Shown: positions 1 to 64,000 of the stretch, piece by piece | How the letters are laid out: each line of letters opens with the position of its first letter | Numbering within the stretch: the stretch's first letter is position 1 | From: Promethearchaeota archaeon Loki_b32 | Lineage (GTDB): Archaea > Asgardarchaeota > Lokiarchaeia > Sigyniarchaeales > SOKP01 | NCBI GenBank assembly: GCA_005223125.1 | Contig: NJBH01000014.1 | Coordinates: forward strand, 1 to 64,000 | DNA: 64,000 nucleotides | Reading direction: 5' to 3' | Position numbers and translations under genes: made by a program | The notes under the pieces: model-generated | Seen by the model: the letters and a program-made list of their open reading frames with translations, nothing else | What the model was told of the DNA's origin: nothing | Database searches by the model: none

Positions 1-1
1 A

Positions 2-145
2 CCTTCGTTCGAAGAATTAGCCCCTCCAGATTTCGACTCACAAATTTCTGCTTCAGAATATGATACAGAATTCGTGTTAGAAGAAGAATCTGAAGCTTTA
101 GGTTCTGTTTTAAAAGATCTTGGATGGAATCAAGAAGAAGAGTAA
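2..145 (+). CDS. 3' end of an unknown protein (partial, acidic C-terminus ...LGSVLKDLGWNQEEE)
   Basis: Frame from position 2 is open to TAA at 143-145; runs off the window start. Confidence 0.6.
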   Translation, partial: PSFEELAPPDFDSQISASEYDTEFVLEEESEALGSVLKDLGWNQEEE

Positions 146-294
146 ATCAAGCTGTCATTTCATATTCCCCCCATTAATTGTATTATTATTCTCTTCTCTT
201 AATTAAAATAAACCTTTAAATAAAGTATCCTCTAATCTATACTAAAAAAAATTTTGTTATAACAAAAATAATAAACTTAATAATGTGAATCTAA

Positions 295-1653
295 ATGAGT
301 GAATTAACTGAAGTACAAAGAGAAAAAACAGATAATCGTAGAAAAATAACTTATGCGATGCCAAGACTTGGCAGTTCCTTAGTACTTGGTATTGAAGGAT
401 TTGCTTTTTTTAATCTCTATTATTCAGGATATGGTGTCTCTGCTATTCTTGTTACCTTAGCTCAGGCTATAGGTTTCGTTGTCATAGGATTATCTCAAGT
501 TTTTATTCCTTGGATTAGTGATACTAAATATACTCGTTGGGGTAGAAGAAAACCATATATAATACTCTTTACTCCACTGTTAGGAATTTCATTTATTTTT
601 CTGTTTTTACCCTCCCTTATGATACCAGATCTTAGTGATAAAATGGCGATTTTTACTTGGTTTTTAATTTGGGATATTATTTTTAAGATAAGTTATTCAA
701 TGACAACTATTTATCAAGCGTGGTTAGCTGAACAATTTGAAGTAAATGAGCGTCCCACTGTTTCTCAATTTCAAAATATTTTTAATTGGATTGGAAATGG
801 GGCGATGGCTATAGTATCGATGATAGTGGCAACAAATTTTGTAAATCTTCTACAAGATGATATAAATAGTGCCATCCCTATTGATTACTTGCTGAGTATA
901 ATCTTGTTTGGCGTGATAGTAATATTGTTATTTCTGTTAGTGGCATTTTTAATGCCAACTGAACCACATTATAAAATTGAAACAAATCCTTGGGAAAATT
1001 TGAAATTAGTTCTGAGAAATAAAAATTATACCTATATTATTCTTATGATTGGAATTTCAAGTTTGGGTTGGTCAATTATAACTGATGTGATGTTGACTTA
1101 TTCTACTGATGTGTTAGATTTAGGAGGGACAGATTTTTACATTATCGCGGCATTTCTAATAATAGGAATTTTAATTTTCTTATATATCTGGAGAAAATTA
1201 ATAGCTAAAACAGGTAAAAAACAAACTCTTCTTTACGTTTTTCTATTTGCTGCTATTTTCCTTCCATTTACATTGATAGGAATGATTCCTATGTCTTCCA
1301 CTTTAATTTTCGGGATTATCTTTACCATAGGAATAGCAGGTATGTTAGGAGGATGGTTTCTTTTTCCCTATATAATTTATGCTGATGTTGCAGAAGATGA
1401 TGAAAAAAAAACTGGTGAACTAAAAGCTGGAACTTACGCTGGCTCTCCTGCAATAATTCTAAACCTCTTTCAAGCATTTGGTGTATTTATTCTCGGTGTA
1501 GCCATTGATCTTTTACCAGATATTGATGTGGGGACTTTAACATTCTCACTAGGCTTAATCGTGTGGGGACCAATATGTTCTGTAATATTAATTATCGCTT
1601 ACTTCTTTACAAGGAAATTTATTAAGTTAGATTTTGAATGGGAGAAGAAATAA
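295..1653 (+). CDS. MFS transporter, GPH/MFS_2 (sugar-cation symporter-like)
   Basis: About 12 hydrophobic segments; ISDTKYTRWGRRKPY motif; YADVAEDDE..TG motif. Confidence 0.85.
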   Translation: MSELTEVQREKTDNRRKITYAMPRLGSSLVLGIEGFAFFNLYYSGYGVSAILVTLAQAIGFVVIGLSQVFIPWISDTKYTRWGRRKPYIILFTPLLGISFIFLFLPSLMIPDLSDKMAIFTWFLIWDIIFKISYSMTTIYQAWLAEQFEVNERPTVSQFQNIFNWIGNGAMAIVSMIVATNFVNLLQDDINSAIPIDYLLSIILFGVIVILLFLLVAFLMPTEPHYKIETNPWENLKLVLRNKNYTYIILMIGISSLGWSIITDVMLTYSTDVLDLGGTDFYIIAAFLIIGILIFLYIWRKLIAKTGKKQTLLYVFLFAAIFLPFTLIGMIPMSSTLIFGIIFTIGIAGMLGGWFLFPYIIYADVAEDDEKKTGELKAGTYAGSPAIILNLFQAFGVFILGVAIDLLPDIDVGTLTFSLGLIVWGPICSVILIIAYFFTRKFIKLDFEWEKK

Positions 1654-1836
1654 CTATAAATAAATTTGTATTTTTTTTTTATTTTTATTTTTATTATATT
1701 CTGGCGATAATCTTAAATATTAAGATACTTCCGCATATTTCATAAACTAGATTTTAATAAAATAAATCTAAAATAAAATGAATTTTACAGATACAAATAT
1801 AGAACAAAATTAATAGATCTTTCATAATCAAATATA

Positions 1837-2883
1837 ATGTCTCTTCAGGAATTAGGAATCTCTCATAAAAAAATCAGAAAACAACTTGTTGTATACATTA
1901 ATTTTCGAGGAGAAATAAAAGATATTCCTTCTAAAATTGATGAATTATACCAAAAATGTAAAAACTATGTTTCTGAACCCGCTATTGCTGTTATAGATTA
2001 TGGAGTTTATAGTGAAAGTGGGCAGGATATTGATGTATGTTTTCCAATATCAAAACCTTTAGAAAAAAAAGATTTTAAAAGCAAACATCTTGAGGAAGTA
2101 GAAGTTTTATCAATAGATCATTACGGTCCATATGCTAAATTAGGAAAAAGAGCTCAAGAATTATTCAATTATTTACACACTTATGGAGTATTAGGAACAA
2201 GTTGGATAAGACTGGTCTTTCATAAACTTAGCTTAAAAAATAAAATAAAAGATGAAATTGAAATTCAAGCAATTTTACATGGATGGGATAATAGGTTAGC
2301 AAAAAACATAAATCGTGTTCTTGGTGAAGATATAAGAAAAGAAGTTATGAAAGACAGGGAAAAGCTTTTTACAATCGAATCCACATTAGACGATAAATTT
2401 CAATGGATTAACATTGTTTTAACTAAATTGGATAAAATTGCAAATAATGACCAAAAATATGATATCCTATCTTGTTGTGCTCATGAATTCTCACAAAAGA
2501 GAATTGGAAAACTGAAATTAATTTATGAAAAAACTGGAGATATTGATGAAGTAATTAGAGAAATGGATAACGATTTTGCCTGGTATGAAGGGCAAAAAAA
2601 GGAAGGAAATACTATCTTTATACAGAAAGTACCTTATAATCAAGAAGGATATAATAAGGCTTCTAATTTAGGGGATAAGAAAAGAAACTACTGTCATTGT
2701 CCCTTAGTGAAACATTATTTAAATGAAAATATTTCTCCTACTTTTTGTAATTGTAGTGCCGGTTGGTACCGTCAATATTGGGAAGGAATTTTAGGAAAAC
2801 CTGTACGAATTAATATATTGAAGTCTCTTGTTAAAGGAGACGACGTTTGTCAGTTTAAAATTATTCTTCCTCAATTTGATTAA
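1837..2883 (+). CDS. GyrI-like ligand-binding domain fused to a Cys-rich DUF6144/V4R-like domain
   Basis: N-terminal DIDVCFPI / HYGPY GyrI-like motifs; C-terminal CCAH, YCHCP, FCNCSAGW, GDDVCQF. Confidence 0.6.
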   Translation: MSLQELGISHKKIRKQLVVYINFRGEIKDIPSKIDELYQKCKNYVSEPAIAVIDYGVYSESGQDIDVCFPISKPLEKKDFKSKHLEEVEVLSIDHYGPYAKLGKRAQELFNYLHTYGVLGTSWIRLVFHKLSLKNKIKDEIEIQAILHGWDNRLAKNINRVLGEDIRKEVMKDREKLFTIESTLDDKFQWINIVLTKLDKIANNDQKYDILSCCAHEFSQKRIGKLKLIYEKTGDIDEVIREMDNDFAWYEGQKKEGNTIFIQKVPYNQEGYNKASNLGDKKRNYCHCPLVKHYLNENISPTFCNCSAGWYRQYWEGILGKPVRINILKSLVKGDDVCQFKIILPQFD

Positions 2884-2958
2884 TCATGCACTAAAGTAAC
2901 TTACTCAATATAAAATAAAAGGAGATAGAAAAAATAAACAATAATCTTTGTTAAAACT

Positions 2959-3192
2959 CTAATATTTTCTGTCCTTTGAGACAATTTTCACATTCAGAGC
3001 TTCAGGACCTTTTCCATCTTTAGATTTTTTTAATTCAAATTCTACCTCATCACCCACATCAAGTTTTTTAAAACCATCTATATTTACATTTGAAAAATGG
3101 ACAAATATATCATCTTGATCTGCAACACTTATGAATCCATATCCTTTTTTAGCATCAAACCATTTAACGAAACCATACTTCTTTTCTAGTAT
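2959..3192 (-). CDS. cspA: Cold-shock domain protein (not in ORF track; no ATG/GTG/TTG start, ATA proposed)
   Basis: Manual translation: (I)LEKKYGFVKWFDAKKGYGFISVADQDDIFVHFSNVNIDGFKKLDVGDEVEFELKKSKDGKGPEALNVKIVSKDRKY*; RNP1 (KGYGFI) and RNP2 (IFVHFS) intact. Confidence 0.9.
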   Translation of the reverse strand: MLEKKYGFVKWFDAKKGYGFISVADQDDIFVHFSNVNIDGFKKLDVGDEVEFELKKSKDGKGPEALNVKIVSKDRKY

Positions 3193-3369
3193 GTGTAATT
3201 CTCTTGTTTGTGATTTTTATTTTAAAAAAAAAGTATAACTCAAATCTTCTTGGGATATTTGTTAACTGTAATATTACATTGAAAAATAAATTTTTATTTT
3301 AAAATTTTTTAAACACTCTTTCTTCTTAGATAAAATCAATAAATAATCGTATACTAAATTTATACAAGT

Positions 3370-4728
3370 ATGATTTTCGATAAAGTTCTAGAAATTTATC
3401 AGAAATACTATATATGCGTTCATTGTCTGGGAAGAATGTTTTCTCTCTTAGGGACAAATACAACAAATTACGAAAGAGGAAATTCTTTATTACTATCTAT
3501 AACAATGGAAAATCATAGAAATTTTTTTAAAGGGGATGATTCATTACAAAAAGAAGCAATCAATAATTTGAATCTGTTAGCTGAAAATGCTATTTATTAT
3601 CCTGCTCAAAAAGTCTTAACTAATGAAGGGTTAGATTTTGTAAAGAATGATTCAAATCAAGTTTGTTACCTATGTCATAATATATTTAATGATATTCAAA
3701 AATATGTTAAAAAAGCAGAACAAATCCTTGAGGGTTTTGAATTCAATACATTTTTGATTGGGTCAAGCCCAGAATCTCAAATTATTAATCGGGAAGATAA
3801 ATTTAAGTCAGAATTTAATCTTTTAGAAGCAGAATCTTTTAAGAGCCATTTTAATCGAGTATTAGGGAAGGTTTTAATGAAATCTATAAAAAAACTTCCT
3901 GAATTTAACATCCCTGATGTTTTAATTATATATTCTTTAAGTTTTGAAACATTTAACATTGAATTAGTGTTGAAATCCTTATTTATATTTGGGCGATATA
4001 ATAAATTGATAAGAGGAATCCCCCAAACACATTGGTTTTGCAGGAAATGTATGGGAAAGGGTTGTGAATTATGTGATAATACTGGAAAACAGTATTTAAT
4101 AAGTGTTGAAGATCTAATTTCTCCAGAGTTCCTTAAAGAATCAAAAGCAAAAGATTCAAAATTCCATGGAGCTGGAAGAGAAGATATTGATGTGAGAATG
4201 TTAGGATCAGGGAGACCTTTCATCATTGAATTAAGAAATCCTAAAATTAGAAATCTAGATTTGGAAAAAATAGAAAGAGATATTAATAAAAGTAATAGAA
4301 AAAAAATAAGAGTACAAAATTTAAGATACAGTAGTAAGAAAGAAGTAATTAGACTAAAAACTAACGCGAAAGATACAAAAAAAGTCTATAAAGCAATTGT
4401 GAAATCTAAAGATAAAATAAGTAAAAAATCATTTAAACAAAAATTTTTAAAATTGAAAAATAAATTTGAAAATCAAGAAATTTTCCAAAGAACTCCAAAT
4501 AGAGTTTCTCATCGTCGAGCTGATAAAATACGAAAGAAAATCATTTATGAGATTACTGGAAAGTTTATTAAAACTGATATATTTGAATTTAGAATAATAA
4601 CTCAAGGGGGAACTTACATAAAAGAACTTATAAGTGGGGATGAAGGACGTACTTCTCCTTCCTTTTCAGAGATTTTTGAAACTCCTTTAGTTTGTAAAGA
4701 GTTGGATGTGTTAGAAATATCACTTTAA
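3370..4728 (+). CDS. pus10: tRNA pseudouridine(54/55) synthase Pus10
   Basis: N-terminal CxxC; GRYNKLIRGIPQT; FHGAGREDIDVRMLGSGRPF; GGTYIKELISGDEGRT. Confidence 0.95.
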   Translation: MIFDKVLEIYQKYYICVHCLGRMFSLLGTNTTNYERGNSLLLSITMENHRNFFKGDDSLQKEAINNLNLLAENAIYYPAQKVLTNEGLDFVKNDSNQVCYLCHNIFNDIQKYVKKAEQILEGFEFNTFLIGSSPESQIINREDKFKSEFNLLEAESFKSHFNRVLGKVLMKSIKKLPEFNIPDVLIIYSLSFETFNIELVLKSLFIFGRYNKLIRGIPQTHWFCRKCMGKGCELCDNTGKQYLISVEDLISPEFLKESKAKDSKFHGAGREDIDVRMLGSGRPFIIELRNPKIRNLDLEKIERDINKSNRKKIRVQNLRYSSKKEVIRLKTNAKDTKKVYKAIVKSKDKISKKSFKQKFLKLKNKFENQEIFQRTPNRVSHRRADKIRKKIIYEITGKFIKTDIFEFRIITQGGTYIKELISGDEGRTSPSFSEIFETPLVCKELDVLEISL

Positions 4729-4836
4729 AATGGTTTTATCCAATAAAATTTGGTTTAAATCATAAAATAAATAAATTATCCTAAATAATTCTACTAAACA
4801 AATTGATTATTTTACTCTTAAAGGTGAAAAAACCTC

Positions 4837-5148
4837 ATGACTAAGCATCATGGATACAGAACGAAAACGCGACATAAACACAGAAGAAATGTTCGTAATA
4901 GAGGTTTAGGTTCTATTGAAAAGTATCTAATAGATTATAATATTAATGATAAAGTAGATATAATTACTGATTCTTCCCAGCATAAACGGGGAATGCCGCA
5001 TAGTCGTTACCACGGCCGTACAGGGACGATTATAGGTCAACGAGGTCGGTGTTATTTAGTTGACGTAAAATTGGGAAATTCTAGAAAAACATTAATAATT
5101 GGTAAAGAACATTTAAGATTAAATTCAATTTCAATTAAAGAAAACTAA
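4837..5148 (+). CDS. rpl21e: 50S ribosomal protein L21e
   Basis: GYRTKTR, GMPHSRYHGRTG; conserved pus10-rpl21e-rpoF-DUF655-ksgA order. Confidence 0.95.
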   Translation: MTKHHGYRTKTRHKHRRNVRNRGLGSIEKYLIDYNINDKVDIITDSSQHKRGMPHSRYHGRTGTIIGQRGRCYLVDVKLGNSRKTLIIGKEHLRLNSISIKEN

Positions 5149-5164
5149 AATTCTCATAAAAAAA

Positions 5165-5530
5165 ATGTCTGGACGGAAAAAAGACGAGAAAACAGTATCA
5201 ATTCCAGAAGTAAAAGAGATAATGGAAAATGTAAAAGATCAAGTGTTAAAAATTGATGCTGAGGAAGGTATGTCTCATTTTCAAGAAATTACATATAATT
5301 ATGTAAATAAATTTGCAAAGTATGATGTAAAAATAGCTAAAAAAGTAAAGAAATTATTAATGGATAAGCATGAGATTGAGGAAATTTATGCTATTAATAT
5401 TATAAACATCGACCCGCAAACAGTTTATGAACTGAGGTTAATACTAGAAAAAAGTTTTACTGGTAAAACTTTAACAGAAGATCAACTACAAGAGATACTT
5501 TATCAAATTGAAGATATAAAAACCTCTTGA
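5165..5530 (+). CDS. rpoF: RNA polymerase subunit F (Rpo4)
   Basis: VSIPEVKEI, YVNKFAK, IINIDPQTVYELRLI; synteny. Confidence 0.9.
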   Translation: MSGRKKDEKTVSIPEVKEIMENVKDQVLKIDAEEGMSHFQEITYNYVNKFAKYDVKIAKKVKKLLMDKHEIEEIYAINIINIDPQTVYELRLILEKSFTGKTLTEDQLQEILYQIEDIKTS

Positions 5531-5698
5531 AGATAATTATCCTTATTATAAAATTTTGAAGGTTTGAAGTAAAATCCGTCAAATTTATAAGGCTATGTTG
5601 TTTTAAATTCTAATGAACAAACCCAACTAATTATGTAGTTCATTAAAAGATTAATTTTGAAATGGTAATCGGAAAAGTAAAAAACAAGTTTAATAGTA

Positions 5699-6343
5699 AT
5701 GATGGAAAGAAGAGAGCGATACAGAGGTCCTCCACGCAGAAGAAGTTATCGAAGTGGTCCGAGGAAGAAAAAACAGTTTATAAAGAAATTTCGGGAAGTT
5801 GCTATCTTAGATCTATTAATACATGGACATCCCGAAGAAGATAAACCTAGTTGGGCTAAAACACCAATAGCACAAGTTCTTACTTTTCCGGATTTTGTTC
5901 TTTATGAAGTTAAGGTAAATAAAAACTCTGACATCGGAGTTCAAGAACAAAAAACATATGAAGAATTCTTAAATGAAGAGAAATTAAAAGAAGTCTTAAA
6001 AAAAATTGATTATAACGATTTAACTAGCACTTCAAAAGCCCTAATTCAACCAATTCTCGAAAAAGAAGTTTTGAAGTATGAAGAAGAATTTATCAATTTC
6101 TTCAATAACTCTACTTCGATAACTCCTAGAATGCATGCTTTGAAATTGTTACCTGGAGTTGGACAAAAACATATGTGGGAAATTCTTGAAGCAAGACAGA
6201 GGCAAAAATTCGGAACATTTCAAGATATATCTGATAGAACTAGTATTTCTAATCCTACTAAATTAATTGCACAAAGGATTATTAAAGAACTTCAAAGAGA
6301 TGTAAAATACTACCTTTTTAGCAAGACTCGAAAATACGAATGA
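5699..6343 (+). CDS. DUF655 family putative RNA-binding protein (HhH), Arg-rich N-terminus
   Basis: FINFFN..SITPRMHALKLLPGVGQKHMWEIL; synteny. Confidence 0.9.
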   Translation: MMERRERYRGPPRRRSYRSGPRKKKQFIKKFREVAILDLLIHGHPEEDKPSWAKTPIAQVLTFPDFVLYEVKVNKNSDIGVQEQKTYEEFLNEEKLKEVLKKIDYNDLTSTSKALIQPILEKEVLKYEEEFINFFNNSTSITPRMHALKLLPGVGQKHMWEILEARQRQKFGTFQDISDRTSISNPTKLIAQRIIKELQRDVKYYLFSKTRKYE

Positions 6344-7185
6344 GCCTCATGAATAAAAATGAAGTACTACTCCTCTTAAAACAGCTGAAAGTAAACCCAA
6401 ATAAAAAGTTAGGTCAGAATTTCTTAACTGATAAAAATATAGTAAAAAAAATTATCTCAATTTCGGAAATCTCTAAAGATGATATTCTCCTTGAAATTGG
6501 ACCTGGTTTAGGAGCTTTAACAGAAGAATTGGCAACTAAAGTTAAAAAAATCTACGCAATTGAAATAGATCCTCGTCTTTATTCATATTTAAATCAGAAA
6601 TTCTCCATTTATAACAATCTTGAGATAATCCATGGAAATGTACTAGAATTAGAAATTCCCTTTCATAATAAAGTAATCTCGAACATTCCATATTCTATAA
6701 CAGGACCAATATTTGAAAAGATCTTCTTTAAAAAACAAGCCCCAATAGGCGTGTTAATTATAGAAAAAAGCATCGCTGATCGAATCTTTTTATCTTCCGA
6801 TTATAAAAATATCTCTAGGATTAGTATTGGCGTTAATACATTTATGAACCCCGTTTCTAAGTCAAATATTTCAAGAAACAGTTTTTATCCTATTCCAAAA
6901 ATTGCATTATCACTAATAAAAATTTTTCCTAAGGAAAACCTTCATCCATTTTTATTGGAAAAAGGTTCAATAGATTTTTTCTTAAAATTCATTGCTGGAA
7001 TAATGCCATATAAAAACAAAAATATCGCAAATGCTTTAAATCTTTATTTCCAAACTTTAAACAATATTCAATACACAAAAGAAGAAATTCTTACGATTTT
7101 ACATAAGATTGATTATAAGAATAATAAATTATTTAGTTTTAAAATTGAAGAATTTATTGAAATCAGTAAATTGTTTTTTTCTTGA
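6340..7185 (+). CDS. ksgA: 16S rRNA adenine dimethyltransferase KsgA/Dim1
   Basis: KKLGQNFL, LEIGPGLGALT, ISNIPYSIT. Confidence 0.95.
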   Translation: MSLMNKNEVLLLLKQLKVNPNKKLGQNFLTDKNIVKKIISISEISKDDILLEIGPGLGALTEELATKVKKIYAIEIDPRLYSYLNQKFSIYNNLEIIHGNVLELEIPFHNKVISNIPYSITGPIFEKIFFKKQAPIGVLIIEKSIADRIFLSSDYKNISRISIGVNTFMNPVSKSNISRNSFYPIPKIALSLIKIFPKENLHPFLLEKGSIDFFLKFIAGIMPYKNKNIANALNLYFQTLNNIQYTKEEILTILHKIDYKNNKLFSFKIEEFIEISKLFFS

Positions 7186-7202
7186 AAATGAATTAATAGA
7201 AA

Positions 7203-7898
7203 GTGATAATTATTCCTTTGTTACCAGATCCTATTATTGAATGTGATTTTGAAAGTGTCTATGCTCCTTCTGATGATAGTTATTTATTAATCGACTATTT
7301 TAAAAGTAAAATTGACCATATATATTTTGATGGAATTAAAATAAGTGAAATTAATAATATTTTAGATTTAGGTACCGGAACAGGGATAATTGCTATATTT
7401 TTCCAATTAATCAAAATTGAGAATCCGAACTTTAATCCAAAGATATATGCTTCTGATATTTTAGAAGATGCAATAAAATGTGCTAAGCTAAACGAGAAAA
7501 GGAATAATATTGATAATCAAATACAAATATTTCATTCAGATTTGTTTAATTCCTTTCCAGAAAATCTAAAACACTCATTTAATATAATTGTATTTAATCC
7601 TCCATACTTACCATCTTCGAAATTCATTGAACAAAATATTAACAAACAGAACATTGATTATAGCTGGGATGGAGGGTTAAAAGGGTATGAAATTATAGTT
7701 AAATTCCTTTCCGCAGCTAAAACCTTTCTAAATTTAAAGAAAGAACATTTTATCTATTGTATTACTTCCAGTAGAACTGACTTAATAGAGTTAAATAGAA
7801 TAATTATAAATATGGGATACAAAAATAGAATAGTAGAAAAAGAACATATTTTTTTTGAAGATATTGTTTTAAATAGACTCGAGTATAGTAGATATTAA
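7203..7898 (+). CDS. HemK2/Mtq2-family (release factor glutamine) methyltransferase
   Basis: VYAPSDDSYLL, LDLGTGTG, FNPPY, WDGG. Confidence 0.85.
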   Translation: MIIIPLLPDPIIECDFESVYAPSDDSYLLIDYFKSKIDHIYFDGIKISEINNILDLGTGTGIIAIFFQLIKIENPNFNPKIYASDILEDAIKCAKLNEKRNNIDNQIQIFHSDLFNSFPENLKHSFNIIVFNPPYLPSSKFIEQNINKQNIDYSWDGGLKGYEIIVKFLSAAKTFLNLKKEHFIYCITSSRTDLIELNRIIINMGYKNRIVEKEHIFFEDIVLNRLEYSRY

Positions 7899-9199
7899 AA
7901 CGGTCTTCTGTTTCTTCTTTTTTCTAATAAATAAATTCCGTGCATATTTATTGTTCTAGTCAAATTATTAAGTAATAAATCAACTTCTTTTGGTTTAAAG
8001 ACAGCCCTCCTATGTGCTTCAATTTGAGGGATTGGTAAACCATAGCGTTCATTTAAACTTGAAATTGGTAGTAAGATGGAAGTAATTAAATCCGCTTTCT
8101 CTGAAGCTTTATTGAAAGAATGCTTTTCTTCCATAAAGAATTCTATTCTACAAGGAGTATCATATTGAGCAGTTTTTAAATAAAACGCATAAAATGAAAG
8201 AGGAAAATAATAAGGAATTTCTTTTTTTATCCCAGTATCTCTAATTTTATCAATTTCTCTCTTACAGTTAAATATACAGGTTCTTTCGAACTTCTTCAAT
8301 ACTCGATTAAATAAATCAATATCTGAGAAAAACTCAATTACATTTCGATAATTTACGTTAATAAAATCAGTTAAATGTGAATAACTTGGTTTTAATAGTT
8401 GTATGGATTCTTTTAAAAGGTGTGAAAGCGCAGAAGTTCTCGTATCTTTTATTGAACCAATTAATAAGATTCCATTTTCCTTGCAATTCAGGTATAACTT
8501 ATGGTATTCTTTCAAAAGGTTATCGTACTTTCTCGATATATCAGGATCTTTGGAAAATAATAAATTTATTGGCATAATAACTATTGAACCATCGATAATG
8601 ATCATATCAATTCCAGAAGATTTTCTTATTAACCGATTCAAAAGATTAATTTCCATGAAAGTCATATCAATAGAGGTTTTTGTATCAACAGCAGTTTCAT
8701 CTCGATTAAAAAAGTTCCCTTGTACATAATAATTATTAAACCCGCTAAGATCAGGATAATAAACAATATTTGCAGCATGATTTTTTTGAAAATAATATTT
8801 TACAGCAATGGCTTTTAAAAATGAAAAATCTACATTCATAAATTTCTTAGTTACTGAACTTCCATCAACACTGACAATATTTAATCCCCTAATATTAGCG
8901 GAGGATACATTTTTTTTCAAAAATGCTTCTTTAATATAAAATCTAGGAAAATCTATGAATTTTGTAAAATCTAAATTATCAAGATTTTTTAAAATAACAT
9001 CTACAAAAGATTTTTTTACTTTTTCAATTTCTAAGTATTCTTTTGCAAGAGTTTTAAGATCTTTCAATAGAAGCTGTTCTTTTGTTAATCCAGGATTGCT
9101 AATGATTGTGGTATTCTGAGGGATAATCTTAGAATTCCGTTCTTCTGATTCGATATATTTATCCCTAATGGTCATTAAAGTACAAATATTAGAATTCAT
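7895..9199 (-). CDS. nurA: NurA-family nuclease
   Basis: VSVDGS, IIIDGS, GSIKD, YGLPIPQIEAHRRA motifs. Confidence 0.8.
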   Translation of the reverse strand: MNSNICTLMTIRDKYIESEERNSKIIPQNTTIISNPGLTKEQLLLKDLKTLAKEYLEIEKVKKSFVDVILKNLDNLDFTKFIDFPRFYIKEAFLKKNVSSANIRGLNIVSVDGSSVTKKFMNVDFSFLKAIAVKYYFQKNHAANIVYYPDLSGFNNYYVQGNFFNRDETAVDTKTSIDMTFMEINLLNRLIRKSSGIDMIIIDGSIVIMPINLLFSKDPDISRKYDNLLKEYHKLYLNCKENGILLIGSIKDTRTSALSHLLKESIQLLKPSYSHLTDFINVNYRNVIEFFSDIDLFNRVLKKFERTCIFNCKREIDKIRDTGIKKEIPYYFPLSFYAFYLKTAQYDTPCRIEFFMEEKHSFNKASEKADLITSILLPISSLNERYGLPIPQIEAHRRAVFKPKEVDLLLNNLTRTINMHGIYLLEKRRNRRPF

Positions 9200-9267
9200 A
9201 ATAATAATAATGAGATATTCAATTTTTTGATTTATAAGGATTAATCAACAATAACACTATAAGAAAA

Positions 9268-9909
9268 ATGGCTATAAAATTAGGAGAAAATTCATGGATT
9301 TTAATAGGACTAATTTTTTTTGAAATATTGTTTATTATCGTACCTGCCTTGATATCCAGTAAGTTGGAAAAGATGACTTTTACAGATGTAATCAAAGATA
9401 TGGGATTTCAAAGGAATAAGAATCTATTCATCAAAGTAACATCTGGAATAAGTTTTGGTATTTTATTCTTCTTTTTTGGCAATTATATTATTATATTTTT
9501 TAGAGATATTATTATTAGAAATTTGTTGGGTTATAAATTCGTTCAATATGGACAAGAAGGAGTTATTAGTACAGAACCAATTCAACCTAATCTTTTTCAA
9601 CTGATAATCTTTATAATCTTAATTCTAATTATTATTGGACCTTGTGAAGAAGCATTTTTTAGAGGATTTCTTATAAAAAAATTCCAGAAAAAATTGAAAT
9701 TGGCATATTCGGTTATTATCTCAAGTATTTGCTTTACTTTTTATCATGTACCTCCATTTATAGTACCAATAGCTACTATTGTAACATTTTTTGGCTATTA
9801 TTTTACATTTGGACTAATCTTATCTTTCATATTTATCTATTTCGATTATTCTTTAATCCCTTGCTCAATTGCTCATTCTTGCTTTAACATTCTTATCTTA
9901 TTAATATAA
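9268..9909 (+). CDS. CPBP (Abi/type II CAAX) intramembrane metalloprotease
   Basis: EEAFFRG, FTFYH, IAHSCFN motifs. Confidence 0.9.
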   Translation: MAIKLGENSWILIGLIFFEILFIIVPALISSKLEKMTFTDVIKDMGFQRNKNLFIKVTSGISFGILFFFFGNYIIIFFRDIIIRNLLGYKFVQYGQEGVISTEPIQPNLFQLIIFIILILIIIGPCEEAFFRGFLIKKFQKKLKLAYSVIISSICFTFYHVPPFIVPIATIVTFFGYYFTFGLILSFIFIYFDYSLIPCSIAHSCFNILILLI

Positions 9910-10059
9910 TTTTCCTTTTTTGAAAATATTAAATATAAAACAGATAAATATTATTTATAATTAAATCGAAATAAATATGTAGGAACAATATTTCATCATA
10001 CCATTTTTAGAAGTAATATTCTGAATTGTTTAAACCAACCACTATGTAGGTTAAGGAAA

Positions 10060-10584
10060 TTGACGGATTACGATTATACATTTAAAATTATGATGCTAGG
10101 CGATGCATCTGTAGGAAAAACATCCCTTACTATGAGATATATCTCTGGATACTTCATGGAAGACCTCAAATTAACTATTGGGGTAGATTTTTATAGTAAA
10201 ACAACCTCCTTCAAGGATAAAAAAGTTAAATTACAAATTTGGGATTTCGGTGGAGAAGAAAGATTTCGTTTTCTACTTTCTCAGTATAGTAAAGGCGCAA
10301 ATGGAGCATTTTTCTTATATGATATTACTAATCAAACATCATTAGATCACTTACCTGATTGGACACAGGTAATAAGAGAACATGCAGGGGATATTCCTAT
10401 AATGTTGATTGGCTCAAAAGTGGATTTGAATGAATTCCGAGCAGTTCTTCGGGATGATGGAATTTTAGCCGCAAAAAAATACAGTCTATCTTCTTTTGTA
10501 GAACTTTCTTCTAAAACAGGAGAAAATGTAGAAAAGGCTTTCAATGTTATGACAGAAGTTCTTTTCGAAAAGTATTCAAGCTAA
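10060..10584 (+). CDS. Rab-like small GTPase (TTG start)
   Basis: GDASVGKT, TIGVDF, WDFGGEERFR, SKVD, ELSSKTGENV; no C-terminal prenylation Cys. Confidence 0.92.
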   Translation: MTDYDYTFKIMMLGDASVGKTSLTMRYISGYFMEDLKLTIGVDFYSKTTSFKDKKVKLQIWDFGGEERFRFLLSQYSKGANGAFFLYDITNQTSLDHLPDWTQVIREHAGDIPIMLIGSKVDLNEFRAVLRDDGILAAKKYSLSSFVELSSKTGENVEKAFNVMTEVLFEKYSS

Positions 10585-10675
10585 TAAATAAATATTATTT
10601 TGGTAATTATCATTTTCCACATTTAAGTAAACTTTAAATGTCCCATCTCACTTATTTTTAAGTACATAATTATAG

Positions 10676-11056
10676 ATGAATTTTATGATTGAAGTTCTTA
10701 ATAAAAAAGAGAAATTAGAAGGTTTCATTGATGGGAAAAAATATATGAATAAAAAAAAGAAAATAATGGGCCTTTTGGAAAACAATGAATTTAAAGATAA
10801 TTCAAGTTATACTCTTCTGGTTCTTAAAGATAATGGGGCTATTACTTGGAGTGACGGGCAACAAAAAGGTTATCTTAAAGATGGTAAAATTTATTCATCT
10901 CTTAACGATAGACACATCTTTGAATTTAAAAAAGAAAAAGGTATGATTTTAGATTCTGATGGGAATACAGTTCTATATCTAAAAGGTGATCTTGACTCTC
11001 TTGAAGATGATGATTTTTTTGGGATTACAGCGCAATTTTTAGAATTATTTGCTTAG
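10676..11056 (+). CDS. Hypothetical protein (beta-rich)
   Basis: 126-aa ORF with normal composition; no recognised motif. Confidence 0.6.
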   Translation: MNFMIEVLNKKEKLEGFIDGKKYMNKKKKIMGLLENNEFKDNSSYTLLVLKDNGAITWSDGQQKGYLKDGKIYSSLNDRHIFEFKKEKGMILDSDGNTVLYLKGDLDSLEDDDFFGITAQFLELFA

Positions 11057-11166
11057 AAATCTTAAATTAAACAAGCGAGCTAATTTTTTAAAATAAAAAT
11101 ATATTTAACATTTCTTTTTCTATATTTCAATTAAATTTAAAAAAATACTATTTTAAGGAGTAGCTT

Positions 11167-11700
11167 TTGACTGAAATAAACAATAAAGAACCCCCAAGAC
11201 CTAAAGGGTTACAAATACATAGTAAAGCACCCCAAATAGATACAACAGATATATATGATAATCCCATTAAATTAGATGAACTATTAGAGTCCTTTAATGG
11301 AGTTTTAATAGATTTTTTTCGAGGAAATTGGTGAAGTCACTGCAAAAAACATTTGAAACTTTTAACTGAAAATATTAATGAATTTGAAAAAAGAAATATT
11401 AAACTTATCTCCATTGCCAGCGATAGTGTCAGACTTCTAAGGAAATTCAAAGAAGAAAATGAGTTTGGTATCGATATGATTTCTGATAGAGGTGCTAAAA
11501 TAGCGAAAGAATATGATGTTTACTGGTTTGCTCCAGGTGGAGGTAAAGATTACAAAATAAAACAAGCTGTACCAAGTAAATTTCTCATCAATAAAGATCG
11601 GAAAATTATCTGGAAATATATAGGAAAAGATAAAACTGATAGACCTTCAATAGAAATGATGACTACCATTATTGATAATCAAATAATTACTCCCAAATAA
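11167..11700 (+). CDS. AhpC/TSA peroxiredoxin-like selenoprotein, UxxC (Sec at TGA 11332-11334), 177 aa
   Basis: AAGGAG at 11155-11160, then TTG; frame reads ...KAPQIDTTDIYDNPIKL...VLIDFFRGNW-TGA-SHCKKHLK... and is continuous with ORF 11353..11700; SECIS-like element follows the stop. Confidence 0.9.
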
Positions 11701-11764
11701 GAATGACGTGAGTGTAAAAAAATGAGACGCTCAAGGACAAACCTCGTGAGGGTTTTGGGATAAT
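11686..11764 (+). promoter_or_regulatory. SECIS-like 3' UTR element, copy 1
   Basis: ATGA 11703-06; stem TGAGTGT(11709-15)/ACGCTCA(11727-33); A-rich loop; GGAC 11735-38; extra hairpin AAACCT/GGGTTT; basal TCCCA/TGGGA. Confidence 0.85.
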
Positions 11765-11912
11765 CTTTCTTTTTATTTTTTTATTAAAAACTATATAACC
11801 AAATTTAAAATGGAAATTCCGCATTTTCGAAATACATATGTTTAAAACATCTAATTTTATTAATGAGTTTAAGAAATATTGCATTGGAATTGAAAACGAG
11901 GTAATATACACG

Positions 11913-12440
11913 ATGGGTTTAAATAAAGAAGAAACACAGAGACCTAGGGGATTAGGACTTCATATAAAGGCACCAATGATAAACACAATTGACATTTATG
12001 GCAATACAATTAATTTAGCTAATCTCCTTAAAGAATATAAAGGCGTAATCGTTGATTTCTTTCGAGGCACTTGGTGAACTTATTGAAAAGAACACCTTGA
12101 GCATGAAAAAAAGCATTTTCATGAGTTTGAACAACGAAAAATTAAGATTCTCTCTATAGCCAGTGATACGGTTGGACTATTAAAGAAATTTAAAGAAGAA
12201 AACAATTTTCCTGTAGATATGATTTCTGATCGTGGCGCTAAAATTGCAAAAGACTATAATGTCTATTGGTTCGCTGAAGGCTGGGGAAAACTAAAAGTAA
12301 AACAAGCGGTACCTAGTAAATTTCTCCTCAATAAAAATGGTGAAATCATCTGGAAGTATGTGGGACGAGATAAAACTGATCGACCTTCTGTGAGTGCGTT
12401 AATATTCCTTATTGATAAATACTTAATAAATCCCAAATAA
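11913..12440 (+). CDS. AhpC/TSA peroxiredoxin-like selenoprotein, UxxU (TGA 12075-77 and 12084-86), 175 aa
   Basis: GAGGT at 11898-11902, then ATG; MGLNKEETQRPRGL...IVDFFRGTW-TGA-TY-TGA-KEHLE... continues without other stops into ORF 12219..12440; full-length paralog of the upstream gene. Confidence 0.88.
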
Positions 12441-12502
12441 GAATGATTTGAGTGTGGAAAAATGAGACACTCAAGGACTACCTTGTGAGGGTAATGGGAT
12501 TT
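12428..12502 (+). promoter_or_regulatory. SECIS-like 3' UTR element, copy 2
   Basis: ATGA 12443-46; stem TTGAGTGT(12448-55)/ACACTCAA(12467-74); A-rich loop; GGAC 12475-78; hairpin TACCT/GGGTA; basal AAATCCCA/TGGGATTT; T-tract follows. Confidence 0.85.
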
Positions 12503-12948
12503 TCTCTTTTTTTATTTTTTTATAATGAATTAGATTCGTTTGGAAAATTCAATAGGTAAATTCTCATTTAGTATGGGTACCTATTTTGAGTGGATTCATT
12601 GGTTTATAGATTGTACAATTTGATACAACACATTTATCAGAGGTCCTCTTAATATGAAAGCATTCCGCTTCAGAATAAAAGAAACATTCATTAATTCCTT
12701 TAACTATGTTTTTACATTTAATTTGCTTCGTTGAAAAACTACATCTCCTCGAATTTTGTCTTTGAGAATGAAATATATTTTGCCTTTACCAATTGATCCT
12801 AATTAGTTAGATAAATATAAATTTTACCTAGTAAATTCTCAAAATTGTAAAATATATACCGTTTATTCCTCAATGCGGCTAATACATAGGATTATTATCA
12901 AACTAAACTTAAAAGGATTTCGTCCTAGTACATGTCCTATGCTAAAAA

Positions 12949-13131
12949 TTAAGGATTAAAACGCACGTATTTTATGTATTGTTTGGTTAATGAGTTATAC
13001 CTAAATCCTGATTCGAAACAATTTCCACATTTGGAACAGTTGTGTTGAGTGCATTCTTTAAAGTATTCTCGATATATGGCATTATCCTTCATCAGATATC
13101 CACATTTATCACAATAAGTACTTGTTAACAT
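12949..13131 (-). CDS. Small zinc-ribbon protein
   Basis: CDKCG ... CSKCG in 60 aa. Confidence 0.5.
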   Translation of the reverse strand: MLTSTYCDKCGYLMKDNAIYREYFKECTQHNCSKCGNCFESGFRYNSLTKQYIKYVRFNP

Positions 13132-13239
13132 AATTTTAAGTTATGTTTGAAAATGTATTTAAAACAAATAAGTAGGACGATTTAGTAAAAAAACTAATCA
13201 AGACACTTTAAGTTTAAAATAAAAATATGTTAAAAAAAA

Positions 13240-13836
13240 TTATGTTATATTTTTTTTCCTTAGTTTCTCTGTATAATTATTTGAATAATTCTTAATTTCA
13301 ATAGGAAACTTCTCTGGGTTTAAATATTTTTGAACCTCCCGAAATAAGTCATCAAGTGAGGCATGAGAACCCTTATCTTTAACCATCCATGCTGTCATAG
13401 TATTTAGATCAGTTTCACCATCCCATTCTATAGTGGGTATATCCTCTTTACTATGAATGCCTTTTTTGTATATAGTTTTCACTAGTTTTTCGTCAAATAA
13501 TGTATCACACGAAATCCATTTATCATTTAAATAACATTCAGCCCAAGGATGAAATGTTATAATATTTGGAGTTCCATTAAAGGCACCCCTGGTTATAACT
13601 CCTTTAAGACATTCTTTTTTTAAATGAGCAAGACGATATCTAGCAGGAATTCCTGATGCTCGTAATAGTGCAATTTGTAAAGTAGCTTTTGTTACACAAA
13701 AACCATATCGTCTTTCAAGAATTTCAGAGGCCTTAACAATATAATCAAGCTGTTGAAAAGGGAACTTTCTTCTCGATCTGATCACACTATTGCATGATGA
13801 AAACATTCTATTCGTGAGGAAAGTTATTGTCTCCAC
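13240..13836 (-). pseudogene. Transglutaminase-like protein, probably N-terminally truncated
   Basis: GFCVTKA..LLRASGIPARY, HPWAECY, WISCD (Cys-His-Asp triad); N-terminal part looks non-homologous. Confidence 0.6.
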
Positions 13837-14045
13837 TATGTGCGTTAATATCTCCCTCCCAAATCTGGATTAATCACTTTAGTTTTTACTAAAACGTAAA
13901 GTTTATAAGAGAGGATAATGATTATTATTATAGAGATATATTTTTTATTATCTCTTCAAAAATGAACGATAATAACATTTTGCATTGGCACCTTATTGAA
14001 GAGAGTAAGGATATTACTACTTTTGAAGGATCTCTTTAATCAAAA

Positions 14046-15344
14046 ATGTCGAAAATTAAATTTGACCATGATTTTTGGGATATGCTGAAGTATAAAAGAA
14101 GTAGTAATAATATTAGATGGTCTTCAGCAATCCTTAAAGAAGAAGTAATGAAAGAAGTGGATTCAATTAGAAATAACATAAATAGGAGAGACGATTTCTA
14201 AATGGATGATCACGTAACTGGCACAATGTATTTAGATTCTAACGAATTGGAACGACAACCAGCTCATACTTTTCTTACTAAATGGACGTTCAATAACAAA
14301 AGCTGTGGAACTGGGAAGACTAAGAAAGACAGTGACAATATTAAATATTTTGTCAAGAAAGGTATGAAAATTTTGGTATGTTTATCTAACCATAGACTCA
14401 TTGAGGAATTTATTGAACGGATGGAATATAAATGTGAATATATCCATTTAAAAGGCAAATTACAACCTCTAATGTGCAATAAAGAAAACCCTAATCCAGA
14501 TGCTTTTTTAAATGGGGGGTGCAATAATTGTAAGGAGATTTATGGTGTTTGGGATGAAGAAAAGAATGATTTCATGCTGTTAGGTTATAGTCCTCTTGAT
14601 TTTCTAAAAGATATTGAAACTTTTATATTCAACTGCGCGACAACAAAGCTGAGTTTAGCCGAAAACACATTCGGAAGGAATTTTGATGCCATTATAAAAG
14701 ACAAGGAAGTTATGGAAAATCCCATATATATTTTAGATGATGTAATGACAATGACTAAAACAGAAGTAGCAATTCCTTTATTGGTAGAAATTTCGGATTT
14801 ATATAACATCCCGAAAGATAATACTACAGTGATCTACTGTAAAAAGAATTTTGAAGTGGAAATAAGCCAGTTATTACCAGAAATTCACACTGGACATTAT
14901 GGAGACTGTAGGGGAAGCAATAGATTTGAAGAATGTAAGAATGTAGTATTATTTGGTAGATTTGCTCTTAGAGATTCGGTGAAATGGTTGCTCAGCTTAT
15001 ATGGACTAACACAAGAAGAGATTAAAAGCATGGAAGAAGCGGAAGAAATACAAGCATTACATCGAGTTAGACCTCTCTTAGATAAAGAAGTTAGGATCTT
15101 TTTATTTACGAATACTTTGATGAATAAAATACCTAATGCTACGGAAGTATTTAACAAGAGACATCTAGATAAATGTTTAGAAATTTTAAATAGAAAAGAA
15201 GAACTGGAAGGATTAAATAAAACGGATATATATAATAAAATAAAAGGAGATCATAATGATACTAAGCGTTCATTAGAGATCCTAGAACATTTCAATAAAA
15301 TTAAACCTATATTTGGTTACGGAGCTAAATTGACATTTGTTTAG
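14046..15344 (+). pseudogene. SF2 helicase-like replication protein of a mobile element, interrupted
   Basis: CGTGKT (motif I), LVCLSNHRLIEE (Ia), CATT (III), HYGDCRGSNRF (V), QALHRVR (VI); no clear motif II; in-frame 51-codon ORF 14046-14201 ends in TAA right before ATG 14202. Confidence 0.5.
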
Positions 15345-15700
15345 CTCTTTCAAAATCAAATATGTTTTTTTTCTTTATATATTATAGTAAATCAACAGAT
15401 TTGGTTTAAAAGGCTTCTAATACTTATAGAAAGCAAAAGAAGAATTTTCACATCAATTCACAGACCACCTCGGTTCCCCCATCTCTTAATAAGAATGCTT
15501 TTTGAGGGGAAAAACGATGAAGGGGGGTATGTTTAGATTACATTAATCTTACTTTGGTGTGCCCTAAAATAAGCGGATATAATAATATGATTCTTTCTAA
15601 ACCAAGTAATATAATATAGAAGGAGTTTAACAAAAACTAAATATTAGTTTAAACGGATTCTTTTTTATCAGTTATCTAGATAAGAATATAAAATTAACTT

Positions 15701-16201
15701 TTAATGAGTACTTTCCTCATATTTTTTTAGGTCAATAAAGAGAATAGAGCTGTTCTTCCGATCTCGAAACCATTCAAATCCCATGTTTACCTTTTCTAAG
15801 TAATAGGATTTCATATCTAAAGTAGTTTCCACTAGCAGTAAACGACAAGCAATGATGTTGCTTGCTTCTAATGATTTTTCTAAAGCGATTTTTATCAATG
15901 CTATACCAAGATTTTTATGTTTATAGTTATTATCTACACCTAAGCGTCCGAGAAGTACTATTGGTACTTTATCAATTCCAAATATCCTTGCATCTCCTGT
16001 ATTTAATTGAGAAGCGGAAAGTGTTAAAAATGCAATTACCTTATTAGAATCTTTCACACAAAAAGTGTATGTTTTTGAAAGCTTTCGCTTTTGATTGAGA
16101 AGAGCTAGAGTATTCAAAAAAGAGTTAATAACCTGATCTCCACAGTCGAATGGTTCAATAATTACATCTCCATCTAGTTCTTTAAAAATTAAATCGGTCA
16201 A
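15701..16201 (-). CDS. GNAT acetyltransferase toxin (TacT/AtaT-like)
   Basis: FDCGDQVINSFL, VIAFLTLSA, VPIVLLGRLGVD..YKHKNLG, YY...GF. Confidence 0.8.
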   Translation of the reverse strand: MTDLIFKELDGDVIIEPFDCGDQVINSFLNTLALLNQKRKLSKTYTFCVKDSNKVIAFLTLSASQLNTGDARIFGIDKVPIVLLGRLGVDNNYKHKNLGIALIKIALEKSLEASNIIACRLLLVETTLDMKSYYLEKVNMGFEWFRDRKNSSILFIDLKKYEESTH

Positions 16202-16215
16202 TTGAAAAATCCCTT

Positions 16216-16461
16216 TTATAATTTCTCAATTTCTTCTAAAGATATTACATATTCCTTCTCTTCCAATTTTTTATAGAATTGGTGAGAGGATTTAAAAAAA
16301 GAACGAGTTTTTTCATCAATTTCTCTATCTTCAAGTTTTTTTTCAAGATCCTTAATCTCTTGCTCGGTTAATATGATCTCTTCAGAATCATCAAAGAAGA
16401 AATTCTCTTCAGATATTTTTTCTTCCTTTCTAACTTCTTTTTCTTTTGGCGTTGTCATCAT
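16216..16461 (-). CDS. Putative antitoxin of the GNAT toxin
   Basis: Small acidic ORF directly upstream of the toxin; IILTEQE...L segment resembles the C-terminal half of DUF1778 antitoxins. Confidence 0.55.
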   Translation of the reverse strand: MMTTPKEKEVRKEEKISEENFFFDDSEEIILTEQEIKDLEKKLEDREIDEKTRSFFKSSHQFYKKLEEKEYVISLEEIEKL

Positions 16462-16517
16462 TATAAAAATGGAATTATTCCTATAAATGATTTGTTATTA
16501 TAACTAAATTGCATCTA

Positions 16518-17336
16518 TCATTCTAATATATTATTGTACGGATTCCACTTGTCATAAAGCTGAATGTAGTCGTGATAATTGAGCTTAACATGGCAATTGA
16601 AATTCACATCGCTGACTTTATGGCATAATAAGATTTTCCGATCCTCTTTTGCGCATCCCATTCTTTTCCGCAGGGTATTCAATGTTCTTCTGAAAGTATG
16701 ACATGAAATCCACTTTTCAATATTCAAACGGATAACACAATTCCTTATATAATGATTAATGGTACGGAGTGAATATCGTTTCTTCTGAATGGACAGAAAT
16801 AATGCGTTAGAATCCGTTTCTTTGACCGTCCTTTCCTTCAAATATATGGTTAAGTGCATTGCTAAACCTTCTGAAAAGTAATAAATCTTTCTTCCTGTCT
16901 TTCCTTCCGTTTCAACATATCGTTTCTTTATGTTTAAATTTCTATAATCAAGATTAATAAGCTCTCCGATTCTCATCCCAGTTTCTGCTAACAATCTAAA
17001 TAGAAGGTAATAGTTGTAATTATTATTATACATGTAATCCAAGATCTTTTTTACTTCTTCCTTAGTCATTACAACATCCTTATTAGAATCCGGTTTTTTA
17101 TGAATCGGCTTCCATTGGATACTATATCTGGGGATGATAATGACAAGATCATCGTAATATTCCATGATGAATTGTAAAAAACTGCGGAAGATCATCCACT
17201 TGTTTTGTTTGGTTTGTAGGGAGATGGTATCCAAGTGATTTAAGTAATCAAAATAATCAATAATATCCCGCTTTGTTAAGTTAAAGATGTGTCCGTTATA
17301 TCCAAAAAATTTAGAGCGGAAAAATATTGGAGACAA
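16518..17336 (-). pseudogene. Tyrosine recombinase/integrase, 5'-truncated, probably inactive
   Basis: ETGMRIGEL, GKTG, CHTFRR, LLCH; His (CAT, 16590-92) at the expected catalytic Tyr position. Confidence 0.75.
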
Positions 17337-17411
17337 TATGAATGTGACTGATCTTCTGATTTTTTTTTGTTATCAATTTATATACAAAAAATTTCTTTCA
17401 ATTATTTATAG

Positions 17412-18005
17412 ATGGAAAGTGAGATTTTAAAAATGAGTGCAAATGTTTCTATGGATTTAAATGCTCAAGAGAATAAAAAGGACCTTCATTATAATGCTAA
17501 TGATGATTTTTCTCCACCTCCATTTATTGGATGCTTAATATCGGATAAGGATGGAATAAGGATTGCATCATTTGAGGTTTATAAGGGGGCATTAGAATTT
17601 AATATTAAAAGGAATATAAATGATAAATCTAGATGTGAGCTTTTTGATGTAGACCTTATATCTATGTATTTTTGTGCATTAGAAAGATTCTCAGAAGAAA
17701 TTAACATTCAAAATGTACCGTGCATTAATCTTAAAGGAACTAATATTATTTTACATGCTATTTTTGATTTTGATCATTTTACTGTTATATTCTTCTTAAA
17801 TCCATTTGTTCATATCAAATCGTATGAAAATTTAATACATAATTACTTTACAAAGCTCTATGAAGAATATAAAAGTGAATTTCATGATATTAAGAAATTA
17901 GGTTCATTAGATTTCGCAAATCATTTAGAATTTCTTGGAATGGAATGGATAAACCATTTGAACGATTTATATTTAGAAAAATCTATAAAAATTAAAAAAA
18001 AATAG
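17412..18005 (+). CDS. Longin/roadblock-like domain protein
   Basis: IGCLISDKDG strand-turn, LISMYFCALERFSEEI helix, three strands, then ..FTKLYEEY helix; this pattern fits the longin fold. Confidence 0.5.
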   Translation: MESEILKMSANVSMDLNAQENKKDLHYNANDDFSPPPFIGCLISDKDGIRIASFEVYKGALEFNIKRNINDKSRCELFDVDLISMYFCALERFSEEINIQNVPCINLKGTNIILHAIFDFDHFTVIFFLNPFVHIKSYENLIHNYFTKLYEEYKSEFHDIKKLGSLDFANHLEFLGMEWINHLNDLYLEKSIKIKKK

Positions 18006-18014
18006 TCATTTTAT

Positions 18015-18563
18015 TCAACTCTTTTTAAATTTACAAATTAATAAGATAATTAATGCCGTTACAAAATAACCTATTGCTGCAAATAAGAAACTGAACTTTA
18101 TTAAAGCACTTAATGATGCGACAAATGAATTATTAGCTGAAACGGATGTAGGAGACCCTAGCATTATAAGTAGATTAATATTTTCGATTATATCAAAAAT
18201 TCCTGTCAGAAAAGGTGTTAGTGTAAAATACAGTCCAAAAGTTTGCATTTTACCTTCTGATCTCCGTAGTACCAGCAAAATTAATCCAAGAGCTAAAGAA
18301 ACATAACCCACAATATATAAGAAATCCCAATATATTGCTAAAGATTGATTGGCCATTCCGTCAGTACCCCATACTGAAAAAATAATTCCTACTCTGTCAG
18401 AAGTCCAGGCAAATTCATAATCTAAAATTCCATAAGTTGAAACTAAAGCCTCCATAGGTATAAAAACTAAAATGTAAAGCAAGAGAACTATTGCTAAACC
18501 AACTAAGGTTAATATTATAACAAGTTTTTCTCTAGGAGATTCTTTAAATCTTTCTAAGAACAA
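18015..18563 (-). CDS. Four-TM membrane protein
   Basis: Hydrophobic helices; WDFLYIVGY and FDIIEN motifs; AAGGTGA upstream of TTG. Confidence 0.7.
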   Translation of the reverse strand: MFLERFKESPREKLVIILTLVGLAIVLLLYILVFIPMEALVSTYGILDYEFAWTSDRVGIIFSVWGTDGMANQSLAIYWDFLYIVGYVSLALGLILLVLRRSEGKMQTFGLYFTLTPFLTGIFDIIENINLLIMLGSPTSVSANNSFVASLSALIKFSFLFAAIGYFVTALIILLICKFKKS

Positions 18564-18744
18564 TTCTATTTTTCACCTTGTTCAAAAAAATAGTTTATGA
18601 ATATATTCAGTTAAAATAGTATTTAATGTTAACAAAAATTAAGTATTGGATTTGCATTGATTGTCTTAATAGTATTTTAAGAATCTAAAAAAAGAAAAAA
18701 AAATATATTTTAATTTTACTGAAAAAAAGCTACATAAAAATTGC

Positions 18745-18951
18745 TTATACTAAAGTAATAGCAATTTTCATATCTGTTGCTGTAACTTTCTTTCTACCGG
18801 AGTGTTTTGCAATATCAAGCGCACAGCCAGTTAAAGTCTTGGCATATTCTTCTAAATAATCCATTAATTTATCAACTGCGGCTCGACTTACGATTTCAGC
18901 TCCAGCTTTCTTCATTAAAGCCCGTAAAGGACTCCATGCAAATGCTGCCAT
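18745..18951 (-). CDS. Archaeal histone (HMf-type, no tail)
   Basis: PLRALMKKAGAEIVS..A...L..YLEE...A...AKHSGRKKVTATD; GGAGG upstream. Confidence 0.95.
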   Translation of the reverse strand: MAAFAWSPLRALMKKAGAEIVSRAAVDKLMDYLEEYAKTLTGCALDIAKHSGRKKVTATDMKIAITLV

Positions 18952-19412
18952 TTTTTATTCCTCCACTTATTTATATTTGTTTTGTATTCTTTTTTTAGAG
19001 TGTTATTAAATTTTAATTAGTATTACTTATATTTAAATGTGTTGGTTGATCATCATTAATCCGATAAATGTGATCAATCAAAAACGGTCGACAAAAAAAA
19101 TTGATGAAAAAAATCGACAAATTTTTTACTAGTGAATTCAGCTGATGGAAAATGATCAATTTTTGATTTCAGATGACTAGATCAAGGTAGAGTCAATTGA
19201 TAAAACCTATAAGTACTATCAAATCTATTATCCAATTTGCTATAAATTGTAAATGAGATAAATCTTAGGATACTATAGTGAATCAAAATTTCATATAAAA
19301 ATATAAATAAGCATTATAATCAAACATAAAATTTGAGATCGGTCTAGACCTACTTTTTTAGGAGGGGGCACCCCAGGGGAGAGGGATGATAAAATAAGCA
19401 GAACTTTTTTTC

Positions 19413-19438
19413 ACTCGAAAAATTTAAATATTTCGAGT
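19413..19438 (+). promoter_or_regulatory. Operator palindrome around the TATA box of the AbrB-VapC operon
   Basis: ACTCGAAA-aatttaaata-TTTCGAGT: perfect 8-bp inverted repeat with TTTAAATA in the spacer, about 25 nt before ATG 19454. Confidence 0.75.
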
Positions 19439-19453
19439 ATATAATATTTTATA

Positions 19454-19705
19454 ATGACAACTCATTTTGATACAATAGTTTTAAAAATTGGATCAAAGGG
19501 AGAAATTTTTCCTCCCAAGGAAATTAGAAAAAGGCTCGGATTTGAACCTAATCAGCCTATTTTATTATATATTCATCAGGATCAATTAATTGTGAGAAAA
19601 CTTCATTCTATAGAAGAAATATTGAATACTCCGGCTAAAATTAAAATAAGCTATCATGCATGGAAACAGTTTAAAGAGGAATTGACTGAGGACTATGAAT
19701 CATGA
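19454..19705 (+). CDS. AbrB/MazE-type antitoxin (VapB)
   Basis: KIGSKGEIFPPKEIRKRLG swapped-hairpin motif; ATGA overlap with the toxin gene. Confidence 0.88.
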   Translation: MTTHFDTIVLKIGSKGEIFPPKEIRKRLGFEPNQPILLYIHQDQLIVRKLHSIEEILNTPAKIKISYHAWKQFKEELTEDYES

Positions 19706-20205
19706 AGATTCTAATTGATACTTCTTACTTTCTACCTCTCATTAAAATCGGGATTGAAGATATTCCTCAAACTATCTTGGTTAATCTCTTATCCAAGACG
19801 TCTCATGAATATTTTTACTCAAATCTGACTCTTTTTGAACTCACAGCGAAGGGATTAAAGCTTTCATCTCAAAAAAATACAATAACACCACAAGATATAA
19901 GGATTGGAATTGATGCCACTCAAAACGACTTACGCCTCACAGAAAAATCGTTTACTGATAATCCATTAATCATTGAATTAGCATCTCAATTAAAAGTAAT
20001 TCATAATGATACAATTGATTGTTTGATTTTTTCAACTGCTATTTGTACATGTGATTGTATCATTACTATGTATGATTCGTTGTTTGATAAAATCAATAAA
20101 ACTCCCCCTTTAATCAAGAAAATAAGAGAATTCAATGAGAACTTCCGTTTTTGGTTCAATGACCTCTCAGAGGATTTAAAGGGTCTTAATTCAATTGACT
20201 TATAG
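19702..20205 (+). CDS. vapC: PIN-domain toxin (VapC)
   Basis: ILIDTS, TLFEL, DTIDCLIFSTA, IITMYD. Confidence 0.85.
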   Translation: MKILIDTSYFLPLIKIGIEDIPQTILVNLLSKTSHEYFYSNLTLFELTAKGLKLSSQKNTITPQDIRIGIDATQNDLRLTEKSFTDNPLIIELASQLKVIHNDTIDCLIFSTAICTCDCIITMYDSLFDKINKTPPLIKKIREFNENFRFWFNDLSEDLKGLNSIDL

Positions 20206-20358
20206 AATATGGATTCTATATTTGTTAGGTTTGAGATTATGGGAGGTGTTGATTATAGATCAAGGAATCTAAAAAATAAATATTAGTAGATACCTTAAAT
20301 AGAGCAAAAATATTTTTATTATATTAAATAAATTATTTGAGAGAAAAAAGTTTAAAAG

Positions 20359-21426
20359 ATGGGTGAATTCAAGCCTAAAATTTTAGTTGCGTCAGACATT
20401 CATTTAGGTTCCTTAGATAGTGAAAGAGAGTTATTTATTCAATTTTTAAAAGAAATAATTAAGGGGGAATTTGGGAAAGAGTTGCAAGCTCTCATAATAT
20501 TGGGAGATTTTATTGATTTATGTATGGATGTTCCTGAACGTATTTTAAAAAGGGAAAAAATCCAAGAAATCTTCACGCTTTTGCTTGAAATTAAAAAGCA
20601 AATTAATCTCATATTTGTTCTGGGGAATCATGAAATTCCTGTTACTGGAGATTACGACGAGAAATTTAAACGTCGAGAACTTAAGTTTTTGCGCAAATTT
20701 AAAAATAGCGATTTCAGTGAACTGTTTAACCAAGAGTTATACTGTCAATATTTAATATTAAAAAAGTGGAACGACGAAGACATGCTCTTATTATACGATT
20801 CGCGAGATCAAATTGAAAGTAATCCAATTAAGAAAATAAAAATTGAGGGACTTGATTTAGATACCGATTATAGGTGTTTTATGACACATGGTTATCAATT
20901 TGATAGTGACATATATCGATTTTTTGTAGGGCAAATATGGAAATCTTTAATCTCAAATAATAAATTTGAAGTAAAAGAAACATACGATTATTTCTGGAAC
21001 GAAGTAATTAAGGAGAGAAGAAAAATCAAACCTATTACATTCATACAAATGAAACAAGAGTTAGCTACACTAAAAAATATGTCTTTAGATTCGATAAATT
21101 CACTTTTTTTAGAATTAAGTAATTTGGAATTTAATTTAATTAAAACTAACATGCGTATTATGACAAAATGGGAACGTGCAGCTAATCCTGATTATTATTT
21201 TGATGAAATAAAAGAGTTTTTAGAGGATGATGAATATGACTTTTCAAAAATTAACCATGTTATATATGGACATACTCATCATAGCGGAATATCTTATGGA
21301 AATATAAATAATCAGAAAGTAGAAATAATAAATGATGGATCTTGGCAGCATATGCATCCATCTTACGTAGAAATTGTATCTAAGGGAAAATTAAATTTAA
21401 AATCTTATAAAAATAATAAGCTTTAA
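20359..21426 (+). CDS. Calcineurin-like metallophosphoesterase (LpxH-like)
   Basis: SDIHLG, LGDFID, GNHE, THG, GHTH, NDGSW. Confidence 0.9.
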   Translation: MGEFKPKILVASDIHLGSLDSERELFIQFLKEIIKGEFGKELQALIILGDFIDLCMDVPERILKREKIQEIFTLLLEIKKQINLIFVLGNHEIPVTGDYDEKFKRRELKFLRKFKNSDFSELFNQELYCQYLILKKWNDEDMLLLYDSRDQIESNPIKKIKIEGLDLDTDYRCFMTHGYQFDSDIYRFFVGQIWKSLISNNKFEVKETYDYFWNEVIKERRKIKPITFIQMKQELATLKNMSLDSINSLFLELSNLEFNLIKTNMRIMTKWERAANPDYYFDEIKEFLEDDEYDFSKINHVIYGHTHHSGISYGNINNQKVEIINDGSWQHMHPSYVEIVSKGKLNLKSYKNNKL

Positions 21427-21651
21427 TGATGAACGGTATATAGATTTTTTTTTAGCTTATAATCTGGAAATAAATCTTTTTCATTCAAACCCAATTCAAC
21501 ACAGATTTATATTTATATGTTCAAAACTTATAAATCCCAGCTTTTATTTTTAATTATTAAGTTTTTTTTTTAATATAGGTCAATATCATAAAACAATACT
21601 TAACAAAACTATTATCAAAAATAAATTTAGAATTAGGAGATAAACTTAATC

Positions 21652-22242
21652 ATGCTAAAAGCCGAGAAAACTGATACAAAACCCATATATATTTTTAAAG
21701 TTTGCATTCTTGGTCAAGAGCGTGTAGGGAAAACGTGCATTGCAAGGAGATTATGTTTTAATACATTTGATGTAAATACAAAAGAAACTTTAGGAATCGA
21801 ATTTTACACAAAGGATATTCCTATTATTGTGGATGGAGATGACTCATTCGTCCGAATCAGTATTTGGGATTTTGGTGGACGAGAGCAATTTAAAAAGCTT
21901 TTCCCATATTACATTAATGGCGCCAATGGAATTTTTATGGTATTTAACTTAGTTGATCTTCAAACTCTACTTAGATTAGACTGGTGGTATGAGAAATTAA
22001 ACGAATATAATCAGACGAATACGCCAAGAATGTGTGTTGGAGCTAAAAATGATCTTGTTAATACTGTAGATGAAAAATTTAAAGTAGATGAGTTAGTAAT
22101 TAAAAGGTTTATGGACAGACATGAAGAACATGATTTTTATAAAACATCCTCAAAGGAGAACTTTAACATTGATGTAATTTTTAAAGAACTCCTTTTAAAC
22201 ATATTAAAGAAAAATAAACTGGATTATGACCGATTACTATAG
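21652..22242 (+). CDS. Rab-like small GTPase
   Basis: GQERVGKT, TLGIEF, WDFGGREQF, AKND, TSSKENFNI. Confidence 0.88.
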   Translation: MLKAEKTDTKPIYIFKVCILGQERVGKTCIARRLCFNTFDVNTKETLGIEFYTKDIPIIVDGDDSFVRISIWDFGGREQFKKLFPYYINGANGIFMVFNLVDLQTLLRLDWWYEKLNEYNQTNTPRMCVGAKNDLVNTVDEKFKVDELVIKRFMDRHEEHDFYKTSSKENFNIDVIFKELLLNILKKNKLDYDRLL

Positions 22243-22314
22243 AATGTTGTAATTAAATCCTTTTTTTACATATTTAATATTTGATAAATTTATTTATTTT
22301 AAGGTAAAGTAGAA

Positions 22315-23393
22315 ATGGTTGATATTTTTCATGAGGAAGATGGAGATCTTTCATTTTTAAAAAATAAAATAATAAGCATTATTGGTTATGGAAATCAAGG
22401 GAGAGCGCAAGCACTTAATTTAAAAGATTCTGGATTAAGTGTAATTGTAGGTAACATTGAGGATAAGTATAAGAAAATCGCTCTAAACGATAATTTTTCA
22501 GTTTACCCCATTAATGAAGCGACTGAAAAATCAGATATCGTCTTTTTATTAATCCCTGATGAGATAATGAATGAAATCTTTGAAAAAGAAATCAGGCCTA
22601 ATTTAAAATCAAAGTCTACACTTGTCTTTGCAAGCGGTTATAATATTGGTTTTAACCTCCTTGAGCCCCCTAAAAATGTAGATGTATTATTGATTGCTCC
22701 CAGAATGATAGGTGTTGGTGTGAGAGAGAATTTTCTTAAAAATGAAGGATTTTTTAGCTTTATTGCAATTGAGCAGGATGCTTCTGGACAGGCTCAGGAT
22801 ATATTACTTGCCTTATCTAAAGGGATTGGAACATTAAAAAAAGGTGCAATAAAGTTAACATTCAAACAAGAAGCCGAATTAGATTTATTTAATGAACAAG
22901 GATTTGGACCTGCTTTTGGAAGGGTTTTATTATCAAGTATTTACACTTTAATTGATGCAGGATACCCTCCGGAAGCTGTGTTAATTGAAATGTATATGAG
23001 CAATGAAATGTCGTATACATAAAAAAATTTGCAGATATTGGATTAGTTAAACAAGTTGAGTTTCATTCCCAAACGAGCCAATATGGGGCTATGAGTAGAG
23101 GTATAAGATTTAGGAAGCTTCCTCTTAAATCTAAAATGTCTGAAATTTTAAAGGAAATTCAAGATGGCGAATTTACAAAAGAATGGGAGAAATCTATAAC
23201 TAAACTTAAGTTCAAGATGATAAAGTATTTTGCTACTAAAACAAAAATTAATAAATTAGAAAAACAAGTTAGAAAAAGCCTTAAATTGAAGGAATACGAT
23301 ATATATGAGGAAGAAGCGCCAACAGAAGAGGAGTTTGCTAAACTCGAAAGGATCTCAGACGAATTACAATTATTTGAACAATATTATGAATGA
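22315..23393 (+). pseudogene. ilvC: Ketol-acid reductoisomerase split by a 1-nt frameshift at about 23020
   Basis: IIGYGNQGRAQALNLKDSG, ELDLFNEQ; the -1 frame continues KKFADIGLVKQVEFHSQTSQYGAMSRG into ORF 23091..23393. Confidence 0.85.
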
Positions 23394-23404
23394 TTAGCTC
23401 CAGT

Positions 23405-24382
23405 TTAAATAAGAATAATTAATACTCCCAAAATAGTTAAAATTACCCCTAATAATCCTTTTTTTGTTAATTTTTCTTTATTTATAAAATAAGTTAGTGG
23501 AAGAGCAAATAAAGGGGCAGTACTTGCAATTAAAGCTACTACACTAGCCCCTGCTATATGTACTGATTCAGTATATAGGTATGCACCCAATGAAGTACCA
23601 ATTATTGAAGCAATTATGAGAAAAAACCATGAACGAAGAGATATCTTTTGATTTAATGAATTATCAATTTTTTTCTTTAGGCAATTTTCCCTCCATACTA
23701 TTGAACCCAAAATTAATAATGCAAATGGAAACCTAATTACATTTCCGATAATAGAACTTAATTCTTCAACATGAATGATTCCATCTATTTTGATGATTGC
23801 AAATTCAATTAATACAGCTCCAATAGCCCAACCGATAGCAGCAGTGAAACAAAAACCTAATGCTTTCATAAATTCTTTTTCAAATATCTCTTGAAATCTG
23901 ATTTTTTTTGAACCTTGTGTGACAGGGTCCTTTTCAAGCATTGAATTATCAGAATCTATTTTTGTTTTTCCAATAATAGTAATTCCAATTCCAATCAAAA
24001 TTAGGGATATAAATAAATTAGGTTTAAATGGTTGATTAAGAAAGATTAGAGATAATATAAAAGTAAAGAAAGGAAATGTCATCGAAACTGCTAGAGCTAT
24101 AGTAGTGCCTAGTTCCTTTTGAGCAGTAAAATAAGCAGTATCTCCAATTACTTGCCCAAAAACGAAACTCAAAATTAAAACTAACCATAATTCCCATGGA
24201 ATCATAATTACTAAATTGATTTGATTTAGGGATAAAATGATAAGAATAAAAGTTAATGTACCTATCCCTGTTCGAATAAAATTAATAAAAACTGGACTAA
24301 CTTCATATTCTGCTTTACGAAAAATCGCATTAGATCCAACAAATGTTAGCACAGCTGAAATTGCAATAAGTTCTCCCAACAT
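23405..24382 (-). CDS. DMT/EamA family transporter
   Basis: 10 TM in two repeats; GDTAYF, PFFTFILSLIFL, PLFALPL..KEK. Confidence 0.88.
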   Translation of the reverse strand: MLGELIAISAVLTFVGSNAIFRKAEYEVSPVFINFIRTGIGTLTFILIILSLNQINLVIMIPWELWLVLILSFVFGQVIGDTAYFTAQKELGTTIALAVSMTFPFFTFILSLIFLNQPFKPNLFISLILIGIGITIIGKTKIDSDNSMLEKDPVTQGSKKIRFQEIFEKEFMKALGFCFTAAIGWAIGAVLIEFAIIKIDGIIHVEELSSIIGNVIRFPFALLILGSIVWRENCLKKKIDNSLNQKISLRSWFFLIIASIIGTSLGAYLYTESVHIAGASVVALIASTAPLFALPLTYFINKEKLTKKGLLGVILTILGVLIILI

Positions 24383-24460
24383 TGAATAAATGAATTAAAG
24401 AGTACATAAATTGTTTTGTATTATATTTTGCTTAAATGTGAAAATAAGATAAGATATTAA

Positions 24461-25927
24461 TTAATTGTCTTCTTTATTTAGCCTCGCCAATTTCTTACCA
24501 TATTCATATAATTTCAAGAATGATTTAGCAGCAGCTTCAATTGTATGATAAACAAGGAATTTGTCTTCCATTAACATACTAGTAAATTTTACTTGAGATT
24601 CACTGGGATATTGGTGTAAAATAATAATAAAAATTTTGTTTAAAGATTCAACGTAGGATCTTAACTCTAAAAGATTGTTATAATAATTTTTGAAATGCAT
24701 ATCTTCCATATCCCTCCATGCATCTGTTTCAACTATTACTAAATCAATATTGTCGTCAATGGCGGCTTTACACAATTCTACAAACTCCTTACGATGAATA
24801 ATCCATGGTAAATCAAACGGATTTGATAAACTACCGATTTTTAGTGGATATATATCTCTAAGGCTATCTAAAGTTTCACCTTCAAAATAAGGTAATTCTA
24901 ATCCTAATTCTGTTAAAGTATCAGTAGCTAAAATTCCAAAACCACCAGACCAAAGTATAACCAATGCTCGCTTATTTTCTGGATAAAATAAATTATTATG
25001 ATCTTTAATTCGAGGAATATAATGAGAAAAGAGATACACGTAATCTATTAAATCATCTAAAGAAGGAGGTATGTCAATAACAGGTGTTTGTTTAAAAATA
25101 GCACCCCAAATATTACTTTTAGTTGCTAGGGCTCCAGTATGTGTTAATATGGCAGTTTGACCCCTTTTAGTCCTTCCTCCTCTCATAAATAATACGGGTT
25201 TTTTCATTTTTTTTAAAACATTGAATAATGTTCTCCCTTCATTTTTGTAGAGAGGAGAAATCCCTTCAAAATAAACGCAAATTACATCAGTAGAGGTATC
25301 CTGATTAAAAAAATTTAAAATTTCTGAAATTTGTATATCTACACAATTTCCAATACTTATTCCAATTGAAAATCTAAGATTATATCTTTTTGAACCAAAC
25401 TTAATCATCTTAGAATGTAGATCTCCTGATTGGAAAATAAGACCGATATTCCCTTCTTCTATAGGAAATGATGAGTAATAAGCCGTTTTTCCTCGTGGAC
25501 TGTATAATCCCATGCAATTGGGGCCTATAGCTCTTGTATTTTTATAACTATCTAACAATTCTTTTAACTGACGCTCAATTTCTATACCTTTCTCGTCAAG
25601 TTCCCCTGTCCCTGCAGTAAAAACATGAATGAAATTTACTTTTTTCTTCAGCAAAATCTCTTTCAATGATTTTATTAGCAACTCTCTTCTCACAGATAAA
25701 ATTAAAAGATCTATTGTATCCTCTTGAATGTCATCAATAGTTTTATAGCATTGAATTTCTGAATATACTTCTTCTTTTGTTGAAATTAGATATAATTTCT
25801 CTAAATCAAAGCCTTGTCTTTTAAATCCATCAACAAAAAAAGAAATTTTTTGATTGAAATTAAGAATTGCTACAATTTTAGGTTTAAACAATGAATCTAA
25901 TGAATATTTATTAATCTTCTTCTCCAT
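24461..25927 (-). CDS. Acyl-CoA synthetase (NDP-forming) alpha-subunit-like, CoA-binding
   Basis: IGPNCMG, QSG, SIGNCVDI, YFEG, HTGAL (phospho-His), SGGFG, NPFDL. Confidence 0.85.
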   Translation of the reverse strand: MEKKINKYSLDSLFKPKIVAILNFNQKISFFVDGFKRQGFDLEKLYLISTKEEVYSEIQCYKTIDDIQEDTIDLLILSVRRELLIKSLKEILLKKKVNFIHVFTAGTGELDEKGIEIERQLKELLDSYKNTRAIGPNCMGLYSPRGKTAYYSSFPIEEGNIGLIFQSGDLHSKMIKFGSKRYNLRFSIGISIGNCVDIQISEILNFFNQDTSTDVICVYFEGISPLYKNEGRTLFNVLKKMKKPVLFMRGGRTKRGQTAILTHTGALATKSNIWGAIFKQTPVIDIPPSLDDLIDYVYLFSHYIPRIKDHNNLFYPENKRALVILWSGGFGILATDTLTELGLELPYFEGETLDSLRDIYPLKIGSLSNPFDLPWIIHRKEFVELCKAAIDDNIDLVIVETDAWRDMEDMHFKNYYNNLLELRSYVESLNKIFIIILHQYPSESQVKFTSMLMEDKFLVYHTIEAAAKSFLKLYEYGKKLARLNKEDN

Positions 25928-26519
25928 TTTTATCCTTAATTTTTAATGTTAAATTTGAATTACAATTATAACAAAATTTAGGGATAGATTCAAATTCAAT
26001 TCCGCAATTAGGACAAACAACTTTGCTAGTGCCTGCGATTGCGGATAAATCTTCCATTTGAGTCTCAGTCTTAAATTGGATAACTTTTCTTAAAATTAAT
26101 GACAATCCAATTGATATTCCAACTAGTACAATTCCAAGTAAGATTGTATGTAGGAAATGAAATTGAAAATTAGAATCAAAATAAATTCGTGAATATCTCC
26201 TTAAAAATACATAAAGAAAAAAATTTGGAAAGAAAAATGTCATTAAATTCATTGAATAAGCTTTTTTACAATTACTATAAATAAAAATTGGAATTAATGA
26301 TACCAAAATCCAGCTAGTATATAAAAAGTTAAGACCAAATAAATTATCAAATAACGTATAATTTGCTAAAATTTGTATAATTTTTTCTCGCTCTATTGAA
26401 ATATCTTCATCAAGAGATATATCAATCTCATAGCCGATGCCATAAATTAAAAGGCTTAAAAGCAGTATTTGAATAATAAATATAATTATTCTGCTTCTAA
26501 AAACTTCAATTATCTTCAT
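25911..26519 (-). CDS. Membrane protein with C-terminal zinc ribbon
   Basis: 4 hydrophobic segments; CPNCG...FCYNC. Confidence 0.75.
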   Translation of the reverse strand: MKIIEVFRSRIIIFIIQILLLSLLIYGIGYEIDISLDEDISIEREKIIQILANYTLFDNLFGLNFLYTSWILVSLIPIFIYSNCKKAYSMNLMTFFFPNFFLYVFLRRYSRIYFDSNFQFHFLHTILLGIVLVGISIGLSLILRKVIQFKTETQMEDLSAIAGTSKVVCPNCGIEFESIPKFCYNCNSNLTLKIKDKNGEED

Positions 26520-26676
26520 TATTATGTAATTAAATTTATCGATACATTAAATTCTTTTTTAAGGCTTTAAAATTTAAAACTTTTGAATTATTGATATTTA
26601 AATCAAAGTTATTGTTAATTTCTGCCATTAAAAAAAAAAAGAAAAGTAAATTAAAGTATTTTCATAATTTGTGTTT

Positions 26677-27066
26677 TCAAGTTATTTTCTGTAATTTCTT
26701 CCTCGATACTATGACTATTGTTATTCCAACTATTAAGGTTATCGTTAGAATTTCAACGTAATATCCCGGAATAAAGGGTTATTCTTCACTTGTATCAAAA
26801 TATGCTGTAAATACCGGATCGTGAACGAGTTTTCCTCCCCCACTCTCACCATACTTAGGATAACACGTAATAAAGAAAGCCGCAGTTTCATTTGGATGAA
26901 AACCTTCCCAAGCATCTTCAAATGGTACTCCATGGGTGAATTGGTTTGTTTGATTCACAGCATAACTTATCATTAATCGAGCAAAATCACCCATTAATGG
27001 AAGCATCCCGGAGACAAAATTAATGAATTCTGAATCATCATTTACATCTAAACATTCATAAAGAAT
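26677..27066 (-). pseudogene. Remnant C-terminus of a surface protein with IPGY-TM-basic (Loki-CTERM-like) sorting signal
   Basis: ...GGKLVHDPVFTAYFDTSEE-TAA-PFIPGYYVEILTITLIVGITIVIVSRKKLQKIT* in one frame; 5' part missing. Confidence 0.7.
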
Positions 27067-27280
27067 CTATTTGAAAATTAAAAGTCCCTAAAACAATAAA
27101 ATTTTTAATATTTGCTATCTTTATTTATGTACAGTGGAAGACTTGTACTCTTATTTTTTAAAATTAACATTATATCATTGTTATAGAGGATGTTTTCTCC
27201 CATGAGTTGTATTTCTTCTTCTAAATTTGTAAAAGAAAGTAAAAATCTTGAGGTATTTTAATTATGGAGGTATTTAGCTT

Positions 27281-30202
27281 ATGAGTTATACATTTTCAAG
27301 AATGAAAATGATTGAAAAAATCAAGTTTGGGTTATTAAGTCCCAATGAAATCCGTAGAATGTCTGCGGCTCGTATAATTACTGCTGATACATATGATGAG
27401 GATGGTCTCCCGATCCCGAGTGGACTTATGGACCAAAGACTAGGTACCATCGAACCTGGCCAACGTTGTCAAACGTGTGGTAATCTAGTAAGCAATTGTA
27501 TGGGCCATTTTGGGCACATAGAATTAGCCCGTCCAATTATTCATGTAGGATATGCAAAAAAAGTCTTAAAAGTATTACGGAGTATTTGTCCCGAATGCTC
27601 TCGTTTACTGCTAACTGAAGATGAAAAAGAGAAATTCAGAGAAGAACAATTAAAACACAGAAAAATTTTTTTTGAAGGTGATGAGGATGCGGCTAAAATT
27701 GTGTTTAAAAGAGCAAGAAAATCGAAATTATGCCCATATTGTGGAGCTAAAAAGAAAAAAATAGTAATTGAGAAACCTACTACATTTTATGAAGAAGAAG
27801 AAGGAAGAGGCTCACGGAGAATAACACCTATTGAGATTTTAGAACGATTAAAAAAAATTGGAGACGTAGATCTCAGGATTCTTGGTATTTCACCTGAGAA
27901 TGCAAGACTTGAATGGGTTATATTTACGGTCTTACCAATTCCTCCTGTATGTGCGAGACCATCAATTACATTAGATAGTGGTATTCGTTCTGAAGATGAT
28001 TTAACACATAAATTGGTTGATGTTATTCGAATTAACCAAAGATTAAGGGAAAATATTGATGCGGGAGCACCACATTTAATAGTTGAAGATCTATGGGAAC
28101 TATTACAATATCATATTACTACCTATTTTGATAATCAAGTGTCTGGGATCCCTCCTGCAAGACACCGTTCTGGTAGAGCACTTAGAACATTAACTCAGAG
28201 GTTAAAAGGGAAAGAAGGTAGATTTAGAAGCAATTTAAGTGGAAAGCGAGTTGATTTTTCTGCTCGTAGTGTTATTTCACCAAATCCATATATAAGTATC
28301 AATGATGTTGGAGTACCAATAGAAATTGCGAAAATATTAACAATTCCCACTAATGTTAACGATTGGAATATCGAAGAAATGAAACAATTGGTTTTAAGTG
28401 GACCTTTTAGACATCCAGGTGCTAATTATATAATACGTAATGATCGCAGAAGAATTGATCTTCGATATGTAAAAAACCGGAAGATTATTGCTGATATGCT
28501 CACACCAGGTTTTACAATCGAACGCCATCTAAATGAGGGAGATTTAGTATTATTTAATCGTCAACCTTCCCTTCATAGAATGTCAATAATGGCACACGAA
28601 GTAAAAATAATGGAAGGGAGAACATTTCGATTAAATTTGACTGTATGTCCACCATATAACGCTGATTTTGATGGTGATGAAATGAATTTGCATGTACCTC
28701 AAAGTGAAGAGGCTCGTACAGAAGCAGAGTTACTTCTTAAAGTTCAAAATCACATATTATCTCCACGATTTGGTGGGCCAATATTAGGTGGAATTCAAGA
28801 TTTTATTTCAAGTGTATTTCAATTCACGAGTAAAAATTCAATATACAATAAAAAGGATGCATTAAAATTATTATATACTGGAGATGTTTATAAAAATAAT
28901 CCTAATTTTAATTTAGATCAACTCACACCGGTAACAGTTGATCCAGAACCAATGTATTCTGGAAAAGAAATTTTTAGCACATTGTTTCCAGATGATCTTA
29001 ATATTAGAGTAAAATCTAAGTTTTGTAAGAAATGCGAAGTTTGTGAAGAAGAAAATTGCTTATACGATGCTTATGTCGTAATAAGAAATGGTAAATTGGT
29101 AACTGGAACTATTGATGAAAACTCCTTTGGTGCTATGCAATCAAATAGTATATTACAACGCATTATTAAAGATCATGGTAACGCCTTAGGAAGAATATTT
29201 TTAGATAGTGCAACTAAGATGCTCTTATATGTTATTAGACAGAATGGAATGACAATGGGATTGGATGAGGTTTATGTACATGGACAAGCCTATGAAGAGA
29301 TAGAAAAAATATTGGATGATGCTAATACAGAATCTAATAAATTAATTGATGCATTCAACGATAATGATACAACTTTTCTTAGAAGGGCTCCTGGTCGTTC
29401 AATGAGAGAAACTTTAGAATTAAGAATCAGGCAAGTTTTAGCAGAAGCAAGAAAAAAAGCAGAAGAAACTGCAGCAGGTTTTATTGGTGATGAAGCTCAT
29501 TCTGTTATTATGACTAAATCTGGAGCTCGAGGAAATATATTAAATTTAGGACAAATGTCTGCCGTTGTTGGACAACAAGCGATTAGAGGTGAACGAATTA
29601 ATCGAGGATATAGTATGAGAACACTACCACATTTTAAAGTCAATGATCTTTCACCCAAATCTCGAGGTTTCGTTTCTTCTTCCTATAGAAATGGATTAAA
29701 ACCAGTAGAATTTTTCTTTCATGCAATGGGTGGAAGAGAAGGTTTAGTTGATACTGCAGTAAGAACATCCACATCTGGATATATGCAACGAAGGTTAGTA
29801 AATGCATTTCAGGATATGGTTGTTGAAAATGATGGCACTGTCAGAAACTCGGACAAAAATGTTATTCAATTTCGCTTTGGAGATGATGGGATTGATGCCA
29901 TGCACACTGATCATGGTGCTGCTGTTAATTTAGATGTTTTATTATTGAAGGCTAAAGCTTTGAATGTTGAAGAAGTACGTAAAGAAATTAAAAATATTCC
30001 TACAGAAAAAAAATCACCTCCTAAGAAAAAAATAGTCTCAAAAGAAAAACCCATCGAAAGTACTACTGATAAAGCTAAAAAAGAAGATGGGGATGAAGAT
30101 TCCCTAATGCAGAAATTTGAAGAAGAAACTGGTAAAAAAGCAAAGTGGCGCGGTAAAGAAACTAAAGCTTATTTAAATTGGAAAGAAGAAAAATTGGGAT
30201 AA
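27281..30202 (+). CDS. rpoA1: RNA polymerase subunit A' (Rpo1N)
   Basis: NADFDGDEMN catalytic motif, CMGHFGH, GREGLVDTAVRTSTSGY. Confidence 0.99.
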   Translation: MSYTFSRMKMIEKIKFGLLSPNEIRRMSAARIITADTYDEDGLPIPSGLMDQRLGTIEPGQRCQTCGNLVSNCMGHFGHIELARPIIHVGYAKKVLKVLRSICPECSRLLLTEDEKEKFREEQLKHRKIFFEGDEDAAKIVFKRARKSKLCPYCGAKKKKIVIEKPTTFYEEEEGRGSRRITPIEILERLKKIGDVDLRILGISPENARLEWVIFTVLPIPPVCARPSITLDSGIRSEDDLTHKLVDVIRINQRLRENIDAGAPHLIVEDLWELLQYHITTYFDNQVSGIPPARHRSGRALRTLTQRLKGKEGRFRSNLSGKRVDFSARSVISPNPYISINDVGVPIEIAKILTIPTNVNDWNIEEMKQLVLSGPFRHPGANYIIRNDRRRIDLRYVKNRKIIADMLTPGFTIERHLNEGDLVLFNRQPSLHRMSIMAHEVKIMEGRTFRLNLTVCPPYNADFDGDEMNLHVPQSEEARTEAELLLKVQNHILSPRFGGPILGGIQDFISSVFQFTSKNSIYNKKDALKLLYTGDVYKNNPNFNLDQLTPVTVDPEPMYSGKEIFSTLFPDDLNIRVKSKFCKKCEVCEEENCLYDAYVVIRNGKLVTGTIDENSFGAMQSNSILQRIIKDHGNALGRIFLDSATKMLLYVIRQNGMTMGLDEVYVHGQAYEEIEKILDDANTESNKLIDAFNDNDTTFLRRAPGRSMRETLELRIRQVLAEARKKAEETAAGFIGDEAHSVIMTKSGARGNILNLGQMSAVVGQQAIRGERINRGYSMRTLPHFKVNDLSPKSRGFVSSSYRNGLKPVEFFFHAMGGREGLVDTAVRTSTSGYMQRRLVNAFQDMVVENDGTVRNSDKNVIQFRFGDDGIDAMHTDHGAAVNLDVLLLKAKALNVEEVRKEIKNIPTEKKSPPKKKIVSKEKPIESTTDKAKKEDGDEDSLMQKFEEETGKKAKWRGKETKAYLNWKEEKLG

Positions 30203-30216
30203 AATAATTAGTTTAA

Positions 30217-31440
<1,224 letters not shown>

Positions 31441-31548
31441 CCGAAAACTTTTAATTAGGATGAAATTATAGATGTGCTTAAATAAAAAAATTAAATATTA
31501 AAAAAGTATTATTCTTATTAGTTAATATAGATACTGATTGAAAATATC

Positions 31549-31920
31549 ATGGCAAGAAAGAACAAACCTGTTGCAACTAAACTTGATCTCAGTAGGAAAA
31601 AAACCAGAGAATTTGATGTTGATACTAATATCAAAGTTGCTTACAAAACGGGTAAAATTTTATATGGTAAAAATCAAATTTTAAAGAACTTATTTAGAGA
31701 AAATCCGTTCAAGATGCTAATTATGAGCAATAACTGTCCTTCAGAATTGATGACTCAAATTAATCACTTTAATTCTCTTTTAAAAGATAAACTTTTCATT
31801 CATAAATATAAAGGTTCGAGTTGGGATTTAGGATTAGCTTGCGCTAAGCCATATATGATTTCTGTAATGGGTATAATTGATTTTGGAGATTCTGATTTAA
31901 TCTCTTTAAGAACTAAATGA
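31549..31920 (+). CDS. rpl30e: 50S ribosomal protein L30e
   Basis: KTGKILYG, NNCP, DLGLACAKP, IIDFGDSDL; synteny. Confidence 0.93.
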   Translation: MARKNKPVATKLDLSRKKTREFDVDTNIKVAYKTGKILYGKNQILKNLFRENPFKMLIMSNNCPSELMTQINHFNSLLKDKLFIHKYKGSSWDLGLACAKPYMISVMGIIDFGDSDLISLRTK

Positions 31921-31948
31921 TAATAACTACACTTAACAAGATGCTTAC

Positions 31949-32425
31949 ATGTTAAAAAAGAATATTAAAATTGATCGGGAAGCAATGGAACTGATTTCGT
32001 TATTCAATAACATCTCTGGTGCTATAATTAAAGATTGCTTGATTTTTAAATCACCTGAGAATGGATCCGAAATAATCATTTTTTTAGTAAAAGAAGAGGA
32101 TGTAGGAAAAGCAATTGGAAAAGCTGGTGAACATGTTAAAGATTTAAAATCAAAACTCCAAAAAAAGATAGATGTTATTGCTTTTTCTGAGGATCTTAAT
32201 CATTTCATTCAGAATATCTTACAAACTACTAAAAACTCAATTATAGTTCAAAACATAGAAATTAAAGAAAGTATAAATCAAAAAAAAACCGTTATCATTA
32301 CTGTACGCCCTCAAGACCGTGGAAAAGCTATTGGAAAAGATGGTTCGATGATAAGAAAAATTAAAGAATTGGTGCTAAGGTATTTTGAAGTTGATAATGT
32401 AATTATCAATACGAAAAATGTCTGA
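31949..32425 (+). CDS. nusA: Archaeal NusA (two KH domains)
   Basis: GKAIGKAG and GKAIGKDG GxxG loops; synteny. Confidence 0.95.
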   Translation: MLKKNIKIDREAMELISLFNNISGAIIKDCLIFKSPENGSEIIIFLVKEEDVGKAIGKAGEHVKDLKSKLQKKIDVIAFSEDLNHFIQNILQTTKNSIIVQNIEIKESINQKKTVIITVRPQDRGKAIGKDGSMIRKIKELVLRYFEVDNVIINTKNV

Positions 32426-32489
32426 TTTTATTACCTAAAAATTATACTTATTAACTACGATTAATTTAATCACAAAATTACCCATTAGA

Positions 32490-33746
32490 GTGATTTATAT
32501 TTCAAAATTAAAATATTATGATGAACAAACTGCTATAAATCATGTTAAATCATTAGGTTTTACACGACACGCGGCTACTGAGGGTGAAACTAAAACTATA
32601 AATTATATCCAAAAGCAACTTGATAAAGAGAACGTTGATACTAAAGTTGAGTCTTTTAAATGGACTAAAACATCATCGAAATTCAGGAAATTGATTTTTT
32701 TATGGGTATTTATTGTTTTTATGAGTACTGAGATATTATTATTATATCCTAATTTAACATGGATAATTCTTCCTCTTGATGGCCTTTTTTTTATAGTATT
32801 AATGTTGGGAGGGAAATATGCTTTTGATCACTCAAGGATTATATTCATAGGGAAGAAAAACGAGTCAAAAAATGTAATAGCGACCATACATGCTAAAGAT
32901 TTGTATCCAAAAAGACCTGTCATTATTTTTTCAGCTCATCATGATTCAGTTTCTACAAATTTTCCATACAAAATGATGAAGATATTACTTTTTTCGGTAG
33001 TATTTTTATTTCTTTCATCTCTTCTCATAAACTTAGTTCTTTCAATTTGGTCAATTGTAGCATTATTTACTGCAATTCAAATTGATATCATATATTTATG
33101 GATAAGAAACATATCTTTAATTATTGGGATTATCCTACTAACAGAAATTTTCATCTTATTTATTAGGAAAAAGACTAATGAATCTTTAGGTTCAATAGAT
33201 AATGCTTCTGGTGTTGCTATTCTATTAGAATTAGCGAAATTAATTAAAAAAAATCCTCTCGAAAAAACTGATGTAATCTTTTTATGGTGTGGAGCAGAGG
33301 AACTGGGTCTCTGGGGATCGAAACAATATTGTTCTAAGCATGTGGAAGAATTAGATAACGATTACGACTTAAATAAATCATATAACATTAACATAGACAT
33401 GGTAGGTACCTATATAGGGTTAATTGATGAAACTGGCTTAATTAAGAAGAAGAAATTAAATGAAAATTTAAATGATGTCTTAAAAGCATCAGTTACACAC
33501 CAAAAAATCATATCTGAGAACCCAAAAATGGCATTAGGCGCTGGAAGTGATCATTTAATTTTTCGGGCATTTACAAAGAAAGCAGAAAAGAAAGGTTTTC
33601 AAATATCTTGCTTTATATCAAATAAAGATTCAAAATATATTCATTCTAAAAAAGATACTCCTGAATTATGCTCTGCTGAAAATCTAAATGGATGTATAGA
33701 TATTTGCTATAATGCTATTAAAAGCCTTGATCTCAGAGTAGAATAA
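32490..33746 (+). CDS. M28 family peptidase with transmembrane insert
   Basis: AHHD, DNASG, GAEELGLWGS, NIDMVG, SDH, IHSKKD. Confidence 0.9.
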   Translation: MIYISKLKYYDEQTAINHVKSLGFTRHAATEGETKTINYIQKQLDKENVDTKVESFKWTKTSSKFRKLIFLWVFIVFMSTEILLLYPNLTWIILPLDGLFFIVLMLGGKYAFDHSRIIFIGKKNESKNVIATIHAKDLYPKRPVIIFSAHHDSVSTNFPYKMMKILLFSVVFLFLSSLLINLVLSIWSIVALFTAIQIDIIYLWIRNISLIIGIILLTEIFILFIRKKTNESLGSIDNASGVAILLELAKLIKKNPLEKTDVIFLWCGAEELGLWGSKQYCSKHVEELDNDYDLNKSYNINIDMVGTYIGLIDETGLIKKKKLNENLNDVLKASVTHQKIISENPKMALGAGSDHLIFRAFTKKAEKKGFQISCFISNKDSKYIHSKKDTPELCSAENLNGCIDICYNAIKSLDLRVE

Positions 33747-33789
33747 CGTGTCTGCATTAAATGGTTAGCAGATTCGGGCTTTTTATTAA

Positions 33790-34218
33790 TTATCGTATTG
33801 GTTTCTCTTTTTTTCCAGCTAAAAGTGCTTCAAGGCTAACACCATTAACTTTAACTACTCTATAACGAACTCCAGGAAGATCTCCTATCGATCTTCCTTT
33901 TGCTCCACCGATTCCTTCGACAATCACTCGATCATGTTCTTCTATGAAGTTAAGTGCCCCATCACCAGGTAGGAACGCTGTAACTCCTTTTCCATTTTTC
34001 TTCAATTGAATTCTCACACATTTTCTTATAGCTGAGTTTGGTTGTTTACTTTCACGACCAACCTTCTGAAGAACGATTCCTAGAGCCTGACAAGAGCCTT
34101 CGAGTGGATCAACCTTCTTCTTTAATTGGAGTTTTCTTCTTTTATATTTCTTTTTTGACCATCGAAATTTTTTTCGATTAGTTTGAAGCTTTCTTGCAGC
34201 GTACAAGCCTTTGGGCAT
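33790..34218 (-). CDS. rps12: 30S ribosomal protein S12 (uS12)
   Basis: [29 protein letters not shown]. Confidence 0.98.
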
Positions 34219-34364
34219 TTTTTCACCAAATTTTTATTATTATTAATAAAGTAAAACATATCTTAGAACTTAAAATTTATGAATAGACGTTTTTTCAGAA
34301 ATCTAAAAAAATTAATACTATTAATAATTTTGTTTAATAATCAAATACTCAACAATAATGGATT

Positions 34365-34982
34365 ATGAGTAAAACAAAGAAAGAAATCAAACTTTTCAAT
34401 AAGTGGGCATTTGAAGATATAAAAATTAAGGATAGAACGCTTGAAAACTATATAAATTTAAAACCTATTATAGTTCCCCATTCAGCAGGGAGACATGAGC
34501 ATAAAAGATTTTGGAAATCTTCAAAAGTCTCTGTTATTGAACGATTTTCTAATAGATTGCTTTCTCCAGGTTTTATTGGCAATAAAATTAGAGGACGTAA
34601 GAGTTCTTATAATTCGGGCAAGAAAAATAAGCTTCTAAAGAGTTTGGAAAATGCTTTCACACTAATAGAATTGATAACTGAACAAAACCCTATTCAAGTT
34701 TTAGTAGATGGGATTTGTAATTCTGCACCTAGAGAAGAAACGACGAGAATTGCTCTTGGAGGTATCAGGTACGCGTCAGCAGTAGATATCGCACCGCAGC
34801 GTCGAGTTGACTTGGCTATCAAATATCTCGCTCAAGCAATAGGCGCTAGATCCCATTCAAATGTCAGACAATTTGGAGAAAATCTTGCTCAGGAATTGAT
34901 GTTAGCAGCAAATAGCAGTCAAGAATCTAGAGCTATTAAGAGAAAGGATGAAATAGAAAGAATTGCTGTCTCAGCTAGGTAA
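34365..34982 (+). CDS. rps7: 30S ribosomal protein S7 (uS7)
   Basis: LFNKW, NPIQVLV, APREETTRI, VDIAPQRRVD, ERIAVSAR. Confidence 0.97.
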   Translation: MSKTKKEIKLFNKWAFEDIKIKDRTLENYINLKPIIVPHSAGRHEHKRFWKSSKVSVIERFSNRLLSPGFIGNKIRGRKSSYNSGKKNKLLKSLENAFTLIELITEQNPIQVLVDGICNSAPREETTRIALGGIRYASAVDIAPQRRVDLAIKYLAQAIGARSHSNVRQFGENLAQELMLAANSSQESRAIKRKDEIERIAVSAR

Positions 34983-35510
34983 TTATATTTAATATTTTTA
35001 ACAAATCACTTTTTATAAATATCTTACTAATCATCTCTTTGGATATACAACCCCTTAATTTTTGTTCAAAATTTATTTCCAGAATTTATAATAACTATTT
35101 TTGAAAGAATTTATACTTCAAAAATTTACCATTTTATTTTAAATACCAAACAAGTGCATCATTAACACAGGGATATATATGGCAGTTCTATTTACATATA
35201 ACTTAATTTCACTATTTGTAAGTTAATTAAGGAGGGTATGAAGGATAAGGGCACTGAAAAAATAGGAATGGTTTAATAAGGATGAAAGTATGGAAGAAAT
35301 GAGTCCAAAAGAGTAGAATTGCGAAAATTTTAAAGAAATTGTAAAAGAAATTAAAATTAATGAGTCCAAGAAAAAGATTGATTATTTAACTAATTTATAA
35401 CATAAAAGTATAAAATATAAAGAAATATTGGTGAGAAAGCAAGTAACTTTATGAAACTCATGGTAAATCCTTAATCTAAATATAAAAAAAAGAAAAAAAG
35501 TATTATCAAT

Positions 35511-36980
35511 TCATTTACTATTCATATAATCCAAAATAGTGCCTACAACCGCAAGAGTAAGAATTATTCCAATAGGAATGAAAGTAATCCAAGCCTCATT
35601 CGGTTGGAGAACACTTACCTGAAGAACCATCATAATAAAAGTCATCAATAAAAAGACCGTCCATAAACTAAGTTTCCTTGTTTTAAGCGGTTTTTTGATA
35701 ATAAAATTGGTTATTAGAGCTATAACAGCGTAAATGAGAATTATCAAAAGAGGTATTGGTACCCATAAGACCTGACCCCAAAGAGTTAAAAACAAGAGCG
35801 ACACATAGATTGTGAACAAGTTAATGGAATATAGCACCCGTTTTAATAAGTTTTTATTGGTGTCTATTTTATACCATAATATTCCGAAAGAGATGAATAG
35901 CAGCCACGCAAAAATCATGTCGAAAATTTTATCAGGTCCAAAACCGACATCTATAGCATAATGTGTACCCCAAAAAGCAAATATCATTCCATATCCTAAA
36001 ATTTGAATGAGTAAAATATGGTATGTTGATTTTCCAATCATAGAAATCGCTCGTGAAATTCGCCCTTCTGATTTTTGAGGTAGGAAATTTATTGCTAGTA
36101 ACACTAAAAATGCTGAATAGAGTACAATCAAGAAATGATAATCACCTCTCATAAGTGGGATCCCATCGACTCTAAATCTAAAGCCATAAAATTGATGTGC
36201 AATACAAAATGCTAAACTGAATGGAAATAATATCCACATAAATAAATTCCGCTTTTCTTTAAGTTTGCATCCAAAGGAAAACCACATCCCTATGCCAATA
36301 CCAGGGAGAAGAAATAAAACGCTGTTCATTATAAGACTTAGGTAATGAACTTCTTCCCATGTTGTAATTTCTCCAATAAAGAAAAATATTATCAAATGCA
36401 TTATGATTTCTATAACAAAACATAAGACTATAGCCAAGATTGGTTTTTTTGTGAAAGCTTTATAAAGCAAAGGCATAATTAAAATAGATTGGAAAATTAC
36501 TGGAAGAAACCAATTTCCCGGACCCCAAAACGGTAATATTCCTACAAATAAGTTTATAATGCCGTGATTTGGATAATATTGTCCATGATACATTGCTGAA
36601 AGATCAAATCCATACATAAATAACCCTATAAAAGTTGATACAGCATATAAAACGAGAAATGGGACAATATACCGTAAAATTTTGCTTTTAAAATAACTCC
36701 ATGAATATAATTCTCTTAGTTTTGTTGTCTTTTTCCTTTGAAATGAGAGACCCATATTAAATCCCATTATCACTAAAAATACTGGAATTGAAATTCTCTC
36801 CCAAAGAGTTACACCTATCTCACTTTTTACTCCCCACGCTACCATATGATCAAAAATTACTAGAAAGATCATAGCTGCCTTTAAGAAATCTACTTGGAAA
36901 AAATGTTCTTTACTTTCCTCTGAAATCTTTTTTTCAGTTTCTACTAATACTAATTCAGCAGATTGCTTTTTATCTGTCAT
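35511..36980 (-). CDS. Acyltransferase-3 family membrane protein
   Basis: DFLKAAMIFLVIFDH, IPVFLVIMGF, WFL, IGKSTYHILLIQ. Confidence 0.85.
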   Translation of the reverse strand: MTDKKQSAELVLVETEKKISEESKEHFFQVDFLKAAMIFLVIFDHMVAWGVKSEIGVTLWERISIPVFLVIMGFNMGLSFQRKKTTKLRELYSWSYFKSKILRYIVPFLVLYAVSTFIGLFMYGFDLSAMYHGQYYPNHGIINLFVGILPFWGPGNWFLPVIFQSILIMPLLYKAFTKKPILAIVLCFVIEIIMHLIIFFFIGEITTWEEVHYLSLIMNSVLFLLPGIGIGMWFSFGCKLKEKRNLFMWILFPFSLAFCIAHQFYGFRFRVDGIPLMRGDYHFLIVLYSAFLVLLAINFLPQKSEGRISRAISMIGKSTYHILLIQILGYGMIFAFWGTHYAIDVGFGPDKIFDMIFAWLLFISFGILWYKIDTNKNLLKRVLYSINLFTIYVSLLFLTLWGQVLWVPIPLLIILIYAVIALITNFIIKKPLKTRKLSLWTVFLLMTFIMMVLQVSVLQPNEAWITFIPIGIILTLAVVGTILDYMNSK

Positions 36981-37292
36981 TTAAACCTAACATTTTTTTT
37001 TATTTTTCAAAATTGTTATTATGAATTTTAATTAACTTAATAAAATATAACGAAGAAATAGTCCAATTTTTATAATCACAATAATGTAAAATGATGAGTT
37101 TTAGAAGTCAGATTTCTTTTGAATAAAATTAATTTAAGTATCAGATTAACTCTCTTAGATAATAGTTTCATATCACCTACATATTATCTAAATTCATTTA
37201 CTATTTAGAAAATTCCTAAATTTTTATATAACTGTTAACCATATTATTTAGTTAAGCAGATTTAAAGAAAGAGTATTGAGATAATAAGAAAA

Positions 37293-39284
37293 GTGGATGC
37301 CGACAAAAAACAAACAATTCTAGAAAAGCAACTTAAGACATTAAGTCAAAAGATTAGAATTGATATATTAAAGAAGCTGAAAAATGCTCAAATTCCATTA
37401 TCATTTTCAAAGCTTCAGAAAGAAGTTTTAGGACATAATCTTTCCACTGTTAATTTATCTTTTCATTTAAACACTTTAAAAAAGAGTGAGTTAATTTTTT
37501 CCTCAGAAGAAGGTTATACAATAACATTCTTAGGAGAACAAATAACAGATAAGATTTTATCTATTGAGGAAATTCTTAATAAACAAAAAAAAACTCGTAT
37601 GATCCGGACTTCAAAATATTCTAAAGAATTATTTGATATGAGCAAAATTGAGGAATATCTTGTAATAGAGGGAGATTTAGAACGTCATTTAGCCAGACAA
37701 ATTGCCCACGAAGTAGAAGAACGTCTTTCTAAAACAAATATAGATTATATGACAGCACCATTAATGCGGGAATATATTAATGGTGTTTTACTAGAAAATG
37801 GTTTAGAAGATGTTAGACACAAGTTAACTCGATTAGGAACGCCCCCTTTTGAAGTATTCCAACTATTTGATTCGAAGAATAAAGAATTAACACCGGGAGG
37901 TTTTATTAAACGGCTAGGATCTGATGTTTCTGAACAGTTTTTACTTTTAAATCTTTTACCTAAAAATCTTGCTGATTTATATCTATCTGGAGAAATTGCT
38001 CTATTGTACTTAAATTATTGGAGTTTAAGGCCATTGAGTTTGTATCTAAATACTAGTACATTAATTGATTATCTTTTTAAAAAATATACATACAATCCCC
38101 AAAATAATAGAAATTGGGCTGAAAGTAACAATTTAATTATTCATTTCATGGATCTTTTATACAAGCTAAGCGAATTTTATTCTGAAGATTTACTTCTAGG
38201 TGATTTTAATACTCACTTCCTCTCTTGTTTTGAAATACCGAAAAATAATTCATTCAATTTTGATCCTTTAACATCTCAGTTGCTCAGATTCAATACCCAC
38301 TTTAATGATGACAAATCTCACCTGTCATTAGGGTTTAATAATAAGGGAGAATTAACAGAAGATCATTCAATTCTGAATCAAACTGAGAGGCAATTTCTCA
38401 ATTCATTGAACCTCCAGTGTAGAGATCATATAAGGCCACTGCTGATTTTTAAGTGGTCAAATAATTTATCAACAGATTTGGGAACTAGTTTCTTAAAAAG
38501 TTTTATGACAGATTCTATTAATGGAGATCTCTATATTTGTAATAATAATTATTCAAATATGTTAAATTCAACTATTATTCAAATATCAAATCCTAATGAA
38601 AATAAAATAATTTTAGACAAGATCTTAATGAATTTACATACAATATCAGTAGAGGCAAATCAAAATGATTCTAAATTTCTAGAACTGGTACAAGATAAAT
38701 TGAATTCTATATTTGAATTGTTTAAATATAAAGAGAATTTAGTGCAGAAAAAATTAAATTCTCTTAAGCAATGGAATTTTTTTGTTTCAGAGATTTTTGA
38801 CCAAAAATTTGATGAAATATTTAGGGAATCTATAAAATCAATTAGTTTTTTCGGTTTGAACGAAGCTATTCTAAACCATTGCGGAATTGAACTTGATAGG
38901 ACAGAAAATAGCGAAGTTTTTTCACTTAAAGTTTTATCTTTAATGAAAAAACTAATCAAGGAAAGAAATGAAGTTGATAACAACAATTTTATTTTAAGCC
39001 AACCTCATTACGATTCTTATCTGAAAAATTCATGGCATAATGGTATCTCACAATACAAACAAAGTATAAATCAATATTCCTCAAGAATAATTCGGAGTGA
39101 ATCAAATCTTTCCATTAAGAAAAAAATCGTATTATATCAAAAATTTCAAAAAATTATTAATGGAGGGACTTTATTTATAGAAAAAATAAGCGAAGATGAA
39201 GTATCATTCCAGAAATGTTTAAATTTACTATTTAATTCCAAAATAAGAGCGATATCTTTTAGAGATTGTTTTACTAAAAAATAG
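37293..39284 (+). CDS. ArsR-type wHTH + ATP-cone + degenerate class III RNR (NrdD)-like fusion
   Basis: IRIDILKKL...LSFHLNTL..Y.IT..G (wHTH); IRTS...FD..KI...IAHEVE...TAPLMRE.IN..LLE.G...TRLG.P (ATP cone); GLNEA; no Zn finger or glycyl-radical loop. Confidence 0.8.
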   Translation: MDADKKQTILEKQLKTLSQKIRIDILKKLKNAQIPLSFSKLQKEVLGHNLSTVNLSFHLNTLKKSELIFSSEEGYTITFLGEQITDKILSIEEILNKQKKTRMIRTSKYSKELFDMSKIEEYLVIEGDLERHLARQIAHEVEERLSKTNIDYMTAPLMREYINGVLLENGLEDVRHKLTRLGTPPFEVFQLFDSKNKELTPGGFIKRLGSDVSEQFLLLNLLPKNLADLYLSGEIALLYLNYWSLRPLSLYLNTSTLIDYLFKKYTYNPQNNRNWAESNNLIIHFMDLLYKLSEFYSEDLLLGDFNTHFLSCFEIPKNNSFNFDPLTSQLLRFNTHFNDDKSHLSLGFNNKGELTEDHSILNQTERQFLNSLNLQCRDHIRPLLIFKWSNNLSTDLGTSFLKSFMTDSINGDLYICNNNYSNMLNSTIIQISNPNENKIILDKILMNLHTISVEANQNDSKFLELVQDKLNSIFELFKYKENLVQKKLNSLKQWNFFVSEIFDQKFDEIFRESIKSISFFGLNEAILNHCGIELDRTENSEVFSLKVLSLMKKLIKERNEVDNNNFILSQPHYDSYLKNSWHNGISQYKQSINQYSSRIIRSESNLSIKKKIVLYQKFQKIINGGTLFIEKISEDEVSFQKCLNLLFNSKIRAISFRDCFTKK

Positions 39285-39315
39285 AAGTAAAAGGTAAAAT
39301 GAGTATTCTTAAAAA

Positions 39316-40233
39316 TTATTGGATCATTAACTCCGCTAAGAGAGCTTTCCTCATAGGAATTCCATAATAAGTTTGTTTAAAGTAAATTGCTTTTTCTGAA
39401 CTATCAACACCAGCAGAAATTTCTGTAATTCTTGGTAAGGGATGCAATAATCTGAAATTGTCCTTTGTTCCTTTCAGGTCTTCTTGTTGAAATATGTAAA
39501 ATCCTTTAATCTTTTCGTATTCTTCTAAATCAATAAACCTTTCCTTTTGAATACGTGTCATGTAAAGAACATCTAAAATATTTAATATTTTTCTGTAATT
39601 TGTAATTTCCTTATATTTAACATGGCGCTGTTGTAGGAAATCTCTATCACGATTTCTCATTTTTAACTCTAACGGACTTATGAAGTAAATATTAATGTCA
39701 AAATTTGATAAGAGAATTGAAAGTGAATGGATTGTTCTACCATATTTTAAATCTCCCATTAATCCTATATTCAATCCATCTAAAGCCCCTAATTCTTCAG
39801 ATATAGTTAAAAGATCTAATAACGCCTGCGTTGGATGTTCTCCACTTCCAGATCCTGCGTTAATTATAGGAATTTTAGCAAATTTAGCTGCTAATGTTGC
39901 AGCTCCTTCAAGTGAATGCCTCATTACAATACAATCACTATAATTTTCTACTGTTCTTATTGTATCTGCAATACTTTCTCCTTTTTTAATCGAGGAAACA
40001 TCTCCAGAATGGAATCCAATAACACTACCTCCTAACCTATACATAGCAGATTCAAAACTAAGTCGAGTACGAGTAGATGGTTCAAAAAATAAGGTTGCTA
40101 AGATCTTCCCCTGAAGAAGATTTGAGTTTTTAATTTTAATCATTTCTTTGCCTTTCTTTAGAATGTACTCAATATCTTCTCGATCAAATTGCTTAGCACT
40201 TATGATACCTTCGCTAAATTTATCTTTGAACAT
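39316..40233 (-). CDS. pyrB: Aspartate carbamoyltransferase catalytic subunit
   Basis: FFEPSTRTRLSFE, HPTQALLD, RIQKER, HPLPR. Confidence 0.98.
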   Translation of the reverse strand: MFKDKFSEGIISAKQFDREDIEYILKKGKEMIKIKNSNLLQGKILATLFFEPSTRTRLSFESAMYRLGGSVIGFHSGDVSSIKKGESIADTIRTVENYSDCIVMRHSLEGAATLAAKFAKIPIINAGSGSGEHPTQALLDLLTISEELGALDGLNIGLMGDLKYGRTIHSLSILLSNFDINIYFISPLELKMRNRDRDFLQQRHVKYKEITNYRKILNILDVLYMTRIQKERFIDLEEYEKIKGFYIFQQEDLKGTKDNFRLLHPLPRITEISAGVDSSEKAIYFKQTYYGIPMRKALLAELMIQ

Positions 40234-40394
40234 TTAAAATCTCATTCAATATGTTTTTATTAACATTATGTAAATAAGATTTAAATTATTTTTTATTATG
40301 CGATGGTTATTCAAAAAGAACCAACAGAACTAATAAAATTTAATATTTATAAATAATTATTAAATTTAATCTTAAAGTTAAAGGTCACTGATTA

Positions 40395-40676
40395 ATGAAG
40401 TACCCAAGAACTATCAATAGATATTGTCCAAACTGTAGATCACATAAAAAGCATAGTGTCTCTCTATACAAAAAAGGCCAAGAAAGAGCTATGAATCATG
40501 GACGCAGAAGACTAGAAAAAAAGAAGCGGGGTTATGGTAGTTTTCCGAAACCGATATTTCACCGCAATTCGAAGATAAATAAGAGATCTACTCCATTATT
40601 AGAATGTAGTGAATGTGGCAAGAAACAGTATGCCAAGTCTTATCGTGTAAAACGACTCGAATTACAAGAAGTTTAA
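40395..40676 (+). CDS. rpl44e: 50S ribosomal protein L44e
   Basis: YCPNCRSH, GYGSFPKP, LECSECGK. Confidence 0.96.
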   Translation: MKYPRTINRYCPNCRSHKKHSVSLYKKGQERAMNHGRRRLEKKKRGYGSFPKPIFHRNSKINKRSTPLLECSECGKKQYAKSYRVKRLELQEV

Positions 40677-40691
40677 AAAAAGTGAGCAATT

Positions 40692-40898
40692 ATGGTACAT
40701 AAAAGAGAAGAAAAAGAACTTATTCCATATCCAAAAAGTAGATTTTTACGTGTAAAATGTTTGAATTGTGGAAACCAACAAATCATTTTTGGCTGTTCTG
40801 CAACAGATGTAGAATGTTTAGTTTGCGGAAAAACTTTACTCCAATCCACTGGGGGTAAAGCCAGAATTTTAACTAAAATACTGGAAGTTTTATCCTAA
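40692..40898 (+). CDS. rps27e: 30S ribosomal protein S27e
   Basis: [27 protein letters not shown]. Confidence 0.97.
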
Positions 40899-41015
40899 AA
40901 AGTTAAATTTCTCCAATATTCTATTATATTTTTCATCCGGTTATATTTTAATCGTGAGAAAATTCTATCACATAATTACTCTGCTCTTTACTTATTATAT
41001 AAATAAGAAAAAAAA

Positions 41016-41822
41016 TTAATTAAATCCTTTAAAGTGTTTGAATGGACGAGGGGGCGTGCGATAGAAAGTTTCATCAGGATAACCGATAGTAAATGCACCC
41101 AATTGTTTAGCTCTTATTCGTGCTAATTTCATAATTTTAGGGTCTAATTCCATACCAACTTGGGTCCATCCATTCCAGCAGGTACCTAATCCAAGTGAAT
41201 GTGCTGCTAACCGACCATAAGTAACTATATTGGCGATATTTTGAATCCCAATTACGTTATATAGCTGTGAATATACAATAATTACATGAGGTGCATCAAA
41301 ATAAACAGGAACTTCGAATTCTTTAGCAAGGTATGCAAGTCTCTCACCATATAACCAACCCCAAGCTTTATCGTTTGTAATTGTTTCTTGAATGGTATCC
41401 GATAATATTTTCATTTGTTCTTTATCAGAAATAATCATAAAGGATTCCGATCGCATATTTCGTCCAGTTGGAGCGCATTGCATCGCAGTGAATACTTTTT
41501 GTAATAAATCACTCGATACTTTTTCTTCTTTATATTTTCTTATTGATCGATGTGCTTGAAAGAAAGGATACAAATTATCATAAGATATTATTTCTTCAGG
41601 CTTGTTTATCCCTTTAAATTCATAAATTTCGCCCATATCTTCAAAAAGAACAGCATCTTCAGGACATATAGCAATACAATGACCACATCTTATGCACATT
41701 AGGTTTGGATCTTCATATTTAAGATTTTCTCCCCCATCAACTTTAAATAAGCGTCTAGGGCATGTAGTTATGCAAATATCACATCTATTACATTTTTCAT
41801 AATCAATACCTAGTATTGGCAT
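41016..41822 (-). CDS. Nitroreductase with N-terminal 2x[4Fe-4S] ferredoxin
   Basis: Two CxxCxxCxxxCP motifs; RSIRKY, APTGRN, LGLGTCW. Confidence 0.92.
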   Translation of the reverse strand: MPILGIDYEKCNRCDICITTCPRRLFKVDGGENLKYEDPNLMCIRCGHCIAICPEDAVLFEDMGEIYEFKGINKPEEIISYDNLYPFFQAHRSIRKYKEEKVSSDLLQKVFTAMQCAPTGRNMRSESFMIISDKEQMKILSDTIQETITNDKAWGWLYGERLAYLAKEFEVPVYFDAPHVIIVYSQLYNVIGIQNIANIVTYGRLAAHSLGLGTCWNGWTQVGMELDPKIMKLARIRAKQLGAFTIGYPDETFYRTPPRPFKHFKGFN

Positions 41823-42194
41823 TTATCACTCACTTCTAAATTATTTAATAAGAATTAAATGTATTTTCTTAAATAATTATCATCTTCTAACAAAAAGAAA
41901 AAGGAAAAAAATTGTATAAATTTAAATTAAATTCATTTTTTTCTAAAAATTCCTTTGCATTTAAAAATGAGAACGCTGATTAAAGGAGTATTCCAACCAA
42001 AATTTGTACATGGGTTATTTGGTACCTTACTTGCTGGCATGCAAGTCAATGATATAATGCTCGATCGTAAAGTAATGGATGGAAATGCGAGATTGAAAAT
42101 ATAACTTAATTATTTTATTTATATGTTCGTGAAACCGCTCTTTCACGTAAATTCTTTAATATCTCAGTAACATAGAATTAATTATTAAATTCAA

Positions 42195-42533
42195 TTAATA
42201 TTCGCGCCAAGTATATTTACATTTAGTACATCTAAAAAAATGAGTACTTGGTTCGTCAGCACTCCTCATCTGTTTCTGCCAAGTTTCAGCTTCCTTATTA
42301 TTACACTTTGGACAATACTTTTTTGCTTTAGGATATACTGAAATTTTATCCTCTTCTGTGATAATTACTAAATTATTTTCTAACGCCTGTTTCTTTTTTT
42401 GAACATTAATTTCTATTTTTTTATTATCTGTTAATACTTCTCTTTGATAACCACAGTTGCACATTAAAAAGGATTTATCACTATCTATTCTCTTACGCAA
42501 CAAGTTTGAACAATCAGGGCAAAACTCAACCAT
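42195..42533 (-). CDS. tfs: Transcription factor S (TFS/RpoM)
   Basis: FCPDC, CPKC, QMRSADEP, FFRCTKC. Confidence 0.95.
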   Translation of the reverse strand: MVEFCPDCSNLLRKRIDSDKSFLMCNCGYQREVLTDNKKIEINVQKKKQALENNLVIITEEDKISVYPKAKKYCPKCNNKEAETWQKQMRSADEPSTHFFRCTKCKYTWREY

Positions 42534-42754
42534 ATTGATTTTATTCCTTTTTTTTCTGTAATTATATCCTTTAAAAATAACAATATTTAAAAAATTTTAT
42601 CATATCGATAAATACTTAGAATATATATTAAAGAGAATCCGAAAACCAATCCCAAGTTTAATATTTATCATTTTTTCTTTAAAGATCCTAATGGATATAC
42701 AATTGAAATTCAAAGGTTTTTAGATTAATAGTAGAATCTTGAAAAGAAAAGCTA

Positions 42755-43081
42755 TTATACTAAATCTAATTCTTTTTTAAGCTGATATAATTTTTGATAA
42801 TATTCGAAATTTAATGTATTCATATCTTGGACTATATCCGCATTAATTACCTTTTCTCCAGTAGCTTGGAGTTCTAGGTCTCCTATAACATTGATTAAAT
42901 CATCTTCTTTAAAGTTAAAGTCACCAATGGTTTTGAGACTAACATTTATATCACCAGTTTTATCTTCTAAAATAATATGACTATCATTAACTCTATTTTT
43001 AATATATCCAGTTACTTGGATTCGCTCATCATCTATAGTTATATCCTTAATTATTCTTTGCTTCGCATACTGAAATGACAT
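42755..43081 (-). CDS. Single OB-fold protein, RPA14/Rpa3-like
   Basis: IQVTGYI, LEDKTG, LINVIG, C-terminal helix LNFEYYQKL; divergent from PCNA. Confidence 0.65.
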   Translation of the reverse strand: MSFQYAKQRIIKDITIDDERIQVTGYIKNRVNDSHIILEDKTGDINVSLKTIGDFNFKEDDLINVIGDLELQATGEKVINADIVQDMNTLNFEYYQKLYQLKKELDLV

Positions 43082-43269
43082 TTTTTTTTTTTAAAAATAG
43101 GAATCATTCAATTATATAATTAATACAAATTTGAAAATTTAAGATAGGTATAAATAATTAATTTAAAACCTAAAATTGGTATTATTAAAAGACTAATATC
43201 AAACATTATTAATAATCCGAATTAAACAATATTATCTTATTTATAATGGAATAAAATTAATGAAAGAAT

Positions 43270-44073
43270 ATGACTTTTACGTTAAAATTAGAAAATAGTC
43301 GGATTTTGAAAGGGATAGTCGAAACTCTAGCGAGTATTATTGATGAAACTGAATTTCGAGTTACTCCTAAAGAGTTTACAATTTCAGCGATGGATCCTAG
43401 TAGAATATGTTTACTTAAACTATCAATTAAAAAGGAGAATTTTGATGAATACCAATGTGATAAAGATTCAAAAGTTGGGTTAAACTTGGATGATTTAGAT
43501 AAGATTTTAAAACGAAGTGCAGCAAATGATTCTGTAGAAATTGATTTTAATGAAGCTGAACAGAAAATAAAAATAAAAATGGCACGAGAGGGTATGACTC
43601 GTACACGAACCTTTAGTTTAGCTTTGTTGGATATCGATATTGAAGAAATTCCTATGGATAATTTATTGAGAATTGAATATCCTTCAAAATGGGTAATTGA
43701 ACCGGAATTCTTAGTTGAAGCAATAAAAGATGCTGAAATTTATTCTGAAATTCTTAATATGATTGCTGAAGAGGGAAAAGGATTGGTGTTTAGTTCAACA
43801 GGTCAAATTGGTGAAATGGAATATGATCTTAGCGAAGATGATTTAATAGAGACGGATATTAATGGAAAGAGTAGTGGAGCATATTCATTAACATTTTTAA
43901 AAGCAATCTTAAAAATAGCATCTATCACAGAAAAGTTAGAAATCTCTTTAAAGACGGATCATCCCTTAAAAATGATCTTTAATCTTCTTGAGGGTGGCGA
44001 ATTAAGTTACTTCTTAGCACCGAGAGTCGAAGAAGCTGAATTTGCAGATGAAGATGATATGGATGAATTTTAA
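43270..44073 (+). CDS. pcn: DNA sliding clamp PCNA
   Basis: AMDPSRI, YSLTFL, YFLAPR, acidic tail. Confidence 0.97.
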   Translation: MTFTLKLENSRILKGIVETLASIIDETEFRVTPKEFTISAMDPSRICLLKLSIKKENFDEYQCDKDSKVGLNLDDLDKILKRSAANDSVEIDFNEAEQKIKIKMAREGMTRTRTFSLALLDIDIEEIPMDNLLRIEYPSKWVIEPEFLVEAIKDAEIYSEILNMIAEEGKGLVFSSTGQIGEMEYDLSEDDLIETDINGKSSGAYSLTFLKAILKIASITEKLEISLKTDHPLKMIFNLLEGGELSYFLAPRVEEAEFADEDDMDEF

Positions 44074-44246
44074 TTTTTTTTATGTAACTGTAACTACAAC
44101 GAAAAAATCGAAAATACGATAAAATAATGAAAAAACTTTTTATATTTTTAAATTATTGAATCATCTAATTTCGATGTTTTTTGAATTTCCTTAACTTTCT
44201 TTCTTAATAAATTCAGTATCATTAAGGGAGTTAAATAAAAAAGTAA

Positions 44247-44350
44247 TGTTAAATATTATTAACATCCCATAGAAGCTTATTATACACCTTATTCCTTTTG
44301 TTTTTTGATCAATTCGAAACTTTTAAATACCCATGTTAAATATAGTAACA
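44247..44350 (+). promoter_or_regulatory. Two TGTTA-N-TAACA operator-like palindromes flanking a BRE/TATA
   Basis: TGTTAAATATTATTAACA 44247-64; TGTTAAATATAGTAACA 44334-50; CGAAAC-TTTTAAATA at about 44315-29. Confidence 0.6.
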
Positions 44351-44452
44351 CAATGAATGATCATTTTTTAAATCGATTGGTTAGAAAGATAATACCCCCC
44401 GATAAAAATGATTTTCAGAATTTAACATTTAAGAAATTGGTGAAAAAAAAAA

Positions 44453-45298
44453 ATGAGTAAAGAAAAAAATTCATATAAAGGTAGTATTTCTAGCTCTTAT
44501 AAAACCAAAGAACTGCTAAAAAACACAATTTTACTTGGTATTATTGCTACCGCAGGAGCGTTTTTTACATGGTGGATCATGCTTATGATATTTACTGACG
44601 GTCTTGAGAAAAGTGTTGTGGTTCCTATTGAAGTGACATATTTAGTCTTCATAATCGTTTATAGCGTATTTATAACGATAATAGTTCTCATATATCTCTA
44701 TAATACGGCGTATGTCAAGAATTTTAGCTACAAAATTTCAGAGGATCACATTGTCATAAAACATGGAGTTCTTACTAAAATAGTCGCTACCATCCCCTAC
44801 AGTAGAATTCAGAATATTAACATCGTTAATGGGGTGTTTGACAGGATGTTTAAGACTTTTACGGTGAAAATCGAGACTGCGGGTTCAAGTGCAGCAGCAG
44901 CAAGCGCTAAGAGCGGTCATGTCAAGCCTGAGGGCTATATTCCTGGCTTAAAGGATCCAAAGACCATCGAGAAGAAGATTAAGGAGATGATGACGAAGTA
45001 TTCAGCAGTTCCAAGTAGCCTTGAAGACAAAATCTTTAAACCTGAAGAGTTGGCGTTTGATAATTTTATCAGCTATATCCTTTCGAAGATGCGGGAAGGC
45101 GAGAAATTAAAGACCAGTATAACGGAATTACGCGAAAAAGCTAATCTTTCTGCTGCTGACTTAGCCGAGAAGGTTGGTGTTCCACTTCAGACGATTAATT
45201 ACTTAGCTGAAGGGCGATATAACCCAAGCCTAGCATTGACCTATAAGATTGCGGAAGTATTACACTGTAAAATAGAAGATTTGTTTAAATTAGTCTAA
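44453..45298 (+). CDS. Membrane protein with bacterial PH domain (YdbS-like) fused to a C-terminal XRE HTH
   Basis: 2 TM; IPYSRIQNINI.NG.FDR.F....VKIETAG; LAEKVGVPLQTINYLAEGRYNPSL. Confidence 0.85.
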   Translation: MSKEKNSYKGSISSSYKTKELLKNTILLGIIATAGAFFTWWIMLMIFTDGLEKSVVVPIEVTYLVFIIVYSVFITIIVLIYLYNTAYVKNFSYKISEDHIVIKHGVLTKIVATIPYSRIQNINIVNGVFDRMFKTFTVKIETAGSSAAAASAKSGHVKPEGYIPGLKDPKTIEKKIKEMMTKYSAVPSSLEDKIFKPEELAFDNFISYILSKMREGEKLKTSITELREKANLSAADLAEKVGVPLQTINYLAEGRYNPSLALTYKIAEVLHCKIEDLFKLV

Positions 45299-45371
45299 AA
45301 ATTCAATATTTTTTTTAATTATTATTACAATTATTAAGATTCTGGAAAGAGTAATGGATTGGTGAGACAGC

Positions 45372-45791
45372 ATGAAATTTAAGAAAAAAATCACTTCAAG
45401 AATAAAGCAATTCAGGGAGGAGTTAGAACTGCCCCAGTTAGAATTAGCGAAACTTGTAGGGGTTTCTCGCCAGACGATCTATTACTTAGAGCGGGGTTCG
45501 TACAATCCATCCTTGACGATATCCTTTAAAATATCGGAAATCTTGAAAAAACCGATCCATGATATATTCTATCAGGAACCAGTTATTAAGGATATACTAG
45601 AGGGTAAATCATTGGCAGAATTAAGGGAAGTTGCCGAAATAGCGGGGATCAGCCTTGAAAAGCTGGCTTCCTTAAGCGAAATAGACGACGAACACCTAAC
45701 AAAAGATTTTAAGGAGGATACGTTGATTAAAATCGCGTTAGGACTGGGAATAGACTTCGAAGATCTATTTGAAAAAGAAGCCGAAAATTAA
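45372..45791 (+). CDS. XRE/Cro transcriptional regulator with a second degenerate HTH
   Basis: QLELAKLVGVSRQTIYYLERGSYNPSL; second LREVAEIAGIS...IALGLGIDFEDLF. Confidence 0.88.
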   Translation: MKFKKKITSRIKQFREELELPQLELAKLVGVSRQTIYYLERGSYNPSLTISFKISEILKKPIHDIFYQEPVIKDILEGKSLAELREVAEIAGISLEKLASLSEIDDEHLTKDFKEDTLIKIALGLGIDFEDLFEKEAEN

Positions 45792-45987
45792 AAATCTATA
45801 AAAAAATAAAATTAAAAAAAATCTATCCGATTCTGAAAAATTACAATTTTCTTTAAATTTATTAGCAAGTTAATAGTTTAATAAAAATTATCAGTAAATT
45901 AATTTACTCTTAATCTATTAAAGGCTAGTACCATCATTAATTTTTGATTATAAATATTTAGATTTAAATTAAAGAAATTTTTGGGCA

Positions 45988-47175
45988 ATGAGCGACATTT
46001 ACGACTTAGTGAAACGGTACCCTTGGCTTCCTTCTTTAAAAACATACTATTCTGATATAGCATTAAAAAATCCTTTAGATTTTATTAGTGAAATCTTTTC
46101 ATCCAACAAATCTGAGGAGCTAGAAAGTAGAGTATTGAACCTATTCAATGATGCATTTAATAAAATAGAACATTTATCGGAATATGAACTCGATGAGATT
46201 AATATTTATGTTTATTTAATTCTAAGAATTTTACTTTATATTATAAATGATAAAATTCTTTCTAATCGTATAGCAAACATATATTCCAAAACTACTTACA
46301 ATGAATTAAATAAAGAAAATGAATATAATTTATATTATATTTACCAGGATTTAAATTTAAAAGTTATTTATGAAGAACAGCCATTTGTCTATAAGAAATT
46401 TGTTGTAAAAGAGCAAAAAGAAATTTTTAAAACCAATTTCAAGATTTCTTTTTTGGACTATTTAAAACTTGCATCTAATTTAAAGGATGAATATCGAAAA
46501 TTAGTGAATAACGCTCTACTTCAAGGTTATGTATATATTAAACCTGAAAATATTAATAGATTGTTACAAGAACATGTAAGAAAGAAATTACTAATTCAAA
46601 ATAACGAAGTTTCTTCCGATTTTGAGAAATTTAAGGAAAGATTATTTGAAATCCATGAATTTAAAAAATTATATACCACCATAACAAAGATTTGGGAATC
46701 AAAAAAAGAAGAATTTGAATATTCAATTGATATAACTTTTAAGGAAGGTAAAGATTATTCGGGAATTTTGCCTCCTTGTATCAAAGAAATACTCTCCAAA
46801 GCACAAGAGGGGCAGAATTTAGTGCATACAGAGAGATTATTTATATTATGGTTTTTAAATTCACTTAAATATCCTGAGGATAAAATAATTAATGTGTTTT
46901 CAACACTTCCTGATTTTGATAGAGAAAAAACAGCATATCAAGTGAAATATGCTATGAAAAAAGGATATACTCCCTATTCATGCAAGTCATTAAAATCATA
47001 TAATTTATGTTTTGCAAATGAATATAAAGATCCAATTTGTTTAGAGGGTTATTATTCAAGGATGCAAGATGAACAAAAATTTATTTCACATCCTCTTAAA
47101 TATATAGAAGTCAAAGAATATCGTGATTCTAAGAAATTAAAAAAGACAAAAAATCAATCTCAAGATCAAAAATGA
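45988..47175 (+). CDS. priL: DNA primase large subunit
   Basis: RYPWL, PPCI, HTERL, PDFD..KT.YQV, YSC..LC..C (Fe-S ligands). Confidence 0.93.
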   Translation: MSDIYDLVKRYPWLPSLKTYYSDIALKNPLDFISEIFSSNKSEELESRVLNLFNDAFNKIEHLSEYELDEINIYVYLILRILLYIINDKILSNRIANIYSKTTYNELNKENEYNLYYIYQDLNLKVIYEEQPFVYKKFVVKEQKEIFKTNFKISFLDYLKLASNLKDEYRKLVNNALLQGYVYIKPENINRLLQEHVRKKLLIQNNEVSSDFEKFKERLFEIHEFKKLYTTITKIWESKKEEFEYSIDITFKEGKDYSGILPPCIKEILSKAQEGQNLVHTERLFILWFLNSLKYPEDKIINVFSTLPDFDREKTAYQVKYAMKKGYTPYSCKSLKSYNLCFANEYKDPICLEGYYSRMQDEQKFISHPLKYIEVKEYRDSKKLKKTKNQSQDQK

Positions 47176-48455
47176 AATCTTTTGAGTATCTAAAACGCCG
47201 ATTTAAGGAATATTATAAAGATAATAAAGAGAAGATACCTTTAGTTAGTTTATTCGATCAAAGAGAATTTGGCTTTATTCCATGGGATCAACAAATAAGG
47301 ATGATTAGACATATGGGTTTTGCAACAAGGGATAATTTAATAAAACATTTAATCAATAATGGACCCAGACATGTATATTCGAGTGGATCACTTTATTTAA
47401 ATCCAGAAAACAAAGATATGAAGAACAAGAGTTATCTAGGTTGCGATATAATTATCGATATTGATGTAGATCACTTTTACACTCCCTGTAAGGAGGATCA
47501 TGATATATGGTATTGTAAAGAGTGTGGAAAAAATGGAAAAGGAATGGTAGAAAAATGTCCAAATTGTAAAAAATCAAAATTGAAAAAATTAAATTGGATA
47601 TGTGAAAAGTGTCTAAATGTAGCTAAAAAAGAGATAATTAAGTTAATTTATGATTTTTTGATACCTGATTTCAATATTGATATTGAAAAAATGAAAATCG
47701 CTTTTTCAGGACATAGGGGATATCATTTGAAAATTGAAGATAATGACCTAAGAACATTATCAAGTGATGAGCGTAGGGAAATCATTGATTATATTACTGG
47801 GGAAGGAATTTCTTATGAAATTTTAGGCTTACGAAAAATGGGAGATAATATTTTTGGTTTTTCAAGAGAAACCATTGGCTGGTCTCAAAAAATTAATAGA
47901 AAAATTGAAGAAATTTTAAAAAAAACTAACATCGAAATCGAAACTCTATTATCAGATAAAAGAACATTTAATCTAAATAAAAATTTTATAGAAAATCTTC
48001 TAAACTATAAAAATAATTTTCTTAATATTATTGAAAGTGACAATATGAATAATTGGACTCTTGTAAATTCAAATTTAAATACGTGGTATAAATTTCTAGG
48101 GGCTATTGTTGAAGAAATTGGAATTGAAGTTGATGTACCAGTAGCGATAGATATTCATAGACTTATTAGATATCCTGGATCTTTACATGGTAAAACAGGA
48201 TTTAAGGTTCAAGAACTAAATCCTAATGATCTTGATGATTTTAATCCTTTAGATGAGCAAACTGAGAAATTAGATCCTATTGTATTTGTTAGCAAAGTAC
48301 AAACTATTCAAAAATTAGAAATAATTGAATCTGATGTACCAGCAACAAAAATTAAAGGGGAAACGTTTGGACCATATAAATTAGGTGATAAAATTGAGAT
48401 TCCTCATCATATTGCGGTTTTTTTATTATGTAAAGGAGTTGCTAAGTCCATATAA
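47172..48455 (+). CDS. priS: DNA primase small subunit
   Basis: REFGF, DIDVD, FSGHRGYH, DIHRLIRYPGSLHGKTG. Confidence 0.96.
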   Translation: MKSFEYLKRRFKEYYKDNKEKIPLVSLFDQREFGFIPWDQQIRMIRHMGFATRDNLIKHLINNGPRHVYSSGSLYLNPENKDMKNKSYLGCDIIIDIDVDHFYTPCKEDHDIWYCKECGKNGKGMVEKCPNCKKSKLKKLNWICEKCLNVAKKEIIKLIYDFLIPDFNIDIEKMKIAFSGHRGYHLKIEDNDLRTLSSDERREIIDYITGEGISYEILGLRKMGDNIFGFSRETIGWSQKINRKIEEILKKTNIEIETLLSDKRTFNLNKNFIENLLNYKNNFLNIIESDNMNNWTLVNSNLNTWYKFLGAIVEEIGIEVDVPVAIDIHRLIRYPGSLHGKTGFKVQELNPNDLDDFNPLDEQTEKLDPIVFVSKVQTIQKLEIIESDVPATKIKGETFGPYKLGDKIEIPHHIAVFLLCKGVAKSI

Positions 48456-48515
48456 GTTAAAAAATTTAATATTAAGAACACTGTTTACTATATTAAACTG
48501 AAAAGTTCGATATTT

Positions 48516-49184
48516 ATGGATTTAAAAAAGGATTATAAGAAACTTTATCAGCAATGGCATAAAGAATTCAAACAAATTAAACTAACAGAGTTAAATCAAG
48601 ATCTTTTTAATCATTACAAAAAAATATTGAATTTCATCAATGAGTATAAGGAAGACAACTCGAATGAACTTAAGAATCTTATATTAAATTCTTATAAAGA
48701 AAATTTTAACTTCTTATTTGATGATTTTTTAAAGCTTCGGGAAGTTAAAATCATAAATTCTGCCTTAGCACTTAAAGAAATTAATTTAAATAATGTCATC
48801 GAAGCAGAAAAATTGTTTTATCAAAATTTAGTAGGTACAATCAAGGGATTTAAGAAAGTAAAAACACTTTCCCTTTACCAAGGAGAAAGCGAAATAAATC
48901 TTGAAGATCTAATTAAATCAGAAGTAAAAATAAAAGAAGATATTAAAGAAGTATCAATCTCGAATAAAAAAGAGAAAAGCCTAATTTCCGAATCTAACGA
49001 TTTAATTGATGAAGTGAAAATAGATTATACTCTCGTGAGATTTTTAAAAGAGACTCCTCCGTTAGTTGGGATTGATCTTATTAATTACGGGCCTTTTGAG
49101 AAAGAAGATATTGCTAATTTACCCCAGAAAAATGCTAAAATTCTTATGAATGAAAAATTTGCTGAAAAAATAGAACTTAATTAA
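48516..49184 (+). CDS. GINS subunit (Gins15/Gins51)
   Basis: LREVKI helical A domain; B domain VRFLKETPPLVGIDLINYGPFEKEDIANLP..NA; follows priS. Confidence 0.9.
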   Translation: MDLKKDYKKLYQQWHKEFKQIKLTELNQDLFNHYKKILNFINEYKEDNSNELKNLILNSYKENFNFLFDDFLKLREVKIINSALALKEINLNNVIEAEKLFYQNLVGTIKGFKKVKTLSLYQGESEINLEDLIKSEVKIKEDIKEVSISNKKEKSLISESNDLIDEVKIDYTLVRFLKETPPLVGIDLINYGPFEKEDIANLPQKNAKILMNEKFAEKIELN

Positions 49185-49186
49185 CT

Positions 49187-49372
49187 TTATTTAAATTTCT
49201 TTTCAAACTCTTCTTTAAAATATTGTAATCGATATTTTCCATATTTATCTATTGGAGAATACTTTGGAGGTCTTGGATTTACTAATTTATCTCCGCAATA
49301 ACGACACTTTGATTCTTGATTCTGCAGTCCATATCTATTACAATTCTTACACTTTTGGAGGTATTTAGTCAT
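49187..49372 (-). CDS. nop10: H/ACA RNP protein Nop10
   Basis: CKNC..Y, CRYCG, PPKYSPIDKYGKYR. Confidence 0.95.
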   Translation of the reverse strand: MTKYLQKCKNCNRYGLQNQESKCRYCGDKLVNPRPPKYSPIDKYGKYRLQYFKEEFEKKFK

Positions 49373-49438
49373 TCTTATGTCATATAATTAATTTTGAATT
49401 AGTATTGAATTTTGCTAACAATCCTACAGAATTATAAA

Positions 49439-50260
49439 TCAATCGCGTTCAAACGAAAAACTACCATTATATTTTTCAACTTTCTGTTCTATAATTTCTA
49501 AGGCATCTGATAAAATATTCTCTGCATCTAAATAATCCTTTGAAACTATTTCTAATCGATAAAATGGAGCTGCTATATAATTAATATTAATGCTTCTCGT
49601 TTCTTTTTCCTCTATTATCTTCAGTGCTTCTAATAATGACTCTTTAATTTGTTCTATCCCATTCTCTGAGTTGAATGAAAGCCTTACTCTCCCAGATATA
49701 CTTACTGTAGAAATGCTTACATTTTCTTCGATTATTTTCAATAAAGCTTTTTTGATATCTTCTGTCATACCATCTAATTTCGATAGTAATTCCACTCCAT
49801 TTTCTTTAAGATTTTCGATAGTCTCTTGATATGAATCAAAAATCTCTCGAACTGGAAAACCAATTAATTCATACGCTTTATCAAGCGTAATATTAATTCC
49901 CTCTGTTTCTGTAAGAAATTGAAGCAAGTTTTCATATTTTAAAGCATATTTCCATTCCTTTATTCGATTTTCCTTTTGAGCAGAATTAACTCTTCGTAAT
50001 GATAAATCTACATGTCCTTTATCTGCATCTACTCTTAATACTCGCAGAACTATTCGTTGACCAATTCGAACATAATTACGAATATTTTTAATCCATCGAG
50101 AACTTATTTCTGAGATATGTATCATACCTCTAGCACTCGCATCATAATCCAGTCCTTCAAAATCAATTAAATCAACATATACATATTGCTTTTGAACTTC
50201 TGTTACTTTTGCAACCACAAATTCTCCTTCCCTAGGGAATTTTGATTTACTTTTTACCAT
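49439..50260 (-). CDS. eif2a: Translation initiation factor 2 alpha
   Basis: FPREGEFV, IHISEISSRWIKNIR, KGHVDLSLRRV, AAPFYR. Confidence 0.97.
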   Translation of the reverse strand: MVKSKSKFPREGEFVVAKVTEVQKQYVYVDLIDFEGLDYDASARGMIHISEISSRWIKNIRNYVRIGQRIVLRVLRVDADKGHVDLSLRRVNSAQKENRIKEWKYALKYENLLQFLTETEGINITLDKAYELIGFPVREIFDSYQETIENLKENGVELLSKLDGMTEDIKKALLKIIEENVSISTVSISGRVRLSFNSENGIEQIKESLLEALKIIEEKETRSININYIAAPFYRLEIVSKDYLDAENILSDALEIIEQKVEKYNGSFSFERD

Positions 50261-50383
50261 TGTAGTGATAAAACTATAGATTATTATTTAATTTTTATAA
50301 AATCTTATTTTTATTTAATGAACTATAATTTTTTATTTTTTTCATCTTTCAAATAAAAAAAGAAAAAAAACAGTGATTATAAA

Positions 50384-50860
50384 ATTCCTAATTGGTTTAT
50401 TCATAACAAATGGGCTAAAAAAGCAGGCATAAAAACAAATATAGCGAATATGGTAAATAGAACTCTAGATTACGGGTTCAATTGGACCCTATATCAAGAA
50501 GATGACGCAACTATTGAGGATTATGATGATAGTATTATTTCTCTACAGTTGAAGCATTTTACTGAAAAAGAAAAAAATAAGAAAGGGTATATTAAAGCAC
50601 TTTACTTACATCATCTTCTGGATTTCTTCAAGGAAACATATGTCAATATTTATAACCTTGAATTAGTTTTTGAAAAATTTTTACAGAATAAAGTTTTAAT
50701 TGAAATAACTGATACAGAAGGAAATCACATTAATTTTCAAGAAGAAATACAAGAAATATTCCAATTATTAAGAGAAAATAAGGAAGAACTATATATTGAT
50801 CTTAAAGGACAATATTTACCTGAATTAGAAAAATCAAAAAATAGAAAACATGAAAATTAA
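50384..50860 (+). CDS. Hypothetical putative metal-binding helical protein (start extended to ATT 50384)
   Basis: Frame open upstream of ATG 50450: (I)PNWFIHNKWAKKAGI...; later HHLLD motif; in-frame TAA at 50354. Confidence 0.55.
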   Translation: MPNWFIHNKWAKKAGIKTNIANMVNRTLDYGFNWTLYQEDDATIEDYDDSIISLQLKHFTEKEKNKKGYIKALYLHHLLDFFKETYVNIYNLELVFEKFLQNKVLIEITDTEGNHINFQEEIQEIFQLLRENKEELYIDLKGQYLPELEKSKNRKHEN

Positions 50861-50887
50861 TAGATTTATGTCAAGAAATTTCATATT

Positions 50888-52753
50888 TTATAGATATTGA
50901 GAAACCCACTCTACATCTAATTCTTGCAATTTAGTTTTTGTAGGGATCCCTTCTTCTGTCCATCCCATCATCTTATAATACATTAGTATCGCGTTTTTTA
51001 ACTTATCTGGTTCAATTTTTGTTTCTGCAAGTGCTCCTGATGTATGAGGTTGGAAAAATCTTTCAGGCAACCAATCTTCATTTTTAGAAAAACCCTCTCT
51101 TATATTAAAAACCCTAGCCATCGTGGTAATCCTCTCTCCTACCTTCATCAATTCCCAAGATGAAGTATACCAACCAGTCACAGCCCTAACAATCTCGGGT
51201 ATATCAATATAATCCCAAGGCAAAAAATAACATATCAGTAACGCATTAGATAAATTTCGCCAATTACTATAGTATGTTAAAATTCTAACCTTCTTTGCTC
51301 CTAAATCATCCATCTCTAATGGTTCTAAAATACCTAAAGCACTATGAAGAGCTATAGCTCTTTCACTTATAAAAGAAGTATCGTGCATATTTGCCATATG
51401 TTCCGCGCCAGTAGGTGAAATTGTATAGCCAACACCTAATCCTTGTTTTAATCGAGGTTCATGCATTGGAATTTCCTGACCCTTTACATGCATAGCAAAC
51501 TTATCTGCTCCCATCTTTATTTTTTCAGCGGCCCTTTTAACACCTTCTGCTAAAATATCACCTAAACCTTCACGTTTAGCAATCATTTCAACCATCTGGA
51601 TCATAGCTTCAGCATTTCCAAAATTTAATTTTATACCGTTAGTATCTTTATCAGTTAAAATTCCATTCTCATAACATTCCATTGCAAATCCTATAGATAC
51701 TCCTGTTGAAATTGTATCTAATGAATTTTTATTACAAAGCTCATTTGCCTTGCAAACTGCTTTTATATCATCTATTCCACAATTGGAACCGAAAGCACCT
51801 ATTGATTCATATTCAGGACCTCCGTAGAGAGGGTCGACTTCCCAAGGCTCTTTAATCTCTACAACTTTTTTACACCTAATTGAACACGCATAACAAGCAT
51901 CCATTGTAAGGTTAATTTCCTCTTTCATAATACTGGGATCTAAAGCTTTAGCTCCAGAAAAATTACCATCTCTAAAATTTCGAGTTGGAAGATTACCTGA
52001 TTCAGCAAACATTTCCATTATCCCTCCTCCTGTACCATGCTCAAAATAACCTGCATATGTTTTATACGCCACATCGTGATACTCTTTAATTTTCACTCTT
52101 AATTTTTCTTTATTATTGACTTCAAGCTTCTTATGACCTCTAACGGCAACTGCTTTTAGATTCTTTGAACCCATTACAGCACCCAACCCACCACGGCCAG
52201 CAGCATTTCGTAAATCATTAATAATACATGCATAACGGACTAAACGTTCTCCTCCTGGCCCGATTTGAGCTACACGGACTAATTTATCACCCAACTCTTT
52301 TTGTATAATTTCTTCAGCTTTACCAGTGATTTTCCCCCAAAGATGAGTCGCATCCTTAATCTCTGCTTTACCATCATTGATCCACAAATATACAGGATTT
52401 TTGGCCTTTCCCTCTACTATAATAGCATCAAATCCAGCATGTTTCAATTCAGCCCCCCAATGACCTCCAACTTCAGCTTCACCAAAACCGCCTGTTAAAG
52501 GAGACTTAGCACCAACGCTGTTTCTACCAGTACCTGGTATCGCAAATCCAGTTAAAGGACCAGTAGCAAAAATAAGCTTATTTTCAGGACTTAATGGGTC
52601 AATCCCAACTTTTAATTCCTTTAGAAGAAAATATGCTACGAAACCTTCTCCACCAATATATCTTCTGCAAAAAATCTCATCTAAATTTTCAATTGAGATT
52701 TTTTCTTTTGTTAAATCTACTCTAAGAATATTACCAGTGTATCCATTTACCAT
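50888..52753 (-). CDS. aor: Aldehyde:ferredoxin oxidoreductase (tungsten AOR family)
   Basis: ILRVDLT, KSPLTG, GRGGLGAVMGSKNLKAV, CYACSIRC, GPEYE, DTIS. Confidence 0.93.
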   Translation of the reverse strand: MVNGYTGNILRVDLTKEKISIENLDEIFCRRYIGGEGFVAYFLLKELKVGIDPLSPENKLIFATGPLTGFAIPGTGRNSVGAKSPLTGGFGEAEVGGHWGAELKHAGFDAIIVEGKAKNPVYLWINDGKAEIKDATHLWGKITGKAEEIIQKELGDKLVRVAQIGPGGERLVRYACIINDLRNAAGRGGLGAVMGSKNLKAVAVRGHKKLEVNNKEKLRVKIKEYHDVAYKTYAGYFEHGTGGGIMEMFAESGNLPTRNFRDGNFSGAKALDPSIMKEEINLTMDACYACSIRCKKVVEIKEPWEVDPLYGGPEYESIGAFGSNCGIDDIKAVCKANELCNKNSLDTISTGVSIGFAMECYENGILTDKDTNGIKLNFGNAEAMIQMVEMIAKREGLGDILAEGVKRAAEKIKMGADKFAMHVKGQEIPMHEPRLKQGLGVGYTISPTGAEHMANMHDTSFISERAIALHSALGILEPLEMDDLGAKKVRILTYYSNWRNLSNALLICYFLPWDYIDIPEIVRAVTGWYTSSWELMKVGERITTMARVFNIREGFSKNEDWLPERFFQPHTSGALAETKIEPDKLKNAILMYYKMMGWTEEGIPTKTKLQELDVEWVSQYL

Positions 52754-53133
52754 TTATAACCCATTTTCATAATAAATTTTTAAATATTATATAGTTAAAT
52801 TTCATCAAACTTATATAACTTATTCATGTCAAAACTCAAAATTCAACTTATTTTAGTTTTATTTCATAATTTAGTTTTAAACCAAATGTCACTATATTTG
52901 AAAATTGAAGATTCGAGGTAATAATTATTAAAATGAAATTTGATATTAGTAAAGAAGAGTTCATGAAATGGGACATTCATTAAAAAATAAAGGTATTAAA
53001 AATTCCAATATCATTCATACTGAATGCTAAAATATAGTAAAAAATATAAATTCATAGACATTCACAATTAACATCTAATAAAAATTAATTACATTTAATA
53101 TTTTAAAAATTATTAATTAATGAATGATTAAAA

Positions 53134-54456
53134 ATGAGTTCAAAACAAAAAGACCATTTAAATTTGGTAATCATTGGGCATATAGATCATGGAAAATCAA
53201 CCATGATGGGAGCCTTACTCATCGAAACTGGGGCTGTATCTGATAGGGAAGCACGAGAATTAGAAAAACTCGCAAAAGAATACGACCGAGATTCTTGGTC
53301 TTATGCTTTTGTTTTTGATAGATTAAAAGAGGAGAGACAGCGAGGCATTACGATTGATTTAGCTTTCCGTAAGTTTGAAACCAAGTCAAAGTACTTCACA
53401 ATCATCGATGCACCAGGTCATGCAGACTTCGTAAAAAATATGATTACCGGTGCGTCTCAAGCTGATGCTGCCATCCTAGTTGTTTCTGGTAAGAAAGGAG
53501 AAATGGAGGTTGGAATCGCAGCTAATGGACAAACTCGTGAACATGCTTATTTAGCACAAACTTTAGGTGTAAAACAATTAGTTGTCGCTATCAATAAAGC
53601 TGATGTTTACAATTATTCTGAGGAACGATTTAATGAATGCAAGGATTCAGTTGGTGATCTTCTTAAAAGCATTGGTTTCAAGGATGTAAATTACATTCCA
53701 ACCTCAGGAATGGCCATGGATAATTTGTCAAAGAAGAGTGATAAATTATCTTGGTATGATGGTCCAACTTTAATTGATGCAATTGATCAATTTGTCCTTC
53801 CTGAAAAACCAACTGGTAAACCATTAAGGCTTCCTATTCAAGACTCCTATTCAATCAAAGGGACAGGTGTTGTCCCGGTTGGTAGAGTAGAGACCGGAAT
53901 TTTAAAGCAAGGAGATAAAATAGTTATTATGCCAACTGGTTTTGAAGGAGAGGTTCGAAGCATAGAAATGCATCATGAAGAGATTCCACAAGCAATTCCT
54001 GGAGACAACATAGGTTTTAGTATTAGGGGTATTACCCTTCAAGATGCGAGTCGTGGCGATTGTCTTGGCCATCCTAAGGACCCACCTACTGTAATTACAC
54101 CTAATGGAAAATGGACAGGACAAATCATTGTTATTTGGCATCCTACTGCACTTGCTCAAGGTTACACACCAGTAGTTCACGCTCACACAGCACAAGTAGC
54201 AGCAAAGTTTACTAGTCTATTAAAGAAGCTTGATCAAAAAACTGGAGCTGTTATTGAAGATTCTCCAAAGTTTCTCAAGAAAAATGAATCTGCTATTGTT
54301 GAACTACAGCCGATTAAAAAAATGTGCCTTGAAAAATATAACGACTTTCCAGAAATGGGTCGATTTGCTGTACGCGATATGGGAAGAACCGTCGCGGTTG
54401 GGATTGTAAAAGATATAGAAGTAGGTATCGTCAAAGATATTGACACAGACGCATAA
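53134..54456 (+). CDS. tuf: Translation elongation factor 1-alpha
   Basis: GHIDHGKST, RGITID, DAPGH, NKAD, GRFAVRDMG. Confidence 0.98.
   Translation: MSSKQKDHLNLVIIGHIDHGKSTMMGALLIETGAVSDREARELEKLAKEYDRDSWSYAFVFDRLKEERQRGITIDLAFRKFETKSKYFTIIDAPGHADFVKNMITGASQADAAILVVSGKKGEMEVGIAANGQTREHAYLAQTLGVKQLVVAINKADVYNYSEERFNECKDSVGDLLKSIGFKDVNYIPTSGMAMDNLSKKSDKLSWYDGPTLIDAIDQFVLPEKPTGKPLRLPIQDSYSIKGTGVVPVGRVETGILKQGDKIVIMPTGFEGEVRSIEMHHEEIPQAIPGDNIGFSIRGITLQDASRGDCLGHPKDPPTVITPNGKWTGQIIVIWHPTALAQGYTPVVHAHTAQVAAKFTSLLKKLDQKTGAVIEDSPKFLKKNESAIVELQPIKKMCLEKYNDFPEMGRFAVRDMGRTVAVGIVKDIEVGIVKDIDTDA
54397..54444 (+). repeat. In-frame 24-bp tandem duplication at the EF-1alpha C-terminus (VGIVKDIE/VGIVKDID)
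   Basis: gttgggattgtaaaagatatagaa / gtaggtatcgtcaaagatattgac. Confidence 0.85.
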
Positions 54457-54711
54457 AAAAACTTATATTTGAAATTTTTTATTCTATTATTATTTTTAAT
54501 TGACTATTTTTTTAATTCTATCAAAATTTTCCGTCAAATTAGGCTTTCTGCATATTTGATAGAATTTTAGTTCATAAATTTTAAATTAAAATTACATTTT
54601 TTTTACATTCTATTGAAATATTCCCATGATACACGAATATTATTTTCTTTTTTGTAGCTTTATTTGCCTTTTCTACATAAGAAGGTTGTATTTAGAAAAG
54701 GTTGATTTAAA

Positions 54712-55185
54712 GTTCATACAACAAAACAAAAAATTTGCCTATTGGGATTAAGTAGCGTTGGAAAATCATCACTAGTATCTTTACTTCAAGGACGAGAAAG
54801 ACCGAAAGAAAGAAATCCGACAGTAGGATTAGATATTGAGAATTCTGTACTCAATGGGAAAAAGGTGAATATTTGGGATTTTGGAGGCCAAGAACGTTAT
54901 CACTTTATGTGGCAAGATTTCTTAAGAGGTGCAGGCTTGACTGTTTTAGTATGTGATTCTACAGAAGATAATATTGAAAAAACTAAAGACATAATTAAGA
55001 AGTTTTCACGATATATGGATACTAAAATTATTGCTATAGCAAATAAACAAGATCTCCCAGGTGCGTTAAAAGCAAAGAAAGTTCAGAAAAAATTAGGTAT
55101 TCCAACATATGGAATGTCTGCCATCAGATTGGACTTACGAGATAGAATGCGTGAAATTTTGGAATATGAAATTGAAAAAGATTAG
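54712..55185 (+). CDS. Arf/Sar-like small GTPase (start uncertain, upstream of TTG 54742)
   Basis: KQKICLLGLSSVGKS, PTVG, WDFGGQE, ANKQD, SA; strand beta1 lies upstream of the ORF-track start; in-frame TGA at 54703. Confidence 0.85.
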   Translation, partial: VHTTKQKICLLGLSSVGKSSLVSLLQGRERPKERNPTVGLDIENSVLNGKKVNIWDFGGQERYHFMWQDFLRGAGLTVLVCDSTEDNIEKTKDIIKKFSRYMDTKIIAIANKQDLPGALKAKKVQKKLGIPTYGMSAIRLDLRDRMREILEYEIEKD

Positions 55186-55200
55186 ATAAACTTTAAACTC

Positions 55201-55761
55201 TCAAAAAATTTTTCCAATTAAGTGTGCCATTCTCACTGATTCTGGTAATTTGGAATCTATACATATTTTTTCTAAAAGAGACTCGACTTTTTTAACGCTA
55301 ATACCCTTGCAATGAAAAAATAATTTTGATATACCGCCTGCTGTATTTATATCTGTTTTATATAAATTTCCCGCATCAATAATATACCTTAATTTATTAT
55401 CATAAGTATTAGGAAATTTACTTTTTAGAGCATTTTTCACAGAATCAAAATTCACTTCTCGTTCTGTTATAGCGATAATAGGCTTTCCTGTTTCAGTATA
55501 AATATCAGTTAAATTAACAAGATTAAACCCACCAAAAGTGATTGTATGGGTTAAAACATATTGTACGTGTTTTTCATTGTCTCTAACTAGTTTTATTAAT
55601 TTTTCAGTCGCATCGTCACCATCTATCTTTATATCATCTCTTACAACTCTTACCATTCTTGTTCCTTGACAGACTACCCCAATTAATTGAGTTTTTTTAA
55701 CGTCTGTTTTTAACTTAAAAGTTGCATCGTCAAATCCAATTGTTATAGGATTATCTTTCAT
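55201..55761 (-). CDS. DUF99 family (endonuclease V-like) protein
   Basis: IGFDD, IDGDDAT, ITFGGFN, KLPESVRMAHLIG. Confidence 0.9.
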   Translation of the reverse strand: MKDNPITIGFDDATFKLKTDVKKTQLIGVVCQGTRMVRVVRDDIKIDGDDATEKLIKLVRDNEKHVQYVLTHTITFGGFNLVNLTDIYTETGKPIIAITEREVNFDSVKNALKSKFPNTYDNKLRYIIDAGNLYKTDINTAGGISKLFFHCKGISVKKVESLLEKICIDSKLPESVRMAHLIGKIF

Positions 55762-55765
55762 TTTT

Positions 55766-56218
55766 CTAATTTTCAGGAAGAAATTTTTTAATATACTTCA
55801 AAAGGTTAGTAAATGCGATTGTAACTTTTTCGATTTCTTCAGCTCTATTATATAGATCGCCCGAAAGATTGTCTACTAAGAAATTAATAATGTCAGATAG
55901 TGTCATTTTATTACTAAGCCACACATAAGCCAATATAGCTTCAACAGTATCAGCAAGATCATGAGCATTAGCTCTAGTTTTTGCAAATCTTTTCATATCT
56001 GCATTTTTTAGGGCGGACCCTAAAATTATTTTACTTACTTTTTTTCCTGTTCTTATAATTTTATCGTTTTGATTATTATTTGTCAAATAAATGGATTTTG
56101 CCACAGAGTAAGCTAGGTTTACTATTCCATCACCAATTTTTGCCAAACCTTTGTCAGTTCCGATAACCTTTTGCGATTTATTCAAATTTAAATTGTTAAT
56201 TAAAAACTTATAATCCAT
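55766..56218 (-). CDS. Stand-alone RNase III-like domain protein (archaeal family)
   Basis: DKGLAKIGDGIVNLAYS, ADTVEAILAYVWL. Confidence 0.8.
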   Translation of the reverse strand: MDYKFLINNLNLNKSQKVIGTDKGLAKIGDGIVNLAYSVAKSIYLTNNNQNDKIIRTGKKVSKIILGSALKNADMKRFAKTRANAHDLADTVEAILAYVWLSNKMTLSDIINFLVDNLSGDLYNRAEEIEKVTIAFTNLLKYIKKFLPEN

Positions 56219-56288
56219 TAAGATAAACCTTTTGCGATTTATTCAAATTTAAATCGTTAATTAAAAACTTGTAATCCATTAAGATAAA
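56162..56288. repeat. About 61-bp direct tandem duplication covering the start of the RNase III-like gene
   Basis: Copies 56162-56221 and 56222-56282 differ by two substitutions plus a 1-nt junction difference. Confidence 0.95.
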
Positions 56289-56290
56289 TT

Positions 56291-56779
56291 TCAGGTGAGT
56301 TTTTTGAACAATTTTTGGACTTCAATAACCTCTTTTCTTAAGGATTCAATTCCTTTATATAAAATATCTTTAATTTTGTAATCCTTTGAATTTTCAAGAC
56401 GTATAAAGACTGTTGGTGGTTCTATATTAGTTACCTTATAAGCAGCAACATTAACACCCTCTATTAATAGAAGATGTTTGACAAGAATATTAAGTAATCC
56501 ATGTGATTGTCCTTCAAGAAATATTTCATAATCATTTTCGCCTTGAATTTTCTTTATTTCTACATTGAGATATTTATAATCAGGAAATTTTGCTTCTTCT
56601 TCAATCTCAAATTCTTCTTCTTCCTCTTCCATTGTTTCTTCGAGAGATGCGGGTGCTGATACAGACTCCTCTTTTTCTTCGATCTTAGGATAAACACTTT
56701 CAATTTCTTCATCTTCTAATAAATCATCAATATCATCTTCTTCAGTATCTTTTGTTTTGACTGCTTTTTTTTTAGCCAT
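56291..56779 (-). CDS. rpoL: RNA polymerase subunit L (Rpo11) with long acidic N-terminal extension
   Basis: LEGQSHGLLNIL...GVNVAAYK; downstream of csl4. Confidence 0.85.
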   Translation of the reverse strand: MAKKKAVKTKDTEEDDIDDLLEDEEIESVYPKIEEKEESVSAPASLEETMEEEEEEFEIEEEAKFPDYKYLNVEIKKIQGENDYEIFLEGQSHGLLNILVKHLLLIEGVNVAAYKVTNIEPPTVFIRLENSKDYKIKDILYKGIESLRKEVIEVQKLFKKLT

Positions 56780-56873
56780 TCTTTAACTCCAAATGATTAG
56801 GATTTGATAATCTTAATTAAAAATATACAAAATCAAATAAATTTTTTTTGGTTTTATAAAAAAAACTATTTTC

Positions 56874-57092
56874 TTACAAGTAACGATTTGCTAAATCTTT
56901 TAATCTTTCAGTTGCTAAATACTGGAGATCTCTTGAGCCAAAAAGTGTAATTTTTATGCTTTTTCCTTCAACAGAAACATTTAGATTAAGATAATTTATT
57001 TTTTTCTGAACATCTTCAAGAAATCGAATTACATTATCCAAATTACCGCTATTATTATAGAAATGAATTACTTTTTTACCAGTTTTTCTCAC
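56874..57092 (-). CDS. Small hypothetical protein between csl4 and rpoL
   Basis: 72-aa ORF (GTG start), co-oriented within the cluster. Confidence 0.6.
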   Translation of the reverse strand: MRKTGKKVIHFYNNSGNLDNVIRFLEDVQKKINYLNLNVSVEGKSIKITLFGSRDLQYLATERLKDLANRYL

Positions 57093-57129
57093 TAATACAC
57101 ACTTAATTTTTGCACAATAAAAAGGGCAA

Positions 57130-57741
57130 TTAAAATCTTAAATTATCACTTACATTTTCAAAATCATTGGCTAATTTCCTTGTTTCTTGGTTTCCACATC
57201 TTTCACATCGGAGCTTATTATACCCTATTTTTATAAGGGGTTTTCCACAGATTACACAATCGGCGTAGATAACTCCAAGATTTTTTCCCGTTGTACTTAA
57301 TTTGTATTCATTGTAATTTTGTTCTACTACACGAGCACGTACGATATCTGTTATTTGAAAGGCATCACGGATTTTTTCAACATATCTGTCTGAAATCTGA
57401 GATACATGAATATTACCAAAATAATGTGAATTAAAATGAATTTTATTATTTATAGTATAAAAACTAATACCAACTGAATATTGACGTGAAAAAAGGATAA
57501 CCCCAATAACCATATCTCCAACTTTAACGATTTTTCTTTCCTTTTCTTGATGGGTACTTATCTCGATTTTTCTTTCTTGCTTATTAATTGAAATCATACC
57601 TGTTTTAGTAGCATAGATTTTTCCTTCTTTAGTAAAGGTAGATTGTTTATCAGGGAGAAATTCCTCTACAACACCGAGATATTCACCTGTAACTGTAATA
57701 TCCCCATCCTTTAGAGATTTTTTACTCAAATATATCAACAA
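57130..57741 (-). CDS. csl4: Exosome RNA-binding protein Csl4
   Basis: GEYLGVVEEF, S1 domain IHVSQI..DIVRARV, LGVIYADCVICG..CERCG.QETRKLA. Confidence 0.95.
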   Translation of the reverse strand: MLIYLSKKSLKDGDITVTGEYLGVVEEFLPDKQSTFTKEGKIYATKTGMISINKQERKIEISTHQEKERKIVKVGDMVIGVILFSRQYSVGISFYTINNKIHFNSHYFGNIHVSQISDRYVEKIRDAFQITDIVRARVVEQNYNEYKLSTTGKNLGVIYADCVICGKPLIKIGYNKLRCERCGNQETRKLANDFENVSDNLRF

Positions 57742-57844
57742 TAGTTTTTTAATTTCTCAAACTCTTTTCTAACTTAAGTAAATAGTATTAAATAAGATAA
57801 ATAAATTTGATGTATCAATTTTAAAAGAGTAAACATTTTTTCGG

Positions 57845-58489
57845 ATGAAATTTAACAAAAAAGAGTTAATTTCTATTATTCAGAACACTGAGACATTCAC
57901 TAGCCCTATAATCGAGTTAGAGCAGTACTCTGTAAATGCTTCCTGTGCTGTAGATATTATATATTATGCTGGTTTTGAATTCAATGACATTAATCAAGCA
58001 TTTGTTTATGATTTAGGTGCTGGAACAGGAAGGTTATCTATTGCAAGTGCCTTTTTCAATGCAAGTTATGTTCTTAGTGTAGACATCGATATAAACGCTT
58101 TAAAAATTTTAAAGAAAAATGTTCATTCTCTTGAATTAGACAATATAATATTTCCCTTATGCGCTGATATTGAGTTCTTTGAAATTTCACAAAGAGCCTT
58201 TTTAAAAAAGGTGAAAGTAACAACTATCATGAATCCTCCTTTTGGAGTGCAAACTAAATATGCAGATAGAATTTTTTTAAAAAAAGCATTTAAATTTTCT
58301 GATATTGTTTATTCTATTCATTTAGCAAATAAGAAAGTCTTTAATTTCATTTCAACCTATATTAACAAGCTAGGCTGGAAAATAGACAATGTACTTCCTT
58401 TCAATATGATTTTAGAAAAGACTTTTCCATTTCATACTCAAAAAACTAAAAAAATTGATGTACATATTTACAGATTTATCAAAAAATAA
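57845..58489 (+). CDS. METTL5-family rRNA adenine methyltransferase
   Basis: LEQY, DLGAGTGRL, MNPPFG, VYSIH, FPFHT. Confidence 0.9.
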   Translation: MKFNKKELISIIQNTETFTSPIIELEQYSVNASCAVDIIYYAGFEFNDINQAFVYDLGAGTGRLSIASAFFNASYVLSVDIDINALKILKKNVHSLELDNIIFPLCADIEFFEISQRAFLKKVKVTTIMNPPFGVQTKYADRIFLKKAFKFSDIVYSIHLANKKVFNFISTYINKLGWKIDNVLPFNMILEKTFPFHTQKTKKIDVHIYRFIKK

Positions 58490-58512
58490 AAAAAGGGATT
58501 AATTAGTTAAAA

Positions 58513-59817
58513 TTATATAAATTTTTTCCACGAATCTAAATTTTCTGGGTAAATCGCATTATCTCCTAATATTTCTTCTATTCTTAGCAATTGATTGAAC
58601 TTGCATGTTCGATCTGATCTACATGTAGCACCTGTCTTTAACTGTCCGGTACAGAGTCCAACCGCTAAGTCAGCTATAAATGTATCTTCAGTCTCTCCCG
58701 AACGATGTGAGACCATTATATTAAATCCGTTATCAAAAGACATTTTTGCTGCTTTTATAGCTTCAGTTAATGAACCTATTTGATTCGCCTTGAGTAATAG
58801 TGCATTTCCTGCTTTTTCTTTTATTGCTTTTTCAAGAATTTTAATATTTGTCACAGTTAAATCATCATCAACAATTTGAATACTTTTATCGACTTTAGCG
58901 GTTAAATTTGAGAAGTTTCTAAAATCCTTTTCATCGAAAGGATCCTCAATAGATTTAAATGGATATTCATGGATTAAATCCATATAAAACTCCAGTAATT
59001 GTTCTTCAGAAAGATTTTTACCATCAATATTGTAAGTTCCCTCTTCATAGAATTCGCTTGCTGCAGCATCCATTCCTAACACAAAATCTGTCCCTATAAG
59101 AAATCCTGCGGACTCAATTGCTTCTATTATTATCTCCACAGCTTCTGAAGTTAAAGATAAATTGGGTGCAAATCCTCCCTCGTCCCCAACATTAATCGCA
59201 GAAGGTCCATATTTCTTTCCTAATAATTTCTTTAAATTTTGATACACTTCAGAAGCATTTTGTATAGCTTGGGAAAAAGAATTAGCACCAACAGGTAGAA
59301 TCATAAATTCTTGTATTGATAAATTGTTACCTGCGTGTTCTCCTCCATTTATGATATTACAACAAGGAAGAGGGAGTAAATAATTGTCTCGAGTTTTATT
59401 ATATGCTAAGGTATGGATATGAGCAAAGAGAGGTATTTCCATTAATTGAGAAGCCAATTTTGCAGTAGCTAATGAGACAGATAAAATTGCATTAGCACCT
59501 AAATTACTCTTATTTTCAGTACCATCTATAGAAATCATTTCTTCATCGATCACTAATTGTTCCCTGACATCAAAACCAATTAATTTTTTACCTATTATTT
59601 CATTTACGTTAGATACGGCTTTTAATACATGTTTTCCCATGAATGCTTTTCCACCATCTCGTAGTTCAAGTGCTTCTAAAACTCCCGTGGATGCTCCTGA
59701 GGGAACAGCAGCTCTGGAATAATTTTTTCCTACGAATACATCAGACTCAACAGTAGGATTTCCTCGTGAATCTAAAATCCACCGTGATTTAATTTTAGTA
59801 ATTTTAAAATCAGTCAT
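58513..59817 (-). CDS. eno: Enolase
   Basis: [33 protein letters not shown]. Confidence 0.97.
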
Positions 59818-59921
59818 ATAAATCTCATTGTTTTTTTATGGATATGAATATTAATAAAGAATTAAGCAAATTTAATTCTTAATATATACTAATATAAAAA
59901 TTTAAATCATATTTAAATAGC

Positions 59922-60893
59922 ATGTCAATTGAGAACCGACCATGGGTTGAGAAATATCGCCCTAGATTACTGGATGAAGTAGTAAATCAGCTTGGTATTA
60001 TCAGACGCTTAAAACAATTTATAAAAGATAAGTCTATGCCTCACCTTATTTTTGCGGGGTCCGCAGGAACAGGAAAAACAACTTCTGCTTTAGCTATGGT
60101 CAGAGAATTATATAAACGAGAGATGGTTGTCAATAGGACATATTTAGAATTAAATGCCAGTGATGCTCGTGGTATAGATGTAATTAGAACCTATATAAAA
60201 GATTTTGCAAAAGCACGTCCTCCCGTAAATATTCCATTTAAAGTATTAATTTTAGATGAAGCTGATAACATGACTGCTCCTGCTCAACAAGCTTTAAGAA
60301 GAACTATGGAAAAGTACACAAAGAATTGTCGAATGGTTTTGATATGCAATTATTCAAATAAAATAATCCCACCAATTCAATCTAGGTGTGTAGTGTTTAG
60401 ATTTGCTTCTTTAAATGATAATGATTTAAAAAGTAGGGTAAGATTTGTTGCAAAACAAGAAAATATTACTTTAGCTCCTGGAGGTCTAAATGCTATAATA
60501 GAAGTTTCTCGGGGTGATTGCAGAAGAGCAATAAATTATCTGCAATCCTGTGGCACAATTTCTAAAAAAATTGATCAAGAGATTGTATTTCGTGTTGCAG
60601 GAGAAGTTCCTCCTGATAAAATAAAAGAAATTTTAAATACTGCAATAGAAGGACAATTACAACTATCTATCAAGTTACTTGATGATTTAATTAAAGAATA
60701 TGGGCTTTCAGGTCAAAATATAATAAAAAATTTGCATAGAGAAATTTATGATCTGAAAATTCAAGAAACTTTAAAAATAGAATTATCAAAATTACTAGCT
60801 GAATTTGAATTTCGTTTAAGTCAAGGGGGCACAGAAGAAATTCAGCTACAAGCATTATTGGCTAAAATTGTCTTGTTGCAAAACTCTGAATAA
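59922..60893 (+). CDS. rfcS: Replication factor C small subunit
   Basis: PWVEKYRP, GSAGTGKT, ELNASDARG, LDEAD, QSRC. Confidence 0.97.
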   Translation: MSIENRPWVEKYRPRLLDEVVNQLGIIRRLKQFIKDKSMPHLIFAGSAGTGKTTSALAMVRELYKREMVVNRTYLELNASDARGIDVIRTYIKDFAKARPPVNIPFKVLILDEADNMTAPAQQALRRTMEKYTKNCRMVLICNYSNKIIPPIQSRCVVFRFASLNDNDLKSRVRFVAKQENITLAPGGLNAIIEVSRGDCRRAINYLQSCGTISKKIDQEIVFRVAGEVPPDKIKEILNTAIEGQLQLSIKLLDDLIKEYGLSGQNIIKNLHREIYDLKIQETLKIELSKLLAEFEFRLSQGGTEEIQLQALLAKIVLLQNSE

Positions 60894-61712
60894 ATGACTT
60901 TTAAGACCAAACTTTAAATGTTTCCTTGAGAAAAAGTTATTCATTCTTTCCTTGGATTTTAAATCTTCCACAAATTCGATTTTCTCATTATACATAATAT
61001 CCCATAAAATTAAACCTTCAGGATCAGCTGATTGATAAGAAATTACTTTTGATGTATCAAATAACTCTATGAAATCCTCATAAAGCATCTTTCCTTGACC
61101 GAGATCTAAAATTTTTTTAACCATTCTTCTAATCTGTTGCCTTAAAAACGATTGACTTTTAAATTGAAAGATTAAATAATCATTGTGAATCGAAAATGTA
61201 ACAAAATTCATATCTCTTATAGTATTTATTACGTCCCTTTCTGATTTTGAGAAATTTAAAAAGTCATGACGGCCTTCTAATTGTCTACAAGCTGTTTTTA
61301 ACATTTCTATATTTATCCCTGAAGTTTTTTGAAGATGAGATATTGGTACTGATACAATATATACATAATGTCTCAAAACAGCATCAAATCTAGAAGAGAA
61401 CTCTAAAGGTACCCTTGCATATGCCCAAATACCAATTTCACTTGGTAAAACACTATTAATTTCCATTAATATTGGTTCTTTTTCTAAAATGCATGTGAAA
61501 CAAGCTCCCCGAGCAGATACAAATCGATCAGTTCTGCTGGCAAATTCAAATTCTGAATTTTTAAGCGTACGGATATATCCTCTATTTTCTAACGCACTTA
61601 AGAGTGATTGTTCTATTGTCAAGAAACTAGGTTGTCGTTGCGATCCATAAAATTTTTTTTTTCCTATATAATAAATTTTAAATAGAAACTTAGATTTTGC
61701 CATGGACATCAT
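60855..61712 (-). CDS. truA: tRNA pseudouridine(38-40) synthase TruA
   Basis: GSQRQP, ASRTDRFVSA, GRHDFLNFS, SFLRQQIRRMV. Confidence 0.93.
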   Translation of the reverse strand: MMSMAKSKFLFKIYYIGKKKFYGSQRQPSFLTIEQSLLSALENRGYIRTLKNSEFEFASRTDRFVSARGACFTCILEKEPILMEINSVLPSEIGIWAYARVPLEFSSRFDAVLRHYVYIVSVPISHLQKTSGINIEMLKTACRQLEGRHDFLNFSKSERDVINTIRDMNFVTFSIHNDYLIFQFKSQSFLRQQIRRMVKKILDLGQGKMLYEDFIELFDTSKVISYQSADPEGLILWDIMYNEKIEFVEDLKSKERMNNFFSRKHLKFGLKSHLFRVLQQDNFSQ

Positions 61713-61885
61713 ATCTTTAATTTTTTAATAAAAATTCCAAATCACACAAACTCTTTTCATATTATATTGAATTTTACAAAATGTTAGATTAAAGAAAAAG
61801 ATTTTAATCTTAAGCATTTTTTTTATATTCAAAATTTAATTATGGTTATTAAATTAGTTCATCATAAAATTTTAAAAGTTTAATC

Positions 61886-64000
61886 ATGGTCAAGATCTCT
61901 GCTTCACTAAGGAATTTCCGCGATCGCATCAGAACATCAATATCCGTGAAATCACGTAATATACTTTTTTTTCTGGCATTATTTTTAGTAGTAACTCTAG
62001 CTATTCTTATTAGATTAAGCCCACTTATAAGAGGGATAACACTTATTAAAGCATTTGATCCTTGGATCCAATGGTATAATGCGGAATATTTAAATGAACA
62101 TACACTTTTTGAATATTTTAATTGGGTCGATTATAAAAGCTGGTATCCTGAAGGATATTATAGAGGAAGTCTACGACCGGGATTAACTTTTACAGTAGTA
62201 TATATTTATAAAATATTTCATTTTTTTGGATTACCAATTTCATTATACGACATTTGCTTTATCTTTCCAGCTATTATGGGGGGAATAACTGTACTAGCTA
62301 TATATTTTTTAGGAAAGGAAGTACTTAATCGTGCTACTGGATTATTCGCAGCATTCTTTTTAGCATTCAATCCAGGATATTTACAGCGTACCACTGCAGG
62401 ATTTTTTGATAATGAAACTATTGGTGTTTTTGCTACTTTAATGACATTTCTATTCTTTATAAAGGCAGTAAAAGAAGGAAAAGTTTCACATTCAATAATT
62501 GGAGGTATTTTTTTAGGTTATTTATCATTAAGCTGGGGAGGATATCAGTTTGTCTTTTTAATAATCCCTCTTATTAGTATAATTCTGATTTTAACAAATA
62601 AATATAATGAAAATGTTTTATTATCTTATGCTGGAGTGGAGGGTACTGGATTACTAATATTTTCTTTATATAACAGATTTAGTTATCAAAGTTTATTCTC
62701 AGATCTAAGTATAGGAGGGCTCTTTCTTTTTACGATTATTTTAATTATTTTTCACATCATTTATACAAAAAAAAGTGAACACCCAAAATTTTATGATAAC
62801 TTAATAAATATTATAAAATGGGGTTTTATTCCCACTACCCTAATATTTGCCGTAATAATTTGGGTTGCACCTGAGCTTATTCCTTTTGGATTTGGCTCAC
62901 GGTTTTTGACAATTCTCAATCCTCTATTTCGTGAAAATGTTGCCCTTGTTGCTTCAGTTGCAGAGCAAATGCCGAGTGCATGGAGTGTGTTTTATTATAA
63001 TACATTAATTCCGTTATTACTTGTACCTTTAGGTGTTTATTTCTGTTTTAAAAGGTTAAATGTAGCAGATATTTTTTTAATTGCATTTATTATCCTTATG
63101 TATTATTTTACCGGAAGTATGATTCGTATTATTTTAATTTTTGCTCCAGCAGCAGCATTAGCAGGAGGTTATGGCGCAGCTCGAGTTTTAAACATTTTTG
63201 GGAGCTTTATAGGAGAAAAAAAGGTGGGAGTTAGTAGAAAACGGAGAAGACAGTTAAAAGGAACATTAGGAAATTCAGAAGTTTTTGCTGTATATCTTGT
63301 TATAGGTTTCTTATGCATTGCACAAGTAGTTCATACATCTAATATTGCTATTAAGCAAATGTCGTATGCACAGATGATGCCTGGTGGTGCTCTTCATGAT
63401 TGGGAAGAATCGTTGACATGGATGAAAAATAATTTAGATGGAACAGATGTTGTTGTTTCTTGGTGGGATTATGGGTATTGGCTTACTCCAGTGGGAAATG
63501 TAACTACGGTAAATGACAATGCAACGAGGAATTCAACTAGAATAGGTTTAACAGGTATGGCCTTGATGCAAACTAATGAACTCTATAGTGCGAAAGCATT
63601 TCGAAAACTTTATGCCGATTATGTGTTAGTATATTTTGGATATCTTATAACGGGAATAGGTGGCGATGAAGGAAAATGGACATGGATGCTTCAGATTTGT
63701 AATGATAATTATGCAAAATATAAAAAAATGGGAATGGAAGAAGATAATTGGGCTGAAAATGCTGTATTCGACGAGAGCCAATATCATAATTTAACAACAG
63801 GATATGTAGAAGATAAATGGTTTAAAAGTATGTTAGTTAAATTGATGTTTGCTGGAGAGCCCACCGATACTGAATCCGCTCAAACTGATCTTCAAGAAAG
63901 TTATGTTAGGGCCATAGAGAACAGATATACTGCCAATGGAGATACATGGAAATCTCAAATACCTGTTGGTGGGGATTATAAATCCATGGTATTCATTCCA
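61886..64000 (+). CDS. aglB: Oligosaccharyltransferase AglB/STT3 (partial, runs off window; not in ORF track)
   Basis: ATG 61886; AFDPW, GFFDNE, WGGY, SVAEQ, in-frame WWDYG at 63461, DNAT, GDEGKWTWML. Confidence 0.95.
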   Translation, partial: MVKISASLRNFRDRIRTSISVKSRNILFFLALFLVVTLAILIRLSPLIRGITLIKAFDPWIQWYNAEYLNEHTLFEYFNWVDYKSWYPEGYYRGSLRPGLTFTVVYIYKIFHFFGLPISLYDICFIFPAIMGGITVLAIYFLGKEVLNRATGLFAAFFLAFNPGYLQRTTAGFFDNETIGVFATLMTFLFFIKAVKEGKVSHSIIGGIFLGYLSLSWGGYQFVFLIIPLISIILILTNKYNENVLLSYAGVEGTGLLIFSLYNRFSYQSLFSDLSIGGLFLFTIILIIFHIIYTKKSEHPKFYDNLINIIKWGFIPTTLIFAVIIWVAPELIPFGFGSRFLTILNPLFRENVALVASVAEQMPSAWSVFYYNTLIPLLLVPLGVYFCFKRLNVADIFLIAFIILMYYFTGSMIRIILIFAPAAALAGGYGAARVLNIFGSFIGEKKVGVSRKRRRQLKGTLGNSEVFAVYLVIGFLCIAQVVHTSNIAIKQMSYAQMMPGGALHDWEESLTWMKNNLDGTDVVVSWWDYGYWLTPVGNVTTVNDNATRNSTRIGLTGMALMQTNELYSAKAFRKLYADYVLVYFGYLITGIGGDEGKWTWMLQICNDNYAKYKKMGMEEDNWAENAVFDESQYHNLTTGYVEDKWFKSMLVKLMFAGEPTDTESAQTDLQESYVRAIENRYTANGDTWKSQIPVGGDYKSMVFIP

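What the first reader, a model, noticed from the sequence alone, without database searches (positions are those of the whole stretch)
11167..12502. Tandem hidden selenoproteins: peroxiredoxin-like pair with UxxC and double-Sec UxxU motifs
Seen: two adjacent paralogs, each broken by TGA exactly at the thioredoxin-fold redox motif: FFRGNW-TGA-SH-C (Sec56) and FFRGTW-TGA-TY-TGA (Sec55 and Sec58). Similarity between the paralogs continues on both sides of the TGAs with no other stop or frameshift. The second TGA in gene 2 aligns with the resolving Cys (TGC) of gene 1. Established: AhpC/TSA-like proteins carry CxxC at this position; Asgard archaea encode Sec machinery; UxxU is rare and is known mainly from selenoprotein L, where it forms a diselenide. 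Inference: an archaeal UxxU redox protein next to its UxxC sister, capturing a Cys/Sec exchange after duplication. Standard gene callers would break this into three fragments.
Basis: partly seen in the sequence, partly recalled or inferred. Interest (0 to 1): 0.93.

Follow-up and report, generated by a model that had tools for sequence, protein, structure and literature searches.

The report
Known Loki selenoprotein pair (PrxL)
These are two real neighbouring genes of an Asgard archaeon that read a stop codon as selenocysteine (one once, one twice in its redox site), but this protein family, its double-selenium form and these very two proteins have already been published.

Summary
Observation confirmed. 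Gene 1 (11167-11700, UxxC) and gene 2 (11913-12440, UxxU) are intact Prx-like (PrxL, PF00578) selenoprotein genes of a Lokiarchaeia genome. The genome holds SelD, SepSecS, EFSec, a probable PSTK and a two-intron tRNA-Sec. Among 97 homologs the first motif codon is always TGA and the fourth only TGA, TGC or TGT; dN/dS downstream is about 0.04-0.15. It is not new. Mariotti 2016 (PMC4989117) described Loki PrxL.1 (UxxU) and PrxL.2 (UxxC), proposed the diselenide and drew the SelL comparison. Huang 2024 (PMC11227280) lists these exact proteins in its supplement. The scan also noted such genes in other genomes. A small addition: the second site switched between Cys and Sec repeatedly (10 changes, at least 6 forced; one UxxU origin rejected), and relatives keep both copies, either one alone, or a hybrid. 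That points to largely interchangeable duplicates. They are not true peroxiredoxins (catalytic Pro/Thr/Arg not kept). Sec insertion and substrate are untested.

The parts
11167..11700 (+). prxL gene 1, 177 aa, UxxC (Sec56, Cys59); TTG start, GGAG about 8 nt upstream
   Evidence: (PF00578 E 2e-22); same sequence by eye as Lokiarchaeia_GCA_005223125_U in the supplement of PMC11227280
11332..11334 (+). TGA = Sec56 of gene 1
   Evidence: TGA in 97/97 homologs; an independent-run contig spans it with 0 differences (X1 11227-11543)
11691..11760 (+). lokiSECIS of gene 1: AUGA core 11703-11706, 9-bp stem (8 paired), 11-nt A-rich loop 11716-11726, GA 11736-11737; lower stem formed partly by the last codons, plus a small extra hairpin
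11913..12440 (+). prxL gene 2, 175 aa, UxxU (Sec55, Sec58), no Cys
   Evidence: (PF00578 E 3e-21); same sequence by eye as Lokiarchaeia_GCA_005223125_U_2, annotated there from ATG 11838
12075..12086 (+). TGA-xx-TGA = Sec55 and Sec58 of gene 2
   Evidence: both TGAs kept in all 9 orthologs tested
12428..12502 (+). lokiSECIS of gene 2: AUGA core 12443-12446, 9-bp stem, 11-nt A-rich loop 12456-12466, GA 12476-12477; lower stem overlaps the last codons

Best explanation
Two paralogous Lokiarchaeia PrxL selenoprotein genes from a tandem duplication inside one genus. Each UGA is read as Sec by tRNA-Sec/EFSec under the gene's own 3'-UTR lokiSECIS; one SECIS serves both UGAs of gene 2 (genomic signals shown, insertion itself inferred). 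The products are Bcp-shaped thioredoxin-fold oxidoreductases whose only redox residues are the two in the box (shown). Most likely the first Sec is the nucleophile that reduces a substrate disulfide or peroxide and the second residue resolves it, giving a selenenylsulfide in gene 1 and a diselenide in gene 2, which a cellular reductant then recycles (inferred from thioredoxin and SelL chemistry; substrate and reductant not identified). The two copies do broadly the same job, with the second position tuning the redox potential (inferred). About 0.97 for real selenoproteins, about 0.7 for box-based Trx-type chemistry; the confidence given is for the identification plus this general mechanism.
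For: TGA only at the two redox-box positions, alternating only with Cys codons. dN/dS downstream of the TGAs 0.04-0.12 (gene 2) and 0.05-0.15 (gene 1) against orthologs. SECIS pattern in 90 of 99 homologs; all 9 stem pairs show two-sided changes, 0/500 shuffles reach the covariation score, and slid controls fall to 25-53% paired against 90%. A genome-wide scan with the pattern gave 18 hits, including all three prxL genes and other genes with TGA in Cys-type motifs. Machinery: two selD with in-frame TGA, SepSecS, PSTK-like E 6e-40 below cut-off, EFSec, tRNA-Sec(UCA) after removing two introns. AlphaFold model pLDDT 86.5, best match Bcp4 TM 0.82. Pro134 invariant. Published description of the same family and SECIS shape. 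At this locus relatives have both copies (7 genomes), UxxU only, UxxC only (most) or a hybrid.
Against: No direct evidence of Sec insertion or activity in this organism; the family has never been characterised experimentally (as of the 2016 paper). PSTK is below the family cut-off. The tRNA-Sec splice is my inference from comparison with uninterrupted relatives. Redundancy is inferred from MAGs, where tandem copies can be collapsed or fused by assembly.
Confidence: 0.85

Rival explanations
1. Same genes, but they act as direct peroxidases of the Bcp/PrxQ type: the Sec at the second position (the peroxidatic position of Prx), or the first Sec, reduces H2O2 or alkyl peroxides without needing the Prx triad because selenolate is reactive enough.
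For: All top fold and sequence matches are Bcp/PrxQ/AhpE peroxiredoxins; Sec58 aligns with the peroxidatic Cys of A. pernix PrxQ; an invariant Arg51 lies next to the box.
Against: PxxxT/SxxC is replaced by RGxW-U-xx-U/C and the catalytic Arg of PrxQ has no clear counterpart. The invariant Sec is the first position, not the second. NCBIfam peroxiredoxin models score far under cut-off (37-47 bits against 140; 23-25 against 270).
Confidence: 0.3
2. The two neighbours are functionally specialised partners (a relay or heterodimer), or the UxxU copy has a new role such as selenium storage or sensing of selenium supply.
For: The pair persists in the same order in 7 genomes with saturating dS; gene 2 has its own conserved changes (FAEGWGK loop, EEL/EHL after the box). 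Separate UxxC+UxxU tandem pairs occur in another genus (L062, L082).
Against: Either copy alone occupies the locus in many genomes, and a hybrid exists. Each gene has its own SECIS and they are 212 nt apart.
Confidence: 0.2
3. The TGAs are real stops (pseudogenes or assembly errors).
For: TGA is an ordinary stop in this genome (277 of 2004 long ORFs).
Against: Same TGAs in about 90 genomes, purifying selection downstream, covarying SECIS, Sec machinery.
Confidence: 0.01
4. UGA is reassigned genome-wide, or is read as Cys at one of the two sites (as proposed for tRNA-ReC in some bacteria with UXXU hydrogenases, PMC13582414).
For: Position 4 alternates between TGA and Cys codons; tRNA-ReC is enriched in bacterial UXXU genomes.
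Against: Median read-through past terminal TGAs is only 7 codons, so there is no general reassignment. The only convincing UCA-anticodon tRNA found is a typical archaeal tRNA-Sec beside SepSecS.
Confidence: 0.04

Closest known systems
Lokiarchaeota PrxL.1 (UxxU) and PrxL.2 (UxxC), Mariotti et al. 2016, PMC4989117
   Same: Same family, same two motif types, no Cys outside the box, same lokiSECIS (9-bp stem, 11-nt loop), same diselenide proposal.
   Different: Here the UxxU and UxxC genes are adjacent, 60% identical sisters. The UxxU proteins of GCA_000986845 listed in the 2024 supplement (FHRGAW-U-YY-U) resemble a separate UxxU clade of my tree, so gene 2's second Sec is probably an independent gain.
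Asgard prxL selenoproteins, Huang, Xiao and Zhang 2024, PMC11227280
   Same: Supplement file 79 contains these two proteins and the third paralog on contig C31 (GCA_005223125_U, _U_2, _U_3) and many other double-Sec sequences; prxL is in 43% of Sec-using Asgard genomes.
   Different: The main text has no hit for 'UxxU' or 'two Sec'; gene 2 is given a 25-residue longer N-terminus there.
Bacterial Prx-like thiol:disulfide oxidoreductase selenoproteins (PF00578; UxxC, UxxU)
   Same: Same Pfam family and both motifs are catalogued; UxxU sequences were also seen in a GOS Prx-like family.
   Different: Bacteria use an in-frame SECIS and SelB (established knowledge); here the SECIS is 3'-UTR and eukaryote-like.
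Selenoprotein L (SELENOL) and SelL-related redox proteins (NF040769)
   Same: UxxU in a thioredoxin-fold redox box, one SECIS for two close UGAs; best NCBIfam hit.
   Different: 49-55 bits against a cut-off of 120, and only about 100 of 173 positions matched in the best stretch; not a member.
Bcp/PrxQ peroxiredoxins (3HJP, 2CX3)
   Same: Same fold, TM 0.74-0.82.
   Different: 21-24% identity; no PxxxT/SxxC motif, no clear catalytic Arg.

Membership tests
Asgard PrxL selenoproteins | AhpC/TSA (PF00578) domain above gathering score | tested here: met
   79.6 and 76.3 bits against 26
Asgard PrxL selenoproteins | Redox box UxxC or UxxU, no other Cys | tested here: met
Asgard PrxL selenoproteins | 3' lokiSECIS: AUGA, 9-bp stem, 11-nt A-rich loop, GA | tested here: met
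Asgard PrxL selenoproteins | Host with tRNA-Sec, SelD, PSTK, SepSecS, EFSec | tested here: met
   (PSTK below cut-off; tRNA-Sec needs two introns removed)
Asgard PrxL selenoproteins | Listed in the published set | tested here: met
   compared by eye
Asgard PrxL selenoproteins | Sec actually inserted in the protein | not testable with these tools
   needs 75Se labelling or MS
True peroxiredoxins (Bcp/PrxQ, AhpC) | PxxxT/SxxC motif | tested here: not met
   RGTW-U-TY-U aligns to PAAFSPVC
True peroxiredoxins (Bcp/PrxQ, AhpC) | Conserved catalytic Arg before the last strands | tested here: not met
   KQAVP aligns to KRAV with a gap; Gln131 and Pro134 invariant; local alignment is approximate
True peroxiredoxins (Bcp/PrxQ, AhpC) | Prx fold | tested here: met
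   TM 0.82 to 3HJP
Selenoprotein L / NF040769 | Score above curated cut-off | tested here: not met
   49.4 and 54.7 against 120
Selenoprotein L / NF040769 | UxxU motif | tested here: met
   gene 2 only
Selenoprotein L / NF040769 | Diselenide bond in vivo | not testable with these tools
   needs MS or a structure of the Sec protein

The most novel reading that the evidence does not exclude
In Lokiarchaeia PrxL the second redox-box residue has switched between Cys and Sec many times on an invariant first Sec, because a 3'-UTR SECIS makes the switch a single-base change (TGC/TGT to TGA). This tandem pair, with its single-copy and hybrid relatives, is a natural matched set for asking what a diselenide does that a selenenylsulfide does not. 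I did not find this repeated switching described in the papers read.
Probability: 0.55. Interest if true: 0.35.

Novelty: already known. Interest (0 to 1): 0.15.

Why it matters
As a discovery it adds little: family, double-Sec motif, SECIS and the sequences themselves are published. It is a correct rescue of genes that standard callers fragment. The useful remainder is practical: a 60%-identical UxxC/UxxU pair is a good substrate for the first biochemistry of PrxL and of a prokaryotic diselenide redox box, and for testing how one eukaryote-like SECIS decodes two UGAs three codons apart (SBP2 was not detected in Lokiarchaeota). The two-intron tRNA-Sec is a warning that Sec-trait surveys can miss such genomes.

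Tried and rejected
Rfam RF01852 on the own genome found no tRNA-Sec over cut-off; default ARAGORN found none and a lowered threshold gave only noise. The gene was found by blastn with relatives' tRNA-Sec, so the blank was a false negative caused by introns. Sequencing runs: no RNA holder listed. Laid contigs confirm the gene-1 TGA region (0 differences); contigs from two other studies cover both gene-2 TGAs with 9-10 differences each, but the difference table was cut, so they are not counted as direct confirmation. The careful IQ-TREE run did not finish; the quick tree was used, and the AU test was run on 63 rows after removing 8 long-branch or distant rows and thinning the UxxC cluster. Redox positions were masked in both trees. 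There is no outgroup, so gain versus loss is read only from nesting. The sigma-70 promoter/terminator scan is not suited to archaea and gave chance levels. The SelL paper (PMC1955791) is not held. No complex prediction was run, because no binding is claimed. Rejected: pseudogene, genome-wide UGA reassignment, membership in true Prx, membership in SelL.

Full report
OBSERVATION. Reading TGA through gives a 177-aa frame at 11167-11700 with one TGA (11332, residue 56) three codons before TGC (Cys59), and a 175-aa frame at 11913-12440 with TGA at 12075 and 12084 (residues 55 and 58) and no Cys. The two are about 60% identical in protein and 69% in DNA. A third paralog (UxxC) lies on contig C31. 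An in-frame ATG at 11838 would add 25 residues to gene 2, but several orthologs have in-frame stops just before the 11913-equivalent Met, so 11913 is the likely start.

IS UGA SEC HERE? A search of 161 genomes of the class found homologs in 92. From 90 fetched loci I extracted 99 distinct homologs. In the 97 with a readable motif, position 1 is TGA in all, and position 4 is TGA, TGT or TGC. Downstream of the TGAs, Nei-Gojobori dN/dS against orthologs is 0.04-0.12 for gene 2 and 0.05-0.15 for gene 1, which excludes pseudogenes. TGA is otherwise an ordinary stop in this genome (277 of 2004 long ORFs; median read-through 7 codons), which excludes general reassignment.

SECIS. Five bases after each stop codon begins an AUGA, then a 9-bp stem, an 11-nt A-rich loop and GA (11703 and 12443). 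This is the shape published for the lokiSECIS. The pattern is present behind 90 of 99 homologs. On 50 aligned copies all nine stem pairs show two-sided changes, 89.8% of cells pair (25-53% when slid), and no shuffle of 500 reaches the covariation score (related sequences inflate the shuffle test, and the stem was defined from these sequences, but the compensatory changes are many). A lower stem is formed partly by the last codons of each gene. Each gene has its own element, so one SECIS must serve both UGAs of gene 2.

MACHINERY. The genome encodes two selD genes, each with an in-frame TGA, SepSecS, a PSTK-like gene (E 6e-40, under cut-off) and EFSec. tRNA-Sec was missed by Rfam and ARAGORN but lies on C57 at 28655-28503, just upstream of SepSecS, interrupted by two inserts of about 30 nt in the D-loop and T-loop. 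Removing them gives a 93-nt tRNA-SeC(UCA) nearly identical to the uninterrupted genes of relatives. The T-loop intron is known.

PROTEIN. Both proteins are PF00578. The AlphaFold model of gene 2 (pLDDT 86.5) matches Bcp/PrxQ peroxiredoxins best (TM 0.82 to 3HJP). They lack the peroxiredoxin signature: the PxxxT/SxxC motif is replaced by RGxW-U-xx-U/C, with the second residue at the peroxidatic position, and KQAVP stands where PrxQ has its catalytic Arg. Peroxiredoxin and SelL-related models all score well below cut-off. They are therefore Prx-like, not Prx and not SelL. The invariant first Sec and the variable Cys/Sec second residue fit thioredoxin-type chemistry: first Sec attacks, second residue resolves, giving Se-S in gene 1 and Se-Se in gene 2. 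This step is inference. Direct peroxidase activity remains a real rival; neither has been tested for this family.

EVOLUTION. With the redox positions masked, the tree needs 10 changes between UxxC and UxxU, at least 6 forced by strongly supported branches, and a single UxxU clade is rejected (p-AU 8e-16 on a 63-row subset). Gene 2 belongs to a 13-member UxxU clade (SH-aLRT 98) nested in a 47-member group whose other 34 members are UxxC (99), so a Cys-to-Sec gain around a duplication within this genus is the simplest reading; it is not rooted with an outgroup. The locus (CPBP protease, Rab-like GTPase, optional beta-flower protein, prxL) is conserved in the genus. Seven genomes keep both copies in this order, five keep only the UxxU copy directly after the GTPase, most keep only UxxC, and one has a hybrid with a gene-1 5' half and a gene-2 3' half. 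That suggests largely interchangeable copies rather than obligate partners, with the caveat that these are MAGs.

PRIOR ART. Mariotti et al. 2016 (PMC4989117) reported two Loki Prx-like genes, PrxL.2 with one Sec and PrxL.1 with both Cys replaced by Sec, found further one- and two-Sec homologs, proposed a diselenide and cited SelL as the only other case. Huang et al. 2024 (PMC11227280) found prxL in 43% of Sec-using Asgard genomes, and their supplementary sequence file contains these two proteins and the C31 paralog under GCA_005223125, matching by eye. Reviews list 'UxxC, UxxU' for Prx-like PF00578 selenoproteins. Earlier scan notes flagged the same family in other genomes.

VERDICT. Real, correctly read, already known. 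What may be unreported is minor: the repeated switching of the second site, the interchangeable tandem copies, and the second intron in tRNA-Sec. Interest 0.15.

Noticed in passing
G000:C57:28503-28655 (-), inside L035: tRNA-Sec carries two non-canonical introns (D-loop about 28638-28609, T-loop about 28551-28522) and is invisible to Rfam RF01852 and default ARAGORN. The papers read report only a T-loop intron for Loki tRNA-Sec.
   Followed up: partly
L008:1501-2028 (-), genome G073: Hybrid prxL: 5' half 83-98% identical to gene 1 (UxxC), 3' half 80-95% identical to gene 2. Recombination between the tandem copies, or an assembly chimera.
   Followed up: partly
window 11688-11700 and 12428-12440: The last codons (PK-stop) form the 5' side of the SECIS lower stem; in homologs that stop earlier the same UCCC/AUCC letters remain in the 3' UTR, so these residues may be kept for RNA structure.
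   Followed up: partly
window 9268-11056: Conserved upstream neighbours across the genus: CPBP-type membrane protease (by sequence appearance), Rab-like small GTPase and an optional beta-flower-like protein (PF21785 below cut-off). No functional link to prxL was tested.
   Followed up: partly
G000:C70:14682 (+) and C64:96008 (+): lokiSECIS-like hairpins with no obvious Sec-containing frame upstream; the C70 one has the full AUGA, stem, A-loop, GA and the extra hairpin. Possibly a short unrecognised selenoprotein or an orphan element.
   Followed up: partly
G000:C16:9975-12157: Two tandem selD genes, each with an in-frame TGA; multiple selD copies are reported for Loki/Thor genomes.
   Followed up: partly
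L062 (G152) and L082 (G151): Separate tandem UxxC + UxxU prxL pairs in another genus, on different branches from the window's pair.
   Followed up: partly
window 14046-17336: Integrase-like gene (16518-17336, -), GNAT-like gene with a small upstream partner (15701-16461, -) and a helicase-fragment-like ORF (14202-15344): looks like a small mobile island. Judged from the translations only.
   Followed up: no

Follow-up and report, generated by a model that had tools for sequence, protein, structure and literature searches.

At the 3' ends of two adjacent selenoprotein-like genes of a lokiarchaeon, the RNA appears to extend beyond a canonical SECIS: a second hairpin follows the core, and a basal helix reaches back into the last codons of each gene. 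This raises the question of whether the locus holds a special, extended SECIS whose overlap with the stop codon matters for its function, as the initial annotation proposed, or whether these additions belong to Asgard SECIS in general. The window analysed here is a stretch of 64,000 nt (positions 1 to 64,000 of contig NJBH01000014.1, Promethearchaeota archaeon Loki_b32), and the two genes and their elements all lie on its forward (+) strand.

Both genes encode Prx-like (PrxL) proteins. Gene 1 (11167..11700, 177 aa, TTG start) is of the UxxC type and its ORF spans a single TGA, the putative Sec codon at 11332..11334, which provides the first residue of the redox box; gene 2 (11913..12440, 175 aa) is of the UxxU type and spans two TGA codons within its redox box (12075..12086). 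Both match AhpC-TSA in a profile search (E=2e-22 for gene 1, E=3e-21 for gene 2) and share 60% identity, and both ORFs are uninterrupted only with TGA read-through, in which case the box is U-S-H-C in gene 1 and U-T-Y-U in gene 2, the latter being of the same type as PrxL.1 of Mariotti 2016 (PMC4989117). Of 161 genomes of the class, 90 contain PrxL relatives, and almost all of these carry one or two TGA codons in frame. Of the Sec machinery, the source genome contains genes for SelB and SepSecS and two selD genes with Sec; Rfam, ARAGORN and pattern searches of the 95%-complete assembly found no tRNA-Sec. Contigs of four runs (type unrecorded, one study) represented related strains only. Next to the PrxL pair (14202-17336), inspection by eye pointed to an integrase-like gene, a GNAT acetyltransferase and its small partner, and a fragment resembling a helicase, possibly an integrated element with a toxin-antitoxin pair. 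Rab-like small GTPases, ordinary Asgard eukaryotic signature proteins, are encoded at 10060-10584 (Ras family, E=4e-46) and 21652-22242.

Every piece listed by the initial annotation (AUGA, stem, loop, GA, second hairpin and basal helix) was located as described in both copies, and translation confirmed that both proteins end in Pro-Lys-TAA and that gene 2 reads U-T-Y-U. In SECIS 1, the 5' strand of the basal helix P1 (11686..11695) consists of the last codons of gene 1 and pairs with 11756-11764. Past the TAA (11698-11700) lies the bulged strand of the predicted kink-turn (11701..11706), comprising G(-2), an R-A-U loop and G-A, with AUGA at 11703-11706 and G(-2) paired with C11738. The 9-bp upper stem P2 and its A-rich 11-nt loop ending in AG (11707..11735; strands 11707-11715 and 11727-11735, loop 11716-11726) lead into the kink-turn GA (11736-11737) and the closing C(+1) (together 11736..11738). 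The side hairpin P3, a third arm with the loop Y-G-Y-R-A that is conserved across gene families, occupies 11739..11755, and the 3' strand of P1 (11756..11764) is followed by a U-rich tract. SECIS 2 repeats this order: the last codons of gene 2 form the P1 5' strand (12428..12435, paired with 12495-12502 in the MFE structure), the TAA is at 12438-12440, and the core (12441..12478) contains G(-2), AUGA (12443-12446), the 9-bp P2 (strands 12447-12455 and 12467-12475) with its 11-nt loop, GA (12476-12477) and C(+1), followed by P3 (12479..12493), the P1 3' strand (12495..12502) and a U-rich tract. AUGA begins 2 nt past the TAA in both genes. P2 pairs at 8/9 and 9/9 positions in the two copies, and both loops are 11 nt long and end in AG, with A at five and three of their first five positions.

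The core is known. In the text of Mariotti 2016 (PMC4989117), a lokiSECIS consists of AUGA, a stem of 9 bp, an A-rich 11-nt loop ending in G, usually after A, and then GA, with GA or AA allowed directly 3' of the stem; the same text also describes a PrxL with two Sec in its redox box, an element partly overlapping the CDS and a core AUGA doubling as the stop. This lokiSECIS is the Asgard type I eSECIS-like structure of Huang, Xiao and Zhang 2024, which their text models as core, upper stem and loop, mentioning a lower stem and internal loop without highly conserved nucleotides (PMC11227280). A 2026 review keeps the same Asgard models and lists 11 archaeal selenoprotein families (PMC13188914). 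Both window elements show every feature of the lokiSECIS (AUGA, 9-bp stem, 11-nt loop, AG end, GA and a position at the end of a selenoprotein gene), hence the description of a eukaryote-like lokiarchaeal SECIS with an AUGA/GA core was sound, and judged by their sequence both are genuine Asgard SECIS, predicted to direct the reading of UGA as Sec. The core, the two-Sec PrxL and the SECIS-CDS overlap are already published and not new; the suggestions that one SECIS serves the two UGAs of a UxxU box and that it overlaps the CDS agree with what the text of Mariotti 2016 reports (PMC4989117).

Whether the additional arms are real was not a matter that the two copies could settle. They share 81% identity across the element, 78% across the U-tract and 73% across the adjoining paralogous CDS, falling to 50% further out, and single-sequence folding gave z-scores of -0.7 and -1.7, so that the two-copy comparison by itself is weak evidence for conservation of the element. 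The covariation initially read from the two copies stood in part. Pairing of the upper stem is kept between them, the difference being a one-sided G-U/A-U change, and in the basal helix the outer A-U pairs do differ while the helix core is identical in both. The 73% identity of the adjoining CDS would fit an artefact of recent tandem duplication as the source of the extra conservation; the chance of this is negligible, as the same architecture stands, in different sequences, behind unrelated genes in many genomes, and orthologs and other families had already refuted it. Since the two-copy comparison is weak alone, it is the orthologs that settle the reality of the element.

About 110 PrxL 3' ends were collected and 116 elements aligned; all element counts given here are raw, without correction for relatedness. 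Across the 116 aligned elements, 83% of cells of the three-helix structure pair, against 70% in shuffled sequences and at most 48% in slid registers, and among 72 model-aligned elements, mostly non-PrxL, 86% were paired against 60% shuffled, in an alignment fitted to the structure. P2 has double changes at all 9 of its pairs across the 116 elements. Among PrxL elements the inner part of P3, two C-G pairs, is nearly invariant and double changes are confined to the outer pairs; between gene families the P3 stem sequence is wholly replaced and its pairing retained. An alternative GNRA-tetraloop register for P3 was rejected, as it did not outperform shuffles and 103/116 elements break the outer pair that it requires, and the pentaloop register was kept. 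The recommended RNAalifold check on orthologous ends, run on a sequence-only alignment, recovered P2, with P3 and P1 absent from the prediction. A search for P3-P2 tetraloop-receptor or loop-loop covariation gave no convincing signal.

Comparison of gene families separates the arms. Counting any hairpin beginning no more than 6 nt from GA, P3 is present in 78/95 PrxL, 39/43 VhuD, 32/32 UU-family (described below), 9/9 SelD and 4/4 VhuU elements, compared with 18–29% of shuffles, and its loop holds G-Y in nearly every element. In a scan of the source genome, a side hairpin was found 3' of every credible element (PrxL, HdrA, VhuD, VhuU and both type II SelD). Forty further SelD 3' ends were held out; the core finder called 32 of them, four wrongly by eye, and P3 was present in 28/28 correctly called elements, from six families. 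The hairpin also occurs in a Helarchaeota genome and in a GC-rich family with GUGA cores, presumably Thorarchaeia judging from those cores. P1 was detected in 83/95 PrxL elements against 27% of shuffles, and in the UU family in only 8/32 against 18% of shuffles, no more than chance. P3 is thus the more constant arm, since UU-family elements keep it without P1. The three-way junction claimed for the two copies is therefore real and conserved, with the pairing of 116 elements and the presence of P3 in PrxL, VhuD, VhuU, HdrA and SelD elements behind it; what did not survive is its status as a special variant. By these sequence comparisons the junction is the normal form of the Asgard SECIS, common to nearly all and not peculiar to this locus. 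A covariance model of the element matches 34/34 genomes of the source family and almost none in families without SelD; SECIS 2 scores 92 bits, as a training sequence of the same model. One of the source genome's own loci (L199, G000 C16) carries two Sec-containing selD genes in tandem; a separate type II SECIS with three arms belongs to each, and the closing pairs of the two differ (U-A, C-G).

Such a closing pair joins the nucleotide two before AUGA to the nucleotide after GA. It forms in 184/184 cores with five pair types (G-C 176, C-G 4, U-G 2, U-A 1, A-U 1), and in the 28 held-out SelD elements it is C-G in 22, U-A in 4 and C.A in 2, hence canonical in 26/28. These are unfiltered counts; alignment A1 was picked for a C after GA, so that the invariance of C there is no evidence. 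At the sequence level, the core reads R-A-U then GA, opposite GA, that is, tandem G.A/A.G pairs 3' of a 3-nt loop, and in k-turn nomenclature we take the closing pair to be the canonical pair that shuts this loop. The k-junction of TPP riboswitches is a kink-turn with a third helix in its non-bulged strand, coaxial with the canonical helix (PMC4005666, Wang et al. 2014). The predicted topology of the Asgard element, likewise a kink-turn whose non-bulged strand carries a third helix, matches it; the two differ in that the Asgard element has a longer 5' linker and no known ligand. Stacking of P3 can only be inferred, since this linker exceeds that of the riboswitch in length and type I elements have linkers of a different length from those of type II (SelD).

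We consider it likely that each element is the SECIS of its own gene and folds into a k-junction, with P3 as the canonical arm and P1 as a stabilising helix. Each 3'-UTR SECIS would direct UGA-to-Sec recoding some 360 nt upstream in its Prx-like gene. Comparison shows that P2 with its tandem G.A pairs is the non-canonical helix, that the closing pair leaves the 3-nt R-A-U loop, and that P3 is inserted in the non-bulged strand, in a junction usually closed by P1. P3 would then stack on the single closing pair and provide the canonical arm that eukaryotic SECIS obtain from helix I, and this stacking would pre-organise the kink. The apical adenosines and the P3 loop would face a protein or the ribosome, where the A-rich apical loop and the G-Y of P3 may offer contacts to L7Ae or L30e, EFSec or another Asgard factor.

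A reading compatible with this one makes P3 an independent recognition module, a docking hairpin for EFSec or for an Asgard SECIS-binding protein, and not part of the kink. We think this rather unlikely. It would account for the loop G-Y being kept while stem sequence and loop length (4–11 nt) vary, and for the distance of P3 from the core in SelD elements (3–6 nt); no SBP2 is reported in Asgard in the literature, and the source genome holds only two L7Ae-family genes, both short. In type I elements, however, P3 begins 0–2 nt past the closing pair, as stacking predicts, and no SelB-wing_3 domain was found over the cut-off in the genome, which makes a bacterial-type loop reader unlikely; a SelB winged-helix reader of that type was rejected on this ground.

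The overlap with the stop codon is common and not obligatory. Of 83 PrxL elements with P1, 51 have its 5' strand within the CDS or stop, 4 have it across the boundary and 28 have it entirely in the UTR; the strand is within the CDS or stop in 25/37 VhuD and 4/4 VhuU elements. AUGA mostly begins -1 to 29 nt from the stop in PrxL, and across families the core UGA is often the stop codon itself. In elements with a coding P1, proline is encoded by CCC in 40/46 cases compared with 12% genome-wide, and PrxL orthologs with an earlier stop keep the same C-run in the UTR and have a shorter protein. Because of this CCC bias and the retained C-run, the Pro-Lys ending is a by-product of RNA constraint. 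SelD of family f12 (L292-L307) appears on sequence grounds to be another case of RNA shaping a protein C-terminus, its conserved ending E-T-E-F-P encoding the P1 5' strand and the core UGA apparently being the stop.

Terminating ribosomes probably melt both window copies briefly, and the initial annotation took this melting as part of how the element works. In its strong form, the basal-helix overlap would couple termination to SECIS unfolding and so regulate Sec insertion, which would suit the frequency of the overlap, the RNA-constrained codon choice and the physical likelihood of transient melting here. We regard such coupling as improbable, for P1 is wholly in the UTR in about a third of the orthologous PrxL elements (28/83), it is largely absent (at chance level) in the UU family, and its register to the stop is not conserved. 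The overlap is, as far as these alignments indicate, optional in Asgard SECIS; it would reflect compact genes whose last codons the RNA constrains, and the SECIS would refold after each terminating ribosome without acting as a switch.

The U-rich tract, which follows 83/95 PrxL elements, also invites the reading that P3, P1 and the tract form a transcription terminator or 3'-end stability hairpin beside the SECIS. This is very improbable and the terminator reading of P3 was rejected: such a hairpin occurs at 1/1467 ordinary U-tract gene ends against 102/142 SECIS, and P3 persists where no tract follows (23/43 VhuD and 26/32 UU-family elements). Terminator prediction called no terminator-like site on the SECIS strand.

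As the initial annotation had anticipated, a covariance-model scan matched vhuD, hdrA, vhuU and some selD UTRs and returned new selenoprotein candidates, raising the SECIS count of the source genome to approximately 15. At least five candidate families are absent from the 11 archaeal families of the 2026 review (PMC13188914). The best-supported candidate for a new di-Sec family is the UU family, a ubiquitin-fold (SAMP/Urm1-like) protein in whose gene adjacent TGA-TGA codons (C-U-U or D-U-U) are followed by a conserved extension of ~36 aa and then by a SECIS whose P3 is a variant form (L109:2032-2535 and 2731-3186, minus strand; L110:3033-3978; G000 C24 and C32). The family matches 136/161 class genomes and, among the matches listed, nearly all have two or three in-frame TGA codons; database entries are mostly truncated at ~122 aa, and TGA-free homologs carry a similar extension. 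The likeness of its structural model (pLDDT 86) to SAMP1/Urm1 is weak (best E 3e-3). The C32 pair is found behind a permease of the SBF/ACR3 type.

A second candidate selenoprotein, with matches in 57/61 family genomes, is encoded by a gene of ~305 aa without a Pfam match (L316:1597-2532, minus strand, G000 C21). One TGA is conserved in its N-terminal part (T-U-N), and its type II SECIS carries P3 and is closed by a U-A pair. Small genes for a single membrane helix, in which a Gly-rich linker precedes the TGA and a SECIS lies 3' of each (L107:1872-2177, L108:1929-2168; further TGA genes of this kind at L132, L161-L164, L170, L176, L177, L187-L189 and L193), recall eukaryotic SELENOK/SELENOS in layout alone. 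Zinc-ribbon genes of ~38 aa (L129, L130, L131, L140, L160, L168, L169, L180) all end in F-K-TGA-TAR with a SECIS ~40–55 nt downstream, and possibly encode a C-terminal Sec. At L146:1191-1481, a three-armed SECIS accompanies a gene of the CC/Se-motif (HesB-like) kind that reads S-U-C (NF041239 E=7e-8, below the cut-off). The initial annotation had held that occurrence of the element after non-Sec genes would speak against it. Hits outside the known families mostly follow conserved in-frame-TGA genes, and two SECIS-like elements have no clear Sec gene, L167 and L317 (G000 C22:33562-33649, minus strand); the C22 element, which is degenerate, has an intron-containing tRNA gene nearby.

The third arm may bear on how an archaeal 3'-UTR SECIS is linked to the ribosome without SBP2. 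The published Asgard models end at GA, so that a conserved arm of ~20 nt is absent from constructs and searches that rely on them, whereas the full boundaries define the RNA for probing, structure work and pull-downs, and the extended model serves as a sharp selenoprotein gene finder. These boundaries also alter the view of what the eukaryotic SECIS evolved from.

Compared with known systems, the elements share with the lokiSECIS the AUGA/stem/loop/GA core, nearness to the stop, partial CDS overlap and a PrxL with one or two Sec, and differ in the side hairpin, the single closing pair and the junction, none of which is in the text of PMC4989117 or PMC11227280. The literature texts, as distinct from figures and SECIS supplements, in which a side hairpin may be drawn, held no description of a SECIS with a three-way junction or k-junction, and the full three-armed Asgard SECIS appears to be unpublished. 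Methanococcal SECIS are likewise archaeal 3'-UTR Sec signals, with a different kink-turn-like core motif, GAA/A (PMC11881835); a further likeness is that VhuD elements carry AUGA and GAC/AAC (PMC4989117). In M. maripaludis, a Loki vhuU.2 element showed no activity (21 vs 22 background), in a report that does not give the construct boundaries (Peiter et al. 2025, PMC11881835). The reported energy of this SLoki construct, -6.9 kcal/mol, is nearer to that of the core-only AT-rich VhuU element (-7.8) than of the full one (-19.5), a likeness that is only suggestive of a core-only construct.

The SBP2-bound kink-turn of eukaryotic SECIS (type I/II) resembles the Asgard element in its AUGA/GA tandem G.A core, apical adenosines and 3'-UTR position. 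An Rfam scan of the window elements gave neither a SECIS hit, with E values up to 10 admitted, nor any other real match. The Asgard upper stem is shorter, and the Asgard element has a third helix in its 3' strand, whereas eukaryotic elements have a simple internal loop above helix I. The eukaryotic layout, for which PMC4989117 is one source, is two helices separated by such a loop. As a tentative proposal, which we hold to have an appreciable but minor chance of being right, the ancestral Asgard SECIS may have been a k-junction whose third arm was needed for recoding and did the job (kink stabilisation or EFSec recruitment) that SBP2 later took over in eukaryotes. The one published functional test of a Loki SECIS may then have failed partly because the arm was omitted, and the eukaryotic SECIS would be a simplified descendant that has lost it.

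Follow-up and report, generated by a model that had tools for sequence, protein, structure and literature searches.

Background

Bacterial operons for ribonucleotide reductase (RNR) are repressed by NrdR, a protein that joins a Zn ribbon to an ATP cone (PMC9110341, PMC12176259). NrdR is rare in archaea (PMC9110341), and for this reason the control of archaeal RNR genes is largely unknown. Our search of the literature on ATP-cone/winged-helix proteins, DUF7347, archaeal NrdD and NrdR, and RNR pseudoenzymes found no paper on the protein family described below; a Tn7 preprint names nrdD only as an attachment site.

Within the window, i.e. the whole stretch of 64,000 nucleotides of Asgard archaeal DNA that was analysed, one protein (P0001) had been read in an initial annotation as a pseudoenzyme turned (d)NTP-responsive DNA-binding regulator, a reading that the sequence comparisons presented here support. 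The gene, its domains and its neighbour are as follows.

37293..39284, + strand: whole gene, encoding a 663-aa protein of winged helix, ATP cone and dead NrdD-like body (ORF list, translation)
37332..37556, + strand: winged helix-turn-helix, residues 14-88 (Pfam DUF7347, model)
37593..37862, + strand: ATP-cone fold and conserved linker, residues about 101-190 (weak Pfam match, Foldseek)
37878..39281, + strand: ten-stranded barrel body of class III RNR (NrdD) type without catalytic residues, residues 196-663 (VIA-align, Foldseek, alignment)
39316..40233, - strand: pyrB (aspartate carbamoyltransferase), convergent neighbour (Pfam OTCace_N, OTCace)

Domain architecture

The gene starts with GTG and runs through 663 codons without interruption, as the ORF list confirms, and its opposite strand is rich in stops. 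Its product was modelled by AlphaFold2 with a mean pLDDT of 89.1 and a pTM of 0.82; a sequence search of the PDB with the whole protein returned chance matches only. At the N-terminus, residues 14-88 match DUF7347 (36.8 bits against a cut-off of 27.6), and the modelled winged helix comprises four helices (H3-16, H20-31, H38-46, H55-64) and a two-strand wing (E68-70, E75-77). Matches to HTH_45, HTH_20 and ArsR/SmtB all remain below cut-off, and membership of the ArsR/SmtB metalloregulators is rejected (NF033788, 23.1 bits against 55). The "ArsR-like" of the initial annotation is thus a description of the fold only.

The second domain had been called a well-conserved ATP cone, which holds within the family, where it is the most conserved segment of the protein (mean identity 68% among core relatives, 44% against the wide family), but not in relation to the cones of Pfam and the PDB, from which it diverges. 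The Pfam ATP-cone profile (PF03477) scores 20.5 bits at residues 103-174, below its gathering cut-off of 25.8, and is weak in four of five relatives examined and unmarked in the fifth; a profile of the domain finds nothing among PDB sequences at E-values up to 0.1. The KR-type phosphate-binding pair usual in ATP cones is replaced by R-T-S, while the conserved R105, E112, F114 and I119 are compatible with the hairpin pattern. Folded alone (pLDDT 78), the domain forms a hairpin (E8-12, E15-18) plus helices, and every match listed by Foldseek for this isolated model is an ATP-cone protein (NrdR 7P37, 9FVR and 9A6N; NrdB 5OLK; NrdD 9D3X and 8P28; NrdA), with TM scores of 0.43-0.67 (top ten 0.56-0.67) and weak E-values of 1e-3 to 0.3. 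In the model of the whole protein it superposes on the cone of 8P23, and the predicted structure fits the cone fold of a beta hairpin plus four helices.

The remainder of the protein, claimed earlier to be collinear with NrdD, indeed superposes on solved NrdDs with Z 29-31: VIA-align gives Z 30.7 and an rmsd of 3.4 A over 435 residues for the Prevotella copri (P. copri) enzyme (8P27), and Z 29.1 and 2.9 A over 436 residues for that of T4 (1H7B), where the alignment ends at chain residue 542. Foldseek recovers NrdD structures with E 3e-19, and a ten-stranded alpha/beta barrel of the RNR/PFL type is present in the model. In sequence the body is only about 20-25% identical to active NrdD; Pfam NRDD (PF13597) matches residues 445-644 with 61.8 bits (cut-off 26.2), a match that spans only positions 283-492 of the 562 in the profile, and equivalence to NrdD is rejected (TIGR02487, 49.4 bits against 326.35).

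Each of the eroded motifs quoted in the initial annotation is found, and aligns as described with the intact NrdD of the same genome. RPLS stands where that enzyme reads RPFC, SQPHYDS where it reads EQPAEST and QYSSR where it reads YYTNS, while GLNEA is retained. The CCR finger loop with the thiyl-radical cysteine, which we take to be Cys290 in T4 and Cys330 in T. maritima, is deleted or divergent, and the second active-site cysteine (RPxC, presumably Cys79 in T4) is replaced by S, G or A in almost every core relative. The same alignment shows, as claimed, that the protein stops short of the CxxC...CxxC Zn finger and of the RVTGYY glycyl-radical loop. Both catalytic cysteines are present in the genome's own NrdD and in P0249.

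A homodimer of the body is predicted via helices 198-213 and 275-295, with an ipSAE of 0.77 against 0.00 for the best control, at least 96% of contacts concurring between runs and a partner pLDDT of at least 81. This ipSAE mark is attained by 20 of 30 proteins whose solved structure is a pair of one chain, and by 1 of 23 whose solved structure is a single chain. As NrdD dimers have already been solved, this pass may mirror the likeness to them. The helix at the NrdD-type dimer surface (residues 208-223) is the best-conserved stretch of the body.

Distribution and selection

A relative of the protein is encoded by at least 556 genomes. Of 40 genomes sampled from its GTDB family, 38 carry the truncated form, and over more than 80 genomes the frame is, with few exceptions, uninterrupted. 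Relatives with 55-75% identity are labelled Thor, Hod, Hermod or Odin, among other names, at NCBI, but appear to belong to a single GTDB family (f1), since in the phylum as sampled no genome outside that family scored far below E 1e-55. Longer dead forms (about 700-850 aa) occur in other Asgard archaea (Jord/Freyarchaeia, Baldrarchaeia), in Bathyarchaeia and in Nitrososphaerales with the same order of winged helix, ATP cone and NrdD-like body, so that the architecture proposed for survey extends across Asgard and Thermoproteota lineages. The catalytic cysteine pair is absent from all 53 core relatives and from every winged-helix-bearing member of the wider family inspected, and neither CxxC...CxxC nor RxxG[YF] was found in any core relative. 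The truncation is thus not confined to this locus, as it would be had orthologues kept the catalytic cysteine and the glycyl-radical domain.

Compared with a metagenomic copy of 97% identity, the gene has a dN/dS of 0.19, and the domain-wise comparison shows the strongest purifying selection on the cone (0.065). Within the family the winged helix is 58% identical, with nearly invariant residues in its putative recognition helix. The body has 37-43% identity in the core family and 17-18% to the wide family; in another comparison it is 40-75% identical within the family, against 58-92%, mostly 80-92%, for true NrdD. The selection and the absence of any inspected winged-helix relative with both catalytic cysteines agree with the earlier statement that this is not simple decay. 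A functionless or decaying remnant of a duplicated nrdD could account for the loss of all catalytic elements and for the low conservation of the body relative to true NrdD, but it is contradicted already by the sequence conservation, namely the intact frame in nearly all of the genomes, the low dN/dS, the domain order kept across Asgard and Thermoproteota and the strongly conserved promoter; its probability seems close to negligible.

Reductase genes and gene neighbourhoods

The genome encodes three NrdD-like proteins, among them an intact NrdD on contig C48 and a second dead paralogue on C39. The only NrdG above cut-off lies on C55, in keeping with the reported lack of a nearby activase, and a class II RNR lies on C23; a separate intact RNR, which the initial annotation had proposed to look for, is hence encoded. 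An absence of class I/II RNR, as read from PF02867, is rejected, the class II enzyme being recognised by its ATP cone and PF17975. NrdR (TIGR00244) has no match across the whole genome.

As described earlier, the gene is convergent to pyrB, 32 nt downstream, and close to a replication cluster, with PCNA, TFS and an OB-fold gene following within 5 kb. pyrB adjoins the regulator gene in 78 of 80 family loci; it is also convergent in Baldrarchaeia and one gene farther away in Bathyarchaeia and Nitrososphaerales. This conserved synteny looks like the remnant of an older order of regulator, RNR gene and convergent pyrB. The relative in Nitrososphaerales is immediately followed by a class II RNR gene, that in Bathyarchaeia lies upstream of an NRDD gene, and that in another Asgard family (f9) is convergent to nrdD; altogether, of seven relatives outside the core family, three are adjacent to an RNR gene and four are not. 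This gene context supports a link between the family and RNR genes. Two genomes of genus g2, 98-99% complete, retain the regulator gene, and no NrdD was found in them.

Promoter region and a common box

Four conserved elements were recognised at the 5' end of the gene.

37170..37189, + strand: conserved upstream element ATATCACC-N4-ATATTATC, candidate (orthologue alignment)
37221..37230, + strand: TATA box TTTTTATATA with a conserved CCTAAA just before it (kept in nearly all orthologues shown)
37241..37259, + strand: conserved block ATATTATTTAGTTAAGCAG around the putative transcription start (orthologue alignment; start placed from the TATA position)
37300..37308, + strand: box CCGACAAAA over codons 3-6, candidate operator (orthologue conservation)

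The upstream element consists of two ATATYAYC copies whose starts are 12 nt apart, and is kept in genera g5 and g8 and in orthologues with 72-87% identity over the first 120 residues. Of 76 orthologues, 67 have CGACAAA within 30 nt of the start of their coding sequence; its spacing from TTTTATAT amounts to 79 nt in 43 orthologues, and most fall between 77 and 80 nt. Where the D-K pair is present, the Asp codon is invariably GAC (69/69, against 13.5% genome-wide), and the codon before it is NCC in 67 of the 69 (about 10% genome-wide) though the residue varies between S, A, T and P. Judged by this codon choice, the box at the 5' end of the gene is constrained at the nucleotide level.

The same 9-nt box is common to the regulator gene, the nrdD leader and the region upstream of the class II RNR gene. 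It is invariant amid diverged flanks in the nrdD leaders shown (the exceptions being one excluded locus and one single-base variant), where it follows the TATA box at a spacing of 72 nt, similar to the 79 nt of the regulator gene; within the own genus, ATATTACC directly adjoins this leader copy. Of 29 orthologues of the class II RNR gene, 15 are preceded by the box, and so are 13 of the 30 of orc1/cdc6, in both cases at conserved positions; only 2.7% of all genes in the genome carry it upstream. Non-coding DNA of the genome contains the box 21 times, against a mean of 2.8 in 150 composition-matched shuffles, and the copies seen are single or tandem direct. A further copy precedes an XPD-like helicase on C38; this copy of the helicase is without a close orthologue.

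Genus g3 carries the box of the regulator gene in reverse orientation and ahead of the TATA box, and two genomes carry a reversed copy before the class II RNR gene; both arrangements point to an element that acts at the DNA level. Despite such changes of position and orientation the box stays with the regulator gene in each inspected genus of the family, and nrdD is without such a leader or box in an Asgard family (f7) that yielded no winged-helix form. Further copies lie within repeated non-coding elements and ahead of the unrelated genes glnA and TFB, so that a different factor, e.g. Orc1/Cdc6, could read the box. No copy was found upstream of nrdG (which lies inside an operon), the dead paralogue on C39, pyrB or L44e, nor was CGACAAA or CCGACA found near the regulator gene in the Jord, Baldr, Bathy and Nitrososphaerales loci. 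Four other Asgard lineages, with nrdD in an operon, gave no convincing upstream motif common to regulator gene and nrdD (one 9-mer in one of four pairs), and in the Nitrososphaerales locus a different 12-mer is repeated before the regulator gene and was not found before the RNR gene. Rfam at permissive thresholds matched no family in the leaders of nrdD or the regulator gene, and in the aligned nrdD leaders the box has no conserved complementary partner beside it.

Proposed mechanism and alternatives

We think it probable that the protein is a nucleotide-sensing regulator of RNR genes, derived from a pseudoenzyme and acting via the box CCGACAAAA. Its barrel, the radical chemistry gone, would be kept as a dimerising scaffold that perhaps also binds effectors; the N-terminal cone would read the ATP/dATP state and the winged helix would bind DNA. 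Nucleotide binding, DNA binding and the sign of regulation are all inferred, as is the role of the protein as reader of the box. The likeliest targets are nrdD, the class II RNR gene and its own gene, with orc1/cdc6 in part of the family, and contact would be made through the box about 45-50 nt downstream of the putative transcription starts of nrdD and the own gene, which were placed from TATA boxes only. This downstream position fits repression, in which RNA polymerase would be blocked or stalled at the box when dNTPs are plentiful. A bolder and quite tentative possibility is a master switch that couples dNTP supply to the initiation of replication: one box would serve both reductase classes, the own gene and orc1/cdc6, the cone would read ATP/dATP and a retained NrdD specificity site at the dimer interface would read individual dNTPs. 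If so, a two-sensor regulator has been made from an enzyme under its own control.

Several other readings share part of this evidence. The protein may be a nucleotide-sensing DNA-binding regulator while CCGACAAAA is read by another factor, e.g. Orc1/Cdc6 or a general regulator, the real operator perhaps being ATATCACC-N4-ATATTATC and the targets pyrimidine or other genes. The copies of the box before orc1/cdc6, glnA and TFB and in repeated elements would be consistent with this, as would the second conserved element upstream of the TATA box and the adjacency of pyrB in nearly all family loci and in Baldrarchaeia; but the box is tied to the regulator gene in all family genera inspected, even where moved or reversed, and to both RNR genes, while neither a box nor a common element was seen at pyrB, and we regard this reading as rather unlikely. 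Still less probable is an action by protein contacts, with the protein as an allosteric regulatory subunit that pairs with or titrates active NrdD or the second dead paralogue, and the winged helix as a protein-binding module. The predicted retention of an NrdD-type dimer surface, with its well-conserved helix 208-223, and the three NrdD-like proteins of the genome speak for such contacts; the low identity of the body to active NrdD, the conservation of the winged helix down to its putative recognition residues and the two nearly complete g2 genomes that keep the gene, with no NrdD found, speak against them.

The box might, finally, act in RNA, as a leader element for translation or mRNA stability, with the protein binding RNA or being unrelated to it. 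In most genomes it does lie on the sense strand within the transcribed leader, it overlaps the translation start of the regulator gene, and a start codon directly adjoins some of the other copies. The reversed copies, upstream of the TATA box in g3 and before the class II gene in two genomes, tell against this, as do the missing Rfam matches in either leader and the lack of a conserved complementary partner in the nrdD leaders, and we consider it very improbable.

Significance

What is new here is the box common to this gene and both working RNR genes, which from sequence conservation suggests a control of DNA-precursor supply. The family occurs in Bathyarchaeia, in Nitrososphaerales and in a part of the Asgard archaea, the nearest relatives that eukaryotes are known to have. 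It offers a concrete candidate for an archaeal RNR regulator with a testable candidate operator and, as proposed, a case of an enzyme converted into a regulator of its own pathway. Many members are annotated by the NCBI pipeline and JGI as "anaerobic ribonucleoside-triphosphate reductase", and metabolic reconstructions could for this reason assign to a genome an RNR that is possibly absent, or count one too many.

Comparison with known systems

The longer proteins of Jord/Freyarchaeia, Baldrarchaeia, Bathyarchaeia and Nitrososphaerales share the three-part architecture and the loss of the finger-loop cysteine and, in the latter three groups, a convergent pyrB adjacent or near. They are only 19-28% identical to the present protein, and, unlike it, many retain the C-terminal Zn finger and a degenerate remnant of the Gly-loop; some, in contrast to the gene studied here, lie directly beside a working RNR gene.

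With class III NrdDs that carry an N-terminal ATP cone (8P23/8P27 of P. copri, 9D3X of S. thermophilus, 1H7B of T4, 4COI of T. maritima) the protein has in common the succession of cone and barrel (Z 26-31), the GLNEA block and, as predicted, the dimer surface. It differs from them by the absence of the thiyl-radical cysteine, the second cysteine, the Zn finger and the glycyl-radical loop, by having no adjacent activase and by its additional winged helix. It is a homologue of class III NrdD and no enzyme of that family.

Like NrdR, the protein is a DNA-binding domain fused to an ATP cone, and the isolated cone model has NrdR structures (7P37, 9FVR) among its top matches; its candidate targets are likewise RNR genes and its own gene, and its candidate sites would likewise be placed near the transcription start or downstream of it. 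NrdR, however, is a protein of about 150 aa with a Zn ribbon in place of the winged helix and nothing comparable to the attached dead NrdD barrel of 470 residues, and its boxes are paired and palindromic, whereas the candidate box CCGACAAAA, in the copies seen, is single or tandem direct. The protein is most likely NrdR-like in its working but not a member of the NrdR family.

Gene, domains and predicted fold

The gene of interest is one open frame, as the initial annotation had it, and the frames on the reverse strand opposite it are closed. Its features are:

Features of the gene and its product
37293-39284, + strand: one open frame of 663 codons with a GTG start
residues 14-88: DUF7347 winged helix (Pfam 36.8 bits, cut-off 27.6)
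residues 103-174: ATP-cone (Pfam 20.5 bits, below the 25.8 cut-off)
residues 445-644: NRDD (Pfam 61.8 bits; profile positions 283-492 of 562 only)

The winged helix read at the N-terminus is thus borne out by Pfam, and the NCBIfam NrdD equivalog gives the protein 49 bits against a cut-off of 326. The AlphaFold2 model, for which 144 relatives were the input, is confident (mean pLDDT 89.1, pTM 0.82). Its body matches the class III reductases (NrdD) of P. copri (8P27; Z 30.7, rmsd 3.4 A over 435 residues) and of T4 (Z 29.1, rmsd 2.9 A over 436 residues), the latter alignment ending at chain residue 542, short of the glycyl-radical domain. Cone and body together (model residues 101-662) match residues 2-705 of 8P23 by structure alignment. 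Modelled alone, residues 96-200 form a hairpin-plus-helices domain (pLDDT 78), and all listed Foldseek matches of this model are ATP-cone proteins (NrdR, cone-bearing NrdB, NrdD and NrdA), with TM 0.43-0.67 (top ten 0.56-0.67) and weak E-values of 1e-3 to 0.3.

The body (residues 196-663) is predicted to homodimerise, with an ipSAE of 0.77 against 0.00 for the best control; of the proteins solved as one-chain pairs 20 of 30 reach the same mark, as does one of 23 solved as single chains. At least 96% of contacts are shared between the dimer runs, partner pLDDT is at least 81, and the interface lies at helices 198-213 and 275-295. The best-conserved stretch of the body, residues 208-223 (LGSDVSEQFLLLNLLP), corresponds, going by known NrdD structures, to the bundle of helices that makes up the dimer contact and the specificity site. 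Since NrdD dimers have already been solved, the predicted dimer may reflect mere likeness to them.

Loss of catalysis and selection

The intact NrdD of the same genome (contig C48, 711 aa), our reference for the active site, keeps RPFC, the CCR finger loop, EQPAEST, YYTNS, the CxxC...CxxC Zn finger and RVTGYY. In the aligned window protein RPFC has become RPLS, the finger loop is deleted, QPHYDS stands for the PAES-type motif and QYSSR for YYTNS, and the C-terminus falls short of the Zn finger and glycyl-radical loop. Alignment and model alike uphold the earlier description of a body collinear with NrdD, eroded at its functional sites and ending before these elements. The protein is almost certainly catalytically dead. 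Judged from its orthologues, this is no local accident: the two catalytic cysteines occur together in none of the 53 close homologues (core relatives) and in no inspected winged-helix-bearing member of the wider family, and Zn finger and Gly loop are absent throughout the core clade.

Comparison with a 97% identical metagenomic copy gives a dN/dS of 0.19 for the whole gene, 0.065 for cone and linker, 0.26 for the winged helix and 0.30 for the N-terminal half of the body, and the C-terminal third shows zero amino-acid changes. Within the core family the cone has the highest mean pairwise identity (68%), ahead of the winged helix (58%) and the body (37-43%); constraint is therefore centred on the sensor and the DNA-binding head. 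The cone, initially called well conserved, is so in identity, dN/dS and fold, but not by its Pfam score. Synonymous divergence from the metagenomic copy is uneven along 37293-40233 (locus L262): dS falls from 0.17-0.20 over the first third of the gene to 0.06 in its middle part and 0.008 over the last third, with pyrB at 0.016. This pattern suggests a recombination breakpoint within the gene.

Other reductase genes of the genome

A search for separate intact reductases found, besides nrdD on C48, the NrdG activase on C55 (158.7 bits, above cut-off) and, on C23 at about 40780-43030 (-), a B12-type reductase of class II that has RNR_Alpha, the RNR-II insertion domain and an ATP cone of its own. 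The last was missed by the whole-genome PF02867 search (23.5 bits, just below cut-off) and revealed by PF03477 and PF17975. No NrdR was found in the genome. A second dead NrdD paralogue (C39:51198-53006, 602 aa) has a cone without winged helix, shows RPFS in place of RPFC and lacks finger-loop Cys, Zn finger and Gly loop. Over the N-terminal half it shares about 50% identity with true NrdD, and many genomes of the GTDB family contain it; it therefore represents a separate, younger loss of function.

In two genomes of genus g2 of this family (G159 and G019) true NrdD was not found. G159, which is 99% complete, likewise yielded no class II reductase (PF13597, PF02867, PF17975), so that its sole RNR-like gene found is the dead regulator. 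An assembly gap or reliance on salvage may account for the missing reductases.

Distribution of the family

The representative library holds 676 clusters at E up to 1e-3, 124 of these below 1e-30, and relatives were found in at least 556 species genomes. In a phylum survey of 200 genomes, 38 of the 40 from the window's GTDB family have the truncated form of ~660 aa, and winged-helix forms of ~770 aa occur in six other Asgard families (17/20 genomes); family f7 has winged-helix-less NrdD only (34/43), and several families gave no match. Winged-helix forms extend beyond Asgard, the named longer members coming from Jord/Freyarchaeia, Baldrarchaeia, Bathyarchaeia and Nitrososphaerales. Many longer forms retain the Zn finger without the finger-loop cysteine, and many are named 'anaerobic ribonucleoside-triphosphate reductase' by the NCBI pipeline. 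We found no paper on this winged-helix/ATP-cone/dead-NrdD family.

Several relatives with 57-71% identity to the Loki-type window protein (P0010, P0017, P0027, P0033 and others) come from MAGs labelled Hod-, Odin-, Hermod- or Thorarchaeota at NCBI. Relatives this close are confined to one family in the GTDB-based sample, and these phylum labels look unreliable.

Gene neighbourhood

In the family the gene is flanked by S12-S7 ribosomal protein genes and convergent pyrB (80 loci: pyrB in 78, L44e in 75, S7 in 71). Baldrarchaeia keep the convergent pyrB in an otherwise different context. The order is regulator, NRDD gene, convergent pyrB in Bathyarchaeia, and regulator, intein-bearing class II RNR gene, convergent pyrB in Nitrososphaerales; in Asgard family f9 the regulator adjoins a true, convergent nrdD. 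Neither an RNR gene nor pyrB lies nearby at three further loci, one of them from Jordarchaeia. The simplest reading is that regulator, RNR gene and convergent pyrB originally followed one another and that in the window lineage the RNR gene has since moved elsewhere. This would account for the adjacency of pyrB, which need not be a target; no shared element was found at pyrB.

In one Nitrososphaerales locus (L098; 6958-7000, 13433-13444) the 12-mer AAACCCTAAAAC occurs twice just before, and overlapping, the regulator start and once antisense within the 5' part of pyrB; chance is unlikely to account for three identical copies within 16 kb. In f7, the family that lacks a winged-helix form, nrdD has neither leader nor box (see below) and is preceded by a glutaredoxin-like gene. 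This small glutaredoxin/thioredoxin-like gene (MDPDFEF..LLE.QVF.ASTPSI) abuts nrdD in 13 of 14 fetched loci (L129-L140 and L142); its product is probably NrdD's reductant, encoded in the same operon.

A conserved box at the putative regulator gene and at reductase genes

The non-coding DNA 5' of the window gene is strikingly conserved among orthologues, in the order ATATCACC-N4-ATATTATC, CCTAAATTTTTATATA, ATATTATTTAGTTAAGCAG. It is followed at codons 3-6 by the 9-mer CCGACAAAA (the box); 67 of 76 orthologues have its core CGACAAA no further than 30 nt into the coding sequence. The Asp codon of the encoded D-K pair is GAC in all 69 orthologues having D-K (13.5% of Asp codons genome-wide), and 67 of these 69 have NCC as the codon before it, with the residue varying between S, A, T and P (NCC genome-wide, ~10% of such codons); what is constrained is therefore the nucleotide sequence and not the peptide. 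Four orthologues carry the box in the leader, right before an ATG.

Across the family the box is also the sole invariant island, with diverged flanks, in the 5' leader of true nrdD, and genus g3 has two tandem copies there. The distance from TTTTATAT to CGACAAA is 79 nt in 43 orthologues of the window gene (77-80 in most) and 72 nt in 12 to 16 of 26 nrdD genes, varying with the TATA pattern used, which puts the box ~45-50 nt past the inferred transcription start in both. Genus g2 retains regulator and box even where nrdD was not found.

The box or its one-base variant CCGATAAAA further precedes 15 of 29 orthologues of the class II RNR gene, at about -36 and at about -250 to -262, and 13 of 30 of orc1/cdc6, at about -200 or about -90 (in one genome as the palindrome TTGTCGGAATCGACAA). 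Since orthologues are not independent samples, all such counts are a description of conservation and do not amount to statistical tests. Such a pattern lies within -400 to +30 of 2.7% of this genome's genes of at least 200 codons. The genome's own class II gene is preceded by CCGAC-N7-CGACAAAAAA at about -250 and GCCGATAAAA at -36, and CCGACAAAA stands 198 nt upstream of its Orc1/Cdc6 gene (C61:104075-105277), at C61:105467 (-) between direct repeats TTCTGAAAAAC, as a possible regulatory or replication-origin element. The whole genome has 21 non-coding copies of the 9-mer, where 150 composition-matched shuffles gave 2.8 on average (sd 2.3, maximum 12); its 12 coding copies compare with an average of 21.5.

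What reads the box

A box within transcribed leaders could act as an RNA element. This reading is disfavoured: the box is reversed in g3, where it lies upstream of the regulator gene's TATA box, and before the class II RNR gene of two g2 genomes, which favours a site at the DNA level. Rfam gave no match in the leader of either nrdD or the window gene. As for the reader of such a site, a fair alternative to the window protein is Orc1/Cdc6 or another factor, as further copies precede glnA and TFB or belong to repeated non-coding elements close to contig ends. For CCGACAAAA as the operator of the window protein, we judge the chances to be about even.

The copies within repeated non-coding elements are those at C24:53094, C28:17280, C36:191299, C56:133, C58:126182, C18:742/2032/4705 and C65:20730/21043/21140, some of them near contig ends. 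These may be mobile or repeat elements with the same box, and one copy precedes a 565-aa ORF without Pfam family.

A putative nucleotide-sensing regulator

As far as sequence analysis goes, the initial interpretation as a regulator is supported: the protein reads as a conserved pseudo-reductase that combines a DNA-binding head with the fold of a nucleotide sensor. That it regulates by binding DNA seems quite probable to us; the full explanation, a regulator of RNR genes that senses nucleotides and derives from a pseudoenzyme, we favour with less assurance. Functionally, the nearest system would be NrdR, although its DNA-binding domain and overall build are unrelated to those of the window protein.
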